64,000 bases of DNA from assembly GCF_003018255.1 (NCBI RefSeq), contig NZ_CP027440.1, one strand, 5' to 3'. This DNA is from Escherichia coli. Its GTDB lineage: Bacteria > Pseudomonadota > Gammaproteobacteria > Enterobacterales > Enterobacteriaceae. Numbering within the stretch: the first letter of the stretch is position 1; each line of letters begins with the position of its first letter. Position numbers and translations under genes: made by a program. The notes beneath the pieces are model-generated. The model did not search any database. It saw only the letters and a list, made by a program, of their open reading frames with translations, and was not told the DNA's origin. This document shows, piece by piece, positions 1 through 64,000 of the stretch.

Positions 1-328
1 GCGCCCAGTGCGCCTCCAGTGGTTTGCCTTGCTCCTGAGCTTCCTTCTCAACCACCTGACGGCAGATAACCAGATCGCCCAGTAGCGACATTTCCATGCC
101 AGGCGGTACTTCAAACGGGAAGGAGAGCACGTTGGTCGGCTTATCCTTACCGCGATAGGTCAGATTCAGACTGTGGCTTTCGGCGGTATCGACCACGCGA
201 ATAGTCACTTCCGATTCTTCCTGAAACTGCGGGATCACCGCATTCAGCCATGTCTGAAACTGGCTCTCTTCCGGTAACCCGGAATTATCTTCACATGCCA
301 GTTGTAAATCGAGGATCACCTGACTCAT
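1..328 (-). CDS. ybeY: Endoribonuclease YbeY, N-terminal 109 codons (gene runs off the window start)
   Basis: Minus-strand ATG at 328..326; reverse-complement translation reads [27 protein letters not shown]..., matching YbeY. Start overlaps the ybeZ stop (ATGA). Confidence 0.85.
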
Positions 329-1365
329 TTTTGTTCCTGTTCTTCGCGCTTGCGTTCTGCTGCCAGCGCCGCTTTACGTTTTTGTTCGGCTTCTTCCCAG
401 GCTTCATAGGCGTTAACGATACGCGCCACCACCGGGTGACGAACCACGTCTTCGCTGTGGAAGAAGTTAAAGCTGATCTCTTCGACATCAGCCAGTACTT
501 CGATGGCATGACGCAAACCAGACTTGGTATTACGCGGCAGGTCGATCTGTGTGACGTCGCCGGTGATAACCGCTTTTGAGTTAAAACCGATACGGGTCAG
601 GAACATCTTCATCTGTTCGATGGTGGTGTTCTGGCTCTCATCAAGAATGATAAACGCGTCGTTCAGCGTACGACCACGCATATAGGCCAGCGGTGCGACT
701 TCAATAACGTTGCGCTCAATCAGTTTCTCGACTTTCTCAAAGCCCAGCATTTCAAACAGCGCGTCGTACAGCGGGCGCAGATACGGGTCTACTTTCTGGC
801 TTAAATCGCCAGGCAGGAAGCCCAGTTTCTCACCGGCTTCTACTGCCGGACGAGTCAGCAGAATACGGCGAATTTCCTGACGCTCCAGGGCATCAACTGC
901 CGCAGCCACTGCCAGGTAGGTTTTACCCGTACCCGCCGGGCCAACGCCGAAGGTAATGTCATGGTCGAGAATATTGGCGATGTACTGCGCCTGGTTTGGC
1001 GTGCGCGGCTTAATTACGCCGCGTTTGGTTTTGATATTGACCGCTTTGCCGTACTCCGGCACGCTCTCCGCGCTTTGCTCCAGTACCCGCGCTTCTTTAA
1101 TCGCAAGGTGGATCTGTTCCGGTTCGATATCCTGAATCTGACCGCGCATCGGGGCAGTATCGACATACAGGCTACGCAGAATGTCTGCCGCAGCGGTGAC
1201 GCAAATCGGACGGCCGGTCAGTTTAAAGTGGTTATCGCGGCGATTGATTTCGATGCCGAGACGGCGTTCGAGTTGTTTGATGTTGTCATCAAACGGGCCG
1301 CACAGGCTCAACAGACGCGCATTGTCTGCTGGCTCCAGGGTGATTTCGCGAGTGTCTATGTTCAA
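325..1365 (-). CDS. ybeZ: PhoH-like ATPase YbeZ
   Basis: Track ORF 325..1404; Walker A motif GPAGTGKT. Start placed at TTG 1365 ([11 protein letters not shown]...) preceded by AGAGGA; the longer ORF start at 1404 is the alternative. Confidence 0.85.
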
Positions 1366-1517
1366 ACCGTTCCTCTTATCTGTATGCCGCCGGAAGCTGA
1401 ACATTCACCGGCCTATAAGGAAATTATTCACGCCACAGGAAAAAGGCGCAAGCATTGCGATAAAGATGGGGATAAAGAGAGAAAAAACAAGGCCCACCGG
1501 AACGGCGGGCCTGAGAA

Positions 1518-2942
1518 TTACGGCTGATAATAACCCACGCCAAGGTCGTTTTCTTTGCGGGTACGGGCAATCACCGATTCCGGTGTTTCTGCCACGCGCA
1601 GACCCATTTCATCTTCAGTTCGCACCACTTTACCGCGCAGAGAGTTCGGGTAGACGTCGGTAATTTCTACATCGACGAATTTACCGATCATATCCGGCGT
1701 ACCTTCGAAGTTGACGACGCGGTTATTTTCAGTACGGCCGGAAAGCTCCATGATGCTCTTACGCGATGTACCTTCTACCAGAATACGCTGGGTGGTACCG
1801 AGCATCCGGCGGCTCCATGCCATTGCTTGCTGATTGATACGTTCTTGTAGAATATACAGGCGCTGCTTCTTCTCTTCTTCCGGAACATCATCAACCATAT
1901 CGGCGGCTGGTGTACCTGGACGAGCGGAGAAGATAAAGCTGTAGCTCATGTCGAAATTGACGTCGGCAATCAGCTTCATCGTTTTCTCGAAGTCTTCGGT
2001 GGTTTCGCCAGGGAAGCCAACGATGAAGTCAGAACTGATCTGAATATCCGGACGCGCCGCACGCAGCTTACGGATGATCGCTTTGTACTCCAGCGCTGTA
2101 TGGGTACGTCCCATCAGGTTCAGAATGCGATCGGAACCGCTCTGTACCGGCAGATGCAGGAAGCTCACCAGCTCCGGCGTGTCGCGGTACACTTCGATGA
2201 TATCGTCGGTGAATTCGATCGGATGGCTGGTGGTAAAGCGAATACGATCGATCCCGTCGATCGCCGCAACCAGACGCAGCAGATCGGCAAACGATCCGGT
2301 GGTGCCGTCGTAGTTCTCACCGCGCCAGGCGTTCACGTTCTGGCCGAGCAGGTTAACTTCACGCACGCCCTGAGCAGCAAGCTGGGCAATCTCAAACAGA
2401 ATATCGTCGGACGGACGGCTTACCTCTTCACCACGGGTGTAAGGCACTACGCAGTAGGTGCAATATTTATTGCAGCCTTCCATGATGGAGACAAACGCGG
2501 TCGGCCCTTCGGCGCGCGGTTCCGGCAGACGGTCAAACTTCTCGATTTCCGGGAAGCTGATATCTACAACCGGGCTGCGGTCGCCGCGCACGGAGTTGAT
2601 CATCTCCGGCAGACGGTGCAGCGTTTGCGGCCCAAAAATAATATCGACATAGTGGGCGCGCTGGCGAATGTGCTCGCCTTCTTGCGATGCCACGCAGCCG
2701 CCGACGCCGATAATCAGGTCTGGATTCTTCTCTTTTAACAGTTTCCAGCGACCCAACTGATGGAAGACTTTTTCCTGAGCCTTCTCGCGGATTGAGCAGG
2801 TGTTCAGCAGCAGCACATCCGCTTCTTCCGCCACGTCGGTCAGTTGATAGCCGTGGGTGGCATCCAGCAGATCGGCCATCTTCGATGAATCGTACTCGTT
2901 CATCTGACAGCCCCAGGTTTTAATATGGAGTTTTTTGGTCAT
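1518..2942 (-). CDS. miaB: tRNA-i6A37 methylthiotransferase MiaB
   Basis: 474-aa ORF beginning [19 protein letters not shown], radical-SAM family, ATG confirmed at 2942. Confidence 0.95.
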
Positions 2943-3087
2943 CGACTTGCTCTTGCGAAATAGTAGCCAGGAATGCAGGGCGCATAGTGTAATGCTTTGC
3001 TGCCGTTGTGACCAGTATGAGCGTTATCAGCCCTTGGGGGTAAAAATCCTGTAAACTTAAAGCATATTGCTAACAGGATGATTGACC

Positions 3088-4263
3088 ATGACAAATCAAC
3101 CAACGGAAATTGCCATTGTCGGCGGAGGAATGGTCGGCGGCGCACTGGCGCTGGGACTGGCTCAGCACGGATTTTCGGTAATGGTTATCGAACATGCCCA
3201 ACCTGCACCGTTTGTCGCTGACAGCCAGCCGGACGTGCGGATCTCGGCGATTAGTGCGGCTTCGGTATCATTGCTTAAAGGGTTAGGGGTCTGGGATGCA
3301 GTACAGGCTATGCGTTGCCATCCTTACCGCAGACTGGAAACGTGGGAGTGGGAAACGGCGCATGTGGTGTTTGACGCCGCTGAACTTAAGCTACCGTTGC
3401 TTGGCTACATGGTGGAAAACACTGTCCTGCAACAGGCGTTGTGGCAGGCGCTGGAAGCGCATCCGAAAGTAACGTTACGTGTGCCAACCTCGCTGATTGC
3501 ACTGCATCGCCATAATGATCTTCAGGAGCTGGAACTGAAGGGCGGTGAAACGATCCTCGCGAAGCTGGTGATTGGTGCCGACGGCGCAAATTCGCAGGTG
3601 CGACAGATGGCGGGAATTGGCGTTCATGCCTGGCAGTATGCGCAGTCGTGTATGTTGATTAGCGTACAGTGTGAGAACGATCCCGGCGACAGCACCTGGC
3701 AGCAATTTACCCCGGACGGACCGCGTGCGTTTCTGCCGTTGTTTGATAACTGGGCATCGCTGGTGTGGTATGACTCTCCGGCGCGCATTCGCCAGTTGCA
3801 GAATATGAATATGGCGCAGCTACAGGCGGAAATCGCGAAGCATTTCCCGTCGCGTCTGGGTTACGTGACACCGCTTGCCGCTGGTGCGTTTCCGCTGATA
3901 CGTCGCCATGCGTTGCAGTATGTGCAACCAGGGCTTGCTCTGGTGGGCGATGCCGCGCATACCATCCATCCGCTGGCGGGGCAGGGGGTGAATCTTGGTT
4001 ATCGTGATGTCGATGCCCTGATTGACGTTCTGGTGAACGCCCGCAGCTACGGCGAAGCGTGGGCCAGTTATCCTGTGCTCAAGCGTTACCAGATGCGGCG
4101 TATGGCGGATAACTTTATGATGCAAAGTGGTATGGATCTGTTTTATGCCGGATTCAGCAATAATCTGCCACCGCTGCGTTTTGTGCGTAATCTTGGTTTG
4201 ATGGCGGCGGAGCGTGCTGGCGTGTTGAAACGTAAGGCGCTGAAATATGCGTTAGGGTTGTAG
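3088..4263 (+). CDS. ubiF: FAD-dependent ubiquinone biosynthesis hydroxylase UbiF
   Basis: ORF with MTNQPTEIAIVGGGMVGG dinucleotide-binding N-terminus; ATG at 3088 (the track begins 2 codons earlier at TTG). Confidence 0.92.
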   Translation: MTNQPTEIAIVGGGMVGGALALGLAQHGFSVMVIEHAQPAPFVADSQPDVRISAISAASVSLLKGLGVWDAVQAMRCHPYRRLETWEWETAHVVFDAAELKLPLLGYMVENTVLQQALWQALEAHPKVTLRVPTSLIALHRHNDLQELELKGGETILAKLVIGADGANSQVRQMAGIGVHAWQYAQSCMLISVQCENDPGDSTWQQFTPDGPRAFLPLFDNWASLVWYDSPARIRQLQNMNMAQLQAEIAKHFPSRLGYVTPLAAGAFPLIRRHALQYVQPGLALVGDAAHTIHPLAGQGVNLGYRDVDALIDVLVNARSYGEAWASYPVLKRYQMRRMADNFMMQSGMDLFYAGFSNNLPPLRFVRNLGLMAAERAGVLKRKALKYALGL

Positions 4264-4293
4264 CCTCACAACATTGCTGGATGCATGCCAACC

Positions 4294-4365
4294 GTAGGTC
4301 GGATAAGACGCGGCAGCGTCGCATCCGACTTTGAAGGATAAGACGAGTCAACATCGCATTCGGCA
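4294..4365. repeat. REP-like palindromic unit(s) downstream of ubiF
   Basis: gtaggtcggataagacgcggcagcgtcgcatccgac resembles the REP consensus, followed by a partial second unit. Confidence 0.5.
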
Positions 4366-4385
4366 TTGAATATACGCAGAAAAGC

Positions 4386-4412
4386 AAAAAGCTCGCCGAG
4401 GCGAGCTTTTTT
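4386..4412. terminator. Bidirectional rho-independent terminator (ubiF on +, tRNA operon on -)
   Basis: A-run, GCTCGCC-ga-GGCGAGC hairpin, then T-run; it reads as a terminator on both strands. Confidence 0.65.
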
Positions 4413-4416
4413 AATG

Positions 4417-4491
4417 TGGCTGGGGTACGAGGATTCGAACCTCGGAATGCCGGAATCAGAATCCGGTGCCTTACCGCTTGGCGATACCCCA
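4417..4491 (-). tRNA. glnX: tRNA-Gln (anticodon CUG)
   Basis: 75-nt reverse complement matches the E. coli tRNA-Gln sequence ending CCA; anticodon loop UUCUGAU; ends verified against overlapping ORF codons. Confidence 0.95.
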
Positions 4492-4528
4492 ACTGGGTGC
4501 ACTTACAAGGTAAGCGTCTTGAATAAAT

Positions 4529-4603
4529 TGGCTGGGGTACGAGGATTCGAACCTCGGAATGCCGGAATCAGAATCCGGTGCCTTACCGCTTGGCGATACC
4601 CCA
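4529..4603 (-). tRNA. glnV: tRNA-Gln (anticodon CUG)
   Basis: Identical 75-nt copy of the CUG isoacceptor. Confidence 0.95.
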
Positions 4604-4651
4604 ACAAATTGGTTTTTGAATTTGCCGAACATATTCGACACATTCAGAATT

Positions 4652-4728
4652 TGGTGGCTACGACGGGATTCGAACCTGTGACCCCATCATTATGAGTGAT
4701 GTGCTCTAACCAACTGAGCTACGTAGCC
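4652..4728 (-). tRNA. metU: Elongator tRNA-Met (CAU)
   Basis: 77-nt reverse complement GGCTACGTAGCTCAGTTGGTTAGAGCACATCACTCATAATGATGGGGTCACAGGTTCGAATCCCGTCGTAGCCACCA. Confidence 0.95.
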
Positions 4729-4743
4729 AGATTGTTTCTTCGA

Positions 4744-4818
4744 TGGCTGGGGTACCTGGATTCGAACCAGGGAATGCCGGTATCAAAAACCGGTGCCTTA
4801 CCGCTTGGCGATACCCCA
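4744..4818 (-). tRNA. glnW: tRNA-Gln (anticodon UUG)
   Basis: 75-nt tRNA-Gln with anticodon loop UUUUGAU. Confidence 0.95.
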
Positions 4819-4852
4819 ATAACCGGGCGGTGAACCGCTTATTCGAAGAATA

Positions 4853-4927
4853 TGGCTGGGGTACCTGGATTCGAACCAGGGAATGCCGGTATCAAAAACC
4901 GGTGCCTTACCGCTTGGCGATACCCCA
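4853..4927 (-). tRNA. glnU: tRNA-Gln (anticodon UUG)
   Basis: Second copy of the UUG isoacceptor. Confidence 0.95.
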
Positions 4928-4950
4928 TCCGTACAACGCTTTCTGGTGAA

Positions 4951-5035
4951 TGGTGCGGGAGGCGAGACTTGAACTCGCACACCTTGCGGCGCCAGAACCT
5001 AAATCTGGTGCGTCTACCAATTTCGCCACTCCCGC
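4951..5035 (-). tRNA. leuW: tRNA-Leu (anticodon UAG), long variable arm
   Basis: 85-nt reverse complement GCGGGAGTGGCGAAATTGGTAGACGCACCAGATTTAGGTTCTGG...CACCA. Confidence 0.93.
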
Positions 5036-5043
5036 AAAAAAGA

Positions 5044-5120
5044 TGGTGGCTACGACGGGATTCGAACCTGTGACCCCATCATTATGAGTGATGTGCTCTA
5101 ACCAACTGAGCTACGTAGCC
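5044..5120 (-). tRNA. metT: Elongator tRNA-Met (CAU)
   Basis: 77-nt copy of the metU sequence; first gene of the operon. Confidence 0.95.
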
Positions 5121-5160
5121 ATCTTTTTTTTCGCGATACCTTATCGGCGTTGCGGGGCGC

Positions 5161-5189
5161 ATTATGCGTATAGAGCCTTGCAGCGTCAA
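5161..5189 (-). promoter_or_regulatory. Candidate sigma70 promoter of the metT-leuW-glnUW-metU-glnVX tRNA operon
   Basis: Minus strand reads TTGACG-N17-CATAAT followed by a GC-rich discriminator (GCGCCCCGC), about 35 nt upstream of the mature metT 5' end. Confidence 0.45.
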
Positions 5190-5464
5190 CCTCTTTTTCA
5201 AGGAAAATTGCTCGAAAGTGACTGTTTGGTTAGGTTGCGAACAGCATGGCGCTATATTCGTCAATTATTGTTTACTTTGTGTTTTTTCCCCACCCTACAG
5301 CCATTCTTTTGTCATACAGGATGAAATTCGGAATTCAACAATAGTGGTGGGAAATTAATCTATGAAATACTGGCCTACAGTAATGAGTTGTCAAACAGCG
5401 ATGTGGCAAACCCGGAACATTTCCTTACTGCATATCAGAATCAACAAGCGCCCCAGTAACTGAA

Positions 5465-5490
5465 ATTGCCCCGGATTTCTCCGGGGCAAT
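5465..5490 (-). terminator. Putative terminator hairpin downstream of asnB
   Basis: ATTGCCCCGGA-tttc-TCCGGGGCAAT stem-loop just after the asnB stop; the trailing U-tract is weak. Confidence 0.35.
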
Positions 5491-5500
5491 ATTACACGTC

Positions 5501-7165
5501 TTATTTATATGCCGACTGGTGAACGCCAACCGCGCGACCAGACGGATCGTCCATTTTCTTGAACGCTTCATCCCACTCAATCGCTTTAGCGGAAGAACAA
5601 GCGACGGAAGGACCGCCCGGCACGCACTCAGCGGCGCTCGGAAGCGGGAACAATTCTTCAAAGATCTCCCGGTACAGATACGCTTCTTTTGAGGTCGGCG
5701 TGTTGTACGGGAAGCGGAAGCGGGCAGTTTCCAGCTGTTGATCAGACACCTGCTGCGCTGCCACTTCTTTCAGGGTGTCGATCCAACTGTAACCGACGCC
5801 ATCGGAGAACTGCTCTTTTTGCCGCCAGGCCACGCTTGCAGGCAGATACGCTTCAAAACATTCACGCAGGATGTGTTTTTCCATTTTGCCGTTACCGCAC
5901 ATTTTATCCTGTGGGTTAATGCGCATCGCCACATCAAGGAATTTTTTGTCGAGGAACGGAACGCGTGCTTCCACGCCCCAGGCTGACATCGCTTTGTTGG
6001 CACGCGCGCAGTCATACATATGCAGGGCCAGCAGTTTACGCACCGTCTCTTCATGCAACTCTTTAGCGTTCGGCGCTTTGTGGAAGTATAGATAACCGCC
6101 AAACACTTCGTCAGAACCTTCACCGGACAGCACCATTTTAATGCCCATCGCCTTGATCTTACGCGACATTAAATACATCGGTGTTGAAGCGCGAATAGTG
6201 GTCACATCATAAGTTTCGATGTGGTAAATCACGTCGCGGATGGCATCCAGACCTTCCTGTACAGTGAAGTGAATTTCGTGATGCACCGTGCCCAGATGGT
6301 TTGCCACTTCCTGGGCTGCTTTCAGATCCGGTGAGCCCGGCAGACCTACAGCAAAGGAGTGCAACTGCGGCCACCAGGCTTCAGAGCGTTCCTGATCTTC
6401 CACGCGACGGGCGGCGTATTTCTTGGTGATAGCGGAAATAATTGAGGAATCCAGACCACCAGAAAGCAGCACACCGTAAGGCACATCAGACATCAGATGG
6501 CTTTTAACGGAATCTTCCAGTGCCTGACGCAGCTCGTTTTTGTCGGTCACGTTATCTTTCACCGCATCGTAGTCGAACCAGTCGCGATGATAATAAGAAC
6601 GGATTTCGCCGTCCTGACTCCACAAATAGCTCCCCGCCGGAAACTCTTTAATCGTGCGGCAAACTGGCACGAGGGCTTTCATTTCTGAGGCCACATACAG
6701 CTGACCGTGTTCGTCATAGCCCATATACAGTGGGATGATCCCCAGATGGTCGCGACCAATCAGATATGCATCTTTTTCGCTGTCGTACAGGGCAAAGGCA
6801 AACATGCCCTGCAAGTCGTCGAGAAATTCCGGCCCTTTTTCCTGATACAGCGCGAGGATCACTTCACAGTCAGACCCGGTCTGGAACTGGTAACGATCGC
6901 CATATTCAGCGCGCAATGCCTGGTGGTTGTAGATTTCACCGTTTACTGCCAGCACATGAGTTTTTTGTTGGTTGTAGAGAGGTTGCGCCCCCGCGTTAAC
7001 GTCAACAATTGACAGACGTTCGTGGGCGAGGATGGCGTTATCGCTGGCATAAATACCGGACCAGTCCGGGCCACGATGACGCATCAGGCGTGACAGCTCG
7101 AGTGCTTTCTTACGCAGCTCAACTGCGTCTGTTTTGATATCGAATACGCCAAAAATTGAACACAT
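5501..7165 (-). CDS. asnB: Asparagine synthetase B (glutamine-hydrolysing)
   Basis: 554-aa ORF, MCSIFGVFDIKTDAVELRKKALELSRLMRHRGPDWSGIY N-terminus (Ntn amidotransferase Cys2). Confidence 0.95.
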   Translation of the reverse strand: MCSIFGVFDIKTDAVELRKKALELSRLMRHRGPDWSGIYASDNAILAHERLSIVDVNAGAQPLYNQQKTHVLAVNGEIYNHQALRAEYGDRYQFQTGSDCEVILALYQEKGPEFLDDLQGMFAFALYDSEKDAYLIGRDHLGIIPLYMGYDEHGQLYVASEMKALVPVCRTIKEFPAGSYLWSQDGEIRSYYHRDWFDYDAVKDNVTDKNELRQALEDSVKSHLMSDVPYGVLLSGGLDSSIISAITKKYAARRVEDQERSEAWWPQLHSFAVGLPGSPDLKAAQEVANHLGTVHHEIHFTVQEGLDAIRDVIYHIETYDVTTIRASTPMYLMSRKIKAMGIKMVLSGEGSDEVFGGYLYFHKAPNAKELHEETVRKLLALHMYDCARANKAMSAWGVEARVPFLDKKFLDVAMRINPQDKMCGNGKMEKHILRECFEAYLPASVAWRQKEQFSDGVGYSWIDTLKEVAAQQVSDQQLETARFRFPYNTPTSKEAYLYREIFEELFPLPSAAECVPGGPSVACSSAKAIEWDEAFKKMDDPSGRAVGVHQSAYK

Positions 7166-7420
7166 AACCTTCTCCGTTAACCTGGTGTTTACTGCGTGTT
7201 GTGTTTACTTGTTAAAAAAATGCCGCAAAGCAGCACGGTGCGCAAGCGATTTGGCAGTGGAAAAATAAAAAACGTAATGGCGATTGCTGATTGATGAAAA
7301 AGGGGAGGGCTTTTGGGTATATTTATTGATGGATCGATAATTTTTGACGGGTTTTATTGAATGGGGTGATTTTAATGATGGGTAAAAATAAGAAACCACG
7401 CCCTGAGGCGTGGTTGCTAT

Positions 7421-8173
7421 TCAGATAACGTCGATTTCAGCGACCGATGGGTAAATCCAACTTGGGCGGAACGGCATACTGTCGATATCGTCGAGTGACG
7501 AAACACCAGAAAGCACCAGAATCGTCTCCAGACCGGCCTGGAAGCCCGCCAGAATATCGGTACGCAAGTTATCGCCGACAATCACCGTTTCTTCCGAATG
7601 CGCCTGCATTTTGTTTAATGCCGCGCGGATGATCCACGGACTCGGCTTTCCAACATAGAACGGTTTGCGCCCGGAGATTTTCTCGATCCCTGCACACAAC
7701 GCGCCACAGGCGGGATAAAAACCGCGCCCGTGGGTGTCCGGGTTGGTGGCGATAAAGCGTGCGCCGTTAGCGACGAAATAGGCTGCTTTATGCATCATGT
7801 CCCAGTTGTAGGAACGCGTTTCGCCAACAATCACAAAATCAGGGTTCACATCGGTAATAGTGAAACCGGCTTTGTACAGTTCATGAATCAGTGCGCCTTC
7901 GCCCACCACATACGCTTTCTTGCCTTCCTGGCGACGCAGGAAATCGGCGGTCGCCATCGCGGAGGTATAAAACACGCTATCCGGTACATCGACACCGGCA
8001 GTGGCAAAGCGATTCGCCAGATCTTGCCCGGTCTGCGAAGGATAGTTGGTCAGCAACACCAGCGGCAGGCCTTTATCCATAATCCCGTGCAAAAATTCCG
8101 CTGCACCCGGTACGGCGACGTTATCGTGCATCAGCACGCCGTCGATATCGCAAATTACATTTTTAATGGTCAT
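7421..8173 (-). CDS. umpH: UMP phosphatase (HAD family, NagD)
   Basis: 250-aa ORF MTIKNVICDIDGVLMHDN... with the HAD DxDGV motif. Confidence 0.93.
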   Translation of the reverse strand: MTIKNVICDIDGVLMHDNVAVPGAAEFLHGIMDKGLPLVLLTNYPSQTGQDLANRFATAGVDVPDSVFYTSAMATADFLRRQEGKKAYVVGEGALIHELYKAGFTITDVNPDFVIVGETRSYNWDMMHKAAYFVANGARFIATNPDTHGRGFYPACGALCAGIEKISGRKPFYVGKPSPWIIRAALNKMQAHSEETVIVGDNLRTDILAGFQAGLETILVLSGVSSLDDIDSMPFRPSWIYPSVAEIDVI

Positions 8174-8220
8174 GGACTACCCAGAATATTGACAACAATA
8201 AGCGCCACTATAAAAGCACA

Positions 8221-9441
8221 TTAATTTTCCAGCAAATGCTGGAGCAAAATACCGTTGAGCATGGCGCGTTTTACCAGCGCAAAAGCGCCGATTGCTGAGC
8301 GGTGATCCAACTCAGAACGTACCACCGGTAGATTAGTACGAAACGCCTTCAGCGCCTGGGTATTAATGCAGCTTTCAATAGCAGGGAGCAGCACTTTATC
8401 GGCTTCGGTGATTTCTCCAGCAATAACAATTTTTTGCGGATTAAATAAGTTGATAGCAATGGCGATGGTTTTACCCAGATGACGACCGACATATTCAATC
8501 ACTTCCGAGGCCAGGCTATCGCCTTTGTTCGCGGCTTTGCAGATAGTTTTGATGGTGCAGTCGTCCAGTGGCACACGGCTCTGGTAGCCCTGCTTTAACA
8601 GATTCAACACCCGTTGTTCAATGGCAGCATTGGCGGCGATAGTTTCCAGGCAGCCAAAGTTGCCGCAGTGGCAGCGTTCACCCAGCGGTTCGACCTGAAT
8701 ATGGCCAATTTCACCGACGTTGCCGTTGCGCCCGATAAAAATTCGCCCGTTAGAGATAATCCCGGCCCCGGTTCCGCGATGGACACGCACCAGAATGGAG
8801 TCTTCGCAATCCTGACTTGCACCGAAGTAGTGCTCTGCCAGCGCCAGACTGCGGATATCGTGGCCGACAAAACAGGTCACTTTAAAACGCTCTTCCAGTG
8901 CTTCAACCAGCCCCCAGTTTTCTACCTGAATATGCGGCATGTAATGAATTTTGCCGCTGTCCGGGTCTACAAGCCCTGGCAGGATCACCGAAATCGCGAT
9001 CAGCTCGCGTAGCTTGCGCTGGTAGCTATCAATAAACTGAGCAATGGCATTCAGCAGGGCATGTTCCAGCGTCTGCTGGGTACGTTCCGGCAGCGGGTAA
9101 TGTTCTTCTGCCAGCACTTTGCTGCTGAGATCAAACAAGGTGATGGTGGCGTCGTGACGACCAAGCCGTACGCCGATTGCGTGGAAATTGCGGGTTTCGG
9201 TGACGATGGAGATAGCGCGGCGGCCCCCGGTGGAGGCCTGCTGATCAACTTCTTTGATCAGCCCGCGTTCGATAAGCTGACGCGTAATTTTGGTTACGCT
9301 GGCGGGGGCAAGCTGACTTTGCTCGGCAATCTGAATCCGCGAGATTGGCCCGTACTGGTCAATCAGGCGATAAACCGCCGCGCTGTTAAGCTGTTTTACG
9401 AGATCAACATTACCTATCTGAGCTTGTCCGCCTGGTGTCAT
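8221..9441 (-). CDS. nagC: N-acetylglucosamine repressor NagC (ROK family)
   Basis: 406-aa ORF MTPGGQAQIGNVDLVKQLNSAAVYRLIDQYGPISRIQIAEQS... Confidence 0.95.
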   Translation of the reverse strand: MTPGGQAQIGNVDLVKQLNSAAVYRLIDQYGPISRIQIAEQSQLAPASVTKITRQLIERGLIKEVDQQASTGGRRAISIVTETRNFHAIGVRLGRHDATITLFDLSSKVLAEEHYPLPERTQQTLEHALLNAIAQFIDSYQRKLRELIAISVILPGLVDPDSGKIHYMPHIQVENWGLVEALEERFKVTCFVGHDIRSLALAEHYFGASQDCEDSILVRVHRGTGAGIISNGRIFIGRNGNVGEIGHIQVEPLGERCHCGNFGCLETIAANAAIEQRVLNLLKQGYQSRVPLDDCTIKTICKAANKGDSLASEVIEYVGRHLGKTIAIAINLFNPQKIVIAGEITEADKVLLPAIESCINTQALKAFRTNLPVVRSELDHRSAIGAFALVKRAMLNGILLQHLLEN

Positions 9442-9449
9442 ACTTTCTC

Positions 9450-11458
<2,009 letters not shown>

Positions 11459-11614
11459 TATTCACCTCAATAAGTAAAATGTAAGCCGTTGGCGGATTAG
11501 GCATCTTTAAGCGTAACCTGGATTTGCGCAGACAGGCGTCAATCCGACCTGATTTTTTGAATGATAAAATAAGTTTTCTGGTTTAGCCAGTAAAAGGGAG
11601 TGATGATAACGATA

Positions 11615-11671
11615 TTTGGTGACAAAACTCACAAAAGACACGCGTTTAATTTGCGATACGAATTAAATTTT
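11615..11671. promoter_or_regulatory. nagE-nagBACD divergent control region: CRP-like site and NagC operator palindrome
   Basis: GGTGAcaaaacTCACA (about 11618..11633) fits TGTGA-N6-TCACA; TTTAATTTGCGATACGAATTAAATT (about 11645..11671) is a near-perfect palindrome of the kind NagC binds. Confidence 0.5.
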
Positions 11672-11790
11672 CACACACTCTGTAGCAGATGATCTAACAA
11701 TCTGATTACAGAACATCGGCAGTACAATTTGCAGCAAAATAAAAATACGGCTTTAAACGAGCCAAATAGGGTTCTCGTAGGGGGAATAAG

Positions 11791-13737
11791 ATGAATATTT
11801 TAGGTTTTTTCCAGCGACTAGGTAGGGCGTTACAGCTCCCTATCGCGGTGCTGCCGGTGGCGGCGCTGTTGCTGCGATTCGGTCAGCCAGATTTACTTAA
11901 CGTTGCGTTTATTGCCCAGGCGGGCGGTGCGATTTTTGATAACCTCGCATTAATCTTCGCCATCGGCGTGGCATCCAGCTGGTCGAAAGACAGCGCAGGT
12001 GCGGCGGCACTGGCGGGTGCGGTAGGTTACTTTGTGTTAACCAAAGCGATGGTGACCATCAACCCAGAAATTAACATGGGTGTACTGGCGGGTATCATTA
12101 CCGGTCTGGTCGGTGGTGCAGCCTATAACCGTTGGTCCGATATTAAACTGCCGGACTTCCTGAGCTTCTTCGGCGGCAAACGCTTTGTGCCGATTGCCAC
12201 CGGCTTCTTCTGCCTGGTGCTGGCGGCCATTTTTGGTTACGTCTGGCCGCCGGTACAGCACGCTATCCATGCAGGCGGCGAGTGGATCGTTTCTGCGGGC
12301 GCGCTGGGTTCCGGTATCTTTGGTTTCATCAACCGTCTGCTGATCCCAACCGGTCTGCATCAGGTACTGAACACCATCGCCTGGTTCCAGATTGGTGAAT
12401 TCACCAACGCGGCGGGTACGGTTTTCCACGGCGACATTAACCGCTTCTATGCCGGTGACGGCACCGCGGGGATGTTCATGTCCGGCTTCTTCCCGATCAT
12501 GATGTTCGGTCTGCCGGGTGCGGCGCTGGCGATGTACTTTGCAGCACCGAAAGAGCGTCGTCCGATGGTTGGCGGTATGCTGCTTTCTGTTGCTGTTACT
12601 GCGTTCCTGACCGGTGTGACTGAGCCGCTGGAATTCCTGTTCATGTTCCTTGCGCCGCTGCTGTACCTCCTGCACGCACTGCTGACCGGTATCAGCCTGT
12701 TTGTGGCAACGCTGCTGGGTATCCACGCGGGCTTCTCCTTCTCTGCGGGGGCTATCGACTACGCGTTGATGTATAACCTGCCGGCCGCCAGCCAGAACGT
12801 CTGGATGCTGCTGGTGATGGGTGTTGTCTTCTTCGCTATCTACTTCGTGGTGTTCAGTTTGGTTATCCGCATGTTCAACCTGAAAACGCCGGGCCGTGAA
12901 GATAAAGAAGACGAGATCGTTACTGAAGAAGCCAACAGCAACACGGAAGAAGGTCTCAATCAACTGGCAACCAACTATATTGCTGCGGTTGGCGGTACTG
13001 ACAACCTGAAAGCCATTGACGCCTGTATTACTCGTCTGCGCCTTACCGTGGTTGACTCAGCTCGCGTCAACGATGTGATGTGTAAACGTCTGGGGGCTTC
13101 TGGGGTAGTAAAACTGAACAAACAGACTATTCAGGTGATTGTGGGCGCGAAAGCAGAATCCATCGGCGATGCGATGAAGAAAGTCGTTGCCCGTGGTCCG
13201 GTAGCCGCTGCGTCAGCTGAAACTGCGCCTGCAACTGCCGCGCCTGTAGCAAAACCGCAGGCTGTACCAAACGCGGTGTCTATCGCGGAGCTGGTATCGC
13301 CGATTACCGGTGATGTTGTGGCACTGGATCAGGTTCCTGACGAAGCATTCGCCAGCAAAGCGGTGGGTGACGGTGTGGCGGTGAAACCGACAGATAAAAT
13401 CGTCGTATCACCAGCCGCAGGGACAATCGTGAAAATCTTCAACACCAACCACGCGTTCTGTCTGGAAACCGAAAAAGGCGCGGAGATCGTCGTCCATATG
13501 GGTATCGACACCGTAGCGCTGGAAGGTAAAGGCTTTAAACGTCTGGTGGAAGAGGGCGCGCAGGTAAGCGCAGGACAACCGATTCTGGAAATGGATCTGG
13601 ATTACCTGAACGCTAACGCCCGCTCGATGATTAGCCCGGTGGTTTGCAGCAATATCGACGATTTCAGCGGCCTGATCATTAAAGCTCAGGGCCATGTTGT
13701 GGCGGGTCAAACACCGCTGTATGAAATCAAAAAGTAA
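11791..13737 (+). CDS. nagE: PTS N-acetylglucosamine-specific EIICBA component
   Basis: 648-aa ORF, hydrophobic N-terminal EIIC region, then EIIB and EIIA (glucose-family) domains. Confidence 0.95.
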   Translation: MNILGFFQRLGRALQLPIAVLPVAALLLRFGQPDLLNVAFIAQAGGAIFDNLALIFAIGVASSWSKDSAGAAALAGAVGYFVLTKAMVTINPEINMGVLAGIITGLVGGAAYNRWSDIKLPDFLSFFGGKRFVPIATGFFCLVLAAIFGYVWPPVQHAIHAGGEWIVSAGALGSGIFGFINRLLIPTGLHQVLNTIAWFQIGEFTNAAGTVFHGDINRFYAGDGTAGMFMSGFFPIMMFGLPGAALAMYFAAPKERRPMVGGMLLSVAVTAFLTGVTEPLEFLFMFLAPLLYLLHALLTGISLFVATLLGIHAGFSFSAGAIDYALMYNLPAASQNVWMLLVMGVVFFAIYFVVFSLVIRMFNLKTPGREDKEDEIVTEEANSNTEEGLNQLATNYIAAVGGTDNLKAIDACITRLRLTVVDSARVNDVMCKRLGASGVVKLNKQTIQVIVGAKAESIGDAMKKVVARGPVAAASAETAPATAAPVAKPQAVPNAVSIAELVSPITGDVVALDQVPDEAFASKAVGDGVAVKPTDKIVVSPAAGTIVKIFNTNHAFCLETEKGAEIVVHMGIDTVALEGKGFKRLVEEGAQVSAGQPILEMDLDYLNANARSMISPVVCSNIDDFSGLIIKAQGHVVAGQTPLYEIKK

Positions 13738-13747
13738 TCTGCTTTAT

Positions 13748-13776
13748 GCCTGATGCGACGCTTGAGCGTCGCATCC
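13748..13776. repeat. REP-derived hairpin downstream of nagE
   Basis: gcctGATGCGACGCttgaGCGTCGCATC, a 10-bp stem whose left half matches the REP consensus start; a weak T-run follows near 13803..13811. Confidence 0.4.
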
Positions 13777-13939
13777 AACAATGACAAGCGGTGGAGATCT
13801 TCTCTGCCGCTTTTTTTTTCATCAATCATCCCCATAATCTCAGTGAGATTTTCGATTTTCACTAACTAACAGTTGTCAGCCTGTCCCGCTTATAAGATCA
13901 TACGCCGTTATACGTTGTTTACGCTTTGAGGAATCCACG

Positions 13940-15604
13940 ATGAGTGAGGCAGAAGCCCGCCCGACTAACTTTATTCGTCAGATCATCGATGAAGATCTGG
14001 CCAGTGGTAAGCACACCACAGTACACACCCGTTTCCCGCCGGAGCCGAATGGCTATCTGCATATTGGCCATGCGAAATCTATCTGCCTGAACTTCGGGAT
14101 CGCCCAGGACTATAAAGGCCAGTGCAACCTGCGTTTCGACGACACTAACCCGGTAAAAGAAGATATCGAGTATGTTGAGTCGATCAAAAACGACGTTGAG
14201 TGGTTAGGTTTTCACTGGTCTGGTAACGTCCGTTACTCCTCCGATTATTTTGATCAGCTCCACGCCTATGCGATCGAACTGATCAATAAAGGCCTGGCGT
14301 ACGTTGATGAACTGACACCGGAACAGATCCGCGAATACCGCGGCACCCTGACGCAGCCGGGTAAAAACAGCCCGTACCGCGACCGCAGCGTTGAAGAGAA
14401 CCTGGCGCTGTTCGAAAAAATGCGTACCGGTAGTTTTGAAGAAGGTAAAGCCTGCCTGCGTGCGAAAATCGACATGGCGTCGCCATTTATCGTAATGCGC
14501 GATCCGGTGCTGTACCGCATTAAATTTGCTGAACACCACCAGACTGGCAACAAGTGGTGCATCTACCCGATGTACGACTTCACCCACTGCATCAGCGATG
14601 CGCTGGAAGGTATTACGCACTCTCTGTGTACGCTTGAGTTCCAGGACAACCGCCGTCTGTACGACTGGGTACTGGACAACATCACCATTCCTGTTCACCC
14701 GCGCCAGTACGAATTCTCGCGCCTGAATCTGGAATACACTGTGATGTCCAAGCGTAAGCTGAACCTGCTGGTGACCGATAAGCACGTTGAAGGCTGGGAT
14801 GACCCGCGTATGCCGACCATTTCTGGTCTGCGTCGTCGTGGTTACACTGCGGCTTCTATTCGTGAGTTCTGCAAACGCATTGGTGTGACCAAGCAGGACA
14901 ACACCATTGAGATGGCGTCACTGGAATCCTGCATCCGTGAAGATCTCAACGAAAATGCCCCGCGCGCAATGGCGGTTATCGATCCGGTGAAACTGGTTAT
15001 CGAAAACTACCAGGGCGAAGGCGAAATGGTCACCATGCCGAACCATCCGAACAAACCGGAAATGGGTAGCCGTCAGGTGCCGTTTAGCTGTGAGATTTGG
15101 ATCGATCGCGCCGATTTCCGCGAAGAAGCTAACAAGCAGTACAAACGTCTGGTGTTGGGTAAAGAAGTGCGTCTGCGTAATGCTTACGTGATTAAGGCAG
15201 AACGCGTCGAGAAAGATGCCGAAGGTAATATCACCACCATCTTCTGTACTTATGACGCCGACACCTTAAGCAAAGATCCGGCAGATGGTCGTAAAGTGAA
15301 AGGTGTTATTCACTGGGTGAGCGCGGCACATGCGCTGCCGGTTGAAATCCGTTTGTATGACCGTCTGTTCAGCGTGCCTAACCCAGGTGCTGCGGATGAT
15401 TTCCTGTCGGTGATTAACCCGGAATCGCTGGTGATCAAACAGGGTTTCGCTGAACCGTCGCTGAAAGACGCGGTAGCGGGTAAAGCATTCCAGTTTGAGC
15501 GTGAAGGTTATTTCTGCCTCGACAGCCGCCATTCCACTGCCGAAAAACCGGTATTTAACCGCACCGTAGGGCTGCGTGATACCTGGGCGAAAGTAGGCGA
15601 GTAG
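13940..15604 (+). CDS. glnS: Glutaminyl-tRNA synthetase
   Basis: 554-aa [50 protein letters not shown] (HIGH motif). Confidence 0.96.
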
Positions 15605-15672
15605 TTTTAAGTTCTACCAGGCCGGGTGAGGCATTTACGCCACATCCGGCAAGAAATATGCAAACAATCCCA

Positions 15673-15700
15673 AACGCCGCGCTCTGCGGCGTTTTTTTTC
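15673..15700 (+). terminator. glnS rho-independent terminator
   Basis: CGCCGC-gctct-GCGGCG hairpin followed by T8. Confidence 0.65.
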
Positions 15701-16053
15701 TGCTTTTCTTCGCGAATTAATTCCGCTTCGCAATTTATCCATAAAACAAATTTAAAATCACAAACCATAATTAAATAAAATGTAACCGTTTTCATCTTAC
15801 TGGAAATTCACGCTTTTATTCTTCTGCAAGCCTTTCAACTGCAAACTTAAGCCTTGTAACAAAAATCATCAAAATATGTGCGGTTGCTCATGTTCTTACA
15901 TTCTGGTTACAGAAAGAGATTGATAATTCGCGTCGCGAAAAATAGTCTGTTCCTGTAGTCAGCGAGACTTTTCTCAACGCTACTTTTTTAATTTTTATTT
16001 TTTTCGCTGTTCACCTTTGGTGCAGCAATTTATACGTCAAAGAGGATTAACCC

Positions 16054-17460
16054 ATGCGTACGTTTAGTGGCAAACGTAGTACGCTGGCGCTGGCTATCGC
16101 CGGTGTTACAGCAATGTCGGGCTTTATGGCAATGCCGGAGGCTCGCGCCGAAGGATTCATCGACGATTCAACCTTAACCGGCGGTATCTATTACTGGCAG
16201 CGTGAACGCGACCGTAAAGATGTTACCGACGGCGACAAATACAAAACCAACCTTTCTCACTCCACCTGGAATGCCAACCTCGATTTTCAGTCCGGTTATG
16301 CTGCTGATATGTTCGGCCTTGATATTGCTGCGTTTACGGCGATTGAAATGGCGGAAAACGGTGACAGCTCTCACCCGAACGAAATCGCGTTTTCAAAAAG
16401 CAATAAAGCCTATGACGAAGACTGGTCCGGCGACAAAAGCGGTATAAGCCTGTATAAAGCAGCGGCCAAATTTAAATACGGTCCGGTGTGGGCGAGGGCA
16501 GGTTACATTCAGCCAACTGGTCAGACGCTGTTAGCGCCGCACTGGAGCTTTATGCCGGGTACTTATCAGGGGGCGGAAGCCGGGGCGAATTTTGATTACG
16601 GCGATGCTGGTGCGTTGAGTTTCTCCTACATGTGGACCAACGAATACAAAGCACCGTGGCATCTCGAAATGGATGAGTTTTATCAGAACGATAAAACTAC
16701 CAAAGTTGATTATCTGCACTCCATCGGTGCGAAGTACGACTTCAAAAATAACTTTGTACTGGAAGCGGCATTTGGTCAGGCGGAAGGGTATATAGATCAA
16801 TATTTTGCCAAAGCCAGCTACAAATTTGATATCGCCGGTAGCCCGTTAACCACCAGCTACCAGTTCTACGGTACGCGCGATAAAGTTGACGATCGCAGCG
16901 TCAACGACATTTACGACGGCACTGCCTGGCTGCAAGCGTTGACCTTTGGTTACCGGGCGGCTGATGTAGTGGATTTGCGTCTGGAAGGCACCTGGGTTAA
17001 AGCCGACGGTCAGCAGGGATACTTCCTGCAACGTATGACTCCAACCTACGCTTCCTCGAACGGTCGCCTGGATATCTGGTGGGATAACCGTTCTGACTTC
17101 AACGCCAACGGCGAAAAAGCGGTCTTCTTCGGTGCGATGTATGACCTGAAAAACTGGAATCTTCCAGGCTTCGCCATCGGCGCTTCCTACGTTTACGCAT
17201 GGGATGCTAAACCTGCGACCTGGCAGAGCAATCCGGATGCGTACTACGACAAAAACCGGACTATTGAAGAGTCTGCCTACAGCCTGGATGCGGTGTACAC
17301 CATTCAGGACGGTCGCGCCAAAGGCACGATGTTCAAACTGCACTTCACCGAATACGACAACCACTCCGACATCCCAAGCTGGGGCGGCGGTTACGGTAAC
17401 ATCTTCCAGGATGAGCGCGACGTGAAATTTATGGTAATCGCACCATTCACCATCTTCTGA
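16054..17460 (+). CDS. chiP: Chitoporin (OprD-family outer membrane porin)
   Basis: 468-aa ORF with signal peptide [32 protein letters not shown] and C-terminal aromatic residue. Confidence 0.93.
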
Positions 17461-17509
17461 TGCCCGACGCGGCAGGTTTTGTGCCTGCCGCACATTTGAG
17501 GAATTTGCT

Positions 17510-17836
17510 ATGAAAAAACTGATTCTCATCGCCATGATGGCATCGGGGCTGGTAGCTTGTGCGCAATCAACCGCACCGCAGGAAGACAGTCGTCTGAAAG
17601 AGGCTTACAGCGCCTGTATCAACACCGCGCAAGGTTCGCCGGAAAAAATTGAAGCCTGCCAGAGCGTGTTAAACGTGCTGAAGAAAGAGAAACAACATCA
17701 GCAGTTTGCCGAGCAGGAAAGTGTCCGCGTACTGGATTATCAGCAGTGTATTCAGGCAACGCAAACCGGAAATGATCAGGCGGTGAAAGCCGATTGTGAT
17801 AAGGTCTGGCAGGAAATTCGCAGTAATAACAAATAA
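17510..17836 (+). CDS. chiQ: Lipoprotein ChiQ
   Basis: 108-aa ORF with lipobox LVAC (MKKLILIAMMASGLVACAQ), co-oriented 49 bp after chiP. Confidence 0.88.
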   Translation: MKKLILIAMMASGLVACAQSTAPQEDSRLKEAYSACINTAQGSPEKIEACQSVLNVLKKEKQHQQFAEQESVRVLDYQQCIQATQTGNDQAVKADCDKVWQEIRSNNK

Positions 17837-17876
17837 GTGAGAGCTGTAACTCTCGCTTTTCTTATTTCCCTTGTAT

Positions 17877-17906
17877 AAAAAAGCCAACCTGCAGGTTGGC
17901 TTTTCT
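17877..17906. terminator. Bidirectional terminator between chiQ (+) and fur (-)
   Basis: A6, GCCAACC-tgca-GGTTGGC hairpin, then T4. Confidence 0.7.
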
Positions 17907-17919
17907 CGTTCAGGCTGGC

Positions 17920-18366
17920 TTATTTGCCTTCGTGCGCGTGCTCATCTTCGCGGCAATCGCCTTCGGCACAGTGACCGTAAAGATAGAGACTGTGGTTAGT
18001 CAGGCGAATGCCATGTTTTGCGGCGATTTCACGCTGACGCGCTTCGATGGAATCATCACTAAATTCGATAACCTTGCCGCAGTCGAGGCAGATCAGGTGA
18101 TCGTGGTGATGTTGCTGTGTCAGTTCAAATACGGATTTACCGCCTTCAAAATTGTGGCGGGTGACGATACCAGCATCGTCAAACTGGTTCAGTACGCGAT
18201 ATACCGTAGCCAGACCAATTTCTTCACCCATATCGATCAGACGTTTGTATAAATCTTCCGCACTGACGTGATGGTTGTCCGGCTCCTGAAGAACTTCCAG
18301 GATTTTTAAACGAGGAAGCGTTACTTTCAGGCCAGCTTTCTTTAGGGCGGTATTGTTATCAGTCAT
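17920..18366 (-). CDS. fur: Ferric uptake regulator Fur
   Basis: 148-aa ORF MTDNNTALKKAGLKVTLPRLKILEVLQEPDNHHVSAEDLYKRL...HHHDHLICLDCGKV. Confidence 0.97.
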   Translation of the reverse strand: MTDNNTALKKAGLKVTLPRLKILEVLQEPDNHHVSAEDLYKRLIDMGEEIGLATVYRVLNQFDDAGIVTRHNFEGGKSVFELTQQHHHDHLICLDCGKVIEFSDDSIEARQREIAAKHGIRLTNHSLYLYGHCAEGDCREDEHAHEGK

Positions 18367-18445
18367 GCGGAATCTGTCCTGTTACTAAGCGGTTCACTTC
18401 ATTAGGAGAAGTGACAGAATTTGCTCTTGAGATAATGCGTATCAT
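18359..18445 (-). CDS. uof: fur leader peptide Uof (28 aa), translationally coupled to fur
   Basis: Internal ATG at 18445 of track ORF 18359..18595 gives MIRIISRANSVTSPNEVNRLVTGQIPHD; its stop overlaps the first fur codons by 8 nt. Confidence 0.7.
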   Translation of the reverse strand: MIRIISRANSVTSPNEVNRLVTGQIPHD

Positions 18446-18654
18446 TATAGAATTGCCACGCCTAAATGAAAACCACAAGTCCCTGGCAAATATTGTTAAT
18501 AAAAACGTGGCACAGCTTACATTTACAACGGCAAGGCCACTTGAACACCGGGACATTGTACAGGTACAACAGCAAAAGTTACAAATTTGTAGCAATTATT
18601 TTGATTGGCATTATCTATTAATACGGCGTAGACATGAGTCTACGCCGCATCACA

Positions 18655-19185
18655 TCAGGCATTGAGAATTTCGTCGAGATGCAGCTCTTCAGAAATTTGT
18701 TTAACCCATTTTTCTACACGTTCAGCAGTCAGTTCCGGCTGACGATCTTCGTCGATAGCCAGACCGACAAAGTGGTCATCATCAGCCAGACCTTTTGACG
18801 CTTCGAAGTGGTAGCCCGCGGTTGGCCAGTGACCAACGATAGTTGCGCCGCGCGGTTCAATGATGTCGCGGATGGTGCCTAATGCATCGCAGAAGTATTC
18901 TGCGTAATCTTCCTGGTCGCCACAACCAAACAGCGCAACCAGTTTACCATTGAAATCAATCTCTTCGAGAGTCGGGAAGAAGTCATCCCAGTCACACTGC
19001 GCTTCGCCGTAATACCAGGTTGGGATGCCCAGCAGCAGAATGTCATATGCTTCCAGATCTTCTTTGCTGCTTTTTGCAATGTCATGGACATCGGCAACGT
19101 CTTTACCAAGCTGTTTTTGAATCATTTTTGCGATATTTTCGGTATTACCGGTGTCGCTGCCGAAAAAGATGCCAGTGATAGCCAT
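18655..19185 (-). CDS. fldA: Flavodoxin 1
   Basis: Track ORF 18655..19302 trimmed to the ATG at 19185: [29 protein letters not shown]..., 176 aa. Confidence 0.93.
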
Positions 19186-19324
19186 GAGTGAAATAACCTC
19201 TTGAAACTTATTGAAATGGGGGTGGAAAATTGCCCACGGATAAAGGCAATCATAGCAGAACAGGCAGTCTTGCGGAATCAGCAAACGAGCAGGACTGCAC
19301 ACTGTGCTACATGAAAGTGGAAAT

Positions 19325-19618
19325 TTAAACGATGCCCTGACTACGCAGCGCCGCCAGTTGCTGCATTAACATCTCTTCGATCAGCTCGCTACGGCTCATA
19401 TTGCGCGATTCCGCCAGCTCGTTCAGTGCCTCGACAGCTTCCGCGTTCAGCTTCAGTTCGACACGCTTAAGGCCACGTACTTTGTCGCGTTTTAGTTGGT
19501 TGCGTTTATTAATACGCAGCTGCTCATCGCGCGAAAGCGGATTAGTTTTCGGTCGTCCCGGTCGACGCTCGTGCGCGAACAGATCTAATGTCGTACGGTC
19601 CGTTTGTTCTTTGGCCAT
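19325..19618 (-). CDS. ybfE: Small ribbon-helix-helix-like protein YbfE
   Basis: Track ORF 19325..19687 trimmed to the ATG at 19618: [33 protein letters not shown]..., 97 aa. Confidence 0.75.
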
Positions 19619-19757
19619 GATCTTGGTGACTTCGGGGGAAACAATCAGCCAGGCGCCTGCCCGGATGGATAGCGCGCCATAATACATCAGCGCGATGAGT
19701 CACGCCAACGTCCACGCGCGGAAAGCGACGCGGACGCTGGGTTTTTAATCAGTTGCG

Positions 19758-20522
19758 TTAATCATTGAGATAGCGACGGATAGCGCGTAATACCGCATCC
19801 GGTTTTTCAGCATGGACCCAGTGACCCGCGCCTGCAATCACATGCGCCCGAGCCTGTGGAAATTGTGCCAGTAAATCATCACGGTACTGCTCGCTAACAT
19901 ACGGAGAATTGCCGCCAGGGATAAACAGGGTAGGATGATCCCATGCCGGGATTTTCTCCCAACCCACAATATGCGGATACTGATCCCACAATACTGGCAC
20001 GTTAAAGCGCCACTCCCCGTCAACAAAAGATTTCAACAGAAACTGAATCACCCCTTCTTCATTAAGATGCTGGCGCATTATTGCCGCTGCTTGCTGGCGT
20101 GTTTGTGCGTCTGATTCACTGACTGCGTTGATGGCCGCGAAAATCTCATCATGACGGCGAACGTGATAATCGACCGGCGCAATATCAATCGCCACCAGCT
20201 TGTCAATGCGATCGGGGGCTAGTGCAGTAAGAGCCATTACCGCTTTACCGCCCATGGAGTGACCGATAAATGTTGCTTTGTCGATCTGCTGTGCATCCAG
20301 GGTATCAACAAGATCCTGCGCCATCGCCGGGTAATTCATTACCGGATCTCTCGGTGAAAGACCGTGGTTACGCATATCAACCTGGATGATATTGTGATCG
20401 TTTACCAGATCGCGAGCCAGTACGCCAAGGTTGTCGAGGCTGCCAAACAGACCATGGACAAGAACGATGGGAGAATTATTGTGCTGGTTTTGTGCAGTTT
20501 GCGCGCGGATATTCAATTTCAT
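19758..20522 (-). CDS. ybfF: Alpha/beta-hydrolase esterase YbfF
   Basis: 254-aa ORF with the GHSMGG nucleophile elbow. Confidence 0.92.
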   Translation of the reverse strand: MKLNIRAQTAQNQHNNSPIVLVHGLFGSLDNLGVLARDLVNDHNIIQVDMRNHGLSPRDPVMNYPAMAQDLVDTLDAQQIDKATFIGHSMGGKAVMALTALAPDRIDKLVAIDIAPVDYHVRRHDEIFAAINAVSESDAQTRQQAAAIMRQHLNEEGVIQFLLKSFVDGEWRFNVPVLWDQYPHIVGWEKIPAWDHPTLFIPGGNSPYVSEQYRDDLLAQFPQARAHVIAGAGHWVHAEKPDAVLRAIRRYLND

Positions 20523-20706
20523 GGCAAAGTTCTTTTTTTCGCGTTGTCGGGTTAGGGTATTATGTTGACCATTGTGCCACAGGGCTGCAACAAATAAGGT
20601 TTATTCCGAGTTTTTCTGCAAGCCAGGCTTGACGCTATCCGCTGCCGGGATTTATTCATATACTCCTGGCGACTTGTATTCAGCTAAGACACTGCACTGG
20701 ATTAAG

Positions 20707-21252
20707 ATGAAAACGATTGAAGTTGATGATGAACTCTACAGCTATATTGCCAGCCACACTAAGCATATCGGCGAGAGCGCATCCGACATTTTACGGCGTA
20801 TGTTGAAATTTTCCGCCGCATCACAGCCTGCTGCTCCGGTGACGAAAGAGGTTCGCGTTGCGTCACCTGCTATCGTCGAAGCGAAGCCGGTCAAAACGAT
20901 TAAAGACAAGGTTCGCGCAATGCGTGAACTTCTGCTTTCGGACGAATACGCAGAGCAAAAGCGAGCGGTCAATCGCTTTATGCTGCTGTTGTCTACACTA
21001 TATTCTCTTGACGCCCAGGCGTTTGCCGAAGCAACGGAATCGTTGCACGGTCGTACACGCGTTTACTTTGCGGCAGATGAACAAACGCTGCTGAAAAATG
21101 GTAATCAGACCAAGCCGAAACATGTGCCTGGTACGCCGTATTGGGTGATCACCAACACCAACACCGGCCGTAAATGCAGCATGATCGAACACATCATGCA
21201 GTCGATGCAATTCCCGGCGGAATTGATTGAGAAGGTTTGCGGAACTATCTAA
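20707..21252 (+). CDS. seqA: Replication initiation negative regulator SeqA
   Basis: Track ORF 20572..21252 trimmed to the ATG at 20707: [35 protein letters not shown], 181 aa. Confidence 0.93.
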
Positions 21253-21277
21253 AACGTTGCAGACAAAGGACAAAGCA

Positions 21278-22918
21278 ATGGCAATCCACAATCGTGCAGG
21301 CCAACCTGCACAACAGAGTGATTTGATTAACGTCGCCCAACTGACGGCGCAATATTATGTACTGAAACCAGAAGCAGGGAATGCGGAGCACGCGGTGAAA
21401 TTCGGTACTTCCGGTCACCGTGGCAGTGCAGCGCGCCACAGCTTTAACGAGCCGCACATTCTGGCGATCGCTCAGGCAATTGCTGAAGAACGTGCGAAAA
21501 ACGGCATCACTGGCCCTTGCTATGTGGGTAAAGATACTCACGCCCTGTCCGAGCCTGCGTTCATTTCCGTACTGGAAGTGCTGGCAGCGAACGGCGTTGA
21601 TGTCATTGTGCAGGAAAACAATGGCTTCACTCCGACACCTGCCATTTCCAATGCCATTCTGGTTCACAATAAAAAAGGTGGCCCACTGGCAGACGGTATC
21701 GTGATTACACCGTCCCATAACCCGCCGGAAGATGGTGGTATCAAGTACAATCCGCCAAATGGTGGCCCGGCTGATACCAACGTCACTAAAGTGGTGGAAG
21801 ACAGAGCCAACGCACTGCTGGCTGATGGCCTGAAAGGCGTGAAGCGTATCTCCCTCGACGAAGCGATGGCATCCGGTCATGTGAAAGAGCAGGATCTGGT
21901 GCAGCCGTTTGTGGAAGGGCTGGCCGATATCGTTGATATGGCGGCGATTCAGAAAGCGGGCCTGACGCTGGGCGTTGATCCGCTGGGTGGTTCCGGTATC
22001 GAATACTGGAAGCGCATTGGCGAGTATTACAACCTCAACCTGACCATCGTTAACGATCAGGTCGATCAAACCTTCCGCTTTATGCACCTCGATAAAGACG
22101 GTGCGATCCGTATGGACTGCTCCTCCGAGTGTGCGATGGCGGGCCTGCTGGCACTGCGTGATAAGTTCGATCTGGCGTTTGCTAACGACCCGGATTATGA
22201 CCGTCACGGTATCGTCACTCCGGCAGGTTTGATGAATCCGAACCACTACCTGGCGGTGGCGATCAACTACCTGTTCCAGCATCGTCCGCAGTGGGGCAAA
22301 GATGTTGCTGTCGGTAAAACGCTGGTTTCATCTGCGATGATCGACCGTGTGGTCAATGATTTGGGCCGTAAGCTGGTAGAAGTACCGGTAGGTTTCAAAT
22401 GGTTTGTTGATGGTTTGTTCGATGGCAGCTTCGGCTTTGGCGGCGAAGAGAGTGCAGGCGCTTCCTTCCTGCGTTTCGACGGCACGCCGTGGTCCACCGA
22501 TAAAGACGGTATCATTATGTGTCTGCTGGCGGCGGAAATCACCGCTGTCACCGGTAAGAACCCGCAGGAACACTATAACGAACTGGCAAAACGCTTTGGT
22601 GCGCCGAGCTATAACCGTTTGCAGGCAGCAGCGACTTCCGCACAAAAAGCGGCGTTGTCTAAGCTGTCTCCGGAAATGGTGAGCGCCAGCACCCTGGCAG
22701 GTGACCCGATCACCGCGCGTCTGACGGCGGCACCGGGTAATGGCGCTTCTATCGGCGGTCTGAAAGTGATGACTGACAACGGCTGGTTCGCCGCGCGTCC
22801 GTCAGGCACGGAAGACGCATATAAGATCTACTGCGAAAGCTTCCTTGGTGAAGAACATCGCAAGCAGATTGAGAAAGAAGCGGTTGAGATTGTTAGCGAA
22901 GTTCTGAAAAACGCGTAA
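21278..22918 (+). CDS. pgm: Phosphoglucomutase
   Basis: Track ORF 21227..22918 trimmed to the ATG at 21278: [27 protein letters not shown]...; TPSHNP active-site motif present. Confidence 0.93.
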
Positions 22919-22931
22919 ACATATCAAATAA

Positions 22932-22965
22932 GAAAAAGGGCGGTCGGAAGATCGCCCTTTTTTGC
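22932..22965. terminator. Bidirectional terminator between pgm (+) and potE (-)
   Basis: A5, GGGCG-gtcggaagat-CGCCC hairpin, then T7; it is the only element in the 56-bp pgm-potE spacer. Confidence 0.7.
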
Positions 22966-22974
22966 TTTGCTTAA

Positions 22975-24294
22975 TTAACCGTGTTTATTTTTCAGTTCAA
23001 AGCGTGGTGAGACCAGACCATACAGTGTCCAACCGAGGAAGGTCACGATGGAACCGTATAGCATGGCTTCTTCCCCGGATGAGTACAGCGCATAAAAGCT
23101 GTACATCGCGCCAACAAAAGCAACAAAGTTTGCAACTTTCGCTTTTGAGGGGGGCACATTAGCGACCTTCTGAATAATGACTAATGCCGCCATTGACAGA
23201 ATATACGGAATGATATTGGTCACCACGGCCAGGTTAACCAGCACGTTGAACTGACTGTTCAGCGACGGGCTAATGGTCATCAGTGATAATCCGCTCTGGA
23301 TGATGACAATGGTCAGCATTCCCTGTACTGGTGCATCGACTTTGCTCACACGGGAGAAAATTTTCGGGAAGTACCCTTCATCGGCAGAAGATTTAAACAC
23401 CTGGGCAATGGTGAACTGCCAGCCAAGCAGCGAACCGCAGCAGGACATCACCATCAGCGCCATAATGACTTTACCCACTTCCGGCGTGAACATCTGCGCG
23501 AAGGCCAGACCAAATGGTGCCGTTGAATTTGCCAGCTCCATATTTGGCACAATCCCGGCAATCACGTTGGTGGAGACGATATAAATCACCGCCGCACCTA
23601 ACGTACCGCCAAGAACTGCAATCGGCACGTTACGTTCCGGGTTTTCAACTACTTCGGCGTTGGCACAGGCTGACTCCAGACCGAGGAAAGCCCACAACGT
23701 CATGGCGATGGAAGAACCTACAGCGCTAAAGAACGGCACATGGTGCGGGTTCCATGAGTTAGCGTATAGCGTCGGGCTAAACCAGAACCAGCCGATAATG
23801 CACAGACCGACGACCGGAATAATGACCCCCCACACAGTAATGCTACTGATTTGCCCGGTAATGCGCGCACCACCAAAGTTAGCCACGGTACAAATCCACA
23901 GCACTCCGATGGTCGCAAGACCAATCTGCACTGGCGACAAACTCGCGCCGAGCAGTTCGGTGCCGTAACCAACCGCCGAAATAGCAATCGCGACGTTAGC
24001 AATCAGCAGCGAGACACCGTAGGTGTAGTTCGCCATAAAGTTCCCGGATTTACCGAAAGCATACTCCGCATAACCGCCCATACCGCCTGATTTACGGCTG
24101 AACATACCGCATTTTGCGAATGCCCATGCCAGTGCCATTGAGCCTACGGCTGTCACCAGCCAGGAGATAATTGAGATTGTCCCAACTTCGGCAAGCTTTG
24201 TCGGCAGCATGATGATACCGGAGCCCATCATGTTGACCATCGTCAGTATGGTTAACTGAACGACGCCCATCTTATTCGATTTAGCCTGACTCAT
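22975..24294 (-). CDS. potE: Putrescine/ornithine antiporter
   Basis: 439-aa APC-family transporter ORF MSQAKSNKMGVVQLTILTMVNMMGSGIIMLPTKLAEVG... Confidence 0.95.
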   Translation of the reverse strand: MSQAKSNKMGVVQLTILTMVNMMGSGIIMLPTKLAEVGTISIISWLVTAVGSMALAWAFAKCGMFSRKSGGMGGYAEYAFGKSGNFMANYTYGVSLLIANVAIAISAVGYGTELLGASLSPVQIGLATIGVLWICTVANFGGARITGQISSITVWGVIIPVVGLCIIGWFWFSPTLYANSWNPHHVPFFSAVGSSIAMTLWAFLGLESACANAEVVENPERNVPIAVLGGTLGAAVIYIVSTNVIAGIVPNMELANSTAPFGLAFAQMFTPEVGKVIMALMVMSCCGSLLGWQFTIAQVFKSSADEGYFPKIFSRVSKVDAPVQGMLTIVIIQSGLSLMTISPSLNSQFNVLVNLAVVTNIIPYILSMAALVIIQKVANVPPSKAKVANFVAFVGAMYSFYALYSSGEEAMLYGSIVTFLGWTLYGLVSPRFELKNKHG

Positions 24295-26489
24295 AATTTT
24301 TCCCCTTTCAACAGGGTGCTTTGCGCATCACGAGGCTTGATGACATAGCACCAAACTTGCTTACGACCATCATGTTCTTCGATATAGACACCCTGCAGCT
24401 CTGGTGCAAAACCTGGCAGCAGGTTGATCCCTTCTTCCAGAGCGCTGAAGTAACGCAGAACAGCACCACCCCAGATTTCACCCGGAACAACACACAGCAC
24501 ACCCGGAGGATAAGGAAGCGCACCTTCGGCAGCGATACGGCCTTCTGCATCCGGCAGACGAACCAGCTCCACTTCATCGCGTAAATAGGCGTAGTTGGCT
24601 TCTTGTGGATTCATGCTTACGCGTGGGAAGTGTTCCTTACGGAACATCTCTTTTTGCAGTTGTTTCACGTTGTGACGGGCATACAAATCATGCATTTCCT
24701 GACACAACTGACGCAGGGTATAACCGGTGTAGCGCTCTTCATGCTGTTTGTAGATGGAAGGCAGTACTTCTGATAATGGCGCGTCGGACTCAAGCAGTTT
24801 TTCGAAGCGTACCAGCAGAGCAACAAGTTGCTGAAGTTTGGCCATATCTTCTGCCGGAGTCAGCAGAAAGAGGATGGAGTTAAGATCGCATTTTTCCGGC
24901 ACTACGCCATTTTCGCGCAGGAAGTTAGCAAGAATCGTCGCGGGTACACCGAACGCTTCATATTCGCCGTTACGTGCATCAATACCTGGGGTTGTCAGCA
25001 ACAGTTTGCACGGATCGACAAAGTATTGATTCTCTGCATAGCCTTCAAAAGAATGCCAGTGCTCACCTGGTACAAACTGGAAGAAGCGCAGATCAACCGC
25101 AATTTGCGCCGTTTCATACGACTGCCAGGGTTTACCATCCACCAGTTCAGGTACGAATGGACGAATATGCTGACAGTTATCGAGGATTAGTTTGCGGGCA
25201 TTAATGCCATTTACCACACAATCCATCCACATATTACGACCGCTGACACCTTCATGCATTTTGGCGTTGATATCCAGTGCGGCAAACAGCGGATAGAACG
25301 GGCTGGTGGAGGCATGCATCATAAAGGCGTTGTTCATGCGTTTGTGCGGTACATAACGCTGTTGCCCTTTGATATGGCTGTCTTTTTTATGGATTTGTGA
25401 AGTCTGGGAAAAACCAGCCTGCTGTTTATGCACAGATTGCGTAACCAGAATACCCGGATCGTTCTCATTAAGATCCAGCAACAGTGGTGAACAGTCCGCC
25501 ATCATCGGGATAAACTGCTCATAGCCGACCCATGCGGAGTCAAAGAGGATGTAGTCACACAGATGACCAATTTTATCCACCACCTGACGGGCGTTATAAA
25601 TCGTACCGTCGTAAGTGCCTAGCTGAATAACGGCGAGGCGGAAAGGACGAGCCTCTTTTGCCCGCTGCGGTGCGAATTCCGCGATCAGTTCACGCAGGTA
25701 ACTTTCTTCAAAACAGTGAGCGTCAATACCACCGATAAAACCATACGGGTTACGTGCGGTTTCCAGATAAACCGGTGTCGCGCCAGCCTGTAGCAACGCT
25801 CCGTGGTGGTTAGATTTGTGGTTATTGCGGTCAAACAGCACCAGATCACCCGGTGTCAGCAGGGCGTTTAAAACCACTTTGTTAGAAGATGAAGTGCCAT
25901 TTAAAACGAAGTATGTTTTATCGGCATTAAACACTTTTGCCGCATGTTGCTGTGCAATGCATGGCGCGCCTTCGTGAATCAGCAGATCGCCCATCGCTAC
26001 GTCGGCGTTGCACAAGTCAGCACGGAACAGCGCCTCACCAAAGTATTCCACAAACTGATTCCCCGCGGGATGGCGACGGAAAAATTCGCCGCCCTGATGA
26101 CCGGGGCAATCAAACGCGCTGTTACCCTGATTGACATAATCGACCAGTGCGCGGAAGAAGGGCGGGCGCAGTTGCGTTTCATAATGGCTGGCTGCGGTTT
26201 CTAACTGACGACCATAAAATTCTCGTCGCGATTCGCAATTCTCAAAGACACCCGAAATACGGGGCAAATACTCTGCGGGTACACGTTCTTGATTTTCAGT
26301 AGCAATAAATACCGGGATGCCATAACCCGTGGCATCGATTTCATCGAGTTTTCCGCGTGTAACATCGTTGAGCGATAAAACTATTGCCGCCACATCGATA
26401 TTACTGTTTTCATTAATATAGATACATTCTCGCTGCGTGGTAAAACAGTCCGGGCAAGAATCACTAACCGCAATTTTTAATTTTGACAT
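24291..26489 (-). CDS. speF: Inducible ornithine decarboxylase
   Basis: Track ORF 24291..26567 trimmed to the ATG at 26489: MSKLKIAVSDSCPDCFTTQRECIYINENSNIDVAAIV..., 732 aa; its stop overlaps the potE start (ATGA). Confidence 0.93.
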   Translation of the reverse strand: MSKLKIAVSDSCPDCFTTQRECIYINENSNIDVAAIVLSLNDVTRGKLDEIDATGYGIPVFIATENQERVPAEYLPRISGVFENCESRREFYGRQLETAASHYETQLRPPFFRALVDYVNQGNSAFDCPGHQGGEFFRRHPAGNQFVEYFGEALFRADLCNADVAMGDLLIHEGAPCIAQQHAAKVFNADKTYFVLNGTSSSNKVVLNALLTPGDLVLFDRNNHKSNHHGALLQAGATPVYLETARNPYGFIGGIDAHCFEESYLRELIAEFAPQRAKEARPFRLAVIQLGTYDGTIYNARQVVDKIGHLCDYILFDSAWVGYEQFIPMMADCSPLLLDLNENDPGILVTQSVHKQQAGFSQTSQIHKKDSHIKGQQRYVPHKRMNNAFMMHASTSPFYPLFAALDINAKMHEGVSGRNMWMDCVVNGINARKLILDNCQHIRPFVPELVDGKPWQSYETAQIAVDLRFFQFVPGEHWHSFEGYAENQYFVDPCKLLLTTPGIDARNGEYEAFGVPATILANFLRENGVVPEKCDLNSILFLLTPAEDMAKLQQLVALLVRFEKLLESDAPLSEVLPSIYKQHEERYTGYTLRQLCQEMHDLYARHNVKQLQKEMFRKEHFPRVSMNPQEANYAYLRDEVELVRLPDAEGRIAAEGALPYPPGVLCVVPGEIWGGAVLRYFSALEEGINLLPGFAPELQGVYIEEHDGRKQVWCYVIKPRDAQSTLLKGEKL

Positions 26490-26746
26490 TTTCCATCTCT
26501 TTATTTTGGGTAATAGCAGGTCCTCAATTTCTCGAATGAGAAATCGATCGTGCCGGAAAAAAAGCAAAGTTACCCCGCTGATAAATTAATCAGAAGTTTG
26601 CTTTTTTCAGAATGCAGAAACCCTTATCAGTCCGGTGGCTGATAATACAAGGGTTAACAGAGAATGAGCACTGCGGAATACAGGCATATGCCTGTAATAC
26701 AGAGAGTCAGGAAGACCTGTACGCTGAAGTGCCCTTAGTCGGTAGA

Positions 26747-26851
26747 CTAACGGGCATTGAAGAAGTGAAAGTCGAAGCTATTGCGATGAGCAAACTTCAT
26801 AATATGAGTTGTCCGCCTTATATGGGGCATAGTGCGGCTGTTATTTTCCAT
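26747..26851 (-). CDS. speFL: speF leader peptide SpeFL (34 aa, ornithine-sensing arrest peptide)
   Basis: Hand translation of the minus strand from ATG 26851 gives MENNSRTMPHIRRTTHIMKFAHRNSFDFHFFNAR followed by TAG, about 260 nt upstream of speF and absent from the ORF track because it is under 60 aa. Confidence 0.8.
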   Translation of the reverse strand: MENNSRTMPHIRRTTHIMKFAHRNSFDFHFFNAR

Positions 26852-27021
26852 TTAATTTACCTTTCCTGATGTGAATGAAGGTGAAGGTATTCTATCCAGG
26901 AAATACGGTTGAACTGTGAAGGTGATCAATAAAAAATGATCAATCTTAATTTATTTAATGATGAGCTTTTTACTCAGTAATATAAAATATTGAATTGTTA
27001 TTTTTGTGTGTTGTTTAAGAT

Positions 27022-27050
27022 AAAAAGCCGTATTTATTATTACGGCTTTA
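27022..27050. terminator. Terminator downstream of kdpE (end of the kdpFABCDE operon)
   Basis: A5, GCCGTA-tttattat-TACGGC hairpin, then TTTA; it sits 35 bp after the kdpE stop. Confidence 0.6.
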
Positions 27051-27084
27051 ATTAATAAAAGGCAGGATGTATTGAAATTAATAT

Positions 27085-27762
27085 TCAAAGCATAAACCGA
27101 TACCCAATACCGGTTTCAGTAATGAAATGGCGAGGCCGGGCCGGGTCCTGTTCCAGTTTTTGTCGCAGATGCCCCATATAAATACGCAAATAATGACTGT
27201 GTTCGACCGCGTTTGGCCCCCACACCTGGTTAAGGAGCTGGCGCTGGGTGAGCACTTTTCCCGCATTATTAAGCAACACTGCCAGCAGGCGGAACTCAAT
27301 CGGGGTGAGATGCACCTCTTCCTCGCCCCGATGGATCACACGAGCTGCTAAATCGACGGTAACATCGGAAAATTTCACCAGCGGATCGGGCGCGGCGGTG
27401 GCGGAGTGGCGACGTAAAGCGACGCGCAGACGGGCCTGCAATTCGCCAATGCCAAACGGCTTACTCAGATAATCATCCGCTCCGGCATCCAGCGCGGCGA
27501 TTTTGTCGCTCTCTTCGCTACGTGCGGAAAGCACAATCACCGGCACCGCGCTCCACTGGCGCAGGTCGCGGATAAACTCAATCCCATCACCATCGGGCAG
27601 GCCGAGATCGAGAATAATCAAATCTGGCTTACGGGTAGCCGCTTCCAGCAAGCCGCGTTGCAGCGTTTCGGCCTCAAAGACGCGCATACCGTCGCCTTCC
27701 AGCGCCGTGCGCAGAAAGCGACGAATAGCCTGTTCATCTTCAACAATCAGAACGTTTGTCAC
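27085..27762 (-). CDS. kdpE: Two-component response regulator KdpE (OmpR family)
   Basis: 225-aa ORF (M)[30 protein letters not shown]...; the start is GTG at 27762, overlapping the kdpD stop (GTGA). Confidence 0.93.
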   Translation of the reverse strand: MTNVLIVEDEQAIRRFLRTALEGDGMRVFEAETLQRGLLEAATRKPDLIILDLGLPDGDGIEFIRDLRQWSAVPVIVLSARSEESDKIAALDAGADDYLSKPFGIGELQARLRVALRRHSATAAPDPLVKFSDVTVDLAARVIHRGEEEVHLTPIEFRLLAVLLNNAGKVLTQRQLLNQVWGPNAVEHSHYLRIYMGHLRQKLEQDPARPRHFITETGIGYRFML

Positions 27763-30443
27763 ATATCCTCATGAAATTCTTCAAGTTCAGGAGCGGTTTG
27801 CTGGGGAAGTGTAACACGAAAACAGGCACCACCTTCCGGTCGGTTGAACGCGGTAATGGTGCCGCCGTGTACATCCACAATCGCCCGACAAATTGCCAGC
27901 CCAAGCCCTACACCCGGTACCGCCGACTCTTTATTCCCGCGAGCAAACTTATCAAATATCGTCTGCTCCTGGCCTGGCGGAAGACCGGGGCCGTTATCCC
28001 AGACATCCAGTTGTAGCTTCTCGCCCTCAACGTGGGCATCGATACCAATTTCGGCCTGCGCACCCGCGTATTTCACCGCGTTCTCCAGCAGATTAATCAG
28101 CACCCGTTCAAAGAGCGGCCCGTCAACGTGGATTAAGGTCAGCGGTTCTGGCAGAGAAAGATTGATAGGCGACGATAAACCCGGTTCCAGCATTTGCAGC
28201 GCGCTGCCGACCACTTCTTCCAGCGTTAACCACTCTTTCTTCAAATTAAAGCCGCCGGACTGAATTCGCGCCATATCGAGCAGATTATTCACCAGTCGGG
28301 TCGTGTTCAGCACATGCTGACGAATCTCGCTGGCCTGGCGGGCGTGGGGCGATCCTTCGCTTGCCAGATCGAGCGTTAAGATTTCTGCCTGACCGAACAG
28401 CACCGTGAGCGGCGTGCGTAAATCATGCGAAAGCGCCGCCAGCAGAGCGTTGCGGATCTGTTCACGTTCGCTTGCCATCCGCGCCTGTTCTTCGCTGGCG
28501 GTCAGCGTCAGCCGCTCAAGCGCATTGGCGACTAACAGCGTAAACGTCTCCAGCAGGCGCTGCTGTTCCGGGATCATCAACTGGCGCAGATTCCCCGGTT
28601 CCACCACCACCAGTCCGTAGGTTTTCTCGCCGCTTTTTAGCGGCAAAATCTGGTACGGTACACCGGGTAACGTGTCGGTGCCCGCGCCCGCAGGCAGACC
28701 TTTATCAAAACTCCACTGCGCGATGGCATCGTCCCACGGCGTCATTCCTTGCGGATGTGTTAACGGCTGCAATTTACCGTTGTCATCAGGCAGCAACACC
28801 TGGCTACGGGCATGAAACGTGGAGGCAATAAACTGTTCGCTGGTGGCGGCGATATCCTGCGAACTGCGGCCCACAGCCAGAGCTTTGGACATTTCATATA
28901 AGTGCCGTGTGCGTTGTTCGCGGTAACGGGCTACCCGCGCCTGATAACGCACGCCAGCAGTAAGGTTCCCGATCACCAGCCCGACGGTTAACATCACCGC
29001 GAAGGTCAGCAGATATTGCACATCAGAGACGGCGAGCGTGCCGCGTGGGGCGATAAAAAAGAGATCGAAACTCACCACATTAATGACGGTAGCAACCACC
29101 GAAGGCCAGCGTCCATAAAATAGCGCCACCACCACCACGCCAAGTAGATACAGCATCACCAGGTTGGCGGCATCAAACGCCATCAGCCACTGCATGGCAA
29201 TTAAGGTGATAACGGCGCATAACGCGGCGGCAACCACGCATCCCTGAATCTGTACCCGCCACTTGTCTTTAAAAGAGCGGCTATCCGGCGCGTTGTTAAT
29301 CGTGCGGGCGGGTGGTTCATCAAGCGCGACCAGCACCTGATCGAGATCGGGGGCGATGCGCGCCAGTCGGTCAGCAAACGTTTCCCGACGCCACCAGCGG
29401 CGCGAGGCTGGGCGACCGAGAATAATCTTGCCGAGATTATGCTCACGGGCGTAACGCACTACCGCTTTCTCTTCCGCTGGATTAGAAAGTGTTGCCGTCT
29501 CCGCGCCCAGCTCCTGCGCCAGACGTAAGGCGCTGAGAATTGCCCGACGTTTTTTCTCCGGTAAGCGATGCAGGGCAGGGGTTTCAACATACACCGCGTG
29601 CCAGACGCTACCCAGCCGTGACGCCAGCCGCGCCGCCGCGCGGACCAGTTTCTCACTACCAGTGTTATGGCCGATGCATAAAAGGATCGCGTCGCGCGTG
29701 TGCCAGACTTTCTCTTCGCCAGGATGCCCCCGCCAGGCGCGCATTTGCTCATCTACGCGATCGGCAGTACGGCGCAGTGCCAGTTCGCGCAGGGCGATCA
29801 GATTGCCTTTGCGGAAAAAATGTTCAATGGCGCGCTCCGCCTGCCCGGCAATATAGACTTTGCCTTCTTTCAGTCGCTGGCGCAGATCGTCCGGGGGCAA
29901 GTCCACCAGCACTACGTCGTCGGCGGCATCAAAAAAAGGATCGGGCACGGTTTCCCGAACCTGAATTCCGGTGACGCCGCTGACCACATCATTCAGGCTT
30001 TCCAGATGTTGAACGTTGACGGTAGTGAAAACATCAATGCCAGCTTCCAGCAGCTCTTCGATGTCCTGCCAGCGTTTGGGATGACGAGAACCTGGCGCAT
30101 TACTGTGCGCCAGTTCGTCCATTAAGATCAGTGCCGGACGGCGGGCGAGGGCGGCATCGAGATCAAACTCGCTGATGTGCCGCCCACGGTACGCCTGGCG
30201 TTTTAACGGCAGAACAGCCAGCCCTTCCAGCATTGCGGCGGTATCTTTCCGCCCGTGGGTTTCTACCACGCCAACCACAATATCCAGCCCTTGCGCCCGC
30301 AGTCGCTGGGCTTCTGCCAGCATTGCCCAGGTCTTGCCGACGCCTGCGCAGGCACCGAAGAAAACTTTCAGCTTCCCCCGATGCGGCGCGGCAGTTTGTT
30401 CCAGCAGACGATCGGGGTCGGGACGTAAGGGTTCGTTATTCAT
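27759..30443 (-). CDS. kdpD: Sensor histidine kinase KdpD
   Basis: Track ORF 27759..30476 trimmed to the ATG at 30443: [38 protein letters not shown]..., 894 aa. Confidence 0.93.
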
Positions 30444-31008
30444 CAAGCTTATCCAGCGCCAGATTGAGTTCGACAATGTTGACGACCGGCTGGCCGATAT
30501 ATTTCACCAGCGGTTGTTGGCTATATTTTGCGATCAGCTGCGTGAGCTGTTCAACGCTGAGATTACGCGCTTTCGCCACGCGTGGGATCTGCCAGGCCGC
30601 CGCTTGCGGGGTGATGTTATTGTCCAGCCCGCTTGCCGACGCCGTCACCAGTTCAACCGGAACGTTCGCGCTGGCATCCGGGTTAGCGGCCCGTAATGCG
30701 GCAACGCGTGCAGCGATTTGTTTATCCAGCTCCGGGTTACTAACCGCCAGATTGCTCCCGCCAGAAGCCTGTGGATTATAGGGCATTTCTGCCGTTGCCG
30801 ACGGGCGACCATGAAAATAGCCGTTGCCAGTAAAATTCTGCCCGATCAATGCCGAGCCGCGCACCGTATCACCTTCGCGAATCAACGAACCGTTGGCCTG
30901 CCAGGGAAACCACCATTGCCCCAGCGCGGTGGTCAGCAGCGGGTAAACACCGCCAGTAATCAGTAACAAAAAGAGAAATGTTGATAATGCCGGACGTAAT
31001 CCACGCAT
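30436..31008 (-). CDS. kdpC: Potassium-transporting ATPase subunit KdpC
   Basis: Track ORF 30436..31032 trimmed to the ATG at 31008 (GAGG 8 nt upstream): [27 protein letters not shown]..., 190 aa. Confidence 0.88.
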
Positions 31009-31016
31009 GGTAAACC

Positions 31017-33065
31017 TCACACCAGACCGCAAACGGTCAGCAGTAAATCAATGACTTTGATACCAATAAACGGCACCAGCAGCCCACCCAGACCGTAAAT
31101 CCATAAGTTACGGCGCAACATGGCAGAAGCGGTAAGCGGTTTATAACTCACGCCTTTTAACGCCAGGGGAATCAAAAAGACGATAATCAAGGCGTTGAAA
31201 ATGACCGCACTGAGAATGGCGGAGTCGGGCGAATGCAGGCGCATGATGTTCAGCGCATTTAACTGCGGATACGTTGCCGCGAACGCCGCCGGAATAATGG
31301 CGAAGTATTTCGCCACATCGTTGGCAATGCTGAAGGTGGTCAGCGAGCCACGGGTCATCAGCATCTGTTTGCCAATATGCACCACCTCGATCAACTTGGT
31401 CGGGTTAGAGTCGAGATCCACCATATTGCCCGCTTCTTTCGCCGCCTGAGTACCGGAGTTCATCGCTACCGCGACATCTGCCTGCGCCAGCGCCGGAGCA
31501 TCATTGGTGCCGTCGCCGGTCATCGCCACCAAACGGCCTTCCGCCTGATACTGACGAATTAACGCCAGCTTGGCCTCCGGTGTCGCTTCGGCGAGAAAAT
31601 CATCGACACCCGCTTCCGCAGCAATGGCGGCGGCAGTCAGACGGTTATCGCCGGTAATCATCACCGTTTTAATGCCCATTTTGCGCAGCTGGGCGAAGCG
31701 CTCTTTAATACCGCCTTTGACGATATCTTTCAGCGCAATAACGCCCAGCACACGAGAACCTTCCACCACCACCAGCGGCGTGGCCCCCTGACGCGCAACC
31801 TGATCGACTTTTTGATCAACATCGACAGGGAAGTGACCACCGTTAGCCTCAACATGGCGGCGAATGGCATCGACAGAACCTTTACGGATCATGCGGTTGT
31901 CGATATTGATCCCGCTCATTCGACTTTGCGCAGTAAACGGTACAAAAGTGGCGTGAAGCGACTGCACATCGCGCTCGCGCAGGTTAAAGCGCTGCTTGGC
32001 GAGGATCACAATACTGCGGCCTTCCGGCGTTTCGTCGGCCAGCGAAGCCAGTTGTGCTGCGTCGGCCAGCGTTTTTTCCTCTACGCCCTGCGCAGGGATA
32101 AACTCTGATGCCTGACGGTTACCGAGGGTGATGGTGCCAGTTTTATCCAGCAGCAGGACGTCCACGTCGCCCGCCGCTTCAACTGCACGCCCGCTGGTGG
32201 CAATCACATTCGCGCCCAACATCCGGCTCATCCCGGCGACGCCGATCGCTGACAACAGGCCGCCAATAGTGGTTGGGATCAGACAGACCAACAGCGCCAC
32301 CAGTACCGTTACGCTGACTGCATTACCACCCCATGCGGAAAACGGCCACAGCGTGGCGGTTGCCAGTAAAAAGACGATAGTCAGGGCAATCAGCAGGATG
32401 GTCAGGGCAATCTCGTTCGGCGTTTTGCGTCGCTGCGCGCCTTCCACCATCGCGATCATCCGATCCAGAAATGTCTCGCCGGGGTTAACGCTGCACTCAA
32501 TCACCAGCCAGTCAGAAAGAATACGCGTGCCGCCAGTGACGGAGGCAAAATCGCCGCCGGATTCACGGATCACCGGAGCCGATTCCCCGGTGATGGCGCT
32601 TTCATCGACCGATGCGCCGCCTTCAATGACTTCACCATCGCAGGGGATAATATCGCCAGCTTCTACCAGTACGATATCGCCTTTACGCAGTTGATCTGCG
32701 GGAACTTTGTCCGCCGCAGCGCCATATTTCGGCTCACGCAGCTTGCGGGCAAAGGCAGTTTTTTTCACCCCTTTCAGACTATTGGCTTGCGCTTTACTGC
32801 GGCCTTCTGCCAGCGCCTCGGCGAAATTAGCGAACAGTACGGTGACCCACAGCCAGCCGCTAATTGCCGCGCTAAACAGCGCATTGCCAGGCATCGCGCC
32901 GCTTGCCATTGCAATGCTAATAAAGGTGGTTAACAGACTGCCGATCCAGACGATAAACATCACTGGATTACGCCATTGCGCCTGCGGGTTTAATTTTTTC
33001 ACCGCTTCTTTCAGCGCCTGAACGACAAGTGTTGGTTCGAATAGCGCCAGTTGTTTACGACTCAT
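31017..33065 (-). CDS. kdpB: Potassium-transporting P-type ATPase subunit KdpB
   Basis: 682-aa ORF with DKTGT phosphorylation motif and TGDGTND hinge motif. Confidence 0.95.
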
Positions 33066-33087
33066 ATTCAGTGCTCACTCAATATCA

Positions 33088-34761
33088 TCAGGAGAGATAT
33101 TCCGCCACCGGACCAAGCGCCAGGGCAGGGATAAAGGTCAGTGCGCCAACCAGCAACACGGTGCCGATTAACAGGCCAACAAACAGCGGGCCGTGCGTTG
33201 GCAGCGTGCCGGAGCTGGCGGGCTGGCTCTTTTTACTCACCAGCGAACCGGCAATTGCCATCACCGGGATAATTACCCCGAAGCGACCGACAAACATGCA
33301 GAACGCCAGCAAACAGTTCCAGAATGGAGAGTTGGCGCTTAATCCGGCAAAGGCGCTGCCGTTGTTGTTAGCGGCGGATGACACGGCGTACAGCACTTCG
33401 CTAAAACCATGCGGGCCAGGGTTGAGCATGGCGCTACGTCCGGCGTCGGTCATCATTGCCAGCGCCGCGCCCATCAGCGCCAGCGTTGGGGTGACCAGAA
33501 TCGCCAGCGCGGTCAGTTTCATCTCGCGTACGTCGATTTTTTTACCCAGATATTCCGGTGTACGACCAATCATCAGCCCAGCAATAAACACCGCCAGCAG
33601 GACAAACAGCATCATGCCGTAAAGACCAGAACCGACACCGCCGAACACCACTTCACCAATTTGCATCAGCCACATCGGCACCATGCCACCAAGAGCGGTA
33701 AACGAATCATGCATCGCAATCACCGCGCCACAGGAAGCCGCCGTAGTCACGACCGCAAACAGGCTACTGACCAGCACGCCGAAACGACTCTCTTTACCTT
33801 CCATATTGATGCTGCTGTCCGCGCCCAGTGCCAGCAGATGCGGATTACCCTGAACTTCTGCCCACATCACCACGCCTGTGCAGATGATAAAAATCACTGA
33901 CATCGCCCACAGCAACATGCGCCCCTGACGGCGATCGCCCGCCACTTCGCCAAAGGCAAAGCACAGCGCTGTTGGGATCAAGAAGATCGCCAGCATCTGC
34001 ACGAAGTTGGTCAGTGCGGTTGGGTTTTCAAACGGATGCGACGAGTTGGCATTAAAGAAGCCACCGCCGTTAGTGCCGAGCATCTTGATCGCTTCCTGAG
34101 AAGCTACAGGCCCCATGGGTAACAGCTGTTGCGCTCCTTCAACGGTATTCACCGCCTGATAGGGCAGAAAGTTTTGCAGCGCACCTTGTTGAATAAAAAA
34201 CAATGCGATCAACAACGCCACAGGGACTAGCACCCATAACGTGATGCGTAGCAGATCGACCCAGGCATTCCCGAGTGTGCTCATGCTCTGGCGGGTAAAT
34301 GCACGTATGAGGGCAAAAATCACCGCAATCCCGCTGGCGGCAGAAAGAAAGTTTTGCACCGTTAAGCCCGCCATCTGGCTGAAATAGCTCAACGTGGTTT
34401 CACCGCTGTAAGATTGCCAGTTGGTATTTGTGACAAAGCTGACGGCGGTATTCAGCGCCAGATCCCACGACAGTCCTGGCAACTGCTGTGGATTAAGCGG
34501 CAGATAGTGCTGACCGAGCAACATAAAAAACAGCACCGCCAGCCCCAGTATATTCAGGCCAAGAATGGCTGAGAGATACTGCTTCCAGTTCATCTCGCGG
34601 TCAGAGACGCCAAGCGCGCGAAAAAGTACGCGCTCAACGCCCGTCGTACCGGGAAGAGGAATGTCATTAATCAGCCGCGCCAGCCCGCTGCCTAAAGGAC
34701 GCGCCAGCACCATTAACACCAGTAAAAACGTGGCAATCAGTAAGAACCCTTGCGCAGCCAT
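33088..34761 (-). CDS. kdpA: Potassium-transporting ATPase channel subunit KdpA
   Basis: Track ORF 33088..34905 trimmed to the ATG at 34761: [32 protein letters not shown]..., 557 aa. Confidence 0.92.
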
Positions 34762-34850
34762 CAGAACGCCTCCGCATTGATCAGGGCATAAACCAGATAA
34801 CCCAGTAATAAAAACACCAGCAACACGCCGGCTATCACGCCTGCACTCAC
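34761..34850 (-). CDS. kdpF: Small membrane subunit KdpF (29 aa)
   Basis: GTG at 34850 gives (M)[28 protein letters not shown]; its stop overlaps the kdpA ATG by 1 nt. Confidence 0.65.
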
Positions 34851-34923
34851 AGTGCACCTCCAGTGGCCTAAAAGTGATACCGGAAGAGTAGAATTCTGGC
34901 TGCAAAGATTTCGCAAAAATCTG

Positions 34924-34953
34924 CGGGCGGGGTGTAAAAAAAGTATAAAAATG
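34924..34953 (-). promoter_or_regulatory. KdpE binding site of the kdpFABC promoter
   Basis: Minus strand reads CATTTTTATACTTTTTTTACACCCCGCCCG, which I recall as the KdpE-protected sequence, about 75-105 bp upstream of the kdpF start. Confidence 0.55.
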
Positions 34954-35162
34954 GCAAAAGCCATGATTTAACTAATGTTTAGTATTAATTTAACCTTTGT
35001 GTAACTTAATTACGGTATGAATGTAAATAAACCATCAATAAGCAAAAATAAGTGGTCGGATGAGTAGTAAAATTACACAAAAGGCGGTACTATTTTCATC
35101 AGATAAACAAATTCATTTTTCCGGTGCTATTCACCGGGTAGATACAAAAGGGGGAGAAAAGT

Positions 35163-35369
35163 ATGGAACTCTACAGAGAATATCCTGCATGGCTTATCTT
35201 TTTACGCCGTACTTATGCGGTTGCAGCGGGCGTTCTGGCGCTGCCTTTCATGCTTTTCTGGAAAGACCGCGCCCGCTTTTACAGCTACCTGCACCGCGTC
35301 TGGTCGAAAACCAGCGATAAACCGGTGTGGATGGATCAGGCCGAAAAGGCGACTGGTGATTTTTACTGA
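35163..35369 (+). CDS. ybfA: Small conserved protein YbfA (DUF2517)
   Basis: 68-aa [71 protein letters not shown]. Confidence 0.85.
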
Positions 35370-35391
35370 TTGCTGAGTTCTGAATACATTG

Positions 35392-35427
35392 AAAACCGCC
35401 AGCGGAAACGCTGGCGGTTTTTTTTGT
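35392..35427 (+). terminator. ybfA rho-independent terminator
   Basis: AACCGCCAGCG-gaaa-CGCTGGCGGTT hairpin followed by T9. Confidence 0.7.
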
Positions 35428-35613
35428 ATCAGGAAGATGTTCAGAGGAATATTTAGACACCGTTATACCAATCGAAACATATATTCATGAAATATATATA
35501 AATATTTTCCTAATTGTTCTTATCTGACAGATATCTCACTTAAGGCTTTCTTATAAATCTGTAGGGTTTCGCCTGTCAGCAGACAAATAACCCGATAAAA
35601 CAAGGATGAGCAG

Positions 35614-38600
35614 ATGAGCGGAAAACCGGCGGCGCGTCAGGGCGACATGACGCAGTATGGCGGTAGCATTGTTCAGGATTCAGCCGGGGTACGTATTGGT
35701 GCCCCCACCGGCGTGGCCTGTTCGGTGTGCCCCGGCGGGGTGACGTCCGGCCATCCGGTCAATCCGCTGCTCGGTGCGAAGGTCCTTCCCGGCGAAACCG
35801 ACCTTGCCCTGCCCGGCCCGCTGCCGTTCATCCTCTCCCGCACCTACAGCAGTTACCGGACAAAAACGCCCGCGCCGGTGGGGAGCCTCGGCCCCGGCTG
35901 GAAAATGCCTGCGGATATCCGCTTACAGCTGCGCGATAACACACTGATACTCAGTGATAACGGCGGCAGAAGCCTGTATTTTGAGCACCTGTTTCCCGGT
36001 GAGGACGGTTACAGCCGCAGCGAGTCACTCTGGCTGGTGCGCGGCGGCGTGGCGAAACTGGATGAAGGTCACCGGCTGGCCGCACTCTGGCAGGCGCTGC
36101 CGGAAGAGCTTCGCCTGAGTCCGCATCGTTATCTGGCGAAGAACAGTCCGCAGGGGCCGTGGTGGGTATTCGGCTGGTGTGAGCGGGTGCCGGAGGCGGA
36201 TGAGGTGCTGCCTGCGCCGCTGCCGCCGTACCGGATACTGACCGGGCTGGTGGACCGCTTCGGGCGCACACAGACGTTTCACCGTGAGGCTGGCGGCGAA
36301 TTCAGCGGCGAAATCACCGGCGTGACCGACGGCGCAGGCCGTCACTTCCGGCTGGTACTGACCACGCAGGCGCTGCGGGCAGAAGAGGCCCGGCAGAAGG
36401 CCACTTCCGGCGGGACGGAACCGTCCGCTTTTCCTGATACCCAGCCGGACTACACGGAATATGGCCGGGACAACGGTATCCGTCTGTCTGCCGTGTGGCT
36501 GACGCACGACCCGGAATACCCGGAGAATTTACCTGCCGCGCCGCTGGTACGCTATGGCTGGACGCCGCGCGGCGAACTGGCGGCGGTGTATGACCGCAGC
36601 AATACACAGGTGCGCAGCTTTACTTACGATGATAAATACCGGGGCCGGATGGTGGCGCACCGTCACACGGGCCGGCCGGAAATCCGTTACCGTTACGACA
36701 GTGACGGGCGGGTGACAGAACAGCTAAACCCGGCAGGCTTAAGCTACACGTATCAGTATGAGAAAGACCACATCACCATCACCGACAGCCTGGACCGCCG
36801 TGAAGTGCTGCACACGCAGGGCGAAGGCGGGCTGAAGCGGGTGGTGAAAAAGGAACACGCGGACGGCAGCGTCACGCAGAGTCAGTTTGACGCGGTGGGC
36901 AGGCTTAAGGCACAGACGGATGCCGCAGGCCGGACGACTGAGTACAGCCCGGATGTGGTGACCGGACTCATCACGCGCATCACCACGCCGGATGGCAGGG
37001 CATCGGCGTTTTACTATAACCACCACAGCCAGTTAACGTCAGCCACCGGGACTGACGGGCTGGAGTTGCGCAGGGAATATGATGAATCCGGCCGTCTGAT
37101 TCAGGAAACTGCCCCTGACGGCGATATCACCCGCTACCGTTATGATAATCTACACAGTGAATTACCCTGCGCAACGGAAGATGCCACCGGCAGCCGGAAA
37201 ACCATGACATGGAGCCGTTACGGTCAGTTGCTGACCGTCACTGACTGTTCCGGTTATGTAACCCGTTATGACCATGACCGTTTTGGTCAGATGACGGCGG
37301 CGCACCGCGAGGAAGGGCTGAGTCAGTATCGCGCATACGACAGCCGTGGACAGTTAATTGCGGTGAAAGACATGCAGGGCCATGAAACGCGGTATGAATA
37401 CAACGCCGCCGGTGACCTGACCGCCGTCATTGCCCCGGACGGCAGCAGAAACGGGACACAGTACGATACGTGGGGAAAGGCCATCCGTACCACGCAGGGT
37501 GGTCTGACGCGCAGTATGGAATACGATGCTGCCGGACGGGTCATCCGCCTGACCAGTGAAAACGGCAGCCACACCACCTTCCGTTACGATGTACTCGACC
37601 GGCTGATACAGGAAACCGGCTTTGACGGCCGCACACAGCGTTATCATCACGACCTGACCGGTAAACTTATCCGCAGCGAGGATGAGGGGCTGGTCACCCA
37701 CTGGCACTATGACGAAGCAGACCGCATCACGCACCGCACCGTGAAGGGTGAAACCGCAGAACAGTGGCGGTACGACGAACGCGGCTGGCTGACACAAATC
37801 AGCCATCTCAGCGAAGGCCACCGGGTGACGGTGCATTACGGGTATGATGAGAAAGGCCGCCTGACCGGTGAGCGCCAGACGGTACATCACCCGCAGACGG
37901 AAGCACTGCTCTGGCAGCATGAGACCAGACATGCGTACAACGCGCAGGGGCTGGCGAACCGCTGTATACCGGACAGCCTGCCCGCCGTGGAATGGCTGAC
38001 TTACGGCAGCGGCTGGCTGGCAGGCATGAAACTCGGCGACACACCGCTGGTGGATTTCACCCGTGACCGCCTGCACCGGGAAACGCTGCGCAGCTTCGGC
38101 CGTTATGAACTCACCACCGCTTATACCTCTGCCGGGCAGTTACAGAGCCAGCACCTGAACAGCCTGCAGTATGACCGCGATTACACCTGGAACGACAACG
38201 GCGAACTCATCCGCATCAGCAGCCCGCGACAGACCCGGAGTTACAGCTACAGCGACTCCGGCAGGCTGACCGGCGTCCACACCACCACCTCAAATCTGGA
38301 TATCCGCATCCCGTATGCCACGGACCCGGCAGGTAACCGCCTGCCCGACCCGGAGCTGCACCCGGACAGCACCCTCAGCATGTGGCCGGATAACCGTATC
38401 GCCCGTGACGCGCACTATCTTTACCAGTATGACCGTCACGGCAGGCTGACAGAGAAAACCGACCTCATCCCGGAAGGGGTTATCCGCACGGATGATGAGC
38501 GGACTCACCGGTACCATTACGACAGCCGGCACCGGCTGGTGCACTACACGCGGACACAATATGCAGAGCCGCTGGTCGAAAGTCGCTATCTTTACGACCC

Positions 38601-39300
38601 GCTGGGGCGCAGGGTGGCAAAACGGGTATGGCGGCGTGAACGGGACCTGACGGGCTGGATGTCGCTGTCACGGAAACCGGAAGTGACCTGGTACGGCTGG
38701 GACGGCGACCGGCTGACCACAATACAGAACGACAGAACCCGCATCCAGACGGTTTATCAGCCGGGGAGCTTCACGCCACTCATCAGGGTCGAAACTGCCA
38801 CCGGTGAGCTGGCGAAAACGCAGCGCCGCAGCCTGGCGGATGCGCTTCAGCAGTCCGGCGGTGAAGACGGTGGCAGTGTGGTGTTCCCGCCGGTGCTGGT
38901 GCAGATGCTCGACCGGCTGGAAAGTGAAATCCTGGCTGACCGGGTGAGTGAGGAAAGCCGCCGCTGGCTGGCATCGTGCGGCCTGACGGTGGAGCAGATA
39001 CAAAACCAGATGGACCCGGTGTACACGCCGGCGCGAAAAATCCACCTGTACCACTGCGACCATCGCGGCCTGCCGCTGGCGCTTGTCAGCACGGAAGGGG
39101 CAACAGAATGGTGCGCAGAATACGATGAATGGGGCAACCTGCTGAATGAAGAGAACCCGCACCAGCTGCAGCAGCTCATCCGCCTGCCGGGTCAGCAGTA
39201 TGATGAGGAGTCCGGCCTGTATTACAACCGCCACCGCTATTATGACCCGCTGCAGGGGCCAGGGAAAGATCACGTAACGCTGCTTTTTTGTACTAAATAA
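35614..39300 (+). CDS. rhsC: Rhs-family protein (RhsC-like core), C-terminally truncated: no DPxGL cleavage motif and no toxin domain
   Basis: 1228-aa GC-rich ORF with a PAAR-like N-terminal motif (KPAARQGD) and many YD repeats; it ends ...[11 protein letters not shown] plus 13 unrelated residues ([13 protein letters not shown]) and a stop. Confidence 0.85.
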
Positions 39301-40312
39301 TTCGCATTTTATGTTTAAAAATTGAGATATTCCTCATTACCTAAAGCTGTTTTTCATTGCTTATACATGATCAAATACTCCTTACATAATTAAGGAGAAC
39401 AAAATGGAACTTAAAAAATTGATGGAGCATATTTCTATTATCCCAGATTACAGACAAGCCTGGAAAGTGGAACATAAATTGTCTGATATTCTACTGTTGA
39501 CTATTTGTGACGTTATTTCTGGTGCAGAAGGTTGGGAAGATATAGAGGATTTTGGGGAAACACATCTCGATTTTTTAAAACAATATGGTGATTTTGAAAA
39601 TGGTATTCCTGTTCACGATACCATTGCCAGAGTTGTATCCTGTATCAGTCCTGCAAAATTTCACGAGTGCTTTATTAACTGGATGCGTGACTGCCATTCT
39701 TCAGATGATAAAGACGTCATTGCAATTGATGGAAAAACGCTCCGGCACTCTTATGACAAGAGTCGCCGCAAGGGAGCGATTCATGTCATTAGTGCGTTCT
39801 CAACAATGCACAGTCTGGTCATCGGACAGATCAAGACGGATGAGAAATCCAATGAGATCACAGCTATCCCGGAACTTCTTAACATGCTGAATATTAAAGG
39901 AAAAATAATCACAACTGATGCGATGGGTTGCCAGAAAGATATTGCAGAGAAGATACAAAAACAGGGCGGTGATTATTTATTCGCTGTAAAAGGAAACCAG
40001 GGGCGGCTAAATAAAGCCTTCGAGGAAAAATTTCCGCTGAAAGAATTAAATAATCCAGAGCATGGCAGTTACGCAATGAGTGAAAAGAGTCACGGCAGAG
40101 AAGAAATCCGTCTTCATATTGTTTGCGATGTCCCTGATGAACTTATTGATTTCACGTTTGAATGGAAAGGGCAGCCATGGACAGAAAATATCTGGCGTCA
40201 GTCCTTGCGGGGAGCGTGCTTTCGTAATTTTGCCCTGCTACAACAGGATTAACTTCACAAACATCATTTGCCAACGTCTACACTTACTCCTGTTAATATC
40301 TCAGGAGCAGTA
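39301..40312 (+). mobile_element. H-repeat (ISAs1-family) element remnant with an internal deletion
   Basis: AT-rich left end, then an ISAs1-like transposase ORF; the expected C-terminus ([18 protein letters not shown]) is present but in the +1 frame near 40171..40230, implying an internal deletion of roughly 0.3 kb. Confidence 0.65.
39404..40252 (+). pseudogene. ybfD: H-repeat-associated (ISAs1-family) transposase, frameshifted by an internal deletion (YbfD-like)
   Basis: 282-aa [35 protein letters not shown]...; about 250 aa are transposase-like, then an out-of-frame tail [26 protein letters not shown]. Confidence 0.7.
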
Positions 40313-40822
40313 ATGAATCAGCAACGATTTGATGAAAGCACTCTAATCCGTATCTTCGCGCTTTATGAGTTACATCGACTGAAAGAACATGGCTTAACGC
40401 GCGGGGCACTCAACGATTATCACAGCCGCTATAAACTCGTCTTTCTGGCCCATTCCCAGCCCGAGTACCGCAAACTTGGCCCGTTCGTGGCTGATATTCA
40501 CCAGTGGCAAAATCTGGATGACTATTACAACCAGTACCGCCAACGCGTAGTTGTTTTGCTTTCTCACCCCGCCAACCGACGTGACCACACCAATGTTTTG
40601 ATGCACGTTCAGGGTTATTTTCGCCCTCATATTGATTCCACAGAACGCCAGCAGCTGGCGGCGCTTATCGACAGTTATCGCGGTGGCGAGCAACCGCTTC
40701 TTGCGCCGCTGATGCGTATCAAACACTATATGGCGCTTTATCCTGACGCCTGGCTTTCAGGGCAGCGTTATTTCGAACTTTGGCCGCGTGTGATTAACTT
40801 GCGCCATTCAGGAGTTTTATGA
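40313..40822 (+). CDS. ybgA: DUF1722 protein YbgA (cotranscribed with photolyase)
   Basis: Track ORF 40268..40822 trimmed to the ATG at 40313 (CAGGAG RBS): MNQQRFDESTLIRIFALYELHRLKEHG..., 169 aa. Confidence 0.88.
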   Translation: MNQQRFDESTLIRIFALYELHRLKEHGLTRGALNDYHSRYKLVFLAHSQPEYRKLGPFVADIHQWQNLDDYYNQYRQRVVVLLSHPANRRDHTNVLMHVQGYFRPHIDSTERQQLAALIDSYRGGEQPLLAPLMRIKHYMALYPDAWLSGQRYFELWPRVINLRHSGVL

Positions 40823-42237
40823 CTACCCATCTGGTCTGGTTTCGCCAGGATTTACGTCAGCATGATAATCTCGCGCTGGCTGCCGCCTGCCGCAATTCGT
40901 CTGCAAGCGTGCTGGCGTTGTATATCGCTACACCACGCCAGTGGGCGGCGCATAATATGTCGCCGCGTCAGGCTGAATTTATCAATGCACAACTGAACGG
41001 GCTACAAATCGCGCTGGCGGAAAAAGGCATTCCTTTGCTGTTTCATGAAGTGGATGACTTTGCCGCCAGCGTCGAAATAGTTAAACAGGTGTGCGCGGAA
41101 AATCGTGTTACCCATCTGTTTTATAACTATCAGTATGAGGTGAATGAGCGGGCGCGGGATGTGCAGGCTGAGAGGGCGCTGCGTAACGTGGTGTGTGAAG
41201 GATTTGACGACGGCGTGATCCTGCCGCCGGGGGCGGTGATGACTGGCAATCATGAGATGTACAAAGTCTTTACGCCATTTAAAAACGCCTGGCTTAAACG
41301 GCTGCGAGAAGGGATGCCGGAGTGCGTCGCTGCGCCAAAAGTACGTAGTAGCGGATCGATAGATCCCGCGCCATCCATTACGCTGAATTATCCTCGTCAG
41401 CCTTTCGATACTGCGCATTTCCCGGTGGAAGAGAAAGCGGCGATTGCGCAATTACGCCAGTTTTGCCAGAACGGTGCCGGAGAGTATGAGCAACAGCGAG
41501 ATTTCCCTGCGGTAGAAGGCACCAGCCGTTTGTCCGCCAGCCTGGCAACGGGCGGGTTATCGCCTCGCCAGTGTTTGCATCGCCTGTTGGCGGAACAGCC
41601 GCAGGCGCTGGACGGTGGGGCCGGTAGTATCTGGCTTAATGAGCTGATCTGGCGCGAGTTTTACCGTCATCTGATAACGTATTACCCCTCGCTGTGTAAA
41701 CATCGTCCGTTTATTGTCTGGACCGACCGCGTGCAGTGGCAGAGCAATTCCGCGCATTTAAAGGCCTGGCAGGAAGGCAAAACGGGATACCCGATTGTTG
41801 ATGCTGCCATGCGTCAGCTTAACAGCACCGGCTGGATGCATAACCGGCTACGGATGATTACAGCCAGTTTTTTGGTGAAAGATTTATTGATCGACTGGCG
41901 CGAAGGTGAGCGATATTTCATGTCGCAGCTGATTGATGGTGATTTGGCAGCCAATAACGGTGGCTGGCAGTGGGCCGCTTCAACCGGAACCGATGCAGCG
42001 CCGTATTTTCGTATTTTTAACCCGACAACCCAGGGCGAGAAATTTGACCGTGAGGGCGAGTTTATCCGCCAGTGGCTACCGGAACTGCGCGATGTGCCAG
42101 GGAAAGTGGTGCATGAGCCGTGGAAGTGGGCGCAGAAAGCAGGTGTGACGCTGGATTATCCGCAACCGATAGTTGATCACAAAGAGGCAAGGCTGCGAAC
42201 GCTGGCAGCGTACGAAGAAGCGAGGAAAGGAGCCTGA
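40819..42237 (+). CDS. phr: Deoxyribodipyrimidine photolyase
   Basis: 472-aa ORF MTTHLVWFRQDLRQHDNLALAAA...; overlaps the ybgA stop (ATGA). Confidence 0.95.
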   Translation: MTTHLVWFRQDLRQHDNLALAAACRNSSASVLALYIATPRQWAAHNMSPRQAEFINAQLNGLQIALAEKGIPLLFHEVDDFAASVEIVKQVCAENRVTHLFYNYQYEVNERARDVQAERALRNVVCEGFDDGVILPPGAVMTGNHEMYKVFTPFKNAWLKRLREGMPECVAAPKVRSSGSIDPAPSITLNYPRQPFDTAHFPVEEKAAIAQLRQFCQNGAGEYEQQRDFPAVEGTSRLSASLATGGLSPRQCLHRLLAEQPQALDGGAGSIWLNELIWREFYRHLITYYPSLCKHRPFIVWTDRVQWQSNSAHLKAWQEGKTGYPIVDAAMRQLNSTGWMHNRLRMITASFLVKDLLIDWREGERYFMSQLIDGDLAANNGGWQWAASTGTDAAPYFRIFNPTTQGEKFDREGEFIRQWLPELRDVPGKVVHEPWKWAQKAGVTLDYPQPIVDHKEARLRTLAAYEEARKGA

Positions 42238-42279
42238 TAAAACGCAGCGAGCGTCTTATCAGGCATCGGTGCTGGCCTG

Positions 42280-43944
<1,665 letters not shown>

Positions 43945-44031
43945 TTAATATGTCAAAAGATTGGCTATCGACGAACAGGCGAGGTAACGCTATGTTAACG
44001 GTGTAGCTATCAGAATACGGAAGGCGCGAAG

Positions 44032-44775
44032 ATGAAAAACACCGAACTGGAACAACTGATTAACGAAAAACTGAACAGCGCGGCGATTAGTGATTACGCG
44101 CCGAATGGTTTGCAGGTGGAAGGCAAAGAGACGGTGCAAAAAATTGTTACCGGTGTCACCGCCAGCCAGGCTTTGCTCGATGAAGCGGTGCGTCTGGGCG
44201 CGGATGCGGTCATTGTGCATCATGGCTACTTCTGGAAAGGTGAATCTCCGGTCATTCGCGGAATGAAGCGTAACCGTTTAAAAACGTTGCTGGCGAATGA
44301 TATCAACCTGTATGGCTGGCATCTGCCCCTGGACGCGCATCCGGAGCTGGGTAATAACGCACAACTGGCGGCGTTACTGGGGATCACGGTCATGGGCGAA
44401 ATTGAGCCGTTGGTGCCGTGGGGCGAACTGACCATGCCTGTGCCGGGACTGGAACTGGCCTCCTGGATTGAAGCGCGTCTGGGACGTAAGCCGTTATGGT
44501 GTGGCGATACCGGACCTGAGGTGGTCCAGCGCGTCGCCTGGTGCACGGGCGGCGGGCAAAGTTTTATCGATAGCGCCGCGCGTTTTGGCGTGGATGCTTT
44601 TATTACTGGCGAAGTTTCTGAACAGACCATTCATTCAGCCCGCGAGCAGGGATTGCATTTTTATGCTGCGGGTCACCATGCCACTGAACGCGGTGGTATT
44701 CGCGCGTTGAGCGAGTGGCTGAATGAAAATACCGATCTTGATGTGACCTTTATTGATATTCCTAATCCTGCATAA
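44032..44775 (+). CDS. ybgI: NIF3-family metal-binding protein YbgI
   Basis: 247-aa ORF MKNTELEQLINEKLNSAAISDYAPNGLQVEGKETVQKIVTGVTAS... Confidence 0.92.
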   Translation: MKNTELEQLINEKLNSAAISDYAPNGLQVEGKETVQKIVTGVTASQALLDEAVRLGADAVIVHHGYFWKGESPVIRGMKRNRLKTLLANDINLYGWHLPLDAHPELGNNAQLAALLGITVMGEIEPLVPWGELTMPVPGLELASWIEARLGRKPLWCGDTGPEVVQRVAWCTGGGQSFIDSAARFGVDAFITGEVSEQTIHSAREQGLHFYAAGHHATERGGIRALSEWLNENTDLDVTFIDIPNPA

Positions 44776-44797
44776 CGAATAATCAGAGGGATCGAAA

Positions 44798-45454
44798 GTG
44801 CAACGAGCGCGTTGTTATCTGATAGGTGAAACGGCGGTAGTGCTGGAGCTGGAACCGCCGGTGACGCTGGCTAGCCAGAAACGGATCTGGCGACTGGCGC
44901 AGCGTCTGGTGGATATGCCGAATGTGGTTGAAGCCATTCCCGGCATGAACAATATCACGGTGATTTTACGTAATCCTGAGTCGCTGGCGCTGGATGCCAT
45001 AGAGCGTTTGCAACGCTGGTGGGAGGAGAGTGAGGCGCTGGAGCCGGAGTCTCGCTTTATTGAAATTCCGGTGGTTTACGGTGGCGCAGCCGGACCGGAT
45101 TTGGCGGTGGTCGCGGCGCATTGTGGATTGAGCGAAAAACAGGTTGTTGAATTGCACTCCTCCGTGGAATACGTGGTCTGGTTTTTAGGTTTTCAACCGG
45201 GCTTCCCGTATCTCGGGAGTTTGCCGGAACAACTACACACGCCACGGCGCGCTGAACCGCGCTTGCTCGTTCCGGCAGGTTCTGTCGGGATCGGCGGGCC
45301 GCAGACTGGTATTTATCCGTTGGCAACGCCGGGTGGCTGGCAGTTGATTGGTCATACCTCACTCAGCCTGTTTGATCCGGCGCGTGACGAACCCATCTTA
45401 TTACGTCCGGGAGACAGCGTGCGCTTTGTACCGCAGAAGGAGGGAGTATGCTGA
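44798..45454 (+). CDS. pxpB: 5-oxoprolinase subunit B (YbgJ)
   Basis: 218-aa ORF starting at GTG: (M)[36 protein letters not shown]... Confidence 0.9.
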
Positions 45455-46380
45455 AGATTATTCGTGCGGGTATGTATACCACTGTGCAGGATGGCGGTCG
45501 TCACGGTTTTCGCCAGTCGGGTATCAGCCACTGCGGCGCACTGGATATGCCTGCGCTGCGCATTGCTAACCTACTGGTGGGTAATGACGCCAATGCCCCC
45601 GCGCTGGAGATCACGCTCGGTCAGTTAACGGTTGAGTTCGAAACTGATGGGTGGTTTGCTCTGACGGGGGCCGGTTGCGAAGCGCGGCTGGATGATAACG
45701 CCGTCTGGACCGGCTGGCGATTGCCGATGAAAGCAGGCCAGCGTTTAACGCTTAAACGCCCGCAGCACGGGATGCGCAGTTATCTGGCGGTCGCGGGTGG
45801 TATTGATGTTCCGCCGGTAATGGGGTCATGCAGCACCGATCTCAAAGTGGGGATTGGCGGGCTGGAAGGCCGTTTACTGAAGGATGGTGACCGACTCCCG
45901 ATTGGCAAATCGAAGCGTGATTTTATGGAAGCGCAGGGCGTTAAACAGCTGCTGTGGGGCAACCGCATTCGCGCCTTGCCGGGGCCGGAATATCATGAGT
46001 TCGATCGCGCCTCGCAGGATGCATTCTGGCGTTCGCCCTGGCAGCTTAGCTCGCAAAGTAACCGAATGGGCTATCGCTTACAGGGGCAAATTTTAAAACG
46101 CACCACCGATCGCGAACTGTTATCTCACGGTTTGTTACCGGGCGTGGTGCAGGTGCCACATAACGGGCAGCCGATTGTGTTGATGAACGACGCACAGACC
46201 ACCGGTGGTTATCCGCGTATTGCCTGTATCATTGAGGCTGATATGTACCATCTGGCGCAAATTCCGCTCGGTCAGCCGATTCATTTTGTCCAGTGTTCAC
46301 TGGAAGAGGCACTGAAAGCACGGCAAGATCAACAACGTTATTTCGAACAATTAGCGTGGCGGCTGCACAATGAAAATTGA
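45448..46380 (+). CDS. pxpC: 5-oxoprolinase subunit C (YbgK)
   Basis: 310-aa [36 protein letters not shown]...; overlaps pxpB by 7 nt. Confidence 0.9.
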
Positions 46381-47104
46381 CCTGAACGCCGATCTGGGCG
46401 AAGGCTGCGCCAGCGACGCAGAGCTATTAACGCTGGTTTCCTCTGCCAATATTGCCTGTGGATTTCATGCAGGCGATGCGCAAACCATGCAGGCTTGCGT
46501 GCGTGAAGCCATAAAAAATGGTGTTGCGATTGGCGCTCACCCGAGTTTTCCCGACAGGGAAAATTTTGGGCGCAGCGTCATGCAGCTGCCGCCAGAAACC
46601 ATTTACGCCCAGACGCTGTATCAAATTGGCGCGCTGGCAACGATTGCCCGTGCGCAAGGCGGTGTTATGCGTCATGTCAAACCTCACGGCATGTTATACA
46701 ACCAGGCAGTGAAAGAGGCACAACTGGCAGACGCCATCGCCAGAGCGGTATACGCTTGCGATCCGGCATTGATTCTCGTCGGACTGGCGGGAAGCGAGCT
46801 GATTCGTGCAGGCAAGCAATATGGCCTGACAACGCGCGAGGAAGTGTTTGCCGATCGCGGTTACCAGGCTGACGGCTCGCTGGTGCCGCGAAGCCAGCCA
46901 GGCGCGTTGATTGAAGACGAAGAACAGGCGCTGGCGCAAACGTTGGAGATGGTGCAACACGGCAGAGTCAAAAGTATCACCGGCGAATGGGCAACGGTCA
47001 CGGCGCAAACGGTCTGCCTGCATGGCGACGGCGAGCACGCACTGGCATTCGCCCGCCGACTACGCTCTACATTTGCCGAAAAGGGGATTGTTGTCGCAGC
47101 ATAA
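46370..47104 (+). CDS. pxpA: 5-oxoprolinase subunit A (LamB/YcsF family, YbgL)
   Basis: 244-aa [39 protein letters not shown]...; overlaps pxpC by 11 nt. Confidence 0.9.
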
Positions 47105-47139
47105 CCCCGTTTAATAAAGAATGAAAAAAGGATATCACC

Positions 47140-47931
47140 ATGCCTGAAGGCCCGGAGATCCGCCGTGCAGCGGATAACCTGGAGGCGGCGATCAAAGGCA
47201 AACCACTAACTGATGTCTGGTTTGCCTTCCCGCAGTTAAAACCTTATCAATCACAACTTATCGGTCAACACGTTACCCATGTGGAAACGCGTGGTAAGGC
47301 GTTGTTAACTCATTTTTCCAACGACTTAACGCTCTACAGCCATAATCAGCTTTACGGCGTCTGGCGCGTGGTTGATACCGGCGAAGAGCCGCAGACTACG
47401 CGAGTATTGCGGGTAAAACTGCAAACGGTTGACAAAACCATTCTGCTTTATAGCGCCTCGGATATTGAGATGTTGACGCCGGAACAACTGATCACGCATC
47501 CGTTTTTACAACGAGTCGGCCCCGATGTGCTGGATCCGAATCTGACGCCGGAGGTGGTAAAGGAACGGTTATTGTCGCCGCGCTTTCGTAACCGTCAGTT
47601 TGCTGGATTACTGCTCGATCAGGCGTTTCTGGCTGGGCTTGGCAATTATTTGCGGGTGGAGATCCTCTGGCAGGTTGGGTTGACTGGAAATCATAAAGCG
47701 AAAGATCTCAGTGCGGCGCAACTGGATGCACTCGCACACGCGTTACTGGATATTCCTCGATTTTCCTACGCTACGCGGGGGCAGGTGGATGAGAATAAGC
47801 ATCATGGGGCGCTGTTTCGCTTTAAGGTTTTTCATCGTGATGGCGAACTGTGCGAACGCTGTGGCGGCATCATTGAGAAAACCACGCTGTCATCTCGCCC
47901 GTTTTACTGGTGCCCTGGCTGTCAGCACTAG
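47140..47931 (+). CDS. nei: Endonuclease VIII (DNA glycosylase/AP lyase)
   Basis: 263-aa [31 protein letters not shown]... (N-terminal PEGPE catalytic motif), C-terminal zinc finger CERCG...CPGCQ. Confidence 0.95.
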
Positions 47932-48974
47932 GCCGTACGTTTCGGCGCATAGGTTGAAATAAACCGCGCAATGGCAGGTCCCGTCAGCAAAATACTGAAC
48001 AGGCGCAGGGTTTGCATCGCCATGATGAGCGCCATATCGGCATTGCTCCCTGCGGCGATGACCGCCACGGTATCAAGCCCGCCGGGGCTGGTGGCGAGGT
48101 AGGCGGTCATAAAATCAATATGCATAAACCGGGTCAGCCCCCACGCCATACCCGCACAAATAGCCAGCAGAGCAAAAATCGACAGCAGGATTTGCGGTAG
48201 CGGGCGCAATGCCCGCAGTAAGATTTGTTTATCGAAACCAAGACCAATCCGCCAACCAATTGCCATATACGCCATCGCAAGCAGCCATTCCGGTAGTTCG
48301 ATGGTGATGAGCTGACCAGACTGGAGCACTGCGCCCGCCAGCATCGGGATGAGCATCGTGCCGGAAGGAAGACGTAGCAAGCATCCCACTGTACCGGCAA
48401 CGACCGCGAGCAAAATCGTAAGCAGGAGATTAATGCTCACTGGCGGAAACCAGACGATCTGCTGGTTAACCGCTTCAGCGTTATCGCCCAGCATCATGCG
48501 GGTGACCAGAACAGCGGCCCCTGCGACGAACAGCACTCGCAGATATTGCATAAACGCCACCAGGCGAATATCTGCGCCGTAATCTTGCGCCATAGCGACC
48601 ATTGCCGCCGCGCCGCCAGGAGAAGAACCCCAGGCACCGGTATTTCCAGGCAGTGAGCTATAGCGCACCAATAACCAACCCACGATGGCGCTGGAAAGTA
48701 ACGTCACCAGTAAAATAGCTAACACAATCGGCCAGTTCACCGCTAGCGTGGTCAGGATCGAACCGGTCAGGTTTTGCGCAATCATGCAGCCAAGAATGGC
48801 CTGGGCGGCGAGAAAAGCGGAGCGGGGAAGTTGCAGAGTAATTCCGCGCATACTAAAGATGATCCCGGCGATCATCGGCCCAAGTAATAGCGCCGCCGGG
48901 AGATGAACCGCGAGGAAACCAATTGAAAGGAGAAGTGAGAGCACACATAACATTCCCCACTGCAAAACTGGCAT
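47928..48974 (-). CDS. abrB: AbrB-family inner membrane protein (regulator of aidB)
   Basis: Track ORF 47928..49052 trimmed to the ATG at 48974: [37 protein letters not shown]..., 348 aa; its 3' end overlaps the nei stop by 4 nt (convergent). Confidence 0.85.
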
Positions 48975-49089
48975 CCTTCGTTCCCTCATTATTTTTTCTT
49001 TGGTGTATCGATACAGCATAAAGAAAGCCGGGCCAGGAAAAAATAACAGCAATCAAGGAAAAGGGGAAAATCAGCAATTTTCTGAAAGA

Positions 49090-49118
49090 GAGGCCCTTTA
49101 CTAACTGCAAAGGGCATC
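49090..49118 (-). terminator. Putative terminator hairpin downstream of ybgO
   Basis: GCCCTTT-actaactgc-AAAGGGC stem-loop just after the ybgO stop; the U-tract is weak. Confidence 0.35.
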
Positions 49119-49126
49119 ATGATAAA

Positions 49127-50188
49127 TTAGTTATAGTTAATCTTAAAAAGCACCACTGTATCGAAGGGACCCGCTTCGATGGGGGTGCCGGGAATGGACG
49201 AAAGTTCAGCCGTATAGGTTTTTTCGTAGATCAGCATATCGCTGGTGAAATCAGCATATTCGCTGTATTTGTTGAAAGTATAGGGTGAAGAATTTTCATC
49301 CAGCAAACGTAGCTTCAGTCCATTACCAATCAGCAGTGCTTTATCCTCTTCAATCAATGTTTCTTCGGTATAAAACGAAGAGCTGACCTTAAATCCGTCG
49401 GTGCACTGGTCATTTTGTGATTTTGTCGTCTTAATACTGAATGTTTTCGACATTGTGTGGCGGCGAATATCCAGCAGGTTAAATTTACCAAAATCAATCA
49501 CCTGTGTTTCTGGTGAAATAGAAAAATTGACGCTGCAATCCAGTACACGAATGTTTTCCAGACCAGTAATATGGTATTTCAGGTTTTGGGCGGTAGGGTC
49601 TTCGTTAACGCTACCGGCACCATCAAATTGCACGACGATGTAGTCGCTAAGCGAACTTTGATAATCATGCGGCGGTATTTCGCGAATCTTAACGTATAAC
49701 CGCATACGAGCAAGAAAGGTTCGCGACATGTGAATATTAGCGGGGTCACCCGAGCATATTTTGTTCTGCCAGCCCATCGCGATAATCTGCTCAGGGGTAT
49801 AAATGTTAATGTTCTTACTGTCGATACACTGGTTGGTGTCGATGCGGCTTTTCCCCAGACTGGCATCGTAATCGACACCATTGTATGTCACGCCGAGTTG
49901 ATAATAACGATCCTGTACCCCCGGGTAGGGGTTTACCCATGCGTAGACATGTTCGCTTTCAAAGTTGCCGTTGGTATTGTTGTCACAATAGACGGGAATT
50001 TTAATATCGTCAGATTCCCAGATCTTATCGCCGGGTTTGGCATTACCTGGCACAGCAAAGGGTTGAATCGCTTCCGATTTTTCTACCGTTCCGCCGGAAG
50101 TACCAAAATAGCAGTTCAGCGCTAGCGCAGACTTCAATGGCAGAAATACCAGACAGATGACGAGCAACACTCCCTTGCCAGCACTCAT
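49127..50188 (-). CDS. ybgO: Putative fimbrial adhesin-like protein (tip subunit of the ybgD operon)
   Basis: Track ORF 49127..50218 trimmed to the ATG at 50188: [23 protein letters not shown]... (signal peptide), 353 aa; last gene of the chaperone-usher operon. Confidence 0.8.
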
Positions 50189-50916
50189 TTCTTCGCCTCC
50201 ACTGCTTGTAAACGGCATTGTCCGCTGCAGTTGAGCGTCGTCATGCGTAACGCGCCGTAATCATCCATATAACCGAGATAAAACTGACTGCCGCTATAAC
50301 TTCCGGTGTTTGTAATTACTGTACTAAAAGGCGCAACCATCACGGTTTTGAAGCCGGGAAGAACGCCTTTTTCATTTCTCCCCAGATAGGCAATGGTCAG
50401 ATAATACGCGGTAGGATTTTTCAGTGTCAGTTGGTTGCCCTGCTGGCTGACCTGTAACTGCAGTTCGACCTTTTCTCCTGCTTTCTTGCGTAATGCAGCC
50501 GGTCGCCAGAATACCTTGATACGACTCTGAATGGCGACTTGCAGAACGGCATGGCCGCTGTTTTTTTCTGGGGAGGGAGGAATTTCACGCATATTGTAGA
50601 AAAATAGCGTTTCGCGATCGCCCGGTAATTTTGTGGTCGAGGCTTGCTTTACTATCCGTACCTGCGTTGTTGCTTTCGGTTCCAGACGTTGTATCGGTGG
50701 CAGGGCAACCAGAAGATCATCGCTTTTCTCCCCTTTTTCATTTTCGAGCCAGGAATAAGCGAGGTAGGGGAGTTTATCGCTACGATTATCCACGCGCAGA
50801 CTGGTAGCTTTATCATTAGCGTTAAACACAATACGAGTGCGATCGGGTTGTAGTGCAGCGTGGCTGCACAGACTGGCAACCAACAACAAAAGGGGTAGTC
50901 CTTTCATAAATGTCAT
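50185..50916 (-). CDS. ybgP: Periplasmic fimbrial chaperone (PapD-like)
   Basis: Track ORF 50185..50940 (TTG start); ATG at 50916 has the best-spaced AAGGA: [20 protein letters not shown].... The exact start is uncertain (50922 and 50907 are alternatives). Confidence 0.8.
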
Positions 50917-50930
50917 TTTCATTTCCTTAA

Positions 50931-53390
50931 TTAATGACAAGGTAAAATCAGGCGATTTGCGGTGTCTTCCATATGTTCAGGAAGATGGAGCGAGCAACGC
51001 TGGCTATCACCCCAGATCACGGTAAATTGTTGATTTTCAGCGACTCCGCTTAACCAGGCATGTCCTTCCTCGCCAACCATCCCCACGCTAATGCCGCTGT
51101 TATCCTGGCGGATATCCGCACCGAGGGGAGGGAACTGACCGCTGGCGTTGCGAATGATGACGTTAACGTCTTTACCGGAACGGGAAGCCAGCGATTTGTA
51201 ACCTATCGCGCCTTCAATCCACGTTTCTTTGATAACGTTTTCTGCCACTGTTACGCCGTCGGGTAAGTCATTCATGTTCACCGCCACGGTGGAAGGCTGA
51301 TAACTGGAAATCAACGGCACCACCGCAATGCCAAAATGGTTGGTGTAGTCGAGATTGCCCTGAACCGGAATATCTGCCACGCCATCGGTACTGACCATCA
51401 GACGTGGTTCATTGGTGGAGCTGCGACGATGGAACGCCGCACCATATTGAGTTGCCGTGAAAGAACCGCTCCAGCTGCTGCTGACGGAACTGTAATCATT
51501 GGCGGCATAGGTACCAGAAATATCCCACTCACCCGCTGAACTCAGGTGCTGATAGTTACCGCTCACCTGGGCTCCATTATCCGGACGGTCGGATTGCAGT
51601 CCGGTAGACATGCCCCAGCTATTACGTTCATCTAACGTATCATTCCACGACATGCGGTGCGTGGTGCTGTGACTACTGTTTTGCATGTCATAACCGACCC
51701 GCCCCCCGTTACCGAAGGGGAGCGAAATCGACAGGTAAATCTGATTGTCGCGATCTTTATCTTCGTAATGGGTTGTATTGAATGACGTCGAGATCGAGAT
51801 ATCTCTCCAGTTACCAATATCAACATTAAAACCCGCCGTGATGTTGGCGGTCGTGGAGGCGTCTGCATTCCACCAGGTTTGATGCAGCAGGTTGGCGTAC
51901 AGATTGAGGTTCAGTGGGGTAATCGGTTGGCCCACGGATAAGCTGATCGTCTGTTTTTCGTCCTGCGCATCGCTGTTGTTGTATTTGTGATCCAGATAGT
52001 TGGCGTAGCTGTGAAAATGACGATCGGAGAAACGATAAGCGGCGAGCGAAATCGTGCTGTCGGTGGCATCCACTTGTTTGCTGTAATTAAAGCGGTAACT
52101 TAAGCCCCGCTCGTCCTGCTGAGTATCAAACTGACTACTGGCCCACGTGACATCAAACGACAATGCACCAAGCCACAGCATATTTTGCCCGATACCCATT
52201 GCGGCAGAATGGTAGTCGTCACCCGAAATCAGCAGGCCGCCGTACAGTGAGGTATTTGACAGCATCCCCCAGGAAACTTCATTGCTAAAAAAGGTTTCAT
52301 TTTCAGTTTGATGAGACATAGATGTTCGCGGCTGACCGGCAGCAAGTTTATAGCGAACCTGCCCCTGGCGCGTAAGGAAAGGCGTCGATGCTGCCGAAAC
52401 CTGGAAATTGTTCGCCCGACCATCTTCTTCCGTCACTTTGACATCTAACGTACCCTGGACGGACTGATTAAGGTCATCAATGATAAACGGACCTGGTGGG
52501 ACTTTCTTCTGGTAAATAACTCGCCCTGAGTGACTCACGGTGACGGTGGCGTTGGTTTGTGCAATGCCGCTGATTTGTGGGGCGTAGCCGCGTAGCTCCC
52601 ACGGTAACATCCGATCGTCACTTGCCAGTGCCGCGCCGGTATAAGAAAAGCCGTCGAAAATATTGGAACTGAAATCCGTTTCACCAAGGGTTAATTTTGA
52701 ACCTAATTGCGGTAATGGACGAAAAAGATAGGTGCGTGATATTTCGCCTGACTGTTCATGGTTATCATCGCTATCGGTCTGATTCAATTGGTAATCACTG
52801 CGTAAACGCCATGCTCCCGCGTTAATTCCGGCTGTTCCATAGGCGTTCAGGTTAGTGCTGTTGCTACCATCCTGTGGGCGGTAGCTGCTTGCAAACAGGT
52901 TGTAGTCCATCAGGACGCCGGCGACACCTTCTTTCCATGTTGAGGGGGGAGTCCAGTTATCTGAGTGCCACGCCAGCCAGGCTTGTGGAATAGTGATATT
53001 CAGTTGCTGGCTAGCCTGATCAAAAATGAAGAGAATTTCAGGCCGGGAGCTAAAATCGACGCACTGGTTTAACCGTGGTAACGACTGACGAACTTCAGGT
53101 TTTAAACCAAATTTATCTACCAGTAAATCATTAATACACGGAATGGTTTGGTCACCGTTCTTTTTCCAGTCAATTTTTTGTCCGTTACTGATTTGGTTGT
53201 TATTTACTGCAACGCTAACAAAATATTCACCGGGAACAATGACCCCTTTTCCCTTTAATAATGAAATATCAATGCGATCTCGCATCGATTTATCGAGGAC
53301 ATTCAGGTTGAATTCGACCGCCAATGCGCAAGGCATCGCCATGACCAGACAGGATATAAAAGAGAGTCGATAAATATTCACGGTGTCCAT
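50931..53390 (-). CDS. ybgQ: Outer membrane fimbrial usher
   Basis: About 820-aa ORF; the first ATG at 53390 gives MDTVNIYRLSFISCLVMAMPCALA...; large beta-barrel usher architecture. Confidence 0.85.
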   Translation of the reverse strand: MDTVNIYRLSFISCLVMAMPCALAVEFNLNVLDKSMRDRIDISLLKGKGVIVPGEYFVSVAVNNNQISNGQKIDWKKNGDQTIPCINDLLVDKFGLKPEVRQSLPRLNQCVDFSSRPEILFIFDQASQQLNITIPQAWLAWHSDNWTPPSTWKEGVAGVLMDYNLFASSYRPQDGSNSTNLNAYGTAGINAGAWRLRSDYQLNQTDSDDNHEQSGEISRTYLFRPLPQLGSKLTLGETDFSSNIFDGFSYTGAALASDDRMLPWELRGYAPQISGIAQTNATVTVSHSGRVIYQKKVPPGPFIIDDLNQSVQGTLDVKVTEEDGRANNFQVSAASTPFLTRQGQVRYKLAAGQPRTSMSHQTENETFFSNEVSWGMLSNTSLYGGLLISGDDYHSAAMGIGQNMLWLGALSFDVTWASSQFDTQQDERGLSYRFNYSKQVDATDSTISLAAYRFSDRHFHSYANYLDHKYNNSDAQDEKQTISLSVGQPITPLNLNLYANLLHQTWWNADASTTANITAGFNVDIGNWRDISISTSFNTTHYEDKDRDNQIYLSISLPFGNGGRVGYDMQNSSHSTTHRMSWNDTLDERNSWGMSTGLQSDRPDNGAQVSGNYQHLSSAGEWDISGTYAANDYSSVSSSWSGSFTATQYGAAFHRRSSTNEPRLMVSTDGVADIPVQGNLDYTNHFGIAVVPLISSYQPSTVAVNMNDLPDGVTVAENVIKETWIEGAIGYKSLASRSGKDVNVIIRNASGQFPPLGADIRQDNSGISVGMVGEEGHAWLSGVAENQQFTVIWGDSQRCSLHLPEHMEDTANRLILPCH

Positions 53391-53440
53391 ACCTGATAAA
53401 TATTTGAAGAAAGGCAGCGATAGCGCCGCCAAAGTGATAC

Positions 53441-54007
53441 TTATTTATAATCCAGCACGTAGGTTGCATTCGCCGTAACTGCACCTGGCGTTACAGGTGT
53501 TGCCTGATCAATTTGTTCCATCCAGGCAAAGAAATTCAGCGTTTGCTCGCTGGAGGTCGGAGCCAGGTCGATATCTGGAGTCGCGGTGCCTAAAACGATA
53601 TTGCTTTGATCTTTATTCATTAAACGCACGCCGACACCGGTGGCTTCACCCGTGCTGGTGTTGTTGAGAATCGGATCTGCGCCGGTGGTTTTCGCTGAGC
53701 TGTCAAAGGTGACTGCAACTTTAGAAATCTTGCCGCCGGAACCGTTGTTGGAGTTTTCCAAATCGCAGTTGACTAAGCGCAGGTCGACAGCAACGGCATC
53801 GCTGTGATGTGACTGATTAATGTGGCTGGTGGTCACCTGACCGAGTTCAACCTCTTTATCAATATCATCCTGATGTATTTCACACGGTGCTTCAATAACT
53901 TCACCTTTAAAGTGAATTTCACCGGATCCTTCATCAGCCGCATAAACAGGTGCTGTGAATAGCAGAGATATGGCCAGTGCGGCCAATGTTTTTTGTCCTT
54001 TAAACAT
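53441..54007 (-). CDS. ybgD: Fimbrial major subunit (FimA-like pilin)
   Basis: Track ORF 53441..54094 trimmed to the ATG at 54007: MFKGQKTLAALAISLLFTAPVYA (signal peptide), 188 aa, C-terminal ...ATYVLDYK donor-strand-type tail. Confidence 0.85.
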   Translation of the reverse strand: MFKGQKTLAALAISLLFTAPVYAADEGSGEIHFKGEVIEAPCEIHQDDIDKEVELGQVTTSHINQSHHSDAVAVDLRLVNCDLENSNNGSGGKISKVAVTFDSSAKTTGADPILNNTSTGEATGVGVRLMNKDQSNIVLGTATPDIDLAPTSSEQTLNFFAWMEQIDQATPVTPGAVTANATYVLDYK

Positions 54008-54334
54008 AGCTGAGTCCTTTAAATAATGAGATAGAGTGTTGCGAGGCAAGAATATATTAACTGACAGTTGAATGTATTTGGTTTTATTTAACAATATTAA
54101 AAAGCTTGTTATATAAAGAATGGAATAATTGAGTGCATAAATTTATTGTTTAATGAGATGAAAGATGGGGTGGGATGGATATGCATAATTTTCATTGGGT
54201 TAACAATGCTACCGGCAGGAAAGTAAAAAAATAAACTTATCATTCTGCTCAGTATGTGGCTTGTCACATTTTTTCACCTTATTAATGGGTATTTGCATCT
54301 GGTTTAATTTTTACAATTTATTATGTTCAGCCAT

Positions 54335-54368
54335 ATAAAAAAGAACCCGCTCTATTAAAGGCGGGTCC
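54335..54368 (-). terminator. gltA rho-independent terminator
   Basis: Minus strand reads GGACCCGC-ctttaataga-GCGGGTTC followed by T6, 30 bp after the gltA stop. Confidence 0.6.
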
Positions 54369-54396
54369 GGAAAGTAAACGGCTTAGCAATCAACCA

Positions 54397-55680
54397 TTAA
54401 CGCTTGATGTCGCTTTTAAAGTCGCGTTTTTCATATCCTGTATACAGTTGACGCGGACGGGCAATCTTCATACCGTCACTGTGCATTTCGCTCCAGTGGG
54501 CGATCCAGCCAACGGTGCGTGCCATAGCGAAGATCACGGTGAACATAGAAGACGGAATACCCATCGCTTTCAGGATGATACCAGAGTAGAAATCGACGTT
54601 CGGATAGAGTTTCTTCTCGATAAAGTACGGGTCGTTCAGCGCGATGTTTTCCAGCTCCATAGCCACTTCCAGCAGGTCATCTTTGGTACCCAGCTCTTTC
54701 AGCACTTCATGGCAGGTTTCACGCATTACGGTGGCGCGCGGGTCGTAATTTTTGTACACGCGGTGACCGAAGCCCATCAGGCGGAAAGAATCATTTTTAT
54801 CTTTCGCACGACGAACAAATTCCGGAATGTGTTTAACGGAGCTGATTTCTTCCAGCATTTTCAGCGCCGCTTCGTTAGCACCACCGTGCGCAGGTCCCCA
54901 CAGTGAAGCAATACCTGCTGCGATACAGGCAAACGGGTTCGCCCCCGAAGAGCCAGCGGTACGCACGGTGGAGGTGGAGGCGTTCTGTTCATGGTCAGCG
55001 TGCAGGATCAGAATACGGTCCATAGCACGTTCCAGAATCGGATTAACTTCATACGGTTCGCACGGCGTAGAGAACATCATATTCAGGAAGTTACCGGCGT
55101 AGGAGAGATCGTTGCGCGGGTAAACAAATGGCTGACCAATGGAATACTTGTAACACATCGCGGCCATGGTCGGCATTTTCGACAGCAGGCGGAACGCGGC
55201 AATTTCACGGTGACGAGGATTGTTAACATCCAGCGAGTCGTGATAGAACGCCGCCAGCGCGCCGGTAATACCACACATGACTGCCATTGGATGCGAGTCG
55301 CGACGGAAAGCATGGAACAGACGGGTAATCTGCTCGTGGATCATGGTATGACGGGTCACCGTAGTTTTAAATTCGTCATACTGTTCCTGAGTCGGTTTTT
55401 CACCATTCAGCAGGATGTAACAAACTTCCAGGTAGTTAGAATCGGTCGCCAGCTGATCGATCGGGAAACCGCGGTGCAGCAAAATACCTTCATCACCATC
55501 AATAAAAGTAATTTTAGATTCGCAGGATGCGGTTGAAGTGAAGCCTGGGTCAAAGGTGAATACACCTTTTGAACCGAGAGTACGGATATCAATAACATCT
55601 TGACCCAGCGTGCCTTTCAGCACATCCAGTTCAACAGCTGTATCCCCGTTGAGGGTGAGTTTTGCTTTTGTATCAGCCAT
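54397..55680 (-). CDS. gltA: Citrate synthase
   Basis: 427-aa [50 protein letters not shown]... Confidence 0.97.
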
Positions 55681-56388
55681 TTAAGGTCTCCTTAGCGCCT
55701 TATTGCGTAAGACTGCCGGAACTTAAATTTGCCTTCGCACATCAACCTGGCTTTACCCGTTTGTTATTTGGCTCGCCGCTCTGTGAAAGAGGGGAAAACC
55801 TGGGTACAGAGCTCTGGGCGCTTGCAGGTAAAGGATCCATTGATGACGAATAAATGGCGAATCAAGTACTTAGCAATCCGAATTATTAAACTTGTCTACC
55901 ACTAATAACTGTCCCGAATGAATTGGTCAATACTTCCACACTGTTACATAAGTTAATCTTAGGTGAAATACCGACTTCATAACTTTTACGCATTATATGC
56001 TTTTCCTGGTAATGTTTGTAACAACTTTGTTGAATGATTGTCAAATTAGATGATTAAAAATTAAATAAATGTTGTTATCGTGACCTGGATCACTGTTCAG
56101 GATAAAACCCGACAAACTATATGTAGGTTAATTGTAATGATTTTGTGAACGGCCTATACTGCCGCCAGGTCTCCGGAACACCCTGCAATCCCGAGCCACC
56201 CAGCGTTGTAACGTGTCGTTTTCGCATCTGGAAGCAGTGTTTTGCATGACGCGCAGTTATAGAAAGGACGCTGTCTGACCCGCAAGCAGACCGGAGGAAG
56301 GAAATCCCGACGTCTCCAGGTAACAGAAAGTTAACCTCTGTGCCCGTAGTCCCCAGGGAATAATAAGAACAGCATGTGGGCGTTATTC
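55681..56388. promoter_or_regulatory. gltA-sdhC divergent intergenic control region
   Basis: 708-bp AT-rich spacer between divergent TCA-cycle operons; it holds the divergent promoters and, from the literature, the sdhC leader targeted by small RNAs. Individual sites were not resolved. Confidence 0.5.
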
Positions 56389-56778
56389 ATGATAAGAAAT
56401 GTGAAAAAACAAAGACCTGTTAATCTGGACCTACAGACCATCCGGTTCCCCATCACGGCGATAGCGTCCATTCTCCATCGCGTTTCCGGTGTGATCACCT
56501 TTGTTGCAGTGGGCATCCTGCTGTGGCTTCTGGGTACCAGCCTCTCTTCCCCTGAAGGTTTCGAGCAAGCTTCCGCGATTATGGGCAGCTTCTTCGTCAA
56601 ATTTATCATGTGGGGCATCCTTACCGCTCTGGCGTATCACGTCGTCGTAGGTATTCGCCACATGATGATGGATTTTGGCTATCTGGAAGAAACATTCGAA
56701 GCGGGTAAACGCTCCGCCAAAATATCCTTTGTTATTACTGTCGTGCTTTCACTTCTCGCAGGAGTCCTCGTATGGTAA
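56389..56778 (+). CDS. sdhC: Succinate dehydrogenase cytochrome b556 subunit
   Basis: Track ORF 56374..56778 trimmed to the ATG at 56389: [34 protein letters not shown]..., 129 aa. Confidence 0.92.
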
Positions 56779-57119
56779 GCAACGCCTCCGCATTAGGACG
56801 CAATGGCGTACATGATTTCATCCTCGTTCGCGCTACCGCTATCGTCCTGACGCTCTACATCATTTATATGGTCGGTTTTTTCGCTACCAGTGGCGAGCTG
56901 ACATATGAAGTCTGGATCGGTTTTTTCGCCTCTGCGTTCACCAAAGTGTTCACCCTGCTGGCGCTGTTTTCTATCTTGATCCATGCCTGGATCGGCATGT
57001 GGCAGGTGTTGACCGACTACGTTAAACCGCTGGCCTTGCGCCTGATGCTGCAACTGGTGATTGTCGTTGCTCTGGTGGTTTACGTGATTTATGGATTCGT
57101 TGTGGTGTGGGGTGTGTGA
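56772..57119 (+). CDS. sdhD: Succinate dehydrogenase hydrophobic membrane anchor subunit
   Basis: 115-aa [40 protein letters not shown]... Confidence 0.95.
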
Positions 57120-58885
57120 TGAAATTGCCAGTCAGAGAATTTGATGCAGTTGTGATTGGTGCCGGTGGCGCAGGTATGCGCGCGGCGCTGCAAATTTCCC
57201 AGAGCGGCCAGACCTGTGCGCTGCTCTCTAAAGTCTTCCCGACCCGTTCCCATACCGTTTCTGCGCAAGGCGGCATTACCGTTGCGCTGGGTAATACCCA
57301 TGAAGATAACTGGGAATGGCATATGTACGACACCGTAAAAGGGTCGGACTATATCGGTGACCAGGACGCGATTGAATATATGTGTAAAACCGGGCCGGAA
57401 GCGATTCTGGAACTGGAACATATGGGCCTGCCGTTCTCGCGTCTTGATGATGGTCGTATCTATCAACGTCCGTTTGGCGGTCAGTCGAAAAACTTCGGCG
57501 GCGAGCAGGCGGCACGTACTGCGGCGGCAGCTGACCGTACCGGTCACGCACTGTTGCACACCCTTTATCAGCAGAACCTGAAAAACCACACCACCATTTT
57601 CTCCGAGTGGTATGCGCTGGATCTGGTGAAAAACCAGGATGGCGCGGTGGTCGGTTGTACCGCACTGTGCATCGAAACTGGTGAAGTGGTTTACTTCAAA
57701 GCTCGCGCTACCGTGCTGGCGACTGGCGGGGCAGGGCGTATTTATCAGTCCACTACCAACGCCCACATTAACACTGGCGACGGCGTCGGCATGGCTATCC
57801 GTGCAGGCGTACCAGTGCAGGATATGGAAATGTGGCAGTTCCACCCGACCGGTATTGCCGGTGCGGGCGTACTGGTCACCGAAGGTTGCCGTGGTGAAGG
57901 CGGTTATCTGCTGAACAAACATGGCGAACGCTTTATGGAGCGTTATGCGCCGAACGCCAAAGACCTGGCGGGCCGTGACGTGGTGGCGCGTTCCATCATG
58001 ATCGAAATCCGTGAAGGCCGCGGCTGTGATGGTCCGTGGGGGCCACACGCAAAACTGAAACTTGACCATCTGGGGAAAGAAGTTCTCGAATCCCGTCTGC
58101 CGGGTATTCTGGAACTCTCCCGCACCTTCGCTCACGTTGATCCGGTGAAAGAGCCGATTCCGGTAATTCCAACCTGTCACTACATGATGGGCGGTATTCC
58201 GACCAAAGTGACCGGTCAGGCGCTGACTGTGAATGAGAAAGGCGAAGATGTGGTTGTTCCGGGGCTGTTTGCCGTTGGTGAAATCGCTTGTGTATCGGTA
58301 CATGGCGCTAACCGTCTGGGCGGCAACTCGCTGCTGGACCTGGTCGTATTTGGTCGTGCGGCAGGTCTGCATCTGCAAGAGTCTATTGCCGAGCAGGGCG
58401 CACTGCGCGATGCCAGCGAGTCTGATGTAGAAGCGTCTCTGGATCGCCTGAACCGCTGGAACAATAACCGTAACGGTGAAGATCCGGTGGCGATCCGTAA
58501 AGCACTGCAAGAATGTATGCAGCATAACTTCTCGGTCTTCCGTGAAGGTGATGCGATGGCGAAAGGGCTTGAGCAGTTGAAAGTTATCCGCGAGCGTCTG
58601 AAAAATGCCCGTCTGGATGACACTTCCAGCGAGTTCAACACCCAGCGCGTTGAGTGCCTGGAACTGGATAACCTGATGGAAACGGCGTATGCAACGGCTG
58701 TTTCTGCCAACTTCCGTACCGAAAGCCGTGGCGCGCATAGCCGCTTCGACTTCCCGGATCGCGATGATGAAAACTGGCTGTGCCACTCCCTGTATCTGCC
58801 AGAGTCGGAATCCATGACGCGCCGAAGCGTCAACATGGAACCGAAACTGCGCCCGGCATTCCCGCCGAAGATTCGTACTTACTAA
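57119..58885 (+). CDS. sdhA: Succinate dehydrogenase flavoprotein subunit
   Basis: Track ORF 57107..58885 trimmed to the ATG at 57119 (overlapping the sdhD stop): [25 protein letters not shown]..., 588 aa. Confidence 0.95.
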
Positions 58886-58900
58886 TGCGGAGACAGGAAA

Positions 58901-59617
58901 ATGAGACTCGAGTTTTCAATTTATCGCTATAACCCGGATGTTGATGATGCTCCGCGTATGCAGGATTACACCCTGGAAGCGGAAGAAGGTCGTGACATGA
59001 TGCTGCTGGATGCGCTTATCCAGCTGAAAGAGAAAGATCCCAGCCTGTCGTTCCGTCGCTCCTGCCGTGAAGGTGTGTGCGGTTCCGACGGTCTGAACAT
59101 GAACGGCAAGAATGGTCTGGCCTGTATTACCCCGATTTCGGCACTCAACCAGCCGGGCAAGAAGATTGTGATTCGCCCGCTGCCAGGTTTACCGGTGATC
59201 CGCGATTTGGTGGTAGACATGGGACAATTCTATGCGCAATATGAGAAAATTAAGCCTTACCTGTTGAATAATGGACAAAATCCGCCAGCTCGCGAGCATT
59301 TACAGATGCCAGAGCAGCGCGAAAAACTCGACGGGTTGTATGAATGTATTCTCTGCGCATGTTGTTCAACCTCTTGTCCGTCTTTCTGGTGGAATCCCGA
59401 TAAGTTTATCGGCCCGGCAGGCTTGTTAGCGGCATATCGTTTCCTGATCGATAGCCGTGATACCGAGACTGACAGCCGCCTCGACGGTTTGAGCGATGCA
59501 TTCAGTGTATTCCGCTGTCACAGCATCATGAACTGCGTCAGTGTATGTCCGAAGGGGCTGAACCCGACGCGCGCCATCGGCCATATCAAGTCGATGTTGT
59601 TGCAACGTAATGCGTAA
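58901..59617 (+). CDS. sdhB: Succinate dehydrogenase iron-sulfur subunit
   Basis: 238-aa ORF with Cys clusters CREGVCGSDGLNMNG and CILCACCSTSCP. Confidence 0.96.
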   Translation: MRLEFSIYRYNPDVDDAPRMQDYTLEAEEGRDMMLLDALIQLKEKDPSLSFRRSCREGVCGSDGLNMNGKNGLACITPISALNQPGKKIVIRPLPGLPVIRDLVVDMGQFYAQYEKIKPYLLNNGQNPPAREHLQMPEQREKLDGLYECILCACCSTSCPSFWWNPDKFIGPAGLLAAYRFLIDSRDTETDSRLDGLSDAFSVFRCHSIMNCVSVCPKGLNPTRAIGHIKSMLLQRNA

Positions 59618-59620
59618 ACC

Positions 59621-59738
59621 GTAGGCCTGAGAAGACGCGCAAGCGTCGCATCAGGCAACCAGTGCCGGATGCGGCGTGAACGCCTTATCCGGCCTACAAG
59701 TCATTACCCGTAGGCCTGATAAGCGCAGCGCATCAGGC
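59621..59738. repeat. Cluster of three REP units (BIME) in the sdhB-sucA spacer
   Basis: gtaggcctgagaagacgcgcaagcgtcgcatcaggc / gccggatgcggcgtgaacgccttatccggcctac / gtaggcctgataagcgcagcgcatcaggc, alternating orientation. Confidence 0.75.
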
Positions 59739-59760
59739 GTAACAAAGAAATGCAGGAAAT

Positions 59761-59799
59761 CTTTAAAAACTGCCCCTGACACTAAGACAGTTTTTAAAG
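59761..59799 (+). other. Perfect 12-bp-stem hairpin in the sdhB-sucA spacer
   Basis: CTTTAAAAACTG-cccctgacactaaga-CAGTTTTTAAAG; two further inverted repeats follow before the sucA start codon. Confidence 0.5.
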
Positions 59800-59917
59800 G
59801 TTCCTTCGCGAGCCACTACGTAGACAAGAGCTCGCAAGTGAACCCCGGCACGCACATCACTGTGCGTGGTAGTATCCACGGCGAAGTAAGCATAAAAAAG
59901 ATGCTTAAGGGATCACG

Positions 59918-62719
59918 ATGCAGAACAGCGCTTTGAAAGCCTGGTTGGACTCTTCTTACCTCTCTGGCGCAAACCAGAGCTGGATAGAACAGCTCTATGA
60001 AGACTTCTTAACCGATCCTGACTCGGTTGACGCTAACTGGCGTTCGACGTTCCAGCAGTTACCTGGTACGGGAGTCAAACCGGATCAATTCCACTCTCAA
60101 ACGCGTGAATATTTCCGCCGCCTGGCGAAAGACGCTTCACGTTACTCTTCAACGATCTCCGACCCTGACACCAATGTGAAGCAGGTTAAAGTCCTGCAGC
60201 TCATTAACGCATACCGCTTCCGTGGTCACCAGCATGCGAATCTCGATCCGCTGGGACTGTGGCAGCAAGATAAAGTGGCCGATCTGGATCCGTCTTTCCA
60301 CGATCTGACCGAAGCAGACTTCCAGGAGACCTTCAACGTCGGTTCATTTGCCAGCGGCAAAGAAACCATGAAACTCGGCGAGCTGCTGGAAGCCCTCAAG
60401 CAAACCTACTGCGGCCCGATTGGTGCCGAGTATATGCACATTACCAGCACTGAAGAAAAACGCTGGATCCAACAGCGTATCGAGTCTGGTCGCGCGACTT
60501 TCAATAGCGAAGAGAAAAAACGCTTCTTAAGCGAACTGACCGCCGCTGAAGGCCTTGAACGTTACCTCGGCGCAAAATTCCCTGGCGCAAAACGCTTCTC
60601 GCTGGAAGGTGGTGACGCGTTAATCCCGATGCTTAAAGAGATGATCCGCCACGCTGGCAACAGCGGCACCCGCGAAGTGGTTCTCGGGATGGCGCACCGT
60701 GGTCGTCTGAACGTGCTGGTGAACGTGCTGGGTAAAAAACCGCAAGACTTGTTCGACGAGTTTGCCGGTAAACATAAAGAACACCTCGGCACGGGCGACG
60801 TGAAATACCACATGGGCTTCTCGTCTGACTTCCAGACCGATGGCGGCCTGGTGCACCTGGCGCTGGCGTTTAACCCGTCTCACCTTGAGATTGTAAGCCC
60901 GGTCGTTATCGGTTCTGTTCGTGCCCGTCTGGACAGACTTGATGAGCCGAGCAGCAACAAAGTGCTGCCAATCACCATTCATGGTGACGCCGCAGTGACC
61001 GGGCAGGGCGTGGTTCAGGAAACCCTGAACATGTCGAAAGCGCGTGGTTATGAAGTTGGCGGTACGGTACGTATCGTTATCAACAACCAGGTTGGCTTCA
61101 CCACCTCTAACCCGCTGGATGCCCGTTCGACGCCGTACTGTACTGATATCGGCAAGATGGTACAGGCACCGATTTTCCACGTTAATGCGGATGATCCGGA
61201 AGCCGTTGCTTTTGTGACCCGTCTGGCGCTCGATTTCCGTAACACCTTTAAACGTGATGTCTTCATCGACCTGGTGTGCTACCGCCGTCACGGCCACAAC
61301 GAAGCCGACGAGCCGAGCGCAACCCAGCCGCTGATGTATCAGAAAATCAAAAAACATCCGACGCCGCGCAAAATCTATGCTGACAAGCTGGAGCAGGAAA
61401 AAGTCGCGACGCTGGAAGATGCCACCGAGATGGTTAACCTGTACCGCGATGCGCTGGATGCTGGCGATTGCGTTGTAGCAGAGTGGCGTCCGATGAACAT
61501 GCACTCTTTCACCTGGTCGCCGTACCTCAACCACGAATGGGACGAAGAGTACCCGAACAAAGTTGAGATGAAGCGCCTGCAGGAACTGGCTAAACGCATC
61601 AGCACGGTGCCGGAAGCAGTTGAAATGCAGTCTCGCGTTGCCAAGATTTATGGCGATCGCCAGGCGATGGCTGCTGGTGAGAAACTGTTCGACTGGGGCG
61701 GCGCGGAAAACCTCGCTTACGCCACGCTGGTTGATGAAGGCATTCCGGTTCGCCTGTCGGGTGAAGACTCCGGTCGCGGTACCTTCTTCCACCGCCACGC
61801 GGTGATCCACAACCAGTCTAACGGTTCCACTTACACGCCGCTGCAACATATCCATAACGGTCAGGGCGCGTTCCGTGTCTGGGACTCCGTACTGTCAGAA
61901 GAAGCCGTGCTGGCGTTTGAATACGGTTATGCCACCGCAGAACCACGCACTCTGACCATCTGGGAAGCGCAGTTCGGTGACTTCGCCAACGGTGCGCAGG
62001 TGGTTATCGACCAGTTCATCTCCTCTGGCGAACAGAAATGGGGCCGGATGTGTGGCCTGGTGATGTTGCTGCCGCACGGTTACGAAGGGCAGGGGCCGGA
62101 GCACTCCTCCGCGCGTCTGGAACGTTATCTGCAACTTTGCGCTGAGCAAAACATGCAGGTGTGCGTACCTTCTACCCCGGCACAGGTTTACCACATGCTG
62201 CGTCGTCAGGCGTTGCGCGGGATGCGTCGTCCACTGGTCGTGATGTCGCCGAAATCCCTGCTGCGTCATCCGCTGGCGGTATCCAGCCTCGAAGAACTGG
62301 CGAACGGCACCTTCCTGCCAGCCATCGGTGAAATCGACGAGCTTGATCCGAAGGGCGTGAAGCGCGTAGTGATGTGTTCTGGTAAGGTTTATTACGACCT
62401 GCTGGAACAACGTCGTAAGAACAATCAACACGATGTCGCCATTGTGCGTATCGAGCAACTCTACCCGTTCCCGCATAAAGCGATGCAGGAAGTGTTGCAG
62501 CAGTTTGCTCACGTCAAGGATTTTGTCTGGTGCCAGGAAGAGCCGCTCAATCAGGGCGCATGGTACTGCAGCCAGCATCATTTCCGTGAAGTGATTCCGT
62601 TTGGGGCTTCTCTGCGTTATGCAGGCCGCCCGGCCTCCGCCTCTCCGGCGGTAGGGTATATGTCCGTTCACCAGAAACAGCAACAAGATCTGGTTAATGA
62701 CGCGCTGAACGTCGAATAA
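59918..62719 (+). CDS. sucA: 2-oxoglutarate dehydrogenase E1 component
   Basis: 933-aa [51 protein letters not shown]... Confidence 0.97.
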
Positions 62720-62733
62720 ATAAAGGATACACA

Positions 62734-63951
62734 ATGAGTAGCGTAGATATTCTGGTCCCTGACCTGCCTGAATCCGTAGCCGATGCCACCGTCGCAACCT
62801 GGCATAAAAAACCCGGCGACGCAGTCGTACGTGATGAAGTGCTGGTAGAAATCGAAACTGACAAAGTGGTACTGGAAGTACCGGCATCAGCAGACGGCAT
62901 TCTGGATGCGGTTCTGGAAGATGAAGGTACAACGGTAACGTCTCGTCAGATCCTTGGTCGCCTGCGTGAAGGCAACAGCGCGGGTAAAGAAACCAGCGCC
63001 AAATCTGAAGAGAAAGCGTCCACTCCGGCGCAACGCCAGCAGGCGTCTCTGGAAGAGCAAAACAACGATGCGTTAAGCCCGGCGATCCGTCGCCTGCTGG
63101 CTGAACATAACCTCGACGCCAGCGCCATTAAAGGCACCGGTGTGGGTGGTCGTCTGACCCGTGAAGATGTGGAAAAACATCTGGCGAAAGCCCCGGCGAA
63201 AGAGTCTGCACCGGCAGCGGCTGCTCCGGCGGCGCAACCGGCTCTGGCTGCACGTAGCGAAAAACGTGTCCCGATGACTCGCCTGCGTAAGCGTGTGGCA
63301 GAGCGTCTGCTGGAAGCGAAAAACTCCACCGCCATGCTGACCACGTTCAACGAAGTCAACATGAAGCCGATTATGGATCTGCGTAAGCAGTACGGTGAAG
63401 CGTTTGAAAAACGCCACGGCATCCGTCTGGGCTTTATGTCCTTCTACGTGAAAGCGGTGGTTGAAGCTCTGAAACGTTACCCGGAAGTGAACGCGTCTAT
63501 CGACGGCGATGACGTGGTTTACCACAACTATTTCGACGTCAGCATGGCGGTTTCTACGCCGCGCGGCCTGGTGACGCCGGTACTGCGTGATGTCGATACC
63601 CTCGGTATGGCAGACATTGAGAAGAAAATTAAAGAGCTGGCTGTTAAAGGTCGTGACGGCAAGCTGACGGTTGAAGATCTGACCGGTGGCAACTTCACCA
63701 TCACCAACGGTGGTGTGTTCGGTTCCCTGATGTCTACGCCTATCATCAACCCGCCGCAGAGCGCAATTTTGGGTATGCACGCTATCAAAGATCGTCCGAT
63801 GGCGGTGAATGGTCAGGTTGAGATCCTGCCGATGATGTACCTGGCGCTGTCCTACGATCACCGTCTGATCGATGGTCGCGAATCCGTGGGCTTCCTGGTA
63901 ACGATCAAAGAGTTGCTGGAAGATCCGACGCGTCTGCTGCTGGACGTGTAG
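62734..63951 (+). CDS. sucB: Dihydrolipoyllysine-residue succinyltransferase (2-oxoglutarate dehydrogenase E2)
   Basis: 405-aa [54 protein letters not shown] (lipoyl domain), Ala/Pro-rich linker, C-terminal catalytic domain with DHRLIDG. Confidence 0.97.
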
Positions 63952-64000
63952 TAGTTTAAGTTTCACCTGCACTGTAGACCGACGTGGATAGGGTGTCGGT

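Follow-up and report, generated by a model that had tools for sequence, protein, structure and literature searches.

The spacer between sdhB and sucA, which lies inside the sdhCDAB-sucABCD transcript of Escherichia coli, can be set beside several described systems. RNase III-processed spacers and leaders (pdhR-aceE, rpsO-pnp, and adhE) share with it a long imperfect untranslated duplex, as well as rnc-dependent RNA-seq coverage and a change at the protein level in rnc mutants. Unlike in these systems, the best duplex of the sdhB-sucA spacer is formed by mobile repeats that are absent in a third of strains, and its processing may therefore be strain specific. These repeats resemble REP/BIME elements in their consensus, extragenic position within a transcription unit, alternating orientation, many genomic copies, and an RNA 3' end just downstream; nothing essential sets them apart, although the cluster in the spacer is polymorphic in E. 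coli (0, 3, or 4 units), and the long linker with an IHF site found in some BIMEs was not noted between the sdhB-sucA REPs. A third parallel is provided by the target leaders of Hfq-dependent sRNAs (GlnZ on sucA, and Spot 42 on sdhC, with a distal sRNA site and an Hfq site proximal to the translation initiation region), which the spacer resembles in that a single-stranded stretch offers a 10-bp match to the seed and an A-rich element lies by the ribosome-binding site (RBS). For E. coli K-12, there is no difference from GlnZ-sucA, the spacer leader being the published target itself. Finally, Rfam holds a sucA RNA motif of Burkholderiales and a sucA-II motif of Pseudomonadales, which share with the E. 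coli spacer a conserved structured leader directly upstream of sucA and differ from it in that neither sequence nor structure matches and in that the E. coli leader consists of four hairpins and an sRNA site.

The spacer has its own literature. Cunningham and Guest (1998) are cited (PMC6393394, PMC9731577, PMC5371410, and PMC4161252) for three RNase III sites within it, placed upstream of the GlnZ site, and the citing papers also attribute to that work a weak internal suc promoter. An extra promoter and internal termination between sdhB and sucA are credited in PMC6393394 to Park et al. (1997) and Conway et al. (2014), and the latter authors describe for the operon an internal terminator with partial read-through and a secondary promoter. 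The spacer sets the balance between succinate dehydrogenase and 2-oxoglutarate dehydrogenase/succinyl-CoA synthetase, all encoded on one 10-kb transcript, and ties the tricarboxylic acid (TCA) cycle to nitrogen status through GlnZ. These roles are established for K-12, and we add no new principle to them. What the present analysis adds is that about one in three E. coli genomes lacks the REP cluster bearing the textbook RNase III signal, that the structured element after sdhB is nearly universal (99% of 78 species) while free in sequence, that the four-hairpin leader is conserved by covariation yet lies outside the curated RNA families, and that the loop of the first hairpin (hairpin A) tolerates large inserts, including an ERIC-like repeat. 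Taken together, the spacer is very probably a composite post-transcriptional control region made of two modules: a BIME-like cluster of three alternating REPs (module 1, 59621-59741) and the conserved sucA leader with hairpins A to D (module 2, 59755-59917).

Identity and layout of the spacer

The window (the whole stretch of E. coli DNA analyzed, 64,000 nucleotides [nt]; all positions refer to it) contains the spacer at 59618-59917. These 300 nt lie between the sdhB stop codon (TAA, 59615-59617, plus strand) and the sucA ATG (59918-59920, plus strand), which is preceded by the Shine-Dalgarno (SD) sequence AAGGGA at 59907-59912. K-12 positions are obtained by adding 698788 to those of the window. 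A comparison of 59412-60112 with MG1655 (NC_000913.3, 758200-758900) revealed four base differences, of which a single one falls in the spacer (59631, G for T). RefSeq annotates no gene inside the spacer. Folding of the spacer RNA, which had been called for as a check on its density of inverted repeats, gave a structure better than that of shuffled sequences (z = -6.1 for the whole spacer), and in the RNA structure models all of the hairpin arms are predicted to be less than 7% unpaired.

The sequence-only reading of this DNA had described a three-unit REP cluster, a perfect 12-bp stem at 59761..59799, a GCGAGC/GCTCGC inverted repeat, and a further inverted repeat with a tcac loop placed immediately before the RBS. 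Three full-length matches to the REP consensus are indeed present at the positions given below, the 12-bp stem was found as described (hairpin A), and the second repeat lies at 59808-59813 and 59830-59835 (hairpin B). The tcac-loop repeat (hairpin C) also exists, at 59849-59868, but its position had been misjudged: it does not adjoin the RBS because the GlnZ target (59875-59884) and a fourth hairpin (59888-59906) intervene.

The REP cluster

We searched for REP units by using a variable-gap regular expression for the consensus GCC(G/T)GATGCG...(C/T)TTATC(A/C)GGCCTAC, a 35- to 40-nt imperfect palindrome. Unit 1 occupies 59621-59656 on the minus strand (GCCTGATGCGACGC...TTCTCAGGCCTAC), unit 2 occupies 59664-59697 on the plus strand (GCCGGATGCGGCG...CTTATCCGGCCTAC), and unit 3, a short form, occupies 59710-59738 on the minus strand (GCCTGATGCGCTGCGCTTATCAGGCCTAC); the orientation is thus -,+,- with linkers of 7 and 12 nt. 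Across the 64-kb window, only one further REP was recovered, at 4294-4329 on the minus strand, about 90 nt from the low-coordinate end of a cluster of seven tRNA genes (4420-5120, minus strand). A query with the spacer recovered a median of at least 38 matching places per E. coli genome, among the matches listed. The sdhB-sucA REPs are ordinary REP/BIME members.

The cluster folds at -60.3 kcal/mol (z = -6.2), and the predicted REP duplexes include 24-nt arms that are 75% complementary and 14-nt arms that are 93% complementary; as modeled, they would provide the approximately two helical turns of double-stranded RNA (dsRNA) expected of an RNase III substrate. The pair formed by REP1 and REP2 also matches the Rfam family naRNA4 (RF02564) with 82 bits on the minus strand (gathering threshold, 59.5), and on the plus strand it scores 47.1 bits, which is under that threshold. 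Because naRNA4 was itself built on a REP pair, any pair of this kind should match it. This bears on the proposal that the spacer encodes either a minus-strand, naRNA4-like small RNA, which the above-threshold score would favor, or a small protein, for which the ORF list offers an 86-codon GTG ORF (59676-59936). The ORF begins inside REP2, RefSeq places no gene at the site, any comparable REP pair would produce the same naRNA4 hit, and the Term-seq tables of Adams et al. (2021), queried by gene name, gave no minus-strand RNA end. We consider either kind of product exceedingly unlikely. The gain and loss of REPs and the 3-nt and 8-nt indels between E. coli alleles disrupt the reading frame of the 86-codon ORF, which was rejected as a coding sequence for this reason.

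RNA ends, RNase III processing, and the internal promoter

Published transcriptome data place two signals at the REP cluster. For Gordon et al. (2017), the sucA site, which they list as a known RNase III site, served as a positive control, and their Table 1 and supplement report an RNase III-dependent loss of plus-strand RNA-seq coverage at 59727 (K-12 758515), inside REP3, with 305 reads in the rnc mutant versus 0 to 1 in the wild type. This signal is a coverage ratio and not a mapped end, and it may stem from the decay of a fragment rather than from a cut. The main text of Altuvia (2018) makes no mention of sucA. In the Term-seq data of Adams et al. (2021), a plus-strand RNA 3' end lies at 59743 (K-12 758531), between GCGUAAC and AAAG, i.e., 5 nt past the REP3 match, which ends at 59738, and 2 nt past the extended REP3 stem, which ends at 59741; the flanking sequence printed for 758531 agrees with the window, and the end was seen in one of two conditions only. 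Both the mapped RNase III signal and the 59743 end thus fall at the REP cluster and not at hairpins A to C. A second plus-strand 3' end from the same data set, at 59919 (K-12 758707), coincides with the second base of the sucA AUG, was found in both growth conditions, and is not Rho dependent; the leader fragment ending there may be a decay or a regulatory product.

These data bear directly on the sequence-only reading, which had proposed control of mRNA processing or stability, or an internal promoter, that would decouple sdh from suc, with transcript ends or processing sites within 59600..59920. The published Term-seq 3' ends at 59743 and 59919 and the RNase III-dependent RNA-seq signal at 59727 all lie in that interval, the K-12 data on RNase III and 3' ends bear out the first proposal, and the K-12 work cited for a promoter in the spacer bears out the second. 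The processing and promoter reading is right, yet it had already been published.

The following course of events would account for these signals. The sense RNA of the cluster would form a long irregular duplex that stops 3' exonucleases or else makes transcription pause or terminate, and the sdhCDAB 3' end at 59743 would result. In K-12-type strains, the same duplex would serve as dsRNA for RNase III, parting the sdh mRNA from the suc mRNA; we infer that the REP duplex, and not hairpin A, is what RNase III cuts. At the protein level, SucA is specifically reduced in an rnc mutant and SucB is unaffected (Miyakoshi et al. 2022; Walling et al. 2022).

The 59743 end could instead arise by termination rather than by trimming or processing, were the hairpins after sdhB a true transcription terminator, in line with the position of the end just after REP3 and with the internal terminator with partial read-through of Conway et al. 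(2014). However, no spacer hairpin is followed by a U-run, and a scan for intrinsic terminators over 59300-60200 returned 0 sites. Moreover, REP-stabilized 3' ends classically come from exonuclease arrest. We regard a genuine terminator as unlikely, although the data at hand would fit either mechanism of end formation.

As for the internal promoter (Psuc), which would lie somewhere in the spacer, a standard sigma-70 scan (9/12 matches, 16- to 18-nt spacing) found no site there. The best promoter-like element in a lenient scan is an extended -10 sequence, TGgTAGTAT, at 59867-59875 on the plus strand, with a poor -35 region; judged from sequence, it is only a low-confidence candidate for the published Psuc.

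Hairpins of the sucA leader and the GlnZ target

Downstream of the REPs, four plus-strand hairpins were delineated. Hairpin A (59755-59804) has a perfect 12-bp core stem formed by CTTTAAAAACTG (59761-59772) and CAGTTTTTAAAG (59788-59799) around a 15-nt loop; it is extendable to 17 bp and has a z of -5.2. Hairpin B (59799-59844; energy z = -4.0 against shuffles) combines an outer helix of GGUUCCUU and AAGUGAACC with the inner GCGAGC/GCUCGC stem. The extensions of A and B are mutually exclusive because the extended arms share GGUUCC (59799-59804). Hairpin C (59849-59868; CACGCACA-UCAC-UGUGCGUG) is an 8-bp stem in which CACGCACA (59849-59856) pairs with TGTGCGTG (59861-59868); its energy is no better than chance (z = -0.5), yet it shows the strongest covariation across species (see below). 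Hairpin D (59888-59906; AAGCAU-AAAAAAG-AUGCUU), which is absent from the sequence-only reading, abuts the SD sequence AAGGGA and has an A-rich loop that is predicted to be 99% unpaired. It is probably part of the purine-rich, Hfq-related element beside the RBS (PMC9731577).

The single-stranded segment between hairpins C and D, UCCACGGCGA (59875-59884, plus strand), was recovered as the seed target of GlnZ by duplex prediction. GlnZ, an sRNA derived from the glnA 3' untranslated region (UTR), represses sucA by base pairing with its leader (Miyakoshi et al. 2022; Walling et al. 2022). According to these studies, repression requires a purine-rich 15-nt element beside the translation initiation region, and repression of SucA by GlnZ is abolished without RNase III. 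With the annotated glnZ, seed-region duplex prediction pairs GlnZ nt 1-21 best, and uniquely, with 59870-59891 (-20.5 kcal/mol); G12 and G15 of GlnZ oppose C59879 and C59876, in agreement with the published compensatory mutants, and the target core has a modeled probability of being unpaired of 0.72. In the arrangement that we propose, hairpins A to D would keep the GlnZ target and the A-rich loop by the RBS single stranded, and GlnZ together with Hfq, whose repression of sucA translation is experimentally established, would act through these exposed segments under nitrogen limitation. The hairpins may also shield the 5' end of the processed sucA mRNA; we infer that hairpins A to C would act as structural insulators or 5' stabilizers of that mRNA.

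We compared the locus with all 4,227 families of Rfam, using E ≤ 10 over the spacer and gathering thresholds over the whole window, and recovered only naRNA4 and unrelated tRNAs; the sucA and sucA-II motifs gave no match at E ≤ 10 in 59300-60300. The resemblance to these two motifs is thus an analogy only. By this search, the four-hairpin leader belongs to no curated RNA family, although the GlnZ papers depict parts of it.

Conservation and covariation across species

To place the spacer in a broader phyletic context, we collected 80 loci, one genome per species, from Enterobacteriaceae and Erwiniaceae, of which 78 have both gene ends. Among these 78 species, the spacer is 201 to 660 nt long, and the distance from the sdhB stop to hairpin A ranges from 35 to 454 nt, with no conserved sequence. 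This stretch nevertheless folds far better than shuffled versions in 99% of the 78 species (median z = -5.7), with REP cores in 25 of them. As a folding element is kept in the same place across species, structure after sdhB appears to be selected. The largest REP expansion at the site is that of Escherichia albertii (locus L007, positions 751-1300), whose 550-nt spacer has five REP cores.

Conservation of the leader sets in at hairpin A, whose 3' arm lies 109 to 132 nt from the ATG in all but three Citrobacter loci. These (L008, L027, and L052) carry an insertion of 86 to 130 nt between the GlnZ site and the RBS, so that the sRNA site comes to lie at -126 or -170; S. Typhimurium has a published insertion in this interval as well. 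The arms of hairpin A remain complementary even though they lie from about 15 to about 180 nt apart among species.

In 25 species (L028, L030, L041, L050, L070, and 20 others), an imperfect palindrome of about 123 nt interrupts hairpin A precisely at its loop (window equivalent, 59773-59787), and in other species inserts of about 35 to 80 nt give an arm separation of about 55 to 100 nt. The 123-nt element is dispersed, with a median of four detectable places per E. coli genome at 77 to 80% identity. It resembles ERIC/IRU repeats in this dispersal and in its core (...ATCCCCGGGAGCATAG...TATGTGACCGGGGTAAG...), and the window itself lacks it; from its copy number and the ERIC consensus, we take it to be ERIC-like.

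Covariation was assessed in an alignment of 74 distinct leaders from which the interior of the hairpin A loop was removed. Hairpins A to D are paired in 94.2% of cells, and 17 of 38 pairs (17-18) are changed on both sides, versus 6.5 ± 1.1 (to 7.5) in column shuffles, none of 500 of which reached the observed number; sliding the 3' partners by 1 to 3 columns left 2 to 7 such pairs. All five inner pairs of hairpin C covary (e.g., columns 104-126, UA29/UG25/CG16, and 97-130, CG42/GC8/GU6/UG5). The inner stem of hairpin B does so as well (51-77, GU36/GC24/AU14; 52-76, GC59/AU14), and its outer helix is 97% paired (45-85, UA47/UG20/CG4). The many G.U pairs imply that these hairpin structures belong to the sense-strand RNA. 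RNAalifold recovered A, B, C, and D without a supplied structure. Hairpin D and the SD region are nearly invariant across the leaders. Compensatory changes have thus preserved the pairing of hairpins A to D in Enterobacteriaceae and Erwiniaceae, as expected of a conserved cis-regulatory RNA structure.

Hairpin A departs from this pattern in some respects. Its covariation comes mostly from the Pantoea/Erwinia clade (CUUGCUAAGCG/CGCUUAGCAAG). An invariant sequence, AAAGGUUCC, makes up its 3' arm, which does not covary. It also holds C.A/A.C mismatches in 59 cells at three positions (59763-59797, 59766-59794, and 59771-59789; columns 9-37, 12-34, and 17-29), which would be G.U pairs if the minus strand were folded. 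Because these mismatches are tolerated and the 3' arm is invariant, something besides simple pairing constrains hairpin A.

Inverted repeats next to an internal promoter could also be operators, as the sequence-only reading had suggested; at the DNA level, they would then be bound by IHF, Nac, or other regulators of Psuc. Psuc is reportedly repressed by IHF, and the TGgTAGTAT candidate partly coincides with the 3' arm of hairpin C. Nac, too, is reported to bind the sucA promoter region (Miyakoshi et al. 2022; Walling et al. 2022). However, the arms of hairpin A stay complementary across the range of separations given above, the covariation of B and C proceeds via G.U pairs on the sense strand only (51-77 and 104-126), pointing to pairing in RNA, and the standard scan detected no sigma-70 consensus site. 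The operator suggestion is contradicted by the first two of these observations, and we judge it very improbable; the repeats are best understood as the hairpins of an RNA leader.

A possible anti-Shine-Dalgarno switch

The invariant GGUUCCUU (59799-59806) is complementary to the sucA SD sequence AAGGGA (59907-59912) and might act as an anti-SD; RNAalifold pairs the invariant UCCUU within it (59802-59806) with a Shine-Dalgarno AAGGA. GGUUCCUU can engage only one of three partners at a time: it may close the base of hairpin A, pair with AAGUGAACC in hairpin B, or pair with the sucA SD. In constrained folds, the predicted energies are -47.8 kcal/mol for the anti-SD form, -50.9 kcal/mol for the form with the outer helix of B, and -54.7 kcal/mol for the free minimum, i.e., they lie within about 7 kcal/mol of each other. 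Covariation neither favors nor opposes such a switch because all of the columns involved are invariant. We regard as quite doubtful the idea that hairpins A to D and GGUUCCUU form an uncurated translational switch conserved across Enterobacterales. If it were true, RNase III cleavage upstream or the binding of GlnZ/Hfq could choose the partner of GGUUCCUU, which would explain why SucA and not SucB falls in rnc mutants, and E. coli strains that have the REP cluster would differ from those that lack it in the control of sucA by RNase III.

Polymorphism within E. coli

At least three forms of the spacer occur within E. coli. The form of K-12 and the window has three REPs and 300 nt. A REP-less form of 200 nt, present in 1,764 of 5,426 complete E. 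coli genomes, has a small GC-rich hairpin, TTAAATGTTGATGCCGGGGAAATCCCCCGGCTATT (GCCGGGG-AAAU-CCCCGGC), in place of the REPs (e.g., L003:219-252 of E. coli LH13-b, against 59618-59751 of the window). The RNase III-dependent signal of K-12 maps inside the very cluster that REP-less strains lack. A four-REP form of 361 nt has two further differences: the inner stem of hairpin B reads GCGGAC/GUCCGC where the window has GCGAGC/GCUCGC, a change that is compensatory, and hairpin C has a loop of 12 rather than 4 nt; this B/C variant is carried by about 1,140 E. coli genomes. Beyond the REPs, the three forms are otherwise identical downstream. The hairpins are thus retained, and the REP cluster can be dispensed with or exchanged. 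Module 1 is an interchangeable part: other E. coli strains and other species have either a REP array (0, 3, 4, or more units) or a GC-rich hairpin of unrelated sequence in its place.

Such variability raises the question of whether the REPs are simply selfish mobile repeats in a tolerant spacer, with RNA effects that are incidental and were not selected for sdh/suc regulation. Their copy number of 0, 3, or 4 in E. coli, with none in a third of its genomes, and of five cores in E. albertii fits this proposal, as does the dispersal evident from the spacer query (a median of at least 38 places per genome, among the matches listed). Against it, a folding element is found at the site in 99% of the 78 species, whatever its sequence, REPs being one way of supplying it, and it is at the cluster that the 59743 end and the RNase III-dependent signal are both found. 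We consider purely selfish repeats a possible, if somewhat unlikely, account; it overlaps in part with the composite control region that we favor and, given the polymorphism, is partly right.

Hairpin B itself occurs in two old forms within E. coli, CGCGAGCC...GAGCUCGC and AGCGGACG...GUCCGCAAC (L002:201-597 of E. coli AVS0578; also L007, L009, L011, L014, L017, and L022). Both forms recur in other genera (E. albertii, Citrobacter, Salmonella arizonae, and Kluyvera), and their coexistence suggests recombination or an old polymorphism of the leader.
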